This document shows positions 1 to 43,154 of a DNA stretch of 43,154 nt, piece after piece. The stretch lies in IMG/VR virus record IMGVR_UViG_3300032212_000035, positions 1 to 43,154 of that record; one strand, given 5' to 3'. The stretch comes from a virus (Duplodnaviria > Caudoviricetes). The notes below the pieces were generated by a model, which was given only the letters and a program-made list of their open reading frames with translations, did not search any database and had not been told where the DNA came from. How positions within the stretch are numbered: the first letter of the stretch is position 1; every line of letters starts with the position of its first letter. A program made the position numbers and the translations under genes.

Positions 1-127
1 TGATTTAGTAAGTTGTCCCTTTACCTCCAAGGCTAAATCATTCGGGCTTAAATCATGACTTGATCCGTAGCCTTGTAGTTCTGTTGTTTCGGTTAACTGT
101 GTACCCCATATATACATACCGCCAGTG
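1..127 (+). repeat. 127-bp terminal direct repeat (circular assembly overlap), copy 1
   Basis: Identical to 43028-43154; length equals a common assembler k-mer; lies inside a gene. Confidence 0.95.
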
Positions 128-1092
128 CTTGGCGTATTCCAGGTTAGATGTGGTGATACAAGAAAAGTATCTGTAGAAGTAAATGCTGTAACAAATGCAT
201 TTGTTACTGAAAGCCTATACCAGCCATTAATAATTTCAGCCTGTGTCGTTGCAATAAGTGCAGCACCACCCGCAACCTTTGAACCAGGGCCAGGCACGCC
301 ATTAGTAAACACAAAACGCACTGCGATTGATTCTGCTGTCGTTGAATTAAGCATATTCAACGTGATTTCGCCGTTCCCAGCATCTTTAACATAAATTGAG
401 TGCGTTACAGTGTCCGTACCTGTGCTCACAGGGATATTAGTTTGTTGCACACGAGGGAAATTAACATTCCCCAGGCCTGTTATTTTATCGGCAGACCTTG
501 ATCCATTTGGTGCCAGTTCTATGTTATCCTCAATAACCACGTCATTAATTGACCATACAGCATTTACAAACTGCTCAGGATAGCTTAGTAAGTTTGGCGC
601 GCAGTATTCGATTATAGATATTGAAGTGATTTGCGCTGTTGTAGCTGCAACGTTATTTACAATCGTGATATGTGTTGTAGTGCTTTTTGCAGTGAATGCA
701 GATTCAAGATCAACCGCATCATTAGGGCCGACATACACATCTGACCCAGATGCAACTGTACCCAGAAATGCCAATGAGTTCCCAGAAATCTTATCAATGG
801 TTAATCTATATGTTCTGCCAATGACCGTTGTAAAACTGCTTTTTGCTCTTGCTGTTCCAGTGGAGTTTATTAAATCAATATAGCCACTTGCATTCCAGGC
901 AATTGAACCACCTGCATCACTTCCATCTGCCCACCCTGAAATATCACTAGTAAAATCTCCGTTTGTTTCTAATCTTGTCACCTGATCCGCATCACACCCA
1001 ACAACACCAGGCGTATTATCAACAAGCGAAGCTAAAGCCTCATTACCCAATAACTTTACGCCGGTTTTAGCTGTGAATTTTACCGCTGCCAT
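1..1092 (-). CDS. 5' part of distal-tail (Dit-like) protein with inserted carbohydrate-binding/LamG domains; continues across the origin to 42128 (~663 aa total)
   Basis: ATG at 1090-1092 overlaps the tape-measure stop (TAATG); frame reads MAAVKFTAKTG... and near the origin ...PSTGGMYIWGTQL..., in frame with the ORF 42128-43144; position between TMP and tail tip. Confidence 0.8.
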   Translation of the reverse strand, partial: MAAVKFTAKTGVKLLGNEALASLVDNTPGVVGCDADQVTRLETNGDFTSDISGWADGSDAGGSIAWNASGYIDLINSTGTARAKSSFTTVIGRTYRLTIDKISGNSLAFLGTVASGSDVYVGPNDAVDLESAFTAKSTTTHITIVNNVAATTAQITSISIIEYCAPNLLSYPEQFVNAVWSINDVVIEDNIELAPNGSRSADKITGLGNVNFPRVQQTNIPVSTGTDTVTHSIYVKDAGNGEITLNMLNSTTAESIAVRFVFTNGVPGPGSKVAGGAALIATTQAEIINGWYRLSVTNAFVTAFTSTDTFLVSPHLTWNTPSTGGMYIWGTQLTETTELQGYGSSHDLSPNDLALEVKGQLTKS

Positions 1093-3077
1093 TATGCTAC
1101 AAGCTCCTCAAACTGCCGTGAGTCTCTATTAATTATTGTTACATCGCGTTTTTCGATTGCTTCTGCTATTCCTGGTATTAACTCATCATCAATAAACTCT
1201 CTATTACCTAATACATTTCCCTGAATAATTAGCTGTAGAGATATACTTCCACTACTGTCACGGTTTTCTAATGGTATTGTTGGCACTGTTAACCCAGGAG
1301 CTGATGAACCAACCCCTGTTGATGCAGAGCTACTTGATACGCTCGGAATCGAACCGCCTCCTCCAAAGGTCTGACGCTTAATATTTTGAATTTGCACGGC
1401 ACCGGCTGCACCCTGTGCGATCGCCAGGGGCACATTAAATGGATAAGGGACAGAAGCCATGGTTTTGGTTATCGCCTCAGAGGTATTAATTAAGGCCGAG
1501 CTGATAGCCGCCACTTTGCCGATTTTAAACAGCTTTTTACTTTGCGCGCTCATTAACACAGTTAAGTTGCTTGCGATACCCGATATCGCTTGCTGTTTTA
1601 TCTGCTCAATGTTTTCTTCAGCATCGGCCCGGCGTTTTGAATCCGCCACAATTGCATCATTCTTAGCTATCTCATGGCGGATCGCCTCGGTTGCAACCGC
1701 CTGGTCAAATTTAGACTCCGTTAAAAACTTACGTTCACGGAATTCGCGCAACGAGACAATATTATTTTCATGGTACAGCCGCTCTGATTGTTCACGCGAT
1801 AAAAATGACTTTTGTAATTGTTGCTCTTCTGTTTGAAGGCGCTGTACAAACCGATCTGCTTCCGCATTACCTTGCTTATTGACCTTGTCTAGTTCTGCCA
1901 GGCGTTTTTTATTTTCAATCGCTTTGCGCGAGGTTTCAGCATCCGCTTCTGCCTGTGCACGTGCTGCAACCGCGCCTGCTTTGGCTTTTGCTTCCTGCTC
2001 TGAGGCTAAATCTATTTGTTTGCGTAACTCACCTGCACGGGTTTGTAATAGCGCTAATTCTTCACGGCGTTTTTCATTAAACGCTTCATTACCAACTATG
2101 CCGTTTTCAATTTCATGGTTTAAGGCGCGTAACAATTCACCTTGACGCTCAATATTATTCGCATACTGAGTCTGTATTGAGGGATCGATTTTCTCAGCGA
2201 CCCGGTCTAATCCCCGCGCCATCCTATTTAAAAATTCGGATGCCACCTGATTGGCACCGGTTGATTTTGAAAAACTCTCCAGTAAATTGGTCCAGGACTC
2301 AGACACCAGGTCAACCGAACCTTTTAATCCCTGACCTTCTGCAGCACCGGCGCCGCCCAACTGATTTTCTAAGGTTTCTAAAATAAGGCGTTGAGCATCC
2401 GCTTTATCGCCGGCCTCAACCATGGATTTGATCATGTCTTTTTGCGCGTCAGTAAACGACACGCCCGAACGCCGCAAGGCATTTAAACCGGTGACTGGAT
2501 CTTCCAATGCCTTAGCTAATTGCAAAGCGCTGTTTTTGATATTGGCCCCCATCACTGCCGCCATATCCTGCGACAAGCCAATGGTTCTCTCAAAGGTGTC
2601 TTCACTAATGCTTTTAAACGTCAGTAACACGCCCGCCGCTTCCCGTACATCACCCGCGCTGGCCAGGGTATCCCGACCGACCCGCTTCGCCATGTCATCG
2701 ATTTGATCTGCGGTTAACCCCGAAGCAAAGCCGGTCGCTTTAAGCAGGCCGTTGACTCGCATCATCTGCTGCTCATAATCCGCATAGGCCGACAACGATG
2801 CCGTTACGGCAGCGGTCGCTGCTGCCGTGACAATACCCAGAGATACAGTCAGCGGGTTCACTTCACCCAGCAATGAAGCAATTGAAGACAAGCGCCCAGC
2901 GGTACCGCCTAAAGGACCTTCAATAACCGCTGTACTTTGTGCTAGTCGCCTGAAACCTTTAGACGCGCCCGCGGTGTTGCTTTCGGTTTTTTTCAGACGC
3001 CTATTGAGCGCTTCAATATCTTTGCGCGTTTTGTCTTTTGTCTGAAACTCAAGCTTTACGACATTGTTGTTAGACAT
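1092..3077 (-). CDS. Tail tape measure protein
   Basis: 661 aa, Ala-rich helical/coiled-coil, lambda-H-like LAKALEDPVTGLNALRRSGVSF segment; follows tail assembly chaperones. Confidence 0.93.
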   Translation of the reverse strand: MSNNNVVKLEFQTKDKTRKDIEALNRRLKKTESNTAGASKGFRRLAQSTAVIEGPLGGTAGRLSSIASLLGEVNPLTVSLGIVTAAATAAVTASLSAYADYEQQMMRVNGLLKATGFASGLTADQIDDMAKRVGRDTLASAGDVREAAGVLLTFKSISEDTFERTIGLSQDMAAVMGANIKNSALQLAKALEDPVTGLNALRRSGVSFTDAQKDMIKSMVEAGDKADAQRLILETLENQLGGAGAAEGQGLKGSVDLVSESWTNLLESFSKSTGANQVASEFLNRMARGLDRVAEKIDPSIQTQYANNIERQGELLRALNHEIENGIVGNEAFNEKRREELALLQTRAGELRKQIDLASEQEAKAKAGAVAARAQAEADAETSRKAIENKKRLAELDKVNKQGNAEADRFVQRLQTEEQQLQKSFLSREQSERLYHENNIVSLREFRERKFLTESKFDQAVATEAIRHEIAKNDAIVADSKRRADAEENIEQIKQQAISGIASNLTVLMSAQSKKLFKIGKVAAISSALINTSEAITKTMASVPYPFNVPLAIAQGAAGAVQIQNIKRQTFGGGGSIPSVSSSSASTGVGSSAPGLTVPTIPLENRDSSGSISLQLIIQGNVLGNREFIDDELIPGIAEAIEKRDVTIINRDSRQFEELVA

Positions 3078-3355
3078 TGGTCTATATATTCCATCGCTTC
3101 GAGGTAATAGTGAGGCTGATCAACCAGCCCGCCCGTGGTCATTAAATTGCCGTTTTTATAATGTCGATACAACATTAAATAAAACCGAGTTTTCTGAGTA
3201 ATCATGGGCAACAAACAAATGTTTGTGCGGATCACATCTTTTATTTCAAACTTGGGGAAGGGCGCTGGATTGCGTTCATCACAGTGTTTGTGAGCGCAAG
3301 TCGAGCAATCAAAGTTTTTTGCGTTTGCGTTAACTTCAATTGCTATTCTGAGTTT
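3056..3355 (-). CDS. gpT-like extension of tail assembly chaperone (-1 frame)
   Basis: Open -1 frame from slippery site A AAA AAC (3352-3358): LRIAIEVNANAKNFDCSTCAHKHC...GGLVDQPHYYLEAMEYIDQCLTTMS*. Confidence 0.8.
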   Translation of the reverse strand, partial: KLRIAIEVNANAKNFDCSTCAHKHCDERNPAPFPKFEIKDVIRTNICLLPMITQKTRFYLMLYRHYKNGNLMTTGGLVDQPHYYLEAMEYIDQCLTTMS

Positions 3356-3666
3356 TTTCTTTCTGGCTCCATTAACTCAGAAATTCCATATATCTTTTCT
3401 GCGATTTCTCGCAATACTAATGGAGGAACCTGAGCTTTTGTGATTTTATTAAACGATATCGGTTTACCGCTTTCGTCATTAAAGTTATCCCAACCTATCA
3501 GACCATGCTCTATGAGTTTTACATAATCAACTTCATAGCCCGACACCGCATCCAAAAACTCAAGACCATTTAATGCTTTTATTTTGAATGTTGTTGGAGA
3601 TGCAGACTCACAATCTGATCGACAGATATACTCTTCCTCTATTACAGGTTTAATTGCTTGTACCAT
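3343..3666 (-). CDS. Tail assembly chaperone (gpG-like)
   Basis: Between tail tube and TMP; GLIGWDNF motif; ends in a slippery sequence. Confidence 0.8.
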   Translation of the reverse strand: MVQAIKPVIEEEYICRSDCESASPTTFKIKALNGLEFLDAVSGYEVDYVKLIEHGLIGWDNFNDESGKPISFNKITKAQVPPLVLREIAEKIYGISELMEPERKNSE

Positions 3667-3675
3667 GATCGATCC

Positions 3676-4611
3676 TTAAGTAAATATAATGGTTATTTCA
3701 TCATCACCGGCACTTTCAACAGCACCATATGGTATGTCATACGTTCTTATACCGTCTCGATCACCTGGTGTAATATCACGATAATATATAGCGGGCATTT
3801 GTACCTGATACCTATTTCCTGCGGTGCTGCCTATCACGCCTGTATCCATTAACATTTTTGTGCCAGATGTAAAATCACCTATAAAATCATTTTCCGCAAC
3901 CGAGGTCATTAAAGGATCAATAGTACCGTTAACATCACGATTTGTTATTGATACCTCCCCGTAACCATTGACCGCTGAAATTTGAGCTGGTGTAGTGACC
4001 TCTATGCCCATATCAATCGATATCGCATTCACTGCCGCAGAAAACCCACCTACTGTGAAATTAACACCCAGCAACGCGGGTGGTAGTGTCTGATCAAACA
4101 CAGCAGAAGCTGGAGCTGCCGCATCTGTTGGGTTTGATGAATGCCCTGTAAATGTGAAAGACAGCACACCATAATTACCGGTTTCTAAATTACCGGTAAC
4201 CGTACCTCGACACCCTGTTAATTTATGCACTAGCCCTTCATGGTAGAAATAAATCGTGCCTGATTCTTGTGTACTCGAGTCTGACACTACGTCATAGGTG
4301 ACTGATACACCTACTGCAATAGTTTCGGACATTGCGCACATACGCAGTAACACGCCAATTTCAGGCGGTGTACCCGCAACACCTGACCCCTTTAATTCAA
4401 CGTCAAAAGTAACGGACTTTAATGCACCCGCATAGACTTGTTGTTCTTTGCCAAGCGTTGGCTTTAACACATCGCGCTCTATCATGCGCAAGCCTTCATT
4501 AGACCATGACGCTGATTGAACTAGCACAGCATCACTTGCAGGTACTGGCAACGAATCAACACCATAACTCGTTTCAATCTTGGCCAGAATCACTTCACGA
4601 TTAAGCAGCAT
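3676..4611 (-). CDS. Major tail tube protein
   Basis: 311 aa; N-terminal ILAKIETSYGVD typical of tail tube proteins; synteny. Confidence 0.85.
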   Translation of the reverse strand: MLLNREVILAKIETSYGVDSLPVPASDAVLVQSASWSNEGLRMIERDVLKPTLGKEQQVYAGALKSVTFDVELKGSGVAGTPPEIGVLLRMCAMSETIAVGVSVTYDVVSDSSTQESGTIYFYHEGLVHKLTGCRGTVTGNLETGNYGVLSFTFTGHSSNPTDAAAPASAVFDQTLPPALLGVNFTVGGFSAAVNAISIDMGIEVTTPAQISAVNGYGEVSITNRDVNGTIDPLMTSVAENDFIGDFTSGTKMLMDTGVIGSTAGNRYQVQMPAIYYRDITPGDRDGIRTYDIPYGAVESAGDDEITIIFT

Positions 4612-4720
4612 TGTTTTTCACCTTTTTTGTATCTTTAGATTTAGTTTCAACCGGCGCGTCTTTTGGTTTTTCAACCACAGTCGAGCCGCCCTTGCGTACC
4701 TTAAGCGCTTTCTTTTTCAT
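4601..4720 (-). CDS. Small Lys-rich hypothetical protein (39 aa)
   Basis: MKKKALKVRKGGSTVVEKPKDAPVETKSKDTKKVKNNAA* fills the gap between the tail terminator and tube genes. Confidence 0.55.
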   Translation of the reverse strand: MKKKALKVRKGGSTVVEKPKDAPVETKSKDTKKVKNNAA

Positions 4721-4721
4721 G

Positions 4722-5156
4722 CTATGCCCCTGGATTCGTTAACGAATGCCGATATTTAATGTCAAAGTTCATGACTTGGCGCCCCACCTTTTGATCAATC
4801 TCCACAGATAACTCGGGATCATCATCGCCGGTCGGTATTGTGTCTAAAACAATACTGGATAGGCCCTGCGTTCTATCCGCCATGAGCGCAATAAAAACCT
4901 CCTGGCGAATCTGGTTTAATTCAGTGTCAAATTGCGCGCCGGTTTTTACATGCGCAATCACACGAACATTTAACAGGCGATCAATAAACGCCGTGTTATT
5001 GACGCCATCTGATAATTGGTCTGCGCCCTGCTCAAGTGTTAATGCAGGCGTCACGGTGACCGGTTGACCGCGCCCCCGTTCCACATTGGTCCCGGTAGCG
5101 GTTAAATTCTGTAGTTGTGCAAACAAGGTTTGCATGATGGTTTCAGCGTGATGCAT
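4722..5156 (-). CDS. Tail terminator/completion protein (gpU-like)
   Basis: 144 aa, position immediately before tail tube. Confidence 0.7.
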   Translation of the reverse strand: MHHAETIMQTLFAQLQNLTATGTNVERGRGQPVTVTPALTLEQGADQLSDGVNNTAFIDRLLNVRVIAHVKTGAQFDTELNQIRQEVFIALMADRTQGLSSIVLDTIPTGDDDPELSVEIDQKVGRQVMNFDIKYRHSLTNPGA

Positions 5157-5159
5157 TAT

Positions 5160-5462
5160 TTACACTGCCTCTAACACGAGAACCGTCATACCATCCCCGC
5201 CGTCCTGTATGTTTTGGATTGTGAATTGCGCCGCATTGATTAAGATTGATGTGCCACGACTCACTTGCGGTGTAATTAACTCAAGCTGTGAAGTTACACA
5301 GGTAAATAACGGCAAAAACCCAGCTACATCCAATGCCTCGATGTAGTCCTTGCTAAATATTCCAGCAACACTTGCAGCATTAATCGTTGCTGTAGCATTC
5401 GACAAATGATCAATCGCATTTACCGCCGTTAGCTCATCAAGTGCGTCGCCTTTTTTGGGCAT
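5160..5462 (-). CDS. Head-tail joining (head closure, gpFII-like) protein
   Basis: 100 aa; C-terminal QDGGDGMTVLVLE motif; synteny. Confidence 0.75.
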   Translation of the reverse strand: MPKKGDALDELTAVNAIDHLSNATATINAASVAGIFSKDYIEALDVAGFLPLFTCVTSQLELITPQVSRGTSILINAAQFTIQNIQDGGDGMTVLVLEAV

Positions 5463-5544
5463 GAATTTTCCTGTTTAGATTAACAACATAAAAAAACTGT
5501 CTATTTATAAAAACAGATCACTTTTTTATATTATCGCTGGACAT

Positions 5545-5575
5545 AAAAAAGCCCCGGACAATGCCGAGGCTTTTT
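5545..5575. terminator. Intrinsic terminator between head and tail genes
   Basis: aaaaaaGCCCCGG-acaatg-CCGAGGCttttt hairpin with A/T runs on both sides. Confidence 0.75.
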
Positions 5576-5596
5576 CTATTTTCTTTTAAACCAAAT

Positions 5597-5995
5597 CTAC
5601 ATGGCTGAAAGAATATCCCACAGTTCATCTCGCTGATCTGCAGTCACAACAATACCCAGTTCTTTAAGTGCAGGTACTTCTGGCTTTTTGTCAGTCGTCC
5701 AGTGCTTTTCGTTATTGCTATCAAGCTTCTCAACCGCTTTATTAAATGCCACCAGCTGAGTGGCACTTACCGGCTTAGGCTCATTGCTTTCTGCGGTTTT
5801 TACAACAGAGCCATCACCAGGTGTAAGCACGCCACTATCAACCAGTTTGTCGAACTCTTTTGCAGCAATGCCGTAAGCTTTCGCCTCATCTTTGTCGATA
5901 TGAGTAATGTCGGTGTCTTCACCGATATACAGAAATTTGGATTTTTTGTCTTTACTGACACAAAGACTGCCGTTTATTTTATATTGCTTTGCCAT
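5597..5995 (-). CDS. Hypothetical protein after capsid (gpFI-position packaging helper)
   Basis: 132 aa; HWTTDKKPEVPALKE motif; directly follows major capsid. Confidence 0.6.
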   Translation of the reverse strand: MAKQYKINGSLCVSKDKKSKFLYIGEDTDITHIDKDEAKAYGIAAKEFDKLVDSGVLTPGDGSVVKTAESNEPKPVSATQLVAFNKAVEKLDSNNEKHWTTDKKPEVPALKELGIVVTADQRDELWDILSAM

Positions 5996-6060
5996 AATTG
6001 TTTTACTCTTGTTAGTTTTTTGAACTGGCAGAGCGATTGCTCTGCCATTAAACGCAATTA

Positions 6061-7065
6061 TTAAATAGTAGTAACAGCGACAACCGCATCGGGTCGTTTG
6101 GGCACTAACAATGGAGCCGATTGAGTCATTACGTATTCAGCTGCCGGATCTTGATTGACCCAGTTTTTAGGGAACAATTCCAGCGCCTGGTAACCCGCTT
6201 CTGGATCAAGAATTGCACCAAATGCCTGAACACCTTCAACTGCCGCTGATACACCAACAACCGTGTTAGCTGGAATATATAACTGCTTAACACCCAACTC
6301 ATCAGTGTAATAACCGGTGTAAACCCAAATACGAAACGAGCCAAGCATGCCCTTATATGACACCCATTTAGCATTATCAGGACCGAGTTCTATGTTGCTC
6401 TCAGAGCCACGGCGCGTTTCAAGCAATGCTTTCACCTCTGGAAACAGAATTAAATTTTTCCAGGACTCAGCATCCATAATAAAATCTGTGATCGGAGCCT
6501 CTGACTGCGCGTTCCAGCTTTCCATTTGATCCAGTGGCTTTGCATTTGCATCTGTCCAAACATTTAAACCTGCCAGTTGAATCGTGTTACCTGCATCACG
6601 TTGAAAATCCACTTCCACTTCTGGATAATCTTCACCTGAAACCGTAACCTTACCCAGGAGCAACGCCTGCGCCGCCATCCATTCAAGGCGACGAAAAATC
6701 TTTTTACGCTGCTCACTCAGGTTATGCGCAATAATTGCATTACGTCGATTGACATTAGCCAGGCCTCCACCAATCTGCTCGCCTGCGGCGCGTGTTATCA
6801 CCTGTTCAGGGTCAATTACATTTTTCGGCTTAAGATAGGCTGGTTTAAATTTTCGCGTACTATAGCCATTGGCTTTGTCCGCCTTACCTGAAACCATTGG
6901 TGAAACAAATGCCGCCAGCCCTGTGTCGGGTGCTACCACGTCAATGTCGATAGTTGAGGAACCAAAGGTAATAACCTCAGGAAAAAACATGCTTAATAAA
7001 AATGTTTCAAACGGATCAAGCCCGTTAACTACACCGATAAGCGTCTCGGTATCATATGTATTCAT
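6061..7065 (-). CDS. Major capsid protein (lambda gpE family)
   Basis: 334 aa; LAAFVSPMVSGK, FKPAYLKPK, RRLEWMAAQAL, MTQSAPL motifs. Confidence 0.95.
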   Translation of the reverse strand: MNTYDTETLIGVVNGLDPFETFLLSMFFPEVITFGSSTIDIDVVAPDTGLAAFVSPMVSGKADKANGYSTRKFKPAYLKPKNVIDPEQVITRAAGEQIGGGLANVNRRNAIIAHNLSEQRKKIFRRLEWMAAQALLLGKVTVSGEDYPEVEVDFQRDAGNTIQLAGLNVWTDANAKPLDQMESWNAQSEAPITDFIMDAESWKNLILFPEVKALLETRRGSESNIELGPDNAKWVSYKGMLGSFRIWVYTGYYTDELGVKQLYIPANTVVGVSAAVEGVQAFGAILDPEAGYQALELFPKNWVNQDPAAEYVMTQSAPLLVPKRPDAVVAVTTI

Positions 7066-7121
7066 AACTTTATTCCTGTATTAATTTAGTGCTTTAATTA
7101 ACAATCGCTAACCGAAAAACC

Positions 7122-7487
7122 TTATCGAAGAACGATAGCGGTACCGTCAAACGCAGCGTCTTTTTCTGGATCGGTATCAAAGCTCGCATGCCAGGTCATT
7201 TCCGATTTGCGGAAAGCGCCTGCTTTATAAATCACGCAAGCTTTATCTGCTGCCGTTGCATCAACAGCATGAACCATGATCCCGACCGGGGTTTGACTAC
7301 CATCAATGGCGGCGTTGTTACATTCCGTCAACTTTCCGCTGAGCGCGATACGACCAACCACTGCACCGCGAATCAGGTTTTGCCCCAGAATTAATATGCC
7401 AGGCTCATTCGCAATAGCAGGCGTATTGCTCGCAATTAAATTATCGTTAACGTGGACATCCACGATGGATTCTGCAAGTGGGCTCAT
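7122..7487 (-). CDS. Head decoration protein (gpD-like)
   Basis: 121 aa between protease and capsid; GQNLIRGAVVG...DGSQTPVGI motif. Confidence 0.9.
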   Translation of the reverse strand: MSPLAESIVDVHVNDNLIASNTPAIANEPGILILGQNLIRGAVVGRIALSGKLTECNNAAIDGSQTPVGIMVHAVDATAADKACVIYKAGAFRKSEMTWHASFDTDPEKDAAFDGTAIVLR

Positions 7488-7541
7488 AAGCCTATCTCCT
7501 GTATTAGATTAAATTTTAAAGTTAAATAGTAAAATTAAGAC

Positions 7542-7967
7542 TTACGATCTTTTTCCACGTGCTGAATTAAAATCGCCAAGTATTTTTTGAGCATCTGACA
7601 TTTCTGTATCACCATGGCCACCTTCAGCAGTCACACCCGTTTTGCCGACCTGTTCCATGGCTGCATCAAGTTTTGATGCGTCCTTTGCTGACACAGGCAG
7701 GTCTTCTAATGTAGCGATCACGTCTGCAGCGCTCATATCCGTCCCTGTTGCTAAGCGCACCGCGGCTTTCTCGCGTCCTTTCGCGGCATCACTTTCCATG
7801 ATGGCAGCAAATCGTTTATTGGCCGCAGCTGTTTGGTCACTACCTGAAACAGCCCTCTTACCTTTATCGGTTTCAACCGTTTCAGTTTCGTTGACGATAT
7901 CGGCATTGGTGTTCGTGCCGCCCTGATCTTCTGCCGAAGCATTCGGCTTTTCTTCTTTTTCACTCAT
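7542..7967 (-). CDS. Nested in-frame scaffolding protein (Nu3-like)
   Basis: Internal ATG (MSEKEEK...) preceded by GGAGA Shine-Dalgarno, as in lambda C/Nu3. Confidence 0.65.
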   Translation of the reverse strand: MSEKEEKPNASAEDQGGTNTNADIVNETETVETDKGKRAVSGSDQTAAANKRFAAIMESDAAKGREKAAVRLATGTDMSAADVIATLEDLPVSAKDASKLDAAMEQVGKTGVTAEGGHGDTEMSDAQKILGDFNSARGKRS

Positions 7968-8861
7968 CGCTTGTTTCTCCAGCGTAGTGGTTGATGTTGA
8001 GTACGGGCGACCCGTACCGTATTGAGATTTCATATCTTCAAGCAGCTGGTCACCCGTCGTTACCGCTTCCGCCAGGCCTATATCAACTGCATCTGCACCC
8101 AGGTACACTGCAGCTTGCGTATCAATTATTTCCTGCTCAGTTAAATGCGTATTGCGAACCATGGCTGCGGTAAACATGCCGTATAGCTGTTGAACTTCGG
8201 CTTGAAACATGGCCAACACTTGCGCGCTTAATGGCGCATCTGGATTACCGTCAACTTTTCGATCGCCTGCATAAATGTAGGTAGGATTTATTCCGGCTTC
8301 GGCATTCTGCTGAGAAACATCCACGTGCTTCATAACAACGCCGATTGAACCGATTTGACCGGTTTGAGTGGTATACACTTTTTCAGCGCTTGACCCGATC
8401 AAGATCCCTGCAGAACATAAGCAATCAGATGCAAGCGTGTACACGGGCTTAACCCCACGAGCTGAGAAAATCAAATCTGAAAAATCAAATGCACCACTAA
8501 CACCACCACCCGGTGTATCACCATTTATAAAAATCGCTTTAACCTGCGGGTCATTCATGGCGCGTTTAAATCGACGTGAAAGCGAGGTATAACCAACAAC
8601 ACCTGACATGGCCTGCATAAAACCGGCACGATTCACCATCGTGCCGATCATATTGATAATCGCGACACCACCATCGAGGTAATAACCATTGTCACTTAAT
8701 ACCGCCGTGTCGGATGGCACAAACGCCATCGGCTTTGGCTGGTCTGGCACTTGAATATCAAACCCCTGCCGACTCATCACATAAGCCGACATCGCATCGA
8801 GGCGCCCGGCTTCAACGAGATGAGGCCGATTAAATAACTCAGTCGCTATGAGTTCATACAT
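7542..8861 (-). CDS. Prohead protease, S49 family (gpC-like)
   Basis: DTPGG, CSAG, QIGSIGVV, YAGDRKVDGNP motifs; low-complexity scaffold-like C-terminus. Confidence 0.93.
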   Translation of the reverse strand: MYELIATELFNRPHLVEAGRLDAMSAYVMSRQGFDIQVPDQPKPMAFVPSDTAVLSDNGYYLDGGVAIINMIGTMVNRAGFMQAMSGVVGYTSLSRRFKRAMNDPQVKAIFINGDTPGGGVSGAFDFSDLIFSARGVKPVYTLASDCLCSAGILIGSSAEKVYTTQTGQIGSIGVVMKHVDVSQQNAEAGINPTYIYAGDRKVDGNPDAPLSAQVLAMFQAEVQQLYGMFTAAMVRNTHLTEQEIIDTQAAVYLGADAVDIGLAEAVTTGDQLLEDMKSQYGTGRPYSTSTTTLEKQAMSEKEEKPNASAEDQGGTNTNADIVNETETVETDKGKRAVSGSDQTAAANKRFAAIMESDAAKGREKAAVRLATGTDMSAADVIATLEDLPVSAKDASKLDAAMEQVGKTGVTAEGGHGDTEMSDAQKILGDFNSARGKRS

Positions 8862-8924
8862 TTTTAAAACTCCAATAAAAAAGACGCTAAAAGCGCCTTT
8901 CTGTGTATTTAATTTGTTAGCTGA

Positions 8925-10496
8925 TTACTCTTCAGCAACTGAAACCTCAGGGGTCATATAACCGCGAATATCTTCGCGGGTGAGACCGCGTTGTTCTCGC
9001 GCCTGCTTTTCACGCTGGAGCTGATCCATCTGATCTTCCCAATCTTTACCGCGTGATGCACAGGCATCTTCAAATGTCAGTGTGCCCATATCCATTTCCA
9101 GCTCATCCGCTTTAGCTTCTTTAAGTGGATCAACTGTACCCTTACCTGGACCAATCCAACGGGCTCGACAATAAGCCGCTTTCGCTTCATAAAAATCGGG
9201 GGCACCTGGTGGTAATTCAACTTCACCTTTATCGATTGCCTCTTCAAGCCACAGCGTATAAATCCCTGACGCGAACCGGCCGCCAATTAATTCACGGCGT
9301 GAGGTGAAAAACTTCCAGGCTTCTTGTAAACCTGCTCTTGCACCGCTGTAATTTGTTTTTGTGTAGTCCCGTGATAACTGCTCATAGGTTAGATTCCAGC
9401 CTGCAGCCAGTTCTTTCAAAAACGACTGCTCAAAATCTGCAAAATTGGGTCCCGGGTGTTGCGGTGTAGTGAAATCAAAACTGTCACCCGGGAACAGTCG
9501 CAATACTTTTGAACCGCCAACCTTCACCGCTTTGTCGCCATAAAAAGCAGACGCGCTATTTAACACAGATTTTTGATATTCAGGTAAATCATCCGCGCCC
9601 AAAGTTTCAGCAGCGCGCGCATAATCCATGTCGGTACGCATAATTCCAGCATACAAAGAATTAATAATTGCCGACTCTAAACTCGCATCCTTGAACTTAC
9701 CCAGCTTAAAACTGTTTGCAATAATGGTTGCTAAACCTGTTTTACCACGTGTCTGGCCTGCACGTTCCTGCTCAAAGATATGAATGACTCGTTGCCGACC
9801 CCAGGTCGTTTCACGTGGTACCGATACCCACTCGTGGGTTTTCGCACCGGCAAATCGTCCATCACTTTGTAGCGCACTGCGAATATGATAAGTATGCGCA
9901 GCACCCATGTTATCCATACTCACACCCGCACGAAGTCGATCTGTATCCATTACATTCTGAGGATTACTTAACCGAGTTGGATCAACCATTTGAATCGCCG
10001 TAGAGTAGTTACCGCCGCGACCAGGTAACCATTCACCCAGAGCCAGTATCTCACCGGCTGTTAAATACTGCGTGTAACCTAACAACAACAATCCACCAAA
10101 CCAGTTACGCCGACCTGCATCAATATAACAATCTGGATCTTCACAATAAGCGCGAAACTTTGCTTCAGTATTTCGTGACCATTCCGCCGCCCACTCTACA
10201 TCAAGTCCGAGTAAGCGATAGTTTGGTTTCGCAGAAAGTATCAACCCGGATCCAATGATATTATCTTTATGGATCTGAATGCCGCCAGAGGTGAATGAGT
10301 TATTCCGCTGCAAATCATAACCACGCGCCACCATGGTTTTCATATCGGGCAGCAACTCAGCATCAGCAGAACGTATCGATGGCGACCAGCTCAACATATC
10401 ATTATCATATTGACCGGCCCGGTACCCGGAAGCTTCCGCAAACGGGCGACCGCTCACATCAACAATCGGCGAGGCTGGTGTTTGTGCTGACTTCAT
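8925..10496 (-). CDS. Portal protein (lambda gpB family)
   Basis: 523 aa; GQTRG, YEQLSRDYTKTNYSGARA, WLEEAI, VDPLKE motifs. Confidence 0.95.
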   Translation of the reverse strand: MKSAQTPASPIVDVSGRPFAEASGYRAGQYDNDMLSWSPSIRSADAELLPDMKTMVARGYDLQRNNSFTSGGIQIHKDNIIGSGLILSAKPNYRLLGLDVEWAAEWSRNTEAKFRAYCEDPDCYIDAGRRNWFGGLLLLGYTQYLTAGEILALGEWLPGRGGNYSTAIQMVDPTRLSNPQNVMDTDRLRAGVSMDNMGAAHTYHIRSALQSDGRFAGAKTHEWVSVPRETTWGRQRVIHIFEQERAGQTRGKTGLATIIANSFKLGKFKDASLESAIINSLYAGIMRTDMDYARAAETLGADDLPEYQKSVLNSASAFYGDKAVKVGGSKVLRLFPGDSFDFTTPQHPGPNFADFEQSFLKELAAGWNLTYEQLSRDYTKTNYSGARAGLQEAWKFFTSRRELIGGRFASGIYTLWLEEAIDKGEVELPPGAPDFYEAKAAYCRARWIGPGKGTVDPLKEAKADELEMDMGTLTFEDACASRGKDWEDQMDQLQREKQAREQRGLTREDIRGYMTPEVSVAEE

Positions 10497-10501
10497 CTTA
10501 A

Positions 10502-10714
10502 TTACCCGTAGAAATTAATAGGGCCTGCGTGCCCTTTATTTGGATCACCACACTCTGACTCAAGCTCTGCAATATATCGACGCAACTTACCCATATCAGC
10601 TTGCGCGTATTTATTGGTACGACCTGCAGTGGTTACCTCGACAATCGACTCACCAAGAACCAATGCATGCAACGCATCTTTAGCCGCTACTAATTTTTCT
10701 GGACATGTTGCCAC
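10502..10714 (-). CDS. Head completion protein gpW-like
   Basis: 70 aa between TerL and portal; ALHALVLG...LRRYIAELE. Confidence 0.88.
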   Translation of the reverse strand: MATCPEKLVAAKDALHALVLGESIVEVTTAGRTNKYAQADMGKLRRYIAELESECGDPNKGHAGPINFYG

Positions 10715-10716
10715 GA

Positions 10717-12783
10717 CTAATCCCCGTTAAATAACTGACCAAGGTCAGAAAGACTTTGACTTGTTTTATCTGACTCAGGCTCGCTACCCATCTGCTCTGT
10801 AAACAAGTCCACCTGTTTCAAGCTAACCTCTAACTCATCCCACTGCTTAGGGGTTAATAAATGCACTCGCTTTGCACGTGCTGCGTGCAAGGCGTAAACT
10901 TCACAATCCCATGCCTCAACAGCTCGACCGGACTTTTGTTGCCATACACGGCGATTTCGAATGCTTCGATGAGGCGCTTTGACCTCGCCTGTAATCTGAT
11001 CAAAATAATCTGATCGAATCCCGTCATAATAATGCCAACGACCTCGACCCTCTTTGACCTCTAATTGCATCTGTCCTGCAATCCAGTCCTTGGCTTTGTT
11101 TGTGCCAACGATATAAACCTTTACGCCAAACCGATCCGCCTTGGTTTGCTTTTTGGGGTTTTTATGGTCAACACTTTTTACCCTTGGCGTGACAAATATC
11201 TCCGGGTCCTGCTGACTAGATGAACCCTTACCCGCCATGATCAATACATGCGGATATTTTTTTGTCATCTTTCGCACCCAGGAATAAACCGCATCTGATG
11301 TGGTGCCATCTGATGAGTCAATCGTTATGGCCGATAAATACGTAGACCAACCAGAGCTGCTTTTAATGGGTGAGAATAATAATTGCTCTAATGCATCCCA
11401 CACTTTGTCATTTTTATCGACACAGGTCTCTTCTGCCAGAAGCTCATCCCAATAAATATTCCAGGACTCTTCATTTCGTCCCCAGGCACGTTTTACAACT
11501 GCCACACGGTTATGCTGAATATCAACACCCGCAGTAACGAGTAAACCACCATCAGGTACCACATGATGCTCATAATCAAGCGCAGCTTCTCGCAAAATAT
11601 CTGGCGCTGCCTGATCACCTTTAAACTCATAGGGCTTACCGCGTTTCTGGTTATCAAACTTGATACGCTTGGTTTCGTCACCCAGTGAGGCCTGGTACTC
11701 TGCGCTGAGATAATCACGAACCAGCTCAGCCATACCTGCGCCAGGTAAGCAGCTATACACCTCACCCAGCTCCATAAAACCAGCGCGACCATGAAAAGGC
11801 TTAGTGGCTACCCAGCCACAATTTTTATCACCATCTTGAATCGCTGAATAAACCGTACTTCGAATATTTTTTTTACGCTGATAGTCGTCCCACTCTGAAT
11901 CGCAATGCGGGCAAACATAAAGCGCTGTGTCTGGCTGAGCAAAACCATAAACCTCATGGCGCTGCATCTGAATTTCACCGGTATCAGGATCAGTTTTTAC
12001 ATCTTCACCTTTACCGACCCAGTGCACGTGATCAAAATCCAGCACATGTTTTTCGCCACACTCATGACAAGCAATGGGAAGCACTCGCGCATCCGATAAA
12101 TTAACGCGCTGCTCAGTGCGTGATAAACCTTTTAAGGCTGGCGTCCCTCCCACAATTAACTTAGAACCGGCGTAGCGCTTTAAGCGCTCCTCGATCAAAC
12201 TCATCGAGTCGCCCTGCTCTTTTACATTCTCCGAGGTATCATCGGGCTCTTCAACAACTGCCACGCCAACCGATGATGTTGACTTCACATTGCCAGGTGA
12301 ATTTGACCCGACCATCTTCAAAAAGCCATTGATAAACCGCTTAAAATCCCAACGGTTTCCAGACTTACGACTGGTGGAAACGTCAATCAATCCTGTTAAT
12401 GCTTTATTGACAGGAATCGTGGGTACCAGCTTTTCATCATGAAACGCTTTACCGTCTTTTTCTTTCGCAAACAGCACCATGATAGGACACTGTTTTCCGG
12501 TACTAGCCTCCTTAATTCGCTTACAGATATAAGCGATCAAAAAATATGTCCAGCCAATTTGTGCGGCTTTCATGAGGTCGACCTCTTCAACCTCGATATC
12601 ATCTAACGCAGCTGCGACCCCTAAAAAATACGGGGTATAATCAAAGCTGTATAAACCGTCGATGTCACCACTTTCAGATGGCAAATAAAAACTATTACTA
12701 ATCCAGTCAGCCGTCGGTTCCGTTTTCGGTGGCGAGAACTTCATCGATGCTCTCAATAAGATCGCGGCCAAGCTCTTGCGCAT
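10717..12783 (-). CDS. Terminase large subunit (lambda gpA family)
   Basis: Walker A-like KAAQIGWT, GGTP coupling motif, Zn-ribbon CxxC pairs, AGVDIQ nuclease, EAWDCEVYA; start uncertain (12783 or 12816). Confidence 0.95.
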   Translation of the reverse strand: MRKSLAAILLRASMKFSPPKTEPTADWISNSFYLPSESGDIDGLYSFDYTPYFLGVAAALDDIEVEEVDLMKAAQIGWTYFLIAYICKRIKEASTGKQCPIMVLFAKEKDGKAFHDEKLVPTIPVNKALTGLIDVSTSRKSGNRWDFKRFINGFLKMVGSNSPGNVKSTSSVGVAVVEEPDDTSENVKEQGDSMSLIEERLKRYAGSKLIVGGTPALKGLSRTEQRVNLSDARVLPIACHECGEKHVLDFDHVHWVGKGEDVKTDPDTGEIQMQRHEVYGFAQPDTALYVCPHCDSEWDDYQRKKNIRSTVYSAIQDGDKNCGWVATKPFHGRAGFMELGEVYSCLPGAGMAELVRDYLSAEYQASLGDETKRIKFDNQKRGKPYEFKGDQAAPDILREAALDYEHHVVPDGGLLVTAGVDIQHNRVAVVKRAWGRNEESWNIYWDELLAEETCVDKNDKVWDALEQLLFSPIKSSSGWSTYLSAITIDSSDGTTSDAVYSWVRKMTKKYPHVLIMAGKGSSSQQDPEIFVTPRVKSVDHKNPKKQTKADRFGVKVYIVGTNKAKDWIAGQMQLEVKEGRGRWHYYDGIRSDYFDQITGEVKAPHRSIRNRRVWQQKSGRAVEAWDCEVYALHAARAKRVHLLTPKQWDELEVSLKQVDLFTEQMGSEPESDKTSQSLSDLGQLFNGD

Positions 12784-13216
12784 GATCTTTAATTCTTTCG
12801 ACTGTAGGCCCAGCAATGTCTTCCACCAATTTATTATCTACACTGATTTTGTAACGACTCTCTATTTCACTAATCAAACGAGATAACCCAGAAATATATT
12901 CTCGATTCGCATATCCAGACCATCGCCCAAGTACGTCTTCAGCATCACTAGCATCAATCACGCTTCCAATTTCACGATTGTATTGTAGCGATTTTAATGC
13001 CGTATCAACCACTGCCTGATCTGCTCGTGCGCGTGTTAAATTAACCTGGTCATTACCACCACGACCGGCAGACTTTTCACGAAGATCGCGAATATAGGCA
13101 AGCCGAATATCGTCCATAGTCAGAACTGTCCAGTCCAGCGCCAGTGCTTTAAGCACATCACGCACTCGACGCTCTGAAATGTCTAAATGATCAGCGATTT
13201 CTAACTGTGTAGGCAT
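12707..13216 (-). CDS. Terminase small subunit (Nu1-like)
   Basis: Probable start MPTQLEIADHLDISERRVR (HTH); coiled coil; overlaps TerL. Confidence 0.88.
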   Translation of the reverse strand: MPTQLEIADHLDISERRVRDVLKALALDWTVLTMDDIRLAYIRDLREKSAGRGGNDQVNLTRARADQAVVDTALKSLQYNREIGSVIDASDAEDVLGRWSGYANREYISGLSRLISEIESRYKISVDNKLVEDIAGPTVERIKDHAQELGRDLIESIDEVLATENGTDG

Positions 13217-13273
13217 AACTATCAGAGTTCCAGAACCGGAACCCCCTATAGGATTTTGTATCTGTAAAATAAA

Positions 13274-13318
13274 CGCGACTCGAATTACCCGTGGGCCTGA
13301 TACCCTCAAGAAGGACCC
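13274..13318 (-). other. Putative cos site (cosQ + cosN)
   Basis: Minus strand GGGTCCT-N19-ACG-GGTAATTCGAGT-CGCG parallels lambda GGGTCCT...ACG-GGGCGGCGACCT-CGCG, just upstream of terS. Confidence 0.75.
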
Positions 13319-13342
13319 AAAACATTATTTATATAAGTCGCT

Positions 13343-13936
13343 TCATCTTGCTGATTCAAGCGCTGAACGTAGACGCTTATGCATGTGCTTATTAAATCTA
13401 TTCTTAACAACACCGGCCACTATTTTCTGAAAAGGAAAGCGCGCTTTATACTCCACGCTCTTTTCAAATGCAGTGACCAACTTAAGCGCACGACCTCGAC
13501 GCCCCGACCTTTCCCATACACCACTAATCCCTTTGATCGTAGCAATGAATTGATTCTTCTTTTTAACCAGGCCCTTGCGTCTCCCTGGGATATTACCGAA
13601 CTTATTTAACCTGGCGTTTACTGGTACACCCGTGCCTTTACCAGACGCTGTACGAGTACCGCCTTCAATCTGATATTTAAGATAGTCATAAGCCCAGGGC
13701 AATATGAACACTTCACCAACCAGGTGGCGCTTATTGGATCGTTTAACTCTGAATGAATTGACTGTTGATTTAGTAGGTCTGTCCAGCTTTGCAGAAGCTT
13801 GCACTTTCAATGCTTTCTGTGCATCCAATGTTGTATCATTAATTGCCTGACTGGCTGCAAAAGGGATTTGCTTTCGCGCTATGCTATTCATTGACCGAAT
13901 AACATCATCAATGTTTGATTGAATAGAGATATTCAC
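13343..13936 (-). CDS. Basic phage morphogenesis protein (minor tail gpZ-like)
   Basis: KQIPFAASQAINDT N-terminus, very basic, 197 aa. Confidence 0.6.
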   Translation of the reverse strand: MNISIQSNIDDVIRSMNSIARKQIPFAASQAINDTTLDAQKALKVQASAKLDRPTKSTVNSFRVKRSNKRHLVGEVFILPWAYDYLKYQIEGGTRTASGKGTGVPVNARLNKFGNIPGRRKGLVKKKNQFIATIKGISGVWERSGRRGRALKLVTAFEKSVEYKARFPFQKIVAGVVKNRFNKHMHKRLRSALESAR

Positions 13937-13973
13937 TTATCAAAACCCCACGCGCAGTAATCGCGCAGCTTAG

Positions 13974-14720
13974 CTACCAACCTGCATTATTAACGAGCGC
14001 ATTATAATCTGCGTCCGCCATATCTTGTAACGTGACTGAGTACGGGTGAAAGCCGTCATACGTTGGGCCAATACCTAAATCATGAAGGTTAGCACCTTCA
14101 AAGACGTTCGGATTATCAGCAAAGTGTTCGATAACCTGCTTAACCGCAGGACTTCCAACATCTGTCATCCAGGCATTTAAGTTAGGCGCACTAAGCGTAA
14201 AAGCAACAATTACTTTATAGCCTTGATTTAAACACCAATTAACATAACAGATATAACCATCTCTAAAATTAGCCAGGGTTTCACCTTGCCCGCCATCACG
14301 TTGGCCAATCGATACATAAACCCATTTTTCCCAATGCTTTGAAATAGCATCCAGGCCAGTCTTGACTACATTTGCACGCAGTAAATTATTCGTACCCGCT
14401 GCATCAAGTAGACCCGAATCACGATCAAATAGAGCCGGATCACCACACCAGTTATCCGAGGTAGTAATGCCTTTATTTGTTATTGACGTAGAACCAAATG
14501 CCGCGTTAACAAAACGCATATGTATATCACGCTCAAGGGCCATTCTTGAACTCAATAAAGGCCAGCGACTACCACCTGAACCATTCGGTGCGATTGGATC
14601 ACTAACTGGTGGCCCTGCGTATGATCGTTGCAACGCATCAGCACCACCATTCTCAACCTTTCCGAACCCCAATTCCGTTGATTGGGCCGCGCCAATAGCT
14701 AACGCGATATTGCGTCTCAT
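13974..14720 (-). CDS. Putative SGNH/GDSL-type hydrolase (esterase)
   Basis: Degenerate blocks: GAAQST, VNAAFGSTS, SIGQRD, DGFHP (DxxH). Confidence 0.6.
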   Translation of the reverse strand: MRRNIALAIGAAQSTELGFGKVENGGADALQRSYAGPPVSDPIAPNGSGGSRWPLLSSRMALERDIHMRFVNAAFGSTSITNKGITTSDNWCGDPALFDRDSGLLDAAGTNNLLRANVVKTGLDAISKHWEKWVYVSIGQRDGGQGETLANFRDGYICYVNWCLNQGYKVIVAFTLSAPNLNAWMTDVGSPAVKQVIEHFADNPNVFEGANLHDLGIGPTYDGFHPYSVTLQDMADADYNALVNNAGW

Positions 14721-15505
14721 GGCAAAACTTTATCCGTTATTGGAAATCGTGGCTGACTGAACGACTGATCTATAATGCTTTGTAGATTACTCGGCAAGCC
14801 ACCATCGAAAACAAGTGCCTCTACATCATTAAACTGCGCAGCCCAAGGTGCTGTTGATTTGTTCTGCGCTCCAAAGACTAAATCCTGATTTACGAGCGTT
14901 GGTGTGTTTGGAGTTTCAGTTAATGCGTCAACCGCATCATAGTGACCGGATATATCGATGCCTGGCCCTGCCGGGGCGGTATCAAGGTATGTGTAAAGCA
15001 TACGGCTCAATGCGTCAAACGCAAATACACACTGATGCTTACCTCCATCCATCGCCAATATCTTTTCTGCGTTATAGGCGTTAGCAACGCTTAAATATCT
15101 GAGCTTTGGATATATATTGCCTAAATTATCCGTTCTGATTGATAGGCCAATATCTGCGATTGCTGATTCACAACTAATAACCGCACCAAATGCCGCTGGG
15201 TTCGCAAGCTTTATATCGAACTTCAATACCAAACTTTGGCTTGTGCCATCCCATGTAAACTTGTTAGCAGGAATTGAAACCACATGACCGGCTAAAGTTC
15301 CGATTGTAAATGCGCCCGCATTGGCCCAGCAAGCTGCATCAGTAAGGGAATTCAACACACCATGCGCGCCATTACCTGATTCATCAACTACAGCACCTGA
15401 CCCTATACCCTGGACGCCTCGAAGCCAAAATTTATATTTTGGAGACAAAGTTAAATCTTTTCTCCATCTGGAAGTGACGCCCCGACTCATGATGCGATCT
15501 TCCAT
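14717..15505 (-). CDS. LamG/concanavalin-like lectin domain protein
   Basis: VVDESGNGAHGVL, DGGKHQCVFAFD...YTYLD pattern typical of LamG-like domains. Confidence 0.65.
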   Translation of the reverse strand: MEDRIMSRGVTSRWRKDLTLSPKYKFWLRGVQGIGSGAVVDESGNGAHGVLNSLTDAACWANAGAFTIGTLAGHVVSIPANKFTWDGTSQSLVLKFDIKLANPAAFGAVISCESAIADIGLSIRTDNLGNIYPKLRYLSVANAYNAEKILAMDGGKHQCVFAFDALSRMLYTYLDTAPAGPGIDISGHYDAVDALTETPNTPTLVNQDLVFGAQNKSTAPWAAQFNDVEALVFDGGLPSNLQSIIDQSFSQPRFPITDKVLP

Positions 15506-15894
15506 TCAACAATGAATTTGCTGGTGCTGGTTTCAGCAACCAACGACTTGAAGTCAAGGCGTGTTATTTCTGTTGATTCAGTGAACGTCCAGTCCTTACT
15601 AAATCCTAATGGAATCTGAGGCGTATCACCCGTGTTAATCAGTGCCTCGCCTGCGGTTGCGTTGGCTTCATCGATTGCGATAGCAATGGCCACACCTGCG
15701 GCGGCGGCTGTGTTTAAATAAGTAACTTCCAGCGCAATAGCACCCGCTGGAATATCCAGGCTTTGCAAAACATTCGTTACATTATCGTATGTCTTAGCAT
15801 GCCAAGTACCAGGCAAATCATTAGCGCTCATGGTGATTGGATAACCGCTTGCGTCATACCCAGGTACATTCTTGTATCGCAGATTCTCAGCCAT
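15487..15894 (-). CDS. Hypothetical beta-rich protein
   Basis: 135 aa, AGGA RBS, coupled to neighbours. Confidence 0.7.
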   Translation of the reverse strand: MAENLRYKNVPGYDASGYPITMSANDLPGTWHAKTYDNVTNVLQSLDIPAGAIALEVTYLNTAAAAGVAIAIAIDEANATAGEALINTGDTPQIPLGFSKDWTFTESTEITRLDFKSLVAETSTSKFIVEWKIAS

Positions 15895-15905
15895 TATCGT
15901 TTCCT

Positions 15906-16205
15906 TTACCGCTTAAACGCGGGCTTATAAATATCGTCGTAGATTTTAGTCACACGCTGATCAACGTTATCAACCTTTTGCTCCAGGGCTTTCATTTCGC
16001 TTTTCATCACCTGAACCGTTCCCCAGAGCACAATGCCCGCCGTTAGCCCAGAAATGAGTAAAGCCTCAATGATTCGCTGAATATTCATTTTGGTTGTCTG
16101 CCCTTTCGCCAGCATAAACGGTAACTGTCTCCAGCTATCTGGTAATCTTGCGTGTTGCTTGTTGTAATGACCACTGCTATTAATTATTGTTTTCACGAAT
16201 ACCAA
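15906..16205 (-). CDS. Single-TM plus coiled-coil protein, possible holin/lysis accessory
   Basis: IIEALLISGLTAGIVLWGTV transmembrane segment followed by coiled coil; after endolysin candidate; start uncertain. Confidence 0.5.
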   Translation of the reverse strand: MVFVKTIINSSGHYNKQHARLPDSWRQLPFMLAKGQTTKMNIQRIIEALLISGLTAGIVLWGTVQVMKSEMKALEQKVDNVDQRVTKIYDDIYKPAFKR

Positions 16206-16276
16206 CCAGTTATGTTACACAAACAGAACGGAGCAATTGTGATTGCTCGAATTTAATGACGGCTGCAATAATTGAT

Positions 16277-16714
16277 TTATAACCCTTCATAAATCATCTC
16301 CACATTCTTATGAAAAACGATGCAAATAGAAATCTCATCGTCTTTTTCTGTTAATGCCATCAATTCATCAAATGCTACTTTTGAATTCTGAACCGCCCAT
16401 TCGTTATTAACGATTCCAAGCTCTTTACCAACAGCAATACAACCGACAACATCTCTCATTGTGTTGCCTTTATGAATCTGTATATATGTTCTGTGCGGTA
16501 CTTTATTGAACTGCCAAACCGTGCCGCGACCTGGTGTCGGTGAATCGTATTTTCTAAGCGAGTAGCACCCCTCAGGAATGCATGAAATATTGGATTTGTT
16601 TGCAAGCCAAGGCCGTTCTACCGTGTACCAGGTATGCTCACCCCGGCGTAATACACCGAATGTTCCCATGGGTGTATACGCAAATCGCTCTAAGACAAAA
16701 GCCATAACATTCAC
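16277..16714 (-). CDS. DUF5675-like putative endolysin
   Basis: LERF...TFGVL...YTVERPW...SCIPEG...VPHRTYIQIHKGN...GCIAVG; first gene after late promoter. Confidence 0.8.
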   Translation of the reverse strand: MNVMAFVLERFAYTPMGTFGVLRRGEHTWYTVERPWLANKSNISCIPEGCYSLRKYDSPTPGRGTVWQFNKVPHRTYIQIHKGNTMRDVVGCIAVGKELGIVNNEWAVQNSKVAFDELMALTEKDDEISICIVFHKNVEMIYEGL

Positions 16715-16718
16715 CCAT

Positions 16719-16746
16719 AAAAAAGGCCCGACTAAAAAGCCGGGCC
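16719..16746 (-). terminator. Late-leader terminator 2
   Basis: GGCCCGGCT-tttt-AGTCGGGCC then T run on minus strand. Confidence 0.7.
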
Positions 16747-16789
16747 AATGTATTCACAATAGAGGAAATCAACAATCCATCCAAAACAA

Positions 16790-16821
16790 GAAAGCCCGAC
16801 TAAAAATAGTCGGGCTTTCTT
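16790..16821 (-). terminator. Late-leader terminator 1 (tR'-like)
   Basis: GAAAGCCCGACTA-aaa-TAGTCGGGCTTTC perfect hairpin. Confidence 0.75.
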
Positions 16822-16849
16822 TGGGGGTGTTTATGATAGATTAGCTGAG

Positions 16850-16878
16850 AAGATACATAAACTGTCCGGCAACGTCAA
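16850..16878 (-). promoter_or_regulatory. Late promoter pR'-like
   Basis: TTGACG-N17-TATCTT overlapping the stop of the Q-like gene, upstream of two terminators. Confidence 0.7.
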
Positions 16879-17243
16879 GCGCTTTTCTGCAACTTAGTAA
16901 AATTTCTAATTGAAACCAGGTAACTCAATACAAATGTTTCGCCGCATCGCTTCATATCGCAATACATTGTGCGCTTTATATTTAACCGATCCGCCCCCTC
17001 CCTTGCACTGTTTTCAAAATAATAGTCTTGCTCAATAACTTTATAGGCAAGTTTCACTTCACGTTTCAAGTGCGTCAATATTTCTTCAATGACTTCAGCC
17101 TCTTCATCATCATACTCTTCATCACGCATTGAACCAGGTGAAAAACCCGATTTAATATCCAAATTAGCTTCTTTTGTTGCCCGTAACCACCTACCCCAGG
17201 CGTTTAATTTAATACGAACTTCATTAAACTCATCATGCTGCAT
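16875..17243 (-). CDS. Late antiterminator Q-like protein
   Basis: LNAWGRW motif, C-terminal HTH; probable start MQHDE; position before lysis genes. Confidence 0.75.
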   Translation of the reverse strand: MQHDEFNEVRIKLNAWGRWLRATKEANLDIKSGFSPGSMRDEEYDDEEAEVIEEILTHLKREVKLAYKVIEQDYYFENSAREGADRLNIKRTMYCDMKRCGETFVLSYLVSIRNFTKLQKSA

Positions 17244-17460
17244 CTTGATTAGCGCCACGACTTTCCCCTTCATCATATAACCACTCATTGCAATAAATCG
17301 GTTTTGGATAATTACCTGGTATAGAGCATACAACCGCATCAAAAGCCAACGCCCGTAAATCTCTCAAAGAGCAGGCCTTGCAACCTTCAGTGCGTTTAAT
17401 TTCGTACAACTGTTGACGCTCAAGCACATCCTGCGGGTTTTTAGATATTTGATTTATCAT
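17233..17460 (-). CDS. Hypothetical Cys-containing protein
   Basis: 75 aa, NPQDVLER...GCKAC; coupled to neighbours. Confidence 0.65.
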   Translation of the reverse strand: MINQISKNPQDVLERQQLYEIKRTEGCKACSLRDLRALAFDAVVCSIPGNYPKPIYCNEWLYDEGESRGANQDAA

Positions 17461-17694
17461 TTATCCTGCCTTTTTCTGTAACGAGTAATAGTGATCTTCA
17501 CAGGCTTTCTCTGCCGCCTTAAGCTTCTGCTTATCAGTGCCTTTTTTAAAATAACCCAGGCATACCCGGTCATTAATCCATTTGCCGAATCTCGATGGCG
17601 AATACCAGGCAGCATACACTTTCGCGCAATCAGGACCATAGGAGCAACGCCGATAACACCCAACCTGCTTGTAGTACTGATGAGGCATTAGCAC
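17461..17694 (-). CDS. Hypothetical protein
   Basis: 77 aa, tiles the operon between P-like gene and 17460. Confidence 0.6.
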   Translation of the reverse strand: MLMPHQYYKQVGCYRRCSYGPDCAKVYAAWYSPSRFGKWINDRVCLGYFKKGTDKQKLKAAEKACEDHYYSLQKKAG

Positions 17695-18155
17695 AAAATC
17701 TCTTTAAGTTTCTGCCGATACTCTGCCGCATATTCTTTTGTAGAGGCTTTTTCAACAAGCGCCATTCGAGGCCTATGTGCTCTAACCGGCCTGTTTTGCA
17801 CGCAGATATAAATAAATTCTTGTAGCTCAGGTGGCCATGGGTCTTTTCGCATTACCGTTGCACGCAGACCTAATTTAATATTTTCATAGCTTACGTTCTT
17901 TAGCGTATCAAACCAGATCTGAAACGTATCACCATCAATCACGCCTAAATTACGCTGTGCTTTGCCGCCATAAAATTTTGTGAACTGGCCCCATAACCAC
18001 ATCATTGACTTACGGTGCTGATCAATCTTGGCCTTCTGACATGTCGAGCTCGTGTTTTTCTGCGTAGCGCATTGCTGCCTCTTGCTGCTCTCGCAAGAAG
18101 CTGCCTGCTGCGCCGTGCTTACCGCCTTCTGACTTAACTTGCCTATTGATTCCAT
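17688..18155 (-). CDS. Replication protein P-like / helicase loader
   Basis: W...YG...W...L...I..G......PWPPELQEFI pattern; follows initiator; start uncertain. Confidence 0.7.
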   Translation of the reverse strand: MESIGKLSQKAVSTAQQAASCESSKRQQCATQKNTSSTCQKAKIDQHRKSMMWLWGQFTKFYGGKAQRNLGVIDGDTFQIWFDTLKNVSYENIKLGLRATVMRKDPWPPELQEFIYICVQNRPVRAHRPRMALVEKASTKEYAAEYRQKLKEILC

Positions 18156-18900
18156 TGGTATCCCCTGAGTCATTTTTTTGAATATACTCACGCACTATCG
18201 GGTCCAGATAGGACACGTTAAAAAATTTACCTTGCGTACACTGAACCGCTCGACCCACTGCCATTTGCAAAACGTCGCTAGCCAATCCCAGCTCAATCCA
18301 TTCACCAATAAGTTTTCGATTATGAAATTTAATCAACCCCTCTTCACCAATATGCGGCTTTAAAAAGTCATGAATTTCAGCAAACCCCATGCAGTTAGTT
18401 AGTTTATAGTTAGATGTAAGAGGTGGGTTGCTGTCTTCCCTTAAAGGTGCGTCTTGTTGCGGTTGCCGTTTGCGTCCTGTCTTTTCTCTAACCCCCATCG
18501 GCACTACGTTTGAAGGCGATATATTTGGTTGTTGTTCTGGCTCTGTACTGGTTGTTGTTCTGGTTGTTGTTTGTGCCTTGTCTTTTTGAACGGAGTTATC
18601 CGACTTCACGAAATTAAGTTTAAAAACATTTGGCCCGATACGCGTTAAGATTCCAATTGACTCCATGCGCTTTATAGCGCTTCGTATTTTTTCACGCGTA
18701 TACCGTTCCGCTTTTCTTCCATGAATCGCCTCAACAAACAGAAGATCAGTAAAGAATGAATCTGACAGTCGATAGCTAATACCAGCAATTCCTGTTTTAT
18801 AATCCATAACACGCTTAATGCCAGAATAGATTTTTAACAACTCAGGCCGCTCATTAAAGAGCAGCAACCATTCTTCATCATTTAGGTAAAATGACGACAT
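18022..18900 (-). CDS. Replication initiator (O-like)
   Basis: N-terminal wHTH-like region, central repeat-bearing linker, C-terminal SYLDPIV DnaD-like motif; position after cII. Confidence 0.72.
   Translation of the reverse strand: MSSFYLNDEEWLLLFNERPELLKIYSGIKRVMDYKTGIAGISYRLSDSFFTDLLFVEAIHGRKAERYTREKIRSAIKRMESIGILTRIGPNVFKLNFVKSDNSVQKDKAQTTTRTTTSTEPEQQPNISPSNVVPMGVREKTGRKRQPQQDAPLREDSNPPLTSNYKLTNCMGFAEIHDFLKPHIGEEGLIKFHNRKLIGEWIELGLASDVLQMAVGRAVQCTQGKFFNVSYLDPIVREYIQKNDSGDTNGINRQVKSEGGKHGAAGSFLREQQEAAMRYAEKHELDMSEGQD
18526..18571. repeat. Iteron-like direct repeats, putative replication origin
   Basis: TGGTTGTTGTT at 18526, 18549 and 18561 inside the initiator gene. Confidence 0.6.
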
Positions 18901-18906
18901 TTAGCT

Positions 18907-19350
18907 CTATGCCTTCAGAGACACAACGTTATCCATTGTATTTTCCAGTATATTCATTTTGCTGCGAACGTCGTTTATCTCACGCTTAATTTCCAACCGT
19001 TCGACGTGAGATAATTTATTATCTTTCAGCGCTTTAACCACTGCTGACATCACGTCACCACTTTCACTAGCTACCATGAGCGCAGCCTGCATAACCGAGT
19101 TAGCAGTATCGCTATTTTTTGATACAAAACGACCACCAAACATACCGCAAAGAATCTCTAGCGGCTCCGTGTTTCCAGTAATATCCATTATTCGTATAAA
19201 TTCATCCACCCTTGGAAAATGTGTTTCATCAGCCGGATCCAAACGACTAAGTAGCGTTTTTTCTTTTGTCGCCAGCTTACGGGCAACACCAGATATACCC
19301 GGTTCCGTGTTTTTAACTGATTGATGCAAGCTATGAAAAAACTGATCCAT
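18907..19350 (-). CDS. Phage regulatory protein CII (CP76-like family)
   Basis: PGISGVARKL...LLSRLDP...H...MDITG...ESGDV...ALKDNKLSHVE. Confidence 0.85.
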   Translation of the reverse strand: MDQFFHSLHQSVKNTEPGISGVARKLATKEKTLLSRLDPADETHFPRVDEFIRIMDITGNTEPLEILCGMFGGRFVSKNSDTANSVMQAALMVASESGDVMSAVVKALKDNKLSHVERLEIKREINDVRSKMNILENTMDNVVSLKA

Positions 19351-19429
19351 TGCCGAATCCTCGTTATATTTCCGCAGACAAATAATATTGCCCGCATTAG
19401 TATTTAGTTATGCACTATGAAAACAATTA

Positions 19430-19666
19430 TCAAGCCGCTTCCGGCTCACTCCAAATATCAGGGCGTATTGATGCTTTTCTCATTACAGCGTGCGGAGTGT
19501 GCTTTGAAGATGAGTTTTCTAACTTAATGGCCAGCTTTGGACTAGCCGATCGAACACCAGAAGAAAGCTGTTTAATGTATTCAGGCGTTGTCCCAGCTTC
19601 CTTAATTGCAAGCTCTCGTGCGCACATCTGTTTTTTAGTAGCTTTTAGCCATTCTTTTACGTTCAT
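19430..19666 (-). CDS. Cro-like HTH regulator
   Basis: AGTTPEYIKQLSSGVRSASPKLAIKLE...IRPDIW; divergent from repressor; probable start MNVKEW. Confidence 0.85.
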   Translation of the reverse strand: MNVKEWLKATKKQMCARELAIKEAGTTPEYIKQLSSGVRSASPKLAIKLENSSSKHTPHAVMRKASIRPDIWSEPEAA

Positions 19667-19673
19667 GACAAAA

Positions 19674-19702
19674 AGACTAGCACCATGCATACTTTTACGC
19701 AA
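19674..19702 (-). promoter_or_regulatory. pR-like promoter with operator
   Basis: TTGCGT-N17-TAGTCT; spacer carries AAAAGTATGCA shared with the pL-like promoter. Confidence 0.65.
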
Positions 19703-19762
19703 GAAAATAATCTAGCTAGATTCATGTTCCATGTTAAGCAATCTCCTGATGTAATTGGAAAA

Positions 19763-20203
19763 ATGGACATCAAACAAATCAGACAAGACAACTTAAAAAT
19801 CCTAATTAAAGAGTTCAAAACCGCGGTATTACTGGCTGAAGCGACAGATACCAACCCAAAATACATCAGCCAAGTATTGAATATGCACAAAACACCAGGC
19901 GGCAAGAAACGTGGCATGGGTGATGACCTAGCAAGACGCATGGAAAAAAAGGCTAATAAGCCATATGGCTGGATGGACATACAACATGACAGGGAAAAAT
20001 CCAATGACGAAACAGACTTAACTATTAAAACAGCCTTAATCGACGCTGTAACCTATATCAACGACCACTTAGAATCAGAGTTTACGCACCTATCAACACA
20101 ACAGAAAGCAGAAGCAACTTATCGCCTATTCACACTATTTCAAGACGAAGCAGCTAAAAAGCTCGACTCATCAACGATAAAAAACCTGATAATAAATAGC
20201 TAA
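19763..20203 (+). CDS. CI-like immunity repressor (HTH, no S24 peptidase domain)
   Basis: MDIKQIRQDNLKILI...YISQV...RGMGDDLARRME...PYGWMD; short helical C-terminus. Confidence 0.85.
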   Translation: MDIKQIRQDNLKILIKEFKTAVLLAEATDTNPKYISQVLNMHKTPGGKKRGMGDDLARRMEKKANKPYGWMDIQHDREKSNDETDLTIKTALIDAVTYINDHLESEFTHLSTQQKAEATYRLFTLFQDEAAKKLDSSTIKNLIINS

Positions 20204-20220
20204 GCCACAAAAAAGCTAAG

Positions 20221-20259
20221 AAAAAAAAGGCGCACTGGAAACATGTGCGCCTTTTTTTT
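20221..20259. terminator. Bidirectional intrinsic terminator after repressor
   Basis: A8-GGCGCAtggaaaca-type hairpin GGCGCA...TGCGCC followed by T8. Confidence 0.85.
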
Positions 20260-20333
20260 GCGATCTAGTTCACATAAAAACCCCAATACAGGACAAATCC
20301 AGCCTGATAGTCCAGCTTGACACTAAACACAAC

Positions 20334-20362
20334 TTGACAAAAGTATGCAATTTGATTACCTT
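20334..20362 (+). promoter_or_regulatory. pL-like early promoter with operator
   Basis: TTGACA-N17-TACCTT containing AAAAGTATGCA. Confidence 0.7.
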
Positions 20363-20466
20363 TATTTTACCCCGCCCGAGTACTGCAGCCGGGCTGCACT
20401 TCCAGAGCCTGTTTATCCGCGTTAAGCGGCCCTAATCAGAATCGCCCAGGATAAACGGGGGAAATA

Positions 20467-20850
20467 ATGAGCAAGAGCGTCACGGCAATGCAAGCAGCAT
20501 TGTCTGTATGGTCAAACAAACTGTTTAGCCGTGGCGCTCGCTCACCATTGAATAAAAGGCATATCGAAACCATGGATGCTAAAACTAAAAAAACATTGAA
20601 AAGCCTAGAGCGACGGCTAGATAAACTCGCTTTAGCTCAATTGCGAGAAACAGCCGCTGCTTTGCAAAATCAAGTTGAACAACTTGAAAGTGAATTATCA
20701 AGTGCACAGGAGAGCGCTGATTTCTGGCATGAGCAGGCAACTGAAATGCAGCTTGCGATGTACGATGAAAATTACTCCACGCATCGCTGTATCGGTATAA
20801 ATAAAGCAGGCGAAATGATGGTTGTAACTTCTAATGAACAACCGAACTAA
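20467..20850 (+). CDS. Hypothetical coiled-coil early protein
   Basis: First ORF after pL; start uncertain (20467 or MDAKTKK). Confidence 0.65.
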   Translation: MSKSVTAMQAALSVWSNKLFSRGARSPLNKRHIETMDAKTKKTLKSLERRLDKLALAQLRETAAALQNQVEQLESELSSAQESADFWHEQATEMQLAMYDENYSTHRCIGINKAGEMMVVTSNEQPN

Positions 20851-20986
20851 TGAAACGGAATAAACCGAAAACGGAACGACCAATAAGCGCAATTTTGTTT
20901 TGCTCATTTTTAATCAGTGCATACAGCCTTGACGCAAGCGCCTGCCCTGATATTGAAACCGTCACGATTGTTATTAACTGCAGTAT

Positions 20987-21235
20987 TTGCTGAGGATAAG
21001 TCAAATGTCAGACAGCGATGTAATTTGGATTAATGACCTACCGTCAAGAAAAGTCGCGGCGCGAGAAATGATTACACGGCGTCTGAAGAAAAAAAACTAT
21101 TCAGATTCAGAAATTGAATTCACTATTGACGCGGCCTGTTTCTACCTCGACCAGGGCGACTCACTCTATCGCGCAATTCACACCGCTATTCATATCAACC
21201 TGGACGACCTAACCACTGGACCATACTGCGCATGA
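20987..21235 (+). CDS. Hypothetical protein
   Basis: 82 aa (probable start MSDSD after GAGGA), ATGA overlap with next gene. Confidence 0.65.
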   Translation: MLRISQMSDSDVIWINDLPSRKVAAREMITRRLKKKNYSDSEIEFTIDAACFYLDQGDSLYRAIHTAIHINLDDLTTGPYCA

Positions 21236-21543
21236 ACACCAGAGGCGAAGAATACGATATGAAAAGAACTGCCGAGCTTGTGAATATCGGCAAGTTAAAA
21301 CTTTTCAAAATATTACGCGAAAGCAAAGTGCTTAATTCTGAAAATTTACCCTACATTAAGTATCGACAATTAGGCTATTTTCGCATTCATACATCACGCT
21401 ATGTTCATGAAGTCCGTGGCGAAATGGCTCGCTCGAAAACAGTCGTCACTCCATTAGGCATAGAGTTTATCAACAAATTATTAAATGACTACCTAACTAA
21501 GGGTAAAGATCAGAAAACAGAACCCGCGAAACTGACCGGCTGA
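21232..21543 (+). CDS. Antirepressor KilAC/ANT-domain protein
   Basis: IGKLKLFKILRE...NLPY...GYF...KTVVTPLGIEFI. Confidence 0.85.
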   Translation: MNTRGEEYDMKRTAELVNIGKLKLFKILRESKVLNSENLPYIKYRQLGYFRIHTSRYVHEVRGEMARSKTVVTPLGIEFINKLLNDYLTKGKDQKTEPAKLTG

Positions 21544-21570
21544 TCCAGTCAAATTTAACAGGCAAAGACT

Positions 21571-21828
21571 ATGGATAAACAACTAATTAATTTTCTTGAA
21601 GAGTTAAACAAAACCTGGCTAACAGTCGTTTTTCAAACAGAGGTATTGACCTGCATACGGTTAAGCGAAGAACCTAATGAGGTTGCCGCGGCTAAATGCT
21701 CCAAAACTATTAGTGAGGCGCGCACAAAAATTAATCAAATCACTGAACGTTTAAATAATGAGTTTCATTACCAGCCAGAACATCAAGCTGCACCGTTTCC
21801 AGAATCATTAAGGCTACAGGCGGATTAA
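21571..21828 (+). CDS. Hypothetical protein
   Basis: 85 aa ORF in early operon. Confidence 0.6.
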   Translation: MDKQLINFLEELNKTWLTVVFQTEVLTCIRLSEEPNEVAAAKCSKTISEARTKINQITERLNNEFHYQPEHQAAPFPESLRLQAD

Positions 21829-21829
21829 T

Positions 21830-22150
21830 ATGAAACAGAAAAAAGGACAACTAAAATACGCAGTTTTAACGCGCTTAGAACAACTTGGTGGCTGGCACGA
21901 TATTGAATCCGTTCGTTGCGCTTTAAATGCAAACCGAACCAGCGTTCAAAGCGTTATGCAGAGAGCGCTTCAAAATCAAATAGTTGAACGCAGTAAATTA
22001 GGAACAAATCGATATTATTATCGCAGTAAAACAAGCACAAAAACGGCGATCAATGCTGGTTATCAATTACCAGAACCCATGCCGATTATACCGACTGCAA
22101 TCGACCAATGGCTCTATTCTGAAATTCCACCCGTTAAATCCCTGCTTTAA
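21830..22150 (+). CDS. Hypothetical winged-helix-like protein
   Basis: 106 aa; helix-turn-helix then VERSKLGTNRYYYR wing. Confidence 0.6.
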   Translation: MKQKKGQLKYAVLTRLEQLGGWHDIESVRCALNANRTSVQSVMQRALQNQIVERSKLGTNRYYYRSKTSTKTAINAGYQLPEPMPIIPTAIDQWLYSEIPPVKSLL

Positions 22151-22169
22151 ATAAGCGGATGATCTAGTT

Positions 22170-22352
22170 ATGAAATGGATTAGACTCAAAAAATACTGCG
22201 AAATGTCAGGTGATACCCAGGACGCTGTAAAGATGCGCCGCAAAAAAGGTATATGGGCAGATGGAAAGCATAGTAAACTTGGCCCAGATAGGAAAATTTG
22301 GGTAAATATCGTCGAGGTTGACAAATGGGTGGAAAATTACCGCGAGGCATAA
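22170..22352 (+). CDS. xis: Excisionase
   Basis: MKWIRLKKYCEMSG...GIWADGKH...KIWVNIVEVDKWV; overlaps integrase start. Confidence 0.88.
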   Translation: MKWIRLKKYCEMSGDTQDAVKMRRKKGIWADGKHSKLGPDRKIWVNIVEVDKWVENYREA

Positions 22353-23512
22353 GTACAAAGAAACACCGATCAGGGAAAGAAACCCTTTATCTTTCATTTA
22401 CCTATCGCGGCGTACCATGCCGTGAGTCTATCGGCCTTGAGCGCACAGACAAAAATATCAAGTACTGCACTGGACTACTCGCAGAAATTGACAACCGAAT
22501 TAAACGCCAAAGCTTTAGTTTCTCAGAATTTTTCCCAGACTCTAAAACCCGCGCCGCCAAACTGTTTGGCCGCATCCGGTTAAATATTAGCGTGGCGCAA
22601 TTAATGGATGAGGCAAAATGGGAAGACCTTACACCGGAACTGACCACCGCCAGTACCTATAAAAAGGACTCTAAGTGGTCCAGGGAGTATCTAGGCCATA
22701 TTCCGGTTACTGAGCTTACCGTGAAGGATATCCGTGACTGGATAAAAACACTATCGCACTTAAAGCGTAAAACAATCTCTAACCGATTAACCCCCTTGCG
22801 CGTGATACTTGCCATGGCTGTTGATGATGAAATTATTCAAATCAACCCCTGTGACGCAGTGAGCCTTGGTAAACAATCCAAGGGATTAATTGCGCGTGAA
22901 CAACGTGAATCTGATGAGGTCATTGACCCTTTCGACTTTGATGAGATTGACGCCATTTTAAATGCCGCCGCCGAGTATCACGAAAAAGCTCAGAATTATT
23001 TTCAGGCGGCTTTTTTTACCGGGCTTCGCCATTCCGAACTCAAAGGCCTGCAGTGGTCAGATATCGATTTTATAAATGGCACCGTCGAGGTGAACCGCGC
23101 CGAAGTCTCACTAGGCGGCAAGACCTTTAAAAAGACGACAAAAACACTGGCAGGACGCCGCACCGTTGAACTGGTCCCCAAAGCCATCCAGGCTTTAAAA
23201 CGTCAACAGAAATTAACACGCTTCTCAAAAGGCTATGTATTCACCAGGTTTGATGATTCAGATTTACCCCTGACCCACAACGATCATTACTGGAAACCCT
23301 GGAACACTATTTTACAAACCGCTGACATCCGATACCGGGCCCCAAAACAAACCAGGCACACATTCGCATCTAATTTATTAACCTTAGGCGAAACACCCGC
23401 ATTGATTGCCGACCAGTTAGGTCACGTTGATGTGAGCATGGTTTACCGTGTGTACGGCAAATATATAAAGCAGAAGAAAGGCTCAGCATTTACCACAAGC
23501 TTTGGACAATGA
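22325..23512 (+). CDS. int: Prophage integrase (tyrosine recombinase with arm-binding domain)
   Basis: N-terminal SFTYRGVPCRE arm domain; TGLRHSE, KT, QTRHTFAS, LGH, VYG catalytic motifs. Confidence 0.96.
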   Translation: MGGKLPRGISTKKHRSGKETLYLSFTYRGVPCRESIGLERTDKNIKYCTGLLAEIDNRIKRQSFSFSEFFPDSKTRAAKLFGRIRLNISVAQLMDEAKWEDLTPELTTASTYKKDSKWSREYLGHIPVTELTVKDIRDWIKTLSHLKRKTISNRLTPLRVILAMAVDDEIIQINPCDAVSLGKQSKGLIAREQRESDEVIDPFDFDEIDAILNAAAEYHEKAQNYFQAAFFTGLRHSELKGLQWSDIDFINGTVEVNRAEVSLGGKTFKKTTKTLAGRRTVELVPKAIQALKRQQKLTRFSKGYVFTRFDDSDLPLTHNDHYWKPWNTILQTADIRYRAPKQTRHTFASNLLTLGETPALIADQLGHVDVSMVYRVYGKYIKQKKGSAFTTSFGQ

Positions 23513-23776
23513 AACGTGCGCAAAACGTCTGCAAGTATTTTTAAATAAGATAAGTGATTGAATATAAAGAAGAATATTATAAAAAGGTAAAGGTTCAAGT
23601 CCTCTTCTCGGCACCATTTAAATTTCTTTTAAATGGCCCTACACAGCAACCTTAAACACTACTATACAAGCATATCACTCCATTAACTTGCATTGCTTTC
23701 GGGGTCTAGTAGGGTCTGGAAAAGGTCTATAAAACGTCTGCAATTCGTCTGCAAAACGTGCGCGTTTCGTCTGCAA
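23512..23776 (+). repeat. attP arm-type repeats
   Basis: Six copies of CGT(CT/GC)GC on an 11-bp period: two at 23512-23534 and four at 23732-23776, flanking the core. Confidence 0.75.
23591..23616 (+). other. attP core = 3' end of a tRNA (probably tRNA-Leu)
   Basis: AGGTTCAAGTCCTCTTCTCGGCACCA: T-loop, acceptor 3' strand, discriminator A, CCA; no 5' half of the tRNA present. Confidence 0.88.
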
Positions 23777-23805
23777 GAATTAAGATAATTACCGACATAC
23801 AAAAA

Positions 23806-24249
23806 CTAAGACCCACCCGAAATCTCTTCTCCGATCCTCTCTAAAAACCCATCGTTTACCGCATCCTGCAACCCATCAAATTTCATACCGCGAACAACAT
23901 CAACCAAGACCACACCACTTCCAAGTTCACTTTTTTGCTGCAGATAATCAATCATCAGCTCACCATAGAAACGACCAATCGCATGATCCTCTAAAGAACT
24001 GCCAGTAATTTTTGGCAACCAGTAATTTAATAGCTGCTCATCACCGACCATCAATATTTTAAAAAAAGGTAAATCACCTGGTTTATGACTGACCTCACCA
24101 TCAACCTGCTGAGATGACAAATCTGTTTTTTCAATCATTCTTACTCCCTCAAATCCATTGGGCAACCACAGCCCTAACTTTATTCTATTTTTCGGGTCCC
24201 TCGTGCTTTCAGGGAGAAAGCAGATCAACTCAGGGAGAGTCGATACCAA
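23806..24249 (-). CDS. Hypothetical protein next to attP
   Basis: ORF; probable start MIEKTD after GAGGGAG. Confidence 0.6.
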   Translation of the reverse strand: MVSTLPELICFLPESTRDPKNRIKLGLWLPNGFEGVRMIEKTDLSSQQVDGEVSHKPGDLPFFKILMVGDEQLLNYWLPKITGSSLEDHAIGRFYGELMIDYLQQKSELGSGVVLVDVVRGMKFDGLQDAVNDGFLERIGEEISGGS

Positions 24250-24558
24250 TTATGAACAACTGGCCGCCTGGAAACTCCATATTAAAACATTCTCTCTTTG
24301 TTCTCAATACCGCTTTATTTTTTGACAGAGAAAAAAACAACAAAATCCAAATTTGCAATAATTGATAATAATTGCCTTAATTCGTCATTAGCAGTAATAC
24401 GAACGTACAACTATAACTGATTGTTTTTTATACAGCATTACCACTTATAGGAATTAGTCCTATTAGGGAAATATTCCCGATTATTTATAAATAAACATAT
24501 TAGATTTTTACGCAATACTGGGACGTATTGCGTATGTATAAGGAATATTCGTAGTTTT

Positions 24559-24747
24559 TTAAATGTTTTCTGTTTTCGGGACAGTGCTTATCTGCGCATT
24601 AAGCTGCGGATCATGGGAATCAGAATCAACTAGAATCACTTCTATTTCTTCGCCTTTCCAATAGGCTTGCAAGCCGTCCTTTACAGCCTGGGCGTACTTA
24701 CGTGGATCACCAGTAACTGTTCTCTGGTCAATTATGTGCTTAATCAT
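24559..24747 (-). CDS. Hypothetical protein
   Basis: 62 aa, GGAGG RBS. Confidence 0.7.
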   Translation of the reverse strand: MIKHIIDQRTVTGDPRKYAQAVKDGLQAYWKGEEIEVILVDSDSHDPQLNAQISTVPKTENI

Positions 24748-24771
24748 TTAAACCTCCATGTTATAAATATA

Positions 24772-24981
24772 TTAAATACCCCGTGCTCCCTCACCAAAAA
24801 AAAGGAAAACCAGTGAAATTACAATTATCAACAATATCAGCAGTGACTGTATAACATCCTCTGCCAACGATATTTCGTTTAATTGCTTTCTGGGATACTC
24901 TTTTGTACTCAGCATTGTCCCAAACTTGGACAACAGCATGACAAAAAAGATCAATGTTATTAACCCTATGTATGCAGTCAT
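24772..24981 (-). CDS. Small two-TM membrane protein
   Basis: Two hydrophobic stretches; GAGGA RBS. Confidence 0.7.
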   Translation of the reverse strand: MTAYIGLITLIFFVMLLSKFGTMLSTKEYPRKQLNEISLAEDVIQSLLILLIIVISLVFLFFGEGARGI

Positions 24982-25040
24982 TGGTGATTTCCTCGTTTTA
25001 ATCGGTTGTTAAACATGCTCACACATTACATCCCTTTAGA

Positions 25041-25229
25041 TTAAAAGAACTTCTTTAATGTAGCTGGCAGCGATTCATACATCGACCTTTTCAGCCTCTT
25101 AATAGCCAGGCCAAGCTCGACCAGGCTCTCACCCATCGAGCCTTTTAACTCATTCCTTATTTGCTCATCACTAATGCCATCAGGCAATTCGTAGTATTTT
25201 CTGACTGCATTAATCGTTAATTGCTTCAT
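25041..25229 (-). CDS. Array gene, hypothetical
   Basis: 62 aa, preceded by junction motif. Confidence 0.7.
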   Translation of the reverse strand: MKQLTINAVRKYYELPDGISDEQIRNELKGSMGESLVELGLAIKRLKRSMYESLPATLKKFF

Positions 25230-25244
25230 AAGTACTTTCCGTGG

Positions 25245-25442
25245 TTAACCATCTAAATGCTTATCACGCGCCAAACCATCAACAAAAAATTGCAAGGCTT
25301 TGACCACTTGATCTCTGGTAGCGCCTTTATCAAGGCGAACTGCGTGATGCCTGTCATTATCAAAATCAACAATAAACTCAAAAAACTTTTCACTTTCTAC
25401 CCTAGTACTCATTCGAGCTTTTTCTAGTTTTTTTATACCCAC
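25245..25442 (-). CDS. Array gene, hypothetical
   Basis: 65 aa, GTG start after motif. Confidence 0.65.
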   Translation of the reverse strand: MGIKKLEKARMSTRVESEKFFEFIVDFDNDRHHAVRLDKGATRDQVVKALQFFVDGLARDKHLDG

Positions 25443-25454
25443 AACTTTTCTCCG

Positions 25455-25664
25455 TTAATTTTTATCGATTAACTCAACTGCTTTAAATCTCACATAAGTT
25501 ATATTACCATCGATCTTTATAACATCACCTCGATTCATTCCACTATTATCAGCCCAATCAATATCAATGATCATAGGTTGAAGCCCAATACTTTCACGTA
25601 TGGCATCAACAATAATCTGATCAAGCTCATCAAAACCAGTTACACCAGGTATTGTGATTTCCAT
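25455..25664 (-). CDS. Array gene, hypothetical
   Basis: 69 aa, preceded by motif. Confidence 0.7.
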   Translation of the reverse strand: MEITIPGVTGFDELDQIIVDAIRESIGLQPMIIDIDWADNSGMNRGDVIKIDGNITYVRFKAVELIDKN

Positions 25665-25909
25665 TAATAGTTTCCGTTTTTAACTCGATTTTCAATAGCC
25701 AGCCAGGTTGGCTCATACTCAGGCCAATCTTTCTCGACCACAACACAATCAACACATGCGCTCGCACCAGTATCAATGTCTGGTTGCTTTGCTAACGATA
25801 TAGCCATAATTATGTTTTCAAGCTTTTGTTTTGCCTCATCACTAAGATACTTATCAACATCTTTTCGTTTTAAAACGATATATCTGTTTTCTCGCACAAA
25901 ATCACTCAT
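25664..25909 (-). CDS. Array gene, conserved-looking phage hypothetical
   Basis: RENRYIVLKRKD...CVVVEKDWPEYEPTW. Confidence 0.75.
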   Translation of the reverse strand: MSDFVRENRYIVLKRKDVDKYLSDEAKQKLENIIMAISLAKQPDIDTGASACVDCVVVEKDWPEYEPTWLAIENRVKNGNY

Positions 25910-25921
25910 GGTCAGTTCCCG

Positions 25922-26221
25922 TTATTTAAAACCCATTTTTTCAGATACCGCATCGACTAACTTTTCTTTATCTCGATCAATGAAGTTACAGCCCATAGCT
26001 GCATCAATCTCATTATCAAGATCCTCACCATTCAAAACTAAATTATCCGGTGTTTTACCTGCGAACAGACCGCCGCTGTAAACCGCATTAATATCAGCAT
26101 TACGCAAATACTGATAACGTGCTGCATCTTTTTTAAATCTCTCATTTTCAGCCAGCATTTCAACCATTAACGAATCAAACTGCTCTGCGTTTTCTGTAAA
26201 TTTCTGTCTCAGATTTGACAT
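25922..26221 (-). CDS. Array gene, Ead-like hypothetical
   Basis: Start re-set to MSNLRQK after motif; KDAARYQYLR...LDNEIDAAM segment common in phage early proteins. Confidence 0.72.
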   Translation of the reverse strand: MSNLRQKFTENAEQFDSLMVEMLAENERFKKDAARYQYLRNADINAVYSGGLFAGKTPDNLVLNGEDLDNEIDAAMGCNFIDRDKEKLVDAVSEKMGFK

Positions 26222-26237
26222 ATCATTTTCCGTTAAG

Positions 26238-26447
26238 TTATAGACCTTTAAAATCAAGATCTTCTTGCTGCTTAAGTTTTAACAAATTCTCTTTGTCATA
26301 GTCACAAAAATCTGAACAATCCGCATCATCTAACCCCATATCCCTGCAGACATCAGCAGCCACTTTACACTGGTCATGAGTTGCCACCACCAACCCTATT
26401 GCAACTAAAGCGCCACGATCAAAATCATCAAGCTGTTTTTCTGGCAT
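26238..26447 (-). CDS. Array gene, hypothetical
   Basis: 69 aa, preceded by motif. Confidence 0.7.
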   Translation of the reverse strand: MPEKQLDDFDRGALVAIGLVVATHDQCKVAADVCRDMGLDDADCSDFCDYDKENLLKLKQQEDLDFKGL

Positions 26448-26466
26448 AATTGCTTTCCGTGTGTTT

Positions 26467-26553
26467 TTAATAACATAACCGGCGCTTACATCGCCGGCAA
26501 TGACGAATATAAGGATTAGTTTCTATAACCCCGCACATACAAATAATAACCAT
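26467..26553 (-). CDS. Array gene, 28-aa Cys-rich microprotein
   Basis: MVIICMCGVIETNPYIRHCRRCKRRLCY* between two motif copies. Confidence 0.6.
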   Translation of the reverse strand: MVIICMCGVIETNPYIRHCRRCKRRLCY

Positions 26554-26565
26554 AATCACTTTCCG

Positions 26566-26850
26566 TTAATTAATTTTTTCTAATACGTAACCAGGGACAT
26601 ATACCCTTTTTGGCCCGAAACCTTCAGCAATAAATTCAGACTCAGGCCATTCTGCAATATTCACACCTGGACTTGTACAGTACTCAGTGAAGACAACGCC
26701 GTCTTTGACATCAACTACACGATAAAGCTCTAAATCAGCTCGACTGGTCGTATAGTAATCACCAGCTTTAGGTTTCCATTCAAGCTCTTCGTAAAACCTT
26801 GCCGCTAATGCATGCAGTTTTTGCTGTTCTGTTAGTTTTTCATATTGCAT
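26566..26850 (-). CDS. Array gene, hypothetical
   Basis: MQYEKL...WKPKAGDYYTTSRADLELY; preceded by motif. Confidence 0.72.
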   Translation of the reverse strand: MQYEKLTEQQKLHALAARFYEELEWKPKAGDYYTTSRADLELYRVVDVKDGVVFTEYCTSPGVNIAEWPESEFIAEGFGPKRVYVPGYVLEKIN

Positions 26851-26852
26851 AA

Positions 26853-27044
26853 TCACTTTCCGCGTATGTTTTCTATATTAGAAATAACAACCGTTTTTAA
26901 ATTATCCTGCACATTTACAGACAGCACCGGATAACTCTTATCTTTAATTAAAATACCATGGCCCTTGCAGATTAAATGCAGGAAATCTTTCCCTCTGTAT
27001 ACCTCGTTACCACTCTGCAGCACTACCAGATCCAGATCATGCAT
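26853..27044 (-). CDS. Array gene, hypothetical
   Basis: MHDLDL...; preceded by motif variant. Confidence 0.65.
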   Translation of the reverse strand: MHDLDLVVLQSGNEVYRGKDFLHLICKGHGILIKDKSYPVLSVNVQDNLKTVVISNIENIRGK

Positions 27045-27056
27045 AATCATTTTCCA

Positions 27057-27398
27057 TTAAGTTGTTTCACTAACTGTTTTTTCAGATTTACTCCAAGCTG
27101 CCTCAATAATTACGAAGTGAATCAAGTAGAATAGGCCTGTGACCCAAGCACCGAACCAGACAAATACGGCAGTCACAGATAGATCATATAATGCACTAGC
27201 CCAGGACGGCACAGATCGTTTTTCTTTTGCCATTTTATCAATGACCTCATCCGAAAACATGAATAACGATAATACTATCGAGGACCATGCAATAAAATAT
27301 GCAATGTTTTTTGCGCCATCAATACCATCTATAAATCCCAAATATATCGCTATTGCAAATACGATATTTAGCAACCACCATTTAATCTTTTTATTCAT
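27057..27398 (-). CDS. Array gene, multi-TM membrane protein
   Basis: 113 aa with 3-4 hydrophobic segments. Confidence 0.75.
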   Translation of the reverse strand: MNKKIKWWLLNIVFAIAIYLGFIDGIDGAKNIAYFIAWSSIVLSLFMFSDEVIDKMAKEKRSVPSWASALYDLSVTAVFVWFGAWVTGLFYLIHFVIIEAAWSKSEKTVSETT

Positions 27399-27410
27399 TT
27401 ATGTTTTCCG

Positions 27411-27620
27411 TTATACGTTCAACGCATCAAAAGCAGCTTTCCAGACAACAGGCTGCAGTTCTCTATATCCACTATCTTTGCCAAATTCATCCTTGTGCTT
27501 TTTCAAGCCCACTAAACCTGCCAGTGCATTTCTATAACGGTCATTTTCTTCGAGCATTTCAACCATTAATGAATCAAACTGCTCAGCGTTTTCAGTAAAC
27601 TTTTCTCTTAATCCACTTAT
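27411..27620 (-). pseudogene. Array gene with ATA in place of ATG; N-terminus paralogous to 25922-26221
   Basis: (I)SGLREKFTENAEQFDSLMVEMLEENDRYRNALAG...AFDALNV*. Confidence 0.6.
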
Positions 27621-27632
27621 TTGTTTTCCATG

Positions 27633-27917
27633 TTAATTAATCTGACTGGTGACAAACCCAACATACGGAAAGTCACCAGCTCTAAATTTCGTCAGTTTCC
27701 ATCGATAATGTTCAGCACAGCTTTTAAGATGATCATAATTAAATACATCAATCTCAACCGACGCACCTTTATGCATCACCTGAACATCACGAAGCTCTTC
27801 AACAGTCTTGACCAAGCCATTTTCTACAACTCTAAAATCGCCGTGCCGTTCATGAATCACCGAAAACTTAAAACCTTCCTGCAACTCATCAGCCAAAATA
27901 TATGTTCTAGATCCCAT
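27633..27917 (-). CDS. Array gene, hypothetical
   Basis: 94 aa, preceded by motif. Confidence 0.7.
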   Translation of the reverse strand: MGSRTYILADELQEGFKFSVIHERHGDFRVVENGLVKTVEELRDVQVMHKGASVEIDVFNYDHLKSCAEHYRWKLTKFRAGDFPYVGFVTSQIN

Positions 27918-27935
27918 AGTCAGTTTCCGTCGTTA

Positions 27936-28217
27936 TCAATCTGTTGTTTCAAAATGTCGCTGCAACTGATTTTTTTCAATATATGAAGTCCAGTCACAAC
28001 CGCTGCCAGGCTGATGATTTGCTGTCAAGTGACCAATCATCACAGATATATTCAATGACTCTATAACGCTCAGATCATCTTTTGGATTTAAGGCATACCT
28101 CTTACCATCATGATTGAGAAAGATAATCTGGCCTACCTGCATCGGCGAAAACACTATCTGACCAGCCTGAGCGCTTTCAGCATTAATTGTGGTTGCAGAA
28201 ATATTTTTATTTGTCAT
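27936..28217 (-). CDS. Array gene, hypothetical
   Basis: 93 aa, preceded by motif. Confidence 0.7.
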   Translation of the reverse strand: MTNKNISATTINAESAQAGQIVFSPMQVGQIIFLNHDGKRYALNPKDDLSVIESLNISVMIGHLTANHQPGSGCDWTSYIEKNQLQRHFETTD

Positions 28218-28408
28218 TTATGCTTTCCGTTAAATTCTGCCTGTAAACCAGGTATTAAAATATCTTTAACCATATCATCAGTCACCGCGCCAGAAATATT
28301 GATAATGATAGTTTCATCTTTATCAGGACAACACACAGGACACGGAACAATCGGACCATTATTATCCATTTCGATCTGCCTAGTATTATCGCAATAACTA
28401 CAATCCAT
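28214..28408 (-). CDS. Array gene, Zn-finger-like hypothetical
   Basis: MDCSYCDNTRQIEMDNNGPIVPCPVC. Confidence 0.7.
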   Translation of the reverse strand: MDCSYCDNTRQIEMDNNGPIVPCPVCCPDKDETIIINISGAVTDDMVKDILIPGLQAEFNGKHK

Positions 28409-28426
28409 AATCACTTTCCGTTATTT

Positions 28427-28768
28427 TTACTGTGTTCGAGTGTCGAAGTACTCAACTACATTATCGTCATACCACTGTTGAGCTGTTTTTTTATCGGGAT
28501 TATCCGGAAGGTGTCCAGGTCCTTCTAAACCGTTTTCTATCCAATCCATTGCGTTATCAGTCTTACCAGCAGCATGCGCTATGTATGCAGACTGATTAGC
28601 AACAACCATGTTATGTATTATCTGATTACCAAATAACAACTGACCTTTAAGCTTTTCAATAGCATCTGCAGCATCTTTGAATAAGCTATCGCTCTCACCA
28701 GTCAGGTTACTACTGGTCTTTTGTGATTGCCTTAATCTATGTATTAATTCATCCATCATGTTTTCCAT
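28427..28768 (-). CDS. Array gene, hypothetical
   Basis: 113 aa; VANQSAYI...AMDWIENGLEGPG. Confidence 0.72.
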   Translation of the reverse strand: MENMMDELIHRLRQSQKTSSNLTGESDSLFKDAADAIEKLKGQLLFGNQIIHNMVVANQSAYIAHAAGKTDNAMDWIENGLEGPGHLPDNPDKKTAQQWYDDNVVEYFDTRTQ

Positions 28769-28776
28769 AGTTAATT

Positions 28777-29094
28777 TTAAACAGGCCTAATCGCCTCCCC
28801 CCAATACAACTGGCTATATATCAGAGCAAACGACATATCAAACTCATCACCTTCACCTATAACCATTTGAATCAAGCCAGTATCATCAACTGAAAGCTCA
28901 ATATACTGCTTACTACCGACAACCTGTCCGTCCTCAACCTGAAAATCCTTCTTTGGCTCGATACCTATTGTCGCTGAATACTGATCGTCATCGTCAACAA
29001 GAACCTCACTAAACTCTATATTGAAATATTTTTCATGCCCAGACATAACGTCTTTAACATACTTAACAAGCGCTTCTTCTGTGTGATAACCCAT
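28777..29094 (-). CDS. Array gene, acidic hypothetical
   Basis: 105 aa, Asp/Glu-rich. Confidence 0.7.
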   Translation of the reverse strand: MGYHTEEALVKYVKDVMSGHEKYFNIEFSEVLVDDDDQYSATIGIEPKKDFQVEDGQVVGSKQYIELSVDDTGLIQMVIGEGDEFDMSFALIYSQLYWGEAIRPV

Positions 29095-29112
29095 AATTAT
29101 TTTCCGCGTTTA

Positions 29113-29337
29113 TTATCTTTGAATTTCAACAACCATTTTTGCCGCCTTAACCTCATCGACGTTAAACGACCACACATCTTCCTTATAGTCATTAGGGTCA
29201 AGCACTTCAATACCGCCCTGCTCATATGATTGCACAGGACCATCCGGCAATGCCGCAATAAGGTTCTCCAATATCTCCTTATCTTCATCTGTCTCAGCGA
29301 GAAACTGACACCCCCACCATGCTGTTGCTAATTTCAT
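29113..29337 (-). CDS. Array gene, acidic hypothetical
   Basis: MKLATAWWG...; preceded by motif. Confidence 0.68.
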   Translation of the reverse strand: MKLATAWWGCQFLAETDEDKEILENLIAALPDGPVQSYEQGGIEVLDPNDYKEDVWSFNVDEVKAAKMVVEIQR

Positions 29338-29339
29338 AA

Positions 29340-29663
29340 TCATTTTCCGTCAGTTTTAGCAGGCATTCTGCCACATATAAATTGAGCCGCCTCCGCTTGT
29401 ATTGCGCACTCAGATGCAGACTTGTACGCACCTAGCTCAAGAAAATTTTTTGCGGTTCCAGCCATTCTATGTTCGAAGTTTTCCATCTCTAACCTGTACG
29501 CCTCCCAGCGCTCAAGCCGATCTGTATCGACCATATCCTTTATCGCTAATTCAATTTCTTTTAATTTCTCAGACAGCCACGAACCCTCATCCATGCTATT
29601 ACCATTATCCGCAGCCTCTTCAGCTATCTCAGAAATTAAATCCATACAGTGCTTAATGGTCAT
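29340..29663 (-). CDS. Array gene, hypothetical
   Basis: 107 aa, preceded by motif. Confidence 0.7.
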   Translation of the reverse strand: MTIKHCMDLISEIAEEAADNGNSMDEGSWLSEKLKEIELAIKDMVDTDRLERWEAYRLEMENFEHRMAGTAKNFLELGAYKSASECAIQAEAAQFICGRMPAKTDGK

Positions 29664-29681
29664 TTATGCTTTCCGTTGTTT

Positions 29682-31037
29682 TCAGGCCGCTTTCGCTACC
29701 TGGTTAGTTTTCATATTCGCCTCAACTAGTGCCTGAGCGATTGGTGGACACACCGCATTACCACATCGAGCAACCTGACTGGCTTTTGATAATTTCTTAC
29801 CGCTACTATCGTGACTAATCACATAATCCTCAGGAAAACCCTGAGCAGCAAACAACTCATGCGGCTCCAGCATTCGCATTCCAATATCAATCACTTCATA
29901 CCCTACACCCTGAACCGTAACTAAGGCAAAGCGATCTTTCGTGGTGATAGTGTGTAGCGGCTCTTCACAACTTAAACCGATGTTAGGGCCGTAATACTTC
30001 ATCATAAACGCCCTAACCTCACCCTCATTCATAACATGATCATCCATATCGCATTGCTTTTTAAAATAAGGCTTTATCAATAAATGCTCCGCCTTACTGG
30101 TCACCGTTGTTAATGGCTGGTTAATACTCCAAGACAATCTATCGCCACCGAAACCCGTTTGACCGATACGAACAATAAACGGCGACGCACTGCCCAGGAC
30201 AAACTTTTCGACACCTTTAGCAATTCGTTTCATAGTGTTTTCTGCTAATGGTTTTTTACGATTAAAAATCGATCTAACTGGCACCTGCCAATCAATAATA
30301 TCTGCAGCTGTTCTGTATGGCTCCAAACCACTACCCGCCGGGCCGTGTGTTTTCTGTGGCCACTGTATAGGCTCATTATCATTTCTAGCCATAAGGAAAA
30401 AGCGTTTACGTGTTGTAGGTGCGCCATAGTCACAGGCAGACAGCACTTTATAATCAACCTGATAGCCAAGACCTTTAAACAGTTTTAGTTTTGCACTGAT
30501 ATCAAACTCAATATCCAGCACCTGACACATTTCTTTCCAAGTCGGATGGCGAGGCGTGATACCAGTTGTTAACGCCTTAATAAAACCATCGTACGTTTCA
30601 CCCTTTCGCTTTTTGCAAGGCATGTATTTGCCGGGAGGCTCCTCAACTACTGGACCCCACGTTAAAAACTCCTCAACGTTCTCCAGCGCAAATACCCTCA
30701 CTGGTACAAGCATTGCCCAACGAACGGCCACCCAGGCTAAGCCACGAATATTTTTATCTACCGGTGTACAACCGCGCGCCTTTGTAAAGTGCTTACAATC
30801 AGGTGAAAACCAGGCAAAGCCGACAGGCAACCCCATACACGCAACAATAGGATTTACATTCCAAACCGACTCGCAGTAGTGTTTTGCTTCTGGGTGATTC
30901 ACCTTATGCATATCAATAGCAACTGGGTCATGATTAATCGCTATATCTACGTGACGATTTAAACCTAATTCTATGCCAGTGCTTGCACCGCCACCGCCCG
31001 CAAAATTATCCACAACTAACTCACCTGGTCTAAGCAT
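29682..31037 (-). CDS. DNA cytosine-5 methyltransferase (orphan, phage type)
   Basis: DNFAGGGG (motif I), SPDC (IV), ENV (VI), YGAPTTRKRFF (VIII), GNAV (X). Confidence 0.95.
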   Translation of the reverse strand: MLRPGELVVDNFAGGGGASTGIELGLNRHVDIAINHDPVAIDMHKVNHPEAKHYCESVWNVNPIVACMGLPVGFAWFSPDCKHFTKARGCTPVDKNIRGLAWVAVRWAMLVPVRVFALENVEEFLTWGPVVEEPPGKYMPCKKRKGETYDGFIKALTTGITPRHPTWKEMCQVLDIEFDISAKLKLFKGLGYQVDYKVLSACDYGAPTTRKRFFLMARNDNEPIQWPQKTHGPAGSGLEPYRTAADIIDWQVPVRSIFNRKKPLAENTMKRIAKGVEKFVLGSASPFIVRIGQTGFGGDRLSWSINQPLTTVTSKAEHLLIKPYFKKQCDMDDHVMNEGEVRAFMMKYYGPNIGLSCEEPLHTITTKDRFALVTVQGVGYEVIDIGMRMLEPHELFAAQGFPEDYVISHDSSGKKLSKASQVARCGNAVCPPIAQALVEANMKTNQVAKAA

Positions 31038-31066
31038 CCCGGAACCCTTTTATCTTTTTCAGTTTT

Positions 31067-31834
31067 TCAGGCTGCTTTCGCAACCACCTTCACAGGAATA
31101 CCAGTTATTTCTTCAAGCGTTCTTGGCGACTCACCTTTCCTTGGCATCATCATTGTATGATCAACCTCTTGCTCTAACGCTACATACTCAGCATACAATT
31201 CTGGGTTTATACGCGCCGCAGTATTTAAATCAGCTTTATTACTCATTATGCAAAAACAGCATGATAATCTGGACATTCCAGCCTCATACGCCCAGTGCGG
31301 ATCTTCGCCAGCGTCTTTTATAGTAGAAAACACCTTATCAACTAACCAGCTATGAATTGGTAACCAGTCATACCACTCTCGACCTGCTTTTGAATTACGC
31401 TCATTAAATTTAAATACCTGCTGTTTAGCTCGACTGGTTGACTCTTCAGCCCTTAGCCCCATACAGTTCACAACTAAACCTGATAATTTATTTTCCTTGA
31501 TGTAGTGCCGTATGGTTTTTTCAATAGGACCACGCTTAAGATCACTAGTGCATTGACGATATGAAGGACTAGGAAACATCTGGCGATGACGAACCATTTC
31601 AAAGAATGTTTTTTTAGCCTGACACTGCCTTAATTCGTAGCCCTTGGTAGTTTCCTGAACATGCTCCCAGGTCCCCTCCCACTCAACACCTGGAAGATGC
31701 GCATGCACAACCATAATTTGATTTTTCGGAACCAATTGACGGATCTTAATCATCATCGCCTGAGAATCCTTTCCACCTGAGTGATTTACAACAAATAAAG
31801 CATTTCTTGCTATTAATTCGTCAATTGTAGGCAT
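31067..31834 (-). CDS. PAPS-reductase family protein
   Basis: SGGKDS PP-loop, RQCTSDLK, GLRAEES..RA, RLSCCFC. Confidence 0.92.
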   Translation of the reverse strand: MPTIDELIARNALFVVNHSGGKDSQAMMIKIRQLVPKNQIMVVHAHLPGVEWEGTWEHVQETTKGYELRQCQAKKTFFEMVRHRQMFPSPSYRQCTSDLKRGPIEKTIRHYIKENKLSGLVVNCMGLRAEESTSRAKQQVFKFNERNSKAGREWYDWLPIHSWLVDKVFSTIKDAGEDPHWAYEAGMSRLSCCFCIMSNKADLNTAARINPELYAEYVALEQEVDHTMMMPRKGESPRTLEEITGIPVKVVAKAA

Positions 31835-31854
31835 TATAGATTTTTCCTTAGATG

Positions 31855-32002
31855 TGTTTACCGTGTAAACAATATAGCAATTAATGTTTACCGTGTAAAC
31901 AGATAATTCAATTTAATTTCGATCGTTTACCGTGTAAACATTATTTTATCGCTTGCTGTTTACCGTGTAAACAATAGATGCTATATTTTGTTTACACGGT
32001 AA
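31855..32002. promoter_or_regulatory. Five palindromic operators overlapping two divergent promoters
   Basis: TGTTTAC-CGT-GTAAACA at 31855, 31885, 31924 (1 mismatch), 31957 and an inverted partial copy at 31989; TTTACA-N17-TATATT (minus) and TTTACC-N17-TATATT (plus). Confidence 0.85.
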
Positions 32003-32043
32003 TAAATGATAGGATTCGGCTTTTGAATACAGAGCAAATAGAG

Positions 32044-32268
32044 TTGGCGCAGACAAGCAAACAACGCAAGGACGCCATCGCAAAGGCCCGTAAGGCCCAC
32101 CACAAAGCCCAGACGCTAGATAAAAAGCGTCTGGATGCCTATGTGGAAGAAGGCACCAAAGAGGGCCTTAAACGCATCAAGGCCGAATTCGAGGATGTAA
32201 AAAACGAAGGCCAAGCCGTGGATAAAGCCGTGCAAATCGCCCTCGAAACCCTCGAAGAAAAAGACTAA
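32044..32268 (+). CDS. Small putative ribbon-helix-helix repressor
   Basis: KKRLDAYV strand plus two helices; start uncertain (TTG 32044 or 32022); downstream of operator array. Confidence 0.6.
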   Translation: MAQTSKQRKDAIAKARKAHHKAQTLDKKRLDAYVEEGTKEGLKRIKAEFEDVKNEGQAVDKAVQIALETLEEKD

Positions 32269-32286
32269 AAAAAGTGTAAATAAGTG

Positions 32287-32315
32287 TTGACTGCCGCCCC
32301 ATTGGGGCGTATATT
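32287..32315 (+). promoter_or_regulatory. Promoter with palindromic operator in spacer
   Basis: TTGACT-N17-TATATT; CGCCCCA-T-TGGGGCG at 32295-32309. Confidence 0.8.
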
Positions 32316-32365
32316 AATACTCAACGGCAAGGCATCCCGCCCAGCCATAACAACCGGAGAAATCC

Positions 32366-32812
32366 ATGTTTTCACTTCAAGAAACCCTAATCATCAACCA
32401 AGCAAAAAGCATCATTGCTGATAAGCTTATCAGTGGCAATGCCTTCACATCACCTGACGCAGTAAAAGATTTCTGTCTGTTAGAAATCGGTCACCTTGAG
32501 CACGAAGTTTTCGCAGTCATGTTTTTAAACCAGCGCCATCAAATGATCGCCTTTACAGAAATGTTTCGTGGCACCATCGATGGCGCAAGTGTTTACCCTC
32601 GCGAAGTGGCAAAGGCCGCGCTTGCTCAAAACGCCGCAGCGGTGATTTTTTCACACAACCACCCAAGTGGTGTAACTGAGCCATCCATGGCTGATGAGCG
32701 CATTACACGTCGCCTGATTGATGCATTAGGGCTGTTTGATATCCGCGTACTGGATCACATTGTGGTTGGCAAAAACGCTGCCACCTCCTTTGCGGAACGC
32801 GGGCTGCTGTAG
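32366..32812 (+). CDS. radC: RadC-like JAB-domain protein (mobile-element short form)
   Basis: EHEVF, FRGTIDGASVYPREV, HNHPSG...PSMAD, VLDHIVVG. Confidence 0.95.
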   Translation: MFSLQETLIINQAKSIIADKLISGNAFTSPDAVKDFCLLEIGHLEHEVFAVMFLNQRHQMIAFTEMFRGTIDGASVYPREVAKAALAQNAAAVIFSHNHPSGVTEPSMADERITRRLIDALGLFDIRVLDHIVVGKNAATSFAERGLL

Positions 32813-32824
32813 CAGCCCCACCCC

Positions 32825-32853
32825 GTGGGTGAGCCGGTTAACGGTTCACCCAC
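32825..32853. other. Intergenic hairpin
   Basis: GTGGGTGAGCCG-gttaa-CGGTTCACCCAC. Confidence 0.6.
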
Positions 32854-32880
32854 TTAACTGGATTAACAGGAGATAGCACC

Positions 32881-33213
32881 ATGTCAGAAAATGCCGCCAG
32901 CTATAACGCGGGTTCATTGCCTGAAACCCTCGACGCCTTTAAAAATAGAGATTGCGCCAGACTGTACACTGACGAACACTACAGGCCGCCTGAGCCTGAA
33001 GAAGTCAACCAGCTAATTACACTTAGCGGGTGGTCGCAAAATGATGCCGCCAAGCTCGTGGGCGTTAAATGGGACACCAAAAAAGGCTCATCCACAATTC
33101 GCAAATGGAAAAGCAACAAGGCGAAAAAAGACTATCGGGAGATCCCTTATAGTGCCTGGCGTTTAATGCTGATCTATGCCGGCGTGGTCGGTACCGAAAA
33201 CAACCTGGTGTAA
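32881..33213 (+). CDS. KorC-like HTH transcriptional repressor
   Basis: PPEPEEV...GWSQNDAAKLVGV...STIRKW...IPYSAWRLM resembles IncP KorC. Confidence 0.7.
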   Translation: MSENAASYNAGSLPETLDAFKNRDCARLYTDEHYRPPEPEEVNQLITLSGWSQNDAAKLVGVKWDTKKGSSTIRKWKSNKAKKDYREIPYSAWRLMLIYAGVVGTENNLV

Positions 33214-33300
33214 CCTGGTACCTGGTTTCTTTTCATGAAAAGGTCACAATAAATATCAATAACTTACGTGTTTTTTGAGCATCTATTCTTTTCCGTGGAT

Positions 33301-33555
33301 TTATTTACCGTTAAAATGCCTGGCGATTTCAACAAGCGACATATCAGATTCAGGCTCACACATCGATGTATCACCTGGGTTCAGCTTTAGATAGCTGATC
33401 AGGTGAGGCCGAATCGCGGCCTCAACGGTCAAACCCCGCAGCATAGTGATGCGGGGCTGACAATCAGCGAAATACACATGCAGCTCATCATCATTGAGCA
33501 GATACTGCACCGTGTACGCTTTACCGTTATGCGCTATTATGATTTCATCATTCAC
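33301..33555 (-). CDS. Array gene, hypothetical
   Basis: 84 aa, GTG start after motif. Confidence 0.65.
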   Translation of the reverse strand: MNDEIIIAHNGKAYTVQYLLNDDELHVYFADCQPRITMLRGLTVEAAIRPHLISYLKLNPGDTSMCEPESDMSLVEIARHFNGK

Positions 33556-33560
33556 TTAAA

Positions 33561-33824
33561 TTATTCCGTTGCTTTAGCTATGTCACCGTATTCGTTTTCT
33601 AACACTATGTTGTGACCTTTATGCATAGCTAAAAATTCAATTGGGTCCACATCATAATGAGCAGTGCCCATGACATGTATATCCAACATAGAACACTTAT
33701 CCCTGGCATCACTTAACACACTACCAAGGGAGTAAACCTGGCGTAGTGTAGCCTCACCATGATTCAAATAGTGTTCACTGCTTACACCGCAATCCTCGCA
33801 CTTATAACCCCAATGTGTTGACAT
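33561..33824 (-). CDS. Array gene, Zn-binding hypothetical
   Basis: YKCEDC...FLAMHKGHNIVLENEY. Confidence 0.72.
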   Translation of the reverse strand: MSTHWGYKCEDCGVSSEHYLNHGEATLRQVYSLGSVLSDARDKCSMLDIHVMGTAHYDVDPIEFLAMHKGHNIVLENEYGDIAKATE

Positions 33825-33837
33825 AATTCTTTCCGAT

Positions 33838-34017
33838 TTACTCTACAGGCGAATGTATAACAGCGTCTAGTTTCATTTTCTGCAAAATGATAGCCGGGGT
33901 GAGCAACATCGCATTTACGGGATTACCAGATCTAGCCTCTATCAATAATCCGGTTAACTTCGTTGTTTCCTGAATAACTGTAAGCGTTTTTTGCTTTGCT
34001 TTTTTATCTAGTTCCAT
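33838..34017 (-). CDS. Array gene, hypothetical (59 aa, not in ORF track)
   Basis: MELDKKAKQKTLTVIQ...IHSPVE* between two motif copies. Confidence 0.65.
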   Translation of the reverse strand: MELDKKAKQKTLTVIQETTKLTGLLIEARSGNPVNAMLLTPAIILQKMKLDAVIHSPVE

Positions 34018-34030
34018 AATTCCTTCCGTT

Positions 34031-34231
34031 TTAAACCTGGTTAATCTCTAAATGAGCATCACCAGGCGACTTAATGCTTGGCGAACATGGCGCTGCGATA
34101 ATTGTATTTAACTGAGCCATAGACATCATAGCACCAACAACATCACCCGCTTCAGTCTGAGCTTTCATTGTCACCTTCAACTTATCAACCTGGGCCTGCT
34201 TTGCTAGCTTAAGTATTGTTTCAGTATCCAT
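34031..34231 (-). CDS. Array gene, hypothetical
   Basis: 66 aa, preceded by motif. Confidence 0.68.
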   Translation of the reverse strand: MDTETILKLAKQAQVDKLKVTMKAQTEAGDVVGAMMSMAQLNTIIAAPCSPSIKSPGDAHLEINQV

Positions 34232-34272
34232 AATTTTTTCCGTTATTTATACTTAATCAGCTAGTACACAAC

Positions 34273-35460
34273 TTAAGACCCACTATTTGATAATGGAAAC
34301 GTACTTATTTCTGGAAACCCTTCAGACAATTCAACAACCCAATCCCCATACTCATCAGTTAATATATATGTAATATCACCAAATAATGATGGATCAAAAT
34401 GAGGTGGTTTAACTCCTGTTTCAGACTCTCGCCCAATCGAATACACATATCTATTTACAATATAACTTACAACATCAGCCAGCTCTAAATACAAACTTTC
34501 TGTGGGGGTAACAAACACCGGGCTCTTAACTGGTAATCCTCTTGTAAGGTATGCCCATAAAAGCGTCAACCGAAAGCCCTTAAATAAATTCTTCGCCCAT
34601 CCGTCATCTCCTGTTCTTTCAAAGTAAAACTTAGGAGACAATCCACTATTTGAAAACTCTCTAATTATTTGCATTAATGCAGAATTATATATACCACTCT
34701 GACATTCTTTTTTTACCTTATCTTTCAGATTTACTCCACTTTTTACTCCAACAGCAGTATAAATCTTTATTTTTCCATCTAAATTATATTCACGTATTAA
34801 TTTTAGTAGTTCTTTTAACTTGTTTATAATAAATTCACTTTTATTATGCTTCAAATATTCGATTGAATTCCTTTTATCTTTATGGAGAATCTCCATCATA
34901 TGAAGCACCCAGTTTTTAGGATCAATGGATGGAGCCAGGGAATTTTTAATACTATGAAATCGTCTTTCAAACTCATTTTTATCTTTTTCATCACCTAAAA
35001 ATGACACAAATGAATATGTAAATATAGTATTCCCACAAACGACGCTCGATGCTTCATCACCATAAACGTCAACTTCACCTTGATAACCGGAAGAAGGAAT
35101 TCCAAAAGAAATCTTATCGCCGCACTCTTCACACTCTATTTCACAACTAGAATATCGTAACAAACCTCTTTCTTCACAATAGAATACTGCAACTGGATAC
35201 CTTTTCGTAACCCATTCTGGAACAAATCTATGTCCATTAGAACATGTGACAGTAATTCCTAACAGCTCTTCAGGCACATGCTTTGTTTCTACTAATGTTT
35301 TATCATATATTTTTTTACTCAAAAATATACATGATTCCTTATTAATCCAATGACTACGATCTAGACCCAAATCACGAACAAGATCATTTATATTGTCATA
35401 GCTACTTTTAAGCTGGCGAAATTTCTTAGCCTTATTATGACTAGACTTATTAGCCATCAA
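34273..35460 (-). CDS. AT-rich protein with Zn-ribbon and DUF3800-like (RNase H-like) domain
   Basis: CSNGH/CEEC, VYGDEAS, LELADVVSY motifs. Confidence 0.6.
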   Translation of the reverse strand: MMANKSSHNKAKKFRQLKSSYDNINDLVRDLGLDRSHWINKESCIFLSKKIYDKTLVETKHVPEELLGITVTCSNGHRFVPEWVTKRYPVAVFYCEERGLLRYSSCEIECEECGDKISFGIPSSGYQGEVDVYGDEASSVVCGNTIFTYSFVSFLGDEKDKNEFERRFHSIKNSLAPSIDPKNWVLHMMEILHKDKRNSIEYLKHNKSEFIINKLKELLKLIREYNLDGKIKIYTAVGVKSGVNLKDKVKKECQSGIYNSALMQIIREFSNSGLSPKFYFERTGDDGWAKNLFKGFRLTLLWAYLTRGLPVKSPVFVTPTESLYLELADVVSYIVNRYVYSIGRESETGVKPPHFDPSLFGDITYILTDEYGDWVVELSEGFPEISTFPLSNSGS

Positions 35461-35505
35461 AAGGCTTCCGCAGCAATCGCACCAAGGCCACTTATCCTCA
35501 CTTAA

Positions 35506-35718
35506 CTACCTCCCCTTATTAACGTTATCATCCTTTGAGTTATCAGGATTATCTCTCACGTATTTTTGATCATTTACTTTAACCACGTGAGCATCAGGGT
35601 GCTTGCCGTTTTCAACCTCCTTAACAACTGTTTTTCTCGGCACATTTTTCCTTTTCCCGATGTTATAAGTCTCATTACGACCACCTGGACCGTCATTGTT
35701 TCCTCTGATTTTGGTCAT
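35506..35718 (-). CDS. Small DUF3892-like protein
   Basis: VVKEVENG...HVVKVNDQKYVRDNPDNSKDDNV; GGGGAG RBS. Confidence 0.65.
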   Translation of the reverse strand: MTKIRGNNDGPGGRNETYNIGKRKNVPRKTVVKEVENGKHPDAHVVKVNDQKYVRDNPDNSKDDNVNKGR

Positions 35719-35849
35719 TTCACATACTCCCCCAAGTAATAGGCTTATGCCTAAAACACAAGATATAGTATTGGGTATTTCAGGTCAATACCTTATGTCG
35801 TATTAAATAACTAAATTAATGTATTGATAAACTACAATAATGCCCGGTT

Positions 35850-36518
35850 TTAGCAAACCTCATTAAACATCTCAATCAACCTATCCATAGAGATATCAAC
35901 ATAATCAAGCGTAGTTTGTGGGTCATCATGCCCCAATATCCTAGCCATCTGATCAAGCGTCCTGCCCTGCCTGATAATCGAGTTAGTCACCATTGATTTA
36001 CGCCCACTATGGCTGCTCGCATCCTTCAGGCCAGATTTTTTATATATCTCTCTGATACTGTGCTCTAACGCATCACTAGCTCTATAAGACTTAACCGTTC
36101 CATCCATTAATACTCGAGTCTTTTCAGTGAGCGCATAAGGCCTGCCACGATTATTAAATAAAAGTTTACTATCAGGATTTAGAGTTTGATAACTATCATC
36201 ATTTGGCATTGTTCCCCAGCGCCTCTTAATTCTGTAATCAATCCATTCCTGAATGATTTGCCTCGTTAGCTTATTGGTTAGCCAAATAGTACGCGGCTTA
36301 AGCCCCTTGCATATTGCTGCAGGTAAATGAATCTCTTCTCTGATAGCGCCCGATGGATAAAGAACAGTTTTAGTCTGTAGCCTGGCAACCTCAGATACTC
36401 TCATTGCCGCATGACTTAATACCAATGCACAGCGTTTACCTTCACTATGAGTCATTAGATTACAAACTTTTAATACATGTTTTATTTGTGCTGATGATAT
36501 TGCTATTGCTTTACTAAT
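35850..36518 (-). CDS. Second tyrosine recombinase, catalytic domain only (~222 aa, putative ATT start)
   Basis: AMRVSE, ICKG, SSHSGR, ILGH, TLDY catalytic set; frame stays open to ATT at 36516-36518 behind AAGGAG. Confidence 0.9.
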   Translation of the reverse strand: MSKAIAISSAQIKHVLKVCNLMTHSEGKRCALVLSHAAMRVSEVARLQTKTVLYPSGAIREEIHLPAAICKGLKPRTIWLTNKLTRQIIQEWIDYRIKRRWGTMPNDDSYQTLNPDSKLLFNNRGRPYALTEKTRVLMDGTVKSYRASDALEHSIREIYKKSGLKDASSHSGRKSMVTNSIIRQGRTLDQMARILGHDDPQTTLDYVDISMDRLIEMFNEVC

Positions 36519-36601
36519 TGTATGTATACTCCTTAAAAATTCGAATATACGGACAATGCTTTTTCAGCATCACCTTATTCGTTTATAACATGATTTATAA
36601 A

Positions 36602-36618
36602 GACTTCCACGGAAAGTC
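36602..36618. other. Imperfect palindrome containing the array motif, upstream of recombinase
   Basis: GACTTCCACGGAAAGTC. Confidence 0.6.
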
Positions 36619-36723
36619 CGTGAGTCTCATCAGTTACTGTGTGACATAGGGATTTTTCCCACATACAGCAATTAAAATATTTGTTATCGTGTCACGCATA
36701 ACAACTATATAGGGATGTAAGCG

Positions 36724-37275
36724 GTGAACAAGCTCCTACTATTAATATGCTTATTCGTTTTTCAGAGCTGCTCAAATATGCCTGGTATGCCGGGCCATAT
36801 TACCGAAAGCACCTCAAAATTTGATGGTAGAAAAACACTGGCGATGGAACCGGCCTGGCTCTACAACACCACCAGTTTAAAGCTAGGCTTGTACAAAGAT
36901 AGCACCCTTCCCAAAGATAAAGTCATCCTCACCGCGGTTGCAGTCGGCGCACACGCCATTTCCCCAGGCAAGTCTTTGAAATTCAATATTGACAATGAAA
37001 CGGTCGCCCTTAAAACCCATCAGCAACTGACCCATATAAAAACAACCGCTGGTACACATGGATATGTCCGTTCCCACGAAGGCGCACACGCGCGTAGCTA
37101 TAACGCTTCATCCAAAGACTACCTGGTGGATATCACCTTCATAAAACGCATCCTTAAAGCTGAAAACGTCGCAGTGAGGCTGGACTTTAGAAACTCTTAC
37201 GCAGAAGGCATCTTCTCCCACGATGGAATATCCCTTGCGCGGCCAGCGTTCAACAATTTTATGAAAAAACTATAA
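36724..37275 (+). CDS. Lipoprotein moron
   Basis: Signal peptide with lipobox FQSC; opposite orientation to tail genes. Confidence 0.8.
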   Translation: MNKLLLLICLFVFQSCSNMPGMPGHITESTSKFDGRKTLAMEPAWLYNTTSLKLGLYKDSTLPKDKVILTAVAVGAHAISPGKSLKFNIDNETVALKTHQQLTHIKTTAGTHGYVRSHEGAHARSYNASSKDYLVDITFIKRILKAENVAVRLDFRNSYAEGIFSHDGISLARPAFNNFMKKL

Positions 37276-37308
37276 AGCCCTTACCACAATACGGAGCATA
37301 TTAGGAAA

Positions 37309-37764
37309 ATGCGTTTTTTAATTTTACTGTTGACAGTGCTATCAACCAGTTGCACTAAGGACGACCCAAGCGATAATAATCACGGTTTTGGGTTTGATGT
37401 AGACGCTGTTGATAGCACCACCGGCATTTCTGTTAAGTATAATGAAGCAGATACTTTTCAATTTCCAATAGAGTTGATAGTCGAGACATATCACATCACT
37501 GAAAACTGTTTAGGCCTTTATAGCGATAAAGGCCCGCCTGTTATAATCACGAACAACAGCAACAACCTTATTATAAATGGCGTGCAATTTAGCGGTTATT
37601 TTTATCACTCACCACCACTCGTGGTAGTCCATGACGGCTTACTATCAATGAACGATACATTCAGACTCGAGCATGAATTCATACACTATTTATTGCAAGC
37701 CAACGGTCAAAACCCTAACCACACGGAAGAGAATCAAATTTTGTTTGATCGTTGCTCGATTTAA
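37309..37764 (+). CDS. Lipoprotein with HExxH zincin motif
   Basis: MRFLILLLTVLSTSC lipobox; LEHEFIHYLL...NH. Confidence 0.75.
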   Translation: MRFLILLLTVLSTSCTKDDPSDNNHGFGFDVDAVDSTTGISVKYNEADTFQFPIELIVETYHITENCLGLYSDKGPPVIITNNSNNLIINGVQFSGYFYHSPPLVVVHDGLLSMNDTFRLEHEFIHYLLQANGQNPNHTEENQILFDRCSI

Positions 37765-37765
37765 T

Positions 37766-40700
37766 TTATCTATTATCAATGTCTTTCTCGTTCTGAAAAA
37801 ACACCTCACCAACAACGGTTCCAAGGGTATTGACTTTCTCAACACGATACCAATGCCCAGCATTTACAGGAATACATACTGAGCCTTCTGGGTTCGTTGC
37901 ATTATCGACACTTGCACCACCTATTTGAGGGTTAGTACCTGGTGGAGCGGTTGGACCTATATAAACACGACAATAACCTCTGGTTGATGCAGAAATAGAA
38001 CTTAACCTTACATTCAAAAAGCCGTCCTGACCAGCTTGCCAGTCTTGATCGAAGTTAGTTGTTGTACTCGTGAGTTTAGTATCCCTAGCTTGAAAAGCCG
38101 TGATGAAATTTAACCACTTACCATTTTTTCTCCAATGCAAATCACCCGCACTTCTAGCAAGCGCTCCATCTGCTGCCGATGCATGCAGAGTTATATCATT
38201 TGACAAAAGAACATGACCAAAACTTGTTGCTTGCACACTTACTTGATAACCGAAGCCAACACCGGCTGAATGCGCCCTAATTGCGGCCTGCTCCCCTGAA
38301 CTCAAACCATAAATAGCATTGTCACTGTTTGAAATAGCAGATATACAGCGGCCAAGTCCATTAGTTGCGTAGTTACCTGCATTATTAATCGACATTGTTG
38401 GCAAGGCTGCGTTATTTTTTAAATTTGCAGCCATCGCATTTTCAGTGCCTAGATCACCAAATATTAAGGATATATCAGTGCCTAGCGCGTTATAACCGAA
38501 AGACCCTATCAGCGCATTTGCAGGGCTGTAATTTCTTATTTCATTTGATCCTGCTGTGTTGATCTCAACCCGCTTACCAGATGTCGCAGTCGTAAAGCTT
38601 GAACTTGTTATTGCCCCAGCTGTTACCGCTCCCAGAGTTGCATGAATTGCTGATAAACTGGGAACAGTAATAGAGCTTTCTGTAATCTCGGTGATAAATG
38701 ACTCATTAATCGACGCCAGGTCAAAGAAGCTCCCCATATTAATGACGGTAAATACGCCGCCAATATTTACGCCAATTGTGGCGCCTACTGTTGCATTGTT
38801 CGCAGGTTTAGCCGTTCCACCAACCTGTGTAGCATAATCTGCGACATTCAAATCAGCTAAAGAACCTGTGTTTCTAGTAGCATTGTCCGCTGGCTTTGTA
38901 GCCCCAACCACATGAGCAGAATAATCAACCGTGTTAAGGTCCGCTAGCGCTCCAGTGTTACGAGTAGCGCCCGCTTGGATGGGTATAAATGCTGATGCAT
39001 TTAAAGTTGTGAGTGTCGCAGTGGCTGATTCTATTCTCTGATCATTTGTAATAAATACGGCTTTGATTAAAAAGTTGTAAGTGCCGGCAACAAGTAAAGG
39101 GATAGTCAAATAATTTAATTGAACATCGGCAACAGGGTTTGCACCTTCCCAAACAGTACCTGCTCTTATTTCAAACGATGATAAGTCAGCCGCTATTATT
39201 CGATTCCATTTTAATAATATATTTTCGCCTGAGATTTCAGAAGTAAATCCTGTTACATCTGGGGCCGCTGGTTCAGTTTCTAACTCTGGTGTTGCGGGCT
39301 CTGGAATGTATTGCACAACATAAGCTGACTCGCCCATGTCATGCCCTTCAGTCCCAATTGTAGCAGAAAAACTATTTGGCGGCTGGTAATCACTGCCAGC
39401 AAGTCTGTCACCCTTATATGGACTATTACCGTGCCATGAAGTCAGATAAAGGTTAAGGTCTGGCGGCGTCGGATTTCCATCAAGATACACAGCAAGACCG
39501 CCAGGTGCTCCACCTGCACCTGGTGATCCGTGAAGCACTGTTCCTCTTAAGTTATATGTTGGTTCATTATTGATTGGTGCGTCATCACCTGATAAATCAA
39601 TGCCACCACCTGAACCAAAAGACATTCCTCTGGCGACAATTTTTAAACCGGCACCGCTATTGCCGCCAGCCGTACCGGAAACCCTTATGGTTCTTGTTGA
39701 GTTGTGTCCAGTACTAAAAACTCCGCCGCCGCTTCCCGATGTTCCTATTAAATTCTCATATGCACCGTCTATTGAAGTTAAATTATTGACTATTGCTCTG
39801 GTATGAATCTCAGCTGGCCCAATTACTTGAGGGTTATCAGTATAAAAACCAGGTATTGGAAAACTTCCATCACCACAAGGATTCGTTATTCCTAACCCGC
39901 CTTTAATTCCTACAACTCCATTATGCTTTGGTGCAGGCGCGTTTAAAGGCCATGATATTGCTTTTGATCCATTACTCCAGAGACTGGCACCCGCCCCCCC
40001 AGCATGCCCTTGCCCTTTGCCGTCAATCTTTCCATTGATTGTTAAATGCCCTTTTATTCTAAGCTCGACGTTCTGTGTAATCGTAACAATAACGCCCGGA
40101 TCAATTGTTAGATCACCATTATAATAATAAACGGCGTCTTTCATTAACGGCGCACCGGTCAATGTACCGTTTGCAGTTACAGCGCCGCCGACAATTGTTA
40201 ATACGGTTGATAGCTCTGTTCCTTGGCTCGTATAGAACAAGTCATCCATAACAGCCGAGAGCGTTGTTCTTGAAAGCGTTCCAGCCTTTTGGCTTGACGC
40301 AAACAGATCTAATACAAGCTTGCCTGTTTTCCAATTCATCTTAACTTGCTGAATTTCAAAAACTCGGTCTAATATTTCGCGGTCTTTATCGTATGAGTCA
40401 TGCAACTGATCCAGCGTCACGCGCACAGTATCGCCAACTTCCAAATAATTTAGGCTAGGTAAGACCTCTAATGATAAACGCAGAGGCGGGCCGCTGTAAC
40501 GGTCTCGCATGGTGTCAAAATAATTTCGTAAGTCCTGGTCAGTATGTGCGCCTGTGTGCACAGCTCGAAGTTCAATTTCTTTTTGTTCCGCAACTTGATC
40601 AATTGCAATACTATCTAGATCTTCAAGGTCTGTTCTTTTTGTAAAATCATCTTTTTGATAGACATAATTCCATTTAACAGACCAGCGATTGATAACAGAT

Positions 40701-42067
40701 TTAAGGTCTTCTGTGAGTGAAGAGTAACTAACAATATTTGTATTATTTAAATGTGCGACATAGCCAGAATTAGAAAGCACGGGACTTAACCTTTTTAGCC
40801 CAAACTCACCCGTGGAATAGACAGGCATAAACGCGCCAAGCCAGAACATTAATTCTGTTTCTATAAATTTTTTACCGTCAGTTTCTTTATGGCCTTCTAT
40901 GCGTACATGCCGGCCTTTGTCGGTTACTGTATCCCAAACATCAGAACCTATATTTTCAAAGTCAGACAGGCGCACGTTGACCGTATCTATGCCAAGCGTC
41001 CAATGCGCAGGATATGGCCCGCCGGTTAACAAGTCATAAGCAACCTTAGGTGCTGGCCCCTCAATGTAGATATGTTCTGTTATTTTTGGCTGTCGGTCTG
41101 ACGCTTTGCCTGCATCGTGAACGTGTTCAGAGGCAATAGTGTTTAACGCACCTCGCCCTGTGACTATTTCGTAAGTGTCACCTGCATCCCAGTCGTTGTC
41201 TGTGCCTCCTGAGAGTGTAGCGACTACCGTTGTAGACGCGTTCCCAGTGATAATACCTTCTGAGCCGTCGCTAGTGTTCTTGATTAACAGACCGATTAGT
41301 GAATCTACTGCAAAGTTTTGCGTGTTGTCAGTCAATCCCGCAGCATTAGCGGCGCCTGAATGTGTACCGGTATGTTCGGCAATTACATTAGCGCTTACAC
41401 CGTCTGTGGAATGTGTAAAGAGGCCGTCACAACATATTATCTCTTTACCCAGGCGAATATAGAAAACGGATTTATTGGGCCGGTCTGTGTAACTTGAGTC
41501 GTGCAGCACTGTTTCGAAAGCCGTTAGACTTGACGTTAATACAGGGATGTGGCCTTGAGTAGCTGTGACAGATTTAGACAGAAATTTTTCAACAGGCTTA
41601 AATATTTTCTGCCTTGCCTTTCGTTGAATATCAGAGCAATTAAATTTCTTGTCAGCGCCTTTCCCTGTTATGCCATCGATAATATAAGTCAGAACCGGTT
41701 CATAATTGGCCCACTCTTGACCTTCAAAGCCTACATAAGCTTTTATTTGCTTATGACGTAAACCGCGCCCAAAGTCGCGTTTATCCCTGATGTAGTTATT
41801 AATCACCTTATCGAAGTCAACAATGGAAAAGTTAAAGCTGCCAATTGTTGCGTTTGCTTTGTCTGGATTGATCTTTTGAGATGTGCCTGATATTTCTCTA
41901 ACCACATTACTAATAACAGGCACACCCGCAGGGGTTGCGGTGTCTTCATGTGAAGTGAGGGCGAGCAAGTCCGTATTAGCTGTGTCAAAACTGATAACTA
42001 AAGTGAATCGAGGAGATTTTTCAGAAGCCGAATTGAACCCTACAAAATTAGTATTGTATATTCTCAA
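37766..42067 (-). CDS. Tail tip/hub plus central fibre (host-specificity) protein
   Basis: 1433 aa; hub-like N-terminus, Gly-rich segment, FN3-like domain (ILLKWN...FEIRAG), short repeats, variable C-terminus; start uncertain. Confidence 0.85.
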   Translation of the reverse strand: MRIYNTNFVGFNSASEKSPRFTLVISFDTANTDLLALTSHEDTATPAGVPVISNVVREISGTSQKINPDKANATIGSFNFSIVDFDKVINNYIRDKRDFGRGLRHKQIKAYVGFEGQEWANYEPVLTYIIDGITGKGADKKFNCSDIQRKARQKIFKPVEKFLSKSVTATQGHIPVLTSSLTAFETVLHDSSYTDRPNKSVFYIRLGKEIICCDGLFTHSTDGVSANVIAEHTGTHSGAANAAGLTDNTQNFAVDSLIGLLIKNTSDGSEGIITGNASTTVVATLSGGTDNDWDAGDTYEIVTGRGALNTIASEHVHDAGKASDRQPKITEHIYIEGPAPKVAYDLLTGGPYPAHWTLGIDTVNVRLSDFENIGSDVWDTVTDKGRHVRIEGHKETDGKKFIETELMFWLGAFMPVYSTGEFGLKRLSPVLSNSGYVAHLNNTNIVSYSSLTEDLKSVINRWSVKWNYVYQKDDFTKRTDLEDLDSIAIDQVAEQKEIELRAVHTGAHTDQDLRNYFDTMRDRYSGPPLRLSLEVLPSLNYLEVGDTVRVTLDQLHDSYDKDREILDRVFEIQQVKMNWKTGKLVLDLFASSQKAGTLSRTTLSAVMDDLFYTSQGTELSTVLTIVGGAVTANGTLTGAPLMKDAVYYYNGDLTIDPGVIVTITQNVELRIKGHLTINGKIDGKGQGHAGGAGASLWSNGSKAISWPLNAPAPKHNGVVGIKGGLGITNPCGDGSFPIPGFYTDNPQVIGPAEIHTRAIVNNLTSIDGAYENLIGTSGSGGGVFSTGHNSTRTIRVSGTAGGNSGAGLKIVARGMSFGSGGGIDLSGDDAPINNEPTYNLRGTVLHGSPGAGGAPGGLAVYLDGNPTPPDLNLYLTSWHGNSPYKGDRLAGSDYQPPNSFSATIGTEGHDMGESAYVVQYIPEPATPELETEPAAPDVTGFTSEISGENILLKWNRIIAADLSSFEIRAGTVWEGANPVADVQLNYLTIPLLVAGTYNFLIKAVFITNDQRIESATATLTTLNASAFIPIQAGATRNTGALADLNTVDYSAHVVGATKPADNATRNTGSLADLNVADYATQVGGTAKPANNATVGATIGVNIGGVFTVINMGSFFDLASINESFITEITESSITVPSLSAIHATLGAVTAGAITSSSFTTATSGKRVEINTAGSNEIRNYSPANALIGSFGYNALGTDISLIFGDLGTENAMAANLKNNAALPTMSINNAGNYATNGLGRCISAISNSDNAIYGLSSGEQAAIRAHSAGVGFGYQVSVQATSFGHVLLSNDITLHASAADGALARSAGDLHWRKNGKWLNFITAFQARDTKLTSTTTNFDQDWQAGQDGFLNVRLSSISASTRGYCRVYIGPTAPPGTNPQIGGASVDNATNPEGSVCIPVNAGHWYRVEKVNTLGTVVGEVFFQNEKDIDNR

Positions 42068-42080
42068 TGTTTGCGCCCAT

Positions 42081-42104
42081 AAAAAAGCCCCTAAAAAGGG
42101 GCTT
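42081..42104 (-). terminator. Intrinsic terminator between Dit-like and tail-tip genes
   Basis: AAGCCCC-ttttta-GGGGCTT followed by T run on minus strand. Confidence 0.7.
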
Positions 42105-42127
42105 GATAGAATGTGTTAATGTGCTTT

Positions 42128-43154
42128 TTATACTTCTCGAACTTTCATAGAAATAGTGAATTCGTCATTAGTGCCGTTTCGCTTTGGTCTGTAGCCAGGG
42201 TCAGCTTTAACTATTGACTGTGTGTCTGGATTATCTGTAGTACCGTATGGGTCAAATGTGAATGACTCCCCTTTTTCAACCGACCTGAAAAAGTTTTTGA
42301 TTGCTGATAAATTTTCACGCTGCTTATTAATGATCGTGAAATTATGAAACACGTCCCGGCGCTCAAAAGTGGTTTCTTGATTGCCGCCGATTGCTATTAC
42401 AGGATGCGCAATAGGTCTATCGCTTTGATCGTACTGGTTGAGGATTAAATCAAGATCATACTCCACCCCCTCAACAGTTAGGTTTTCGTATTCTTTGAAC
42501 AACTCTTTTTCTTGGTTATAGATCGCTTGTATTTGGAGTGGTGATAATGCGCCGGAGCCTGCCATAATCAAGCAAGCATTTCCTCTTAAATACCACGCTG
42601 GATCAACTAATGATCCGCCAATAATAGAGCTAGTATTTATGGTTATATTTCTAGCGGTTACTGTCTGACTTATGATAAGCGAACTATTTATATATAAATC
42701 TAGTATTGTTCCTGCGTTTCTTCTTACGCCTACAAATTGAAATATTTCATTCGAGTTAATTGGTGCAATAACCTGACTGTTAACGCCAGAAGCTCTAGTA
42801 TTAAAATATAAATTTCCACCTGTCACATAAACACGTAAGGCCGTTGTATTTGCCACATCTCCTCTTTCATATATGACTTGTACCGGCTCAGTGTTTGATA
42901 GTTTTACCCAGCCTCTTACAATAAAATCACTTGTTCCAAAGTCAAGCGCTGGATTATAAGCCTGTTCTAAATAATCATTAACAGAAAACCCAGACCATGC
43001 TTGAAGCTCGCAGCCTGTATTTACAGGTGATTTAGTAAGTTGTCCCTTTACCTCCAAGGCTAAATCATTCGGGCTTAAATCATGACTTGATCCGTAGCCT
43101 TGTAGTTCTGTTGTTTCGGTTAACTGTGTACCCCATATATACATACCGCCAGTG
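42128..43154 (-). CDS. 3' part of the same Dit-like protein (LamG-like domain plus Dit-like C-terminus)
   Basis: LamG-like segment (FGTSDFIVRGWVK...LDLYIN...ALSPLQIQAIYN) followed by ...GESFTFDPYGT...; continuous with 1-1092. Confidence 0.8.
   Translation of the reverse strand, partial: TGGMYIWGTQLTETTELQGYGSSHDLSPNDLALEVKGQLTKSPVNTGCELQAWSGFSVNDYLEQAYNPALDFGTSDFIVRGWVKLSNTEPVQVIYERGDVANTTALRVYVTGGNLYFNTRASGVNSQVIAPINSNEIFQFVGVRRNAGTILDLYINSSLIISQTVTARNITINTSSIIGGSLVDPAWYLRGNACLIMAGSGALSPLQIQAIYNQEKELFKEYENLTVEGVEYDLDLILNQYDQSDRPIAHPVIAIGGNQETTFERRDVFHNFTIINKQRENLSAIKNFFRSVEKGESFTFDPYGTTDNPDTQSIVKADPGYRPKRNGTNDEFTISMKVREV
43028..43154 (+). repeat. 127-bp terminal direct repeat, copy 2
   Basis: Identical to 1-127. 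Confidence 0.95.

What the first reader, a model, noticed from the sequence alone, without database searches (positions are those of the whole stretch)
25041..36620. Candidate phage-borne gene-cassette array: ~23 small genes joined by one junction motif, next to a minimal tyrosine recombinase
Seen: nearly every gene boundary from 25.2-29.7 kb and 33.3-34.2 kb has the same minus-strand signature, stop/TAA-CGGAAA-N5-8-ATG. Examples are TAACGGAAAGTGATTATG at ~26551 and ~28406, AACGGAAAGCATAAATG at ~28215 and ~29661, TAACGGAAAACATAAATG at ~27396 and TAACGGAAAAAATTATG at ~34229. The genes are short, mostly unrelated, co-oriented and have almost no spacer. The core phage genes I checked use ordinary AGGA/GGAG RBSs instead. 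A second tyrosine recombinase, not needed for integration, heads the array and has a palindromic motif copy upstream. Established: integrons build such promoterless single-gene arrays with a tyrosine recombinase, but they use long attC hairpins and IntI, and neither is visible here. Inference: this is an integron-analogous capture/shuffling system with an ultra-short site that doubles as stop plus RBS plus start. The TAAC...TTATG ends loosely recall attC R''/R' cores.
Basis: partly seen in the sequence, partly recalled or inferred. Interest (0 to 1): 0.92.

Follow-up and report, generated by a model that had tools for sequence, protein, structure and literature searches.

The report
Tiny recombinase with single-gene cassette arrays
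A marine-type phage and many unrelated plasmids carry a small recombinase gene followed by rows of short genes joined by one short DNA word at which genes are visibly swapped between relatives, so the enzyme likely cuts and pastes single genes, an integron-like system built from different parts that we did not find described.

Summary
In detail: 19 of 22 small minus-strand genes start 5-6 nt after (C/T)GG(A/G)A(A/G). The stop codon is not a fixed part of the motif.

The 222-aa catalytic-domain-only tyrosine recombinase (YR) defines a family on proteobacterial plasmids and phages.
- 34 of 39 relatives carry an inverted copy of the motif about 97 nt upstream.
- Downstream small genes carry the core GGAAA far more often than controls (76/191 vs 25/325).
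- The base next to the core covaries between the upstream site and the array (C-, G- and A-types).
- Near-identical cassettes (98-99.5%) sit beside different neighbours, with breakpoints at the core (39 of 52 alignment ends vs 24% by chance).
- YR-less alleles keep site-bounded cassettes.

Best reading (0.7): a non-integron cassette system whose ~9-bp site resembles a ribosome-binding site, so ordinary gene junctions could be captured. It is not an integron: IntI, attC and the geometry all fail. Recombination is not shown, no circles were visible, the role of the inverted site is open, and this phage's own YR has an ATT start. Ten literature searches found no description.

The parts
35850..36518 (-). 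Catalytic-domain-only tyrosine recombinase, 222 aa, start codon ATT where all 40 relatives checked have ATG
   Evidence: Pfam PF00589; R37 K68 H167 R170 H194 Y203 invariant in 67 sequences; AF2 pLDDT 94 with YR fold; start codons
36602..36618 (+). Inverted 'left' site (ACTTCCACGGAAAGT), 97 nt upstream of the YR start, next to the predicted promoter
   Evidence: Conserved in 34 of 39 relatives; alignment; homology between relatives ends just outside it
36519..36575 (-). 5' leader predicted to fold over the YR ribosome-binding site
   Evidence: Folds in 9 family members with different stem sequences; z -0.6 to -3.4, z -3.0 in the window; prediction only
34273..35718 (-). DUF3892-like (70 aa) and DUF3800 (about 400 aa) gene pair, low GC, absent from the related phage locus L020
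   Evidence: Pfam (DUF3892 just under its cut-off); blastn against L020
33290..34250 (-). Array A: 4 small genes; sites at 34242, 34028, 33835 and a trailing site at 33295 with no gene behind it
31978..33213 (+). Ribbon-helix-helix-like repressor (31978-32268), RadC/JAB gene (32366-32812), small HTH-like gene (32881-33213)
   Evidence: Atlas lead RHH_1, score 0.92; Pfam RadC; same block behind the YR in L020, repressor also in L021, L027, L053
31855..32002 (.). Four or more TTTAC-N-GTAAA palindromes (likely operators) overlapping promoter-like -35 boxes that face array B
   Evidence: the promoter scan overall is at chance level
29682..31834 (-). PAPS-reductase-like gene and C5 DNA methyltransferase heading array B
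25041..29680 (-). Array B: 18 small genes; sites at 29675, 29349, 29106, 28767, 28420, 28229, 27929, 27630, 27410, 27056, 26862, 26565, 26459, 26232, 25921, 25676, 25241
   Evidence: mostly without family hits
22325..23616 (+). The phage's own arm-domain integrase and a tRNA-3'-end-like att core (23592-23616); context, not part of the system
   Evidence: tRNA likeness is recalled

Best explanation
The small tyrosine recombinase likely recombines the short (C/A)ACGGAAAG-type sites that lie between the genes downstream of it, and so would excise, insert and reorder single-gene cassettes, like an integron but with other parts. SHOWN: fixed layout in the family (inverted site, YR, co-oriented short genes); site enrichment downstream; subtype match between inverted site and array sites; cassette swaps with breakpoints from about the 4th core base to +3/+4; intact catalytic residues. 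INFERRED: (1) two sites in direct repeat recombine, with staggered cuts around the 3' end of GGAAA, giving a circle that re-enters at another site; (2) because the core resembles a Shine-Dalgarno sequence, ordinary stop-start gaps that happen to hold GGAAA (8-16% of control genes) act as cryptic sites, so whole genes could be captured without any attC-like structure, and the site often also serves as the next gene's RBS; (3) cassettes are read from a self-repressed promoter module at the head (repressor plus operators here, toxin-antitoxin operons on many plasmids), which would fire on entry into a new host; (4) the inverted site is the second strong half-site, used as left end of the YR unit, as operator, or both. 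In this phage the ATT start and leader hairpin would keep the enzyme low or silent.
For: Downstream small genes with GGAAA: 76/191 within 4.5 kb vs 25/325 upstream or opposite-strand in the same 35 loci, falling to about 10% beyond 4.5 kb. Inverted site in 34/39 family loci vs 3/14 distant-YR loci. Covariation: G-type left site gives G at 17/21 junctions, C-type gives C at 38/64; controls 3/13 and 5/13; per-locus match 0.68 vs 0.34 permuted over 26 loci. Both types occur on Vibrio plasmids of one replicon cluster (L053 vs L061), so host is not the cause. L047 vs L051 (99% identical) differ by two genes inserted exactly at ACGGAAA; a 207-bp cassette (99.5%) has three different neighbours. Further cassettes in Vibrio and IncC plasmids. 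39 of 52 alignment ends lie within 8 nt of a core vs 24% expected. YR-less plasmids L204/L205 hold one cassette between the same two backbone sites where L047/L051/L060 hold YR plus array. In L008 and L028 a separate RBS follows the site. Of 82 viral loci picked by a single motif hit, 0 hold the YR and 1 has three junction-like copies.
Against: No recombination, binding or circle was observed. No close relative of this phage shares cassettes at DNA level; breakpoints come from plasmid relatives at 46-56% YR identity. The 52 ends are not independent, the core was loosely defined there, and 13 ends lie elsewhere, including mid-gene fusions. Crossovers spread over about 8 nt, wider than a strict site would give. 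Covariation rests on few lineages and is weak in L066, L067, L070. Several family loci have no array (L006, L022, L023, L025, L054, L058). L002 has 2 motif junctions and no YR in an 81%-complete provirus. The L028/L053 unit sits inside another element with terminal inverted repeats and an 8-9 bp duplication, so the YR is not needed to move that whole unit. The window's YR has lost its ATG.
Confidence: 0.7

Rival explanations
1. The motif is a shared translation-start linker; genes are shuffled by host, phage or plasmid homologous or single-strand-annealing recombination at these microhomologies (PeSL-like), and the YR is a passenger whose upstream copy is only its operator.
For: The core looks like an RBS and occurs before 7 of 43 ordinary window genes; crossovers are spread; L002 has motif junctions without YR; PeSL shuffling is attributed to homologous recombination (PMC2839356, passages); one locus carries a lambda-exonuclease gene nearby.
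Against: PeSLs offer about 100 bp of homology (PMC2839356), here 5-9 bp. It does not explain why array sites match the inverted site of the adjacent YR subtype, nor the decay with distance from the YR, nor sites followed by a separate RBS or by no gene.
Confidence: 0.15
2. The YR is a replicon multimer resolvase acting at the inverted site, part of a stability module with the adjacent toxin-antitoxin pair; arrays are by-products of relaxed specificity rather than a selected capture system.
For: Toxin-antitoxin pairs directly follow the YR in L055, L059, L061, L065, L068, L070, L071; resolvase-next-to-its-site plus TA is a classic layout (F plasmid resD/ccd, recalled).
Against: Array sites are all in one orientation, inverted to the upstream site, and up to about 20 in number; closely related plasmids lack the YR altogether; integrating phages with their own integrase carry it too.
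Confidence: 0.1
3. The motif is a regulatory site (RNA-binding protein of the CsrA/RsmA ANGGA type, or a start-associated sequence) that co-regulates an early operon; no recombination at it.
For: ACGGA fits ANGGA (recalled) and overlaps the RBS; fixed 5-6 nt spacing in this window.
Against: G-type arrays read GGGGAAA; the upstream copy lies on the non-transcribed side of the YR gene; breakpoints cluster at the core.
Confidence: 0.05

Closest known systems
Integrons (IntI, attI, attC cassettes), including phage-borne integrons and CALINs (PMC9892861, abstract read)
   Same: A tyrosine recombinase beside an array of co-oriented, mostly single-gene units that are swapped at the junction site; recombinase-less orphan arrays exist.
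   Different: The enzyme lacks the core-binding domain and scores 26.5 bits vs a 265 cut-off for the integron-integrase model; junctions are at most 20 nt, too short for attC; the array lies downstream of and co-oriented with the recombinase; the site resembles an RBS.
Strand-biased circularizing integrative elements (SE) and Tn916/Tn554-type YR transposons (PMC10214605 abstract; PMC10782965 passages; Tn916/Tn554 recalled)
   Same: YR gene at the left end, imperfect inverted ends, mixed inheritance of a few bases next to the end.
   Different: SEs need four core genes and about 19-bp ends; here one 222-aa gene and many internal copies of the 'right' site. No empty site was found for a left-site-to-right-site unit.
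PeSL cassettes of T4-type phages (PMC2839356, passages read)
   Same: Repeated junction elements bound ORFans in a variable phage region and mark indels.
   Different: PeSLs are about 100-bp promoter plus stem-loop units with no dedicated recombinase identified.
pdif modules of Acinetobacter plasmids (PMC5790767, search listing only; details recalled)
   Same: Short recombinase sites bound accessory modules, often toxin-antitoxin pairs, on plasmids.
   Different: pdif uses host XerC/D and 28-bp sites in alternating orientation; here a cis-encoded enzyme and one-way sites.
FimB/FimE-type invertases and shufflons (recalled)
   Same: About 200-aa catalytic-domain YRs acting on 9-bp inverted repeats.
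   Different: No hit to the invertase model; inverted cassettes are rare (GGAAA before 4 of 99 downstream minus-strand genes).

Membership tests
Integron | IntI-family integrase | tested here: not met
   TIGR02249 26.5 bits vs cut-off 265; 222 aa, catalytic domain only
Integron | attC hairpin sites (about 55-140 bp, recalled) between cassettes | tested here: not met
   Intergenic gaps of -4 to 20 nt; no Rfam match; IntegronFinder itself was not available
Integron | Array begins at attI upstream of, and divergent from, the integrase gene | tested here: not met
   Sites are enriched downstream on the same strand; upstream minus-strand genes 4/82. One exception-like case, L061
Integron | Cassettes move as units bounded by the site | tested here: met
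   (in relatives, not in the window's own array)
Integron | Recombinase-catalysed excision and integration | not testable with these tools
   needs a bench assay
SE / Tn916-type YR transposon | Four SE core genes or an arm-binding integrase with excisionase | tested here: not met
   Single small YR in all gene maps
SE / Tn916-type YR transposon | Unit between inverted ends is absent from an empty target | tested here: inconclusive
   Empty alleles found break at a direct site upstream of the left site or at another element's repeats
PeSL | About 100-bp promoter plus stem-loop at each junction | tested here: not met
   Junction lengths; no promoter or terminator excess
Shufflon / FimB-type invertase | Segments found in both orientations | tested here: not met
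   4/99 downstream minus-strand genes carry the core; all window array sites on one strand
Tyrosine recombinase superfamily | R-K-H-R-H-Y catalytic residues and catalytic-domain fold | tested here: met

The most novel reading that the evidence does not exclude
A second, independent gene-capture platform of proteobacterial plasmids and phages: a minimal tyrosine recombinase whose ~9-bp site mimics the ribosome-binding site, so it can lift whole genes out of ordinary operons and stack them, translation-ready, behind a self-repressed promoter. This makes cassettes de novo, the step that is unexplained for integrons.
Probability: 0.45. Interest if true: 0.95.

Novelty: categorically new. Interest (0 to 1): 0.86.

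Why it matters
It would explain a class of 'hypothetical small gene' rows on Vibrio, Shewanella, Pseudomonas and Burkholderiales plasmids and on phages, and would give a testable route for how single-gene cassettes arise. It offers a pool of likely host-interaction genes to screen, as integron arrays did. Cassettes reach IncC plasmids (L078; 93% identity to Vibrio and Shewanella copies). A family member lies next to blaGMA-1, where the authors called it not an integron integrase and left the acquisition unresolved (PMC10782965, passages). A 222-aa recombinase with natural site-specificity variants is also of mechanistic interest.

Tried and rejected
Searches that gave nothing: the single-protein viral scan; cultured phages by tblastn (0 of 50,697 records); only 2 of 401 genomes of the Shewanella order sample hit; earlier-findings look-ups by place and sequence were blank.

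Reads: only one DNA run (X1, contigs, possibly the source) was listed and no RNA holder. Contigs drop rare variants, so the lack of joints at the motif is no evidence. The three joints seen lie in the methyltransferase/RadC region, with short sides, and probably come from other organisms.

Ideas dropped:
- The site as a full palindrome TAA-core-TTA: positions beyond +3 are unconserved.
- The left site as attI for a divergent array: no upstream enrichment.
- YR-driven transposition of L028/L053: bounded by another element.
- blaGMA-1 as a cassette of this system: it lies inverted behind the YR, and I saw no clear bounding sites in its flanks.
- Defence annotation of array genes: only a weak DpdH hit on one of 7 array genes scanned.

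Literature: 10 searches of open PMC and bioRxiv found no description. Subscription journals are not covered. I did not read the supplements of PMC8138268 (YR subgroup tables) or PMC10782965 (Fig. S1), which may bear on classification and on the p1 borders.
Full report
CONTEXT. The window is a single 43,154-base virus record with head and tail genes, an immunity region and an arm-domain integrase at 22325-23512 followed by a tRNA-end-like att core. The finding lies between that att site and a large tail-fibre-like gene. The only listed run is labelled microbial mat metagenome and may be the source.

OBSERVATION. CGGAAA occurs 26 times; 16 copies are on the minus strand of 25.0-34.3 kb (p 6e-10). 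Of 22 small genes, 19 start 5-6 nt after (C/T)GG(A/G)A(A/G), one more has the motif before ATA, and two have looser forms. None of 47 hand-listed other starts has the full pattern, although plain GGAAA precedes 7 of 43 automatically called non-array genes. The stop codon is directly adjacent in only 5 junctions. Almost none of the small genes has a named family.

THE RECOMBINASE. 35850-36518 encodes a 222-aa YR with all catalytic residues invariant in 67 sequences. The AF2 model (pLDDT 94) is a catalytic domain alone, nearest to XerA, IntI4 and Tn1549 Int at 17-20% identity. It is far below the integron-integrase and Xer cut-offs. The family is compact: 46 clusters at E<=1e-30 among 1.84 billion representatives. 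It is on 182 of 72,556 plasmid records, on 5 close viral loci and in metagenome contigs, but on 0 of 50,697 cultured-phage records. The window copy starts with ATT; the 40 relatives checked have ATG.

FIXED LAYOUT. About 97 nt upstream, relatives carry TTTCC(G/C/T), the reverse complement of the junction core: 34 of 39 family loci vs 3 of 14 distant-YR loci. The consensus runs from -8 to about +2 and homology ends just outside it. A leader predicted to cover the RBS recurs with different stem sequences. Downstream come short co-oriented genes. GGAAA precedes 76 of 191 small genes within 4.5 kb, against 25 of 325 control genes in the same 35 loci; the window's own contig and six near-duplicates were dropped. 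The share falls to about 10% further away. Distant YR loci give 6 of 32, and 79 viral loci picked by one motif hit give 79 of 812.

COVARIATION. A Vibrio clade has left site TTTTCCCC and junctions GGGGAAA; the window's clade has TTTCCG and CGGAAA; two loci have the A form. Junction bases match the left site at 17/21 (G), 38/64 (C) and 3/3 (A), against 3/13 and 5/13 in controls. Per locus the match is 0.68 vs 0.34 permuted (26 loci). This rests on few lineages and is weak in three betaproteobacterial loci. Both types occur on plasmids of one Vibrio replicon cluster, which argues against a host effect.

BREAKPOINTS. L047 and L051 are 99% identical but for two genes inserted at ACGGAAA. A 207-bp cassette is 99.5% identical in L047, L051 and L060 with different neighbours, and L034 leaves L047 three bases after the core. 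In G-type loci MazEF is joined at GAGGGAA to three different genes, and three cassettes recur in new contexts; IncC locus L078 shares cassettes with L062 and L059. Of 52 alignment ends inside 22 array regions, 39 lie within 8 nt of a loosely defined core vs 24% at random. The ends are not independent and 13 lie elsewhere. Plasmids L204/L205 have no YR and one cassette between the same two backbone sites that enclose YR plus array in L047/L051/L060. For the window itself the nearest locus, L020 (74% YR identity), has the same YR, repressor block and operators but another array, and lacks the 2.3-kb block behind the YR; L021 joins the YR through one site straight to the repressor gene.

MECHANISM. 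Most likely (0.7) the YR recombines direct sites, cutting in staggered fashion around the 3' end of GGAAA; the spread of crossovers from core base 4 to +3/+4 fits a short overlap resolved either way, but also fits microhomology. Since the core resembles an RBS, natural junctions would supply cryptic sites, which explains whole-gene units with almost no spacer. A self-repressed promoter module heads many arrays: an RHH-like gene with operators over promoter-like boxes here, toxin-antitoxin operons on plasmids. Induction on entry into a new host is inference. The inverted site may be left end, operator or both. The two empty alleles found did not break at it, though related units exchange flanks there. 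Rivals: microhomology shuffling with a passenger YR (0.15), resolvase with side products (0.1), regulatory motif (0.05).

COMPARISON AND NOVELTY. It works like an integron but fails IntI, attC and geometry. It is not SE, PeSL or a shufflon by the features tested. Papers seen: passages of PMC8138268, PMC10782965, PMC2839356 and PMC12753305; abstracts of PMC10214605 and PMC9892861; search listings otherwise. PMC10782965 notes a tyrosine recombinase beside blaGMA-1 on plasmid p1 (the record of L073) as not an integron integrase, with the mechanism unresolved. Ten searches found no description; paywalled work and supplements were not seen. Statements on attC length, Tn916, FimB/E, pdif, resD/ccd, CsrA and IS1595 are recalled. 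Earlier AI notes on other genomes report look-alike motifs, some judged independent of the neighbouring recombinase. They prompted the dependence tests above and are not counted as support.

VERDICT. Real feature; probably an undescribed recombinase-cassette system; activity untested. Interest 0.86.

Noticed in passing
window 26130-26209 and 27529-27608: Two array genes share an 80-nt, 83%-identical N-terminal stretch; the copy at 27617 has ATA in place of ATG.
   Followed up: partly
window 36724-37764: Two lipoprotein-like genes on the + strand between the tail-fibre-like gene and the left site; in related loci L020/L021/L032/L035 the genes at this place are different and co-oriented.
   Followed up: no
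L028:9054-13290 and L053: Transposase-less element with about 20-bp terminal inverted repeats and an 8-9 bp duplication carrying the whole YR unit; empty site in L199/L200. IS1595-like ends is only a recalled lead.
   Followed up: partly
L074:5189-5527: A site is fused 17 nt inside another cassette gene, then to a third cassette, making a chimeric ORF.
   Followed up: partly
L203:2509-2520; L061:7250-7890: A G-type left site with no recombinase behind it (L203), and a minus-strand gene flanked by two left-type sites (L061).
   Followed up: partly
L075:3707-3756: 50-bp recombinase remnant ahead of an orphan array on a plasmid that has an intact YR of the other subtype about 14 kb away.
   Followed up: partly
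L058:9515-16636: A CBASS operon with HTH/metallopeptidase regulators lies just downstream of the YR, not bounded by the motif.
   Followed up: no
L047, L051, L060, L068, L069: The YR unit often follows umuDC/rulAB genes, and in several Shewanella loci a terminator-like hairpin directly precedes the left site.
   Followed up: no
L004, L005, L007: In these phages the YR sits inside an early operon whose upstream junctions carry their own repeated motifs; left sites in L005/L007/L027 deviate from GGAAA.
   Followed up: partly
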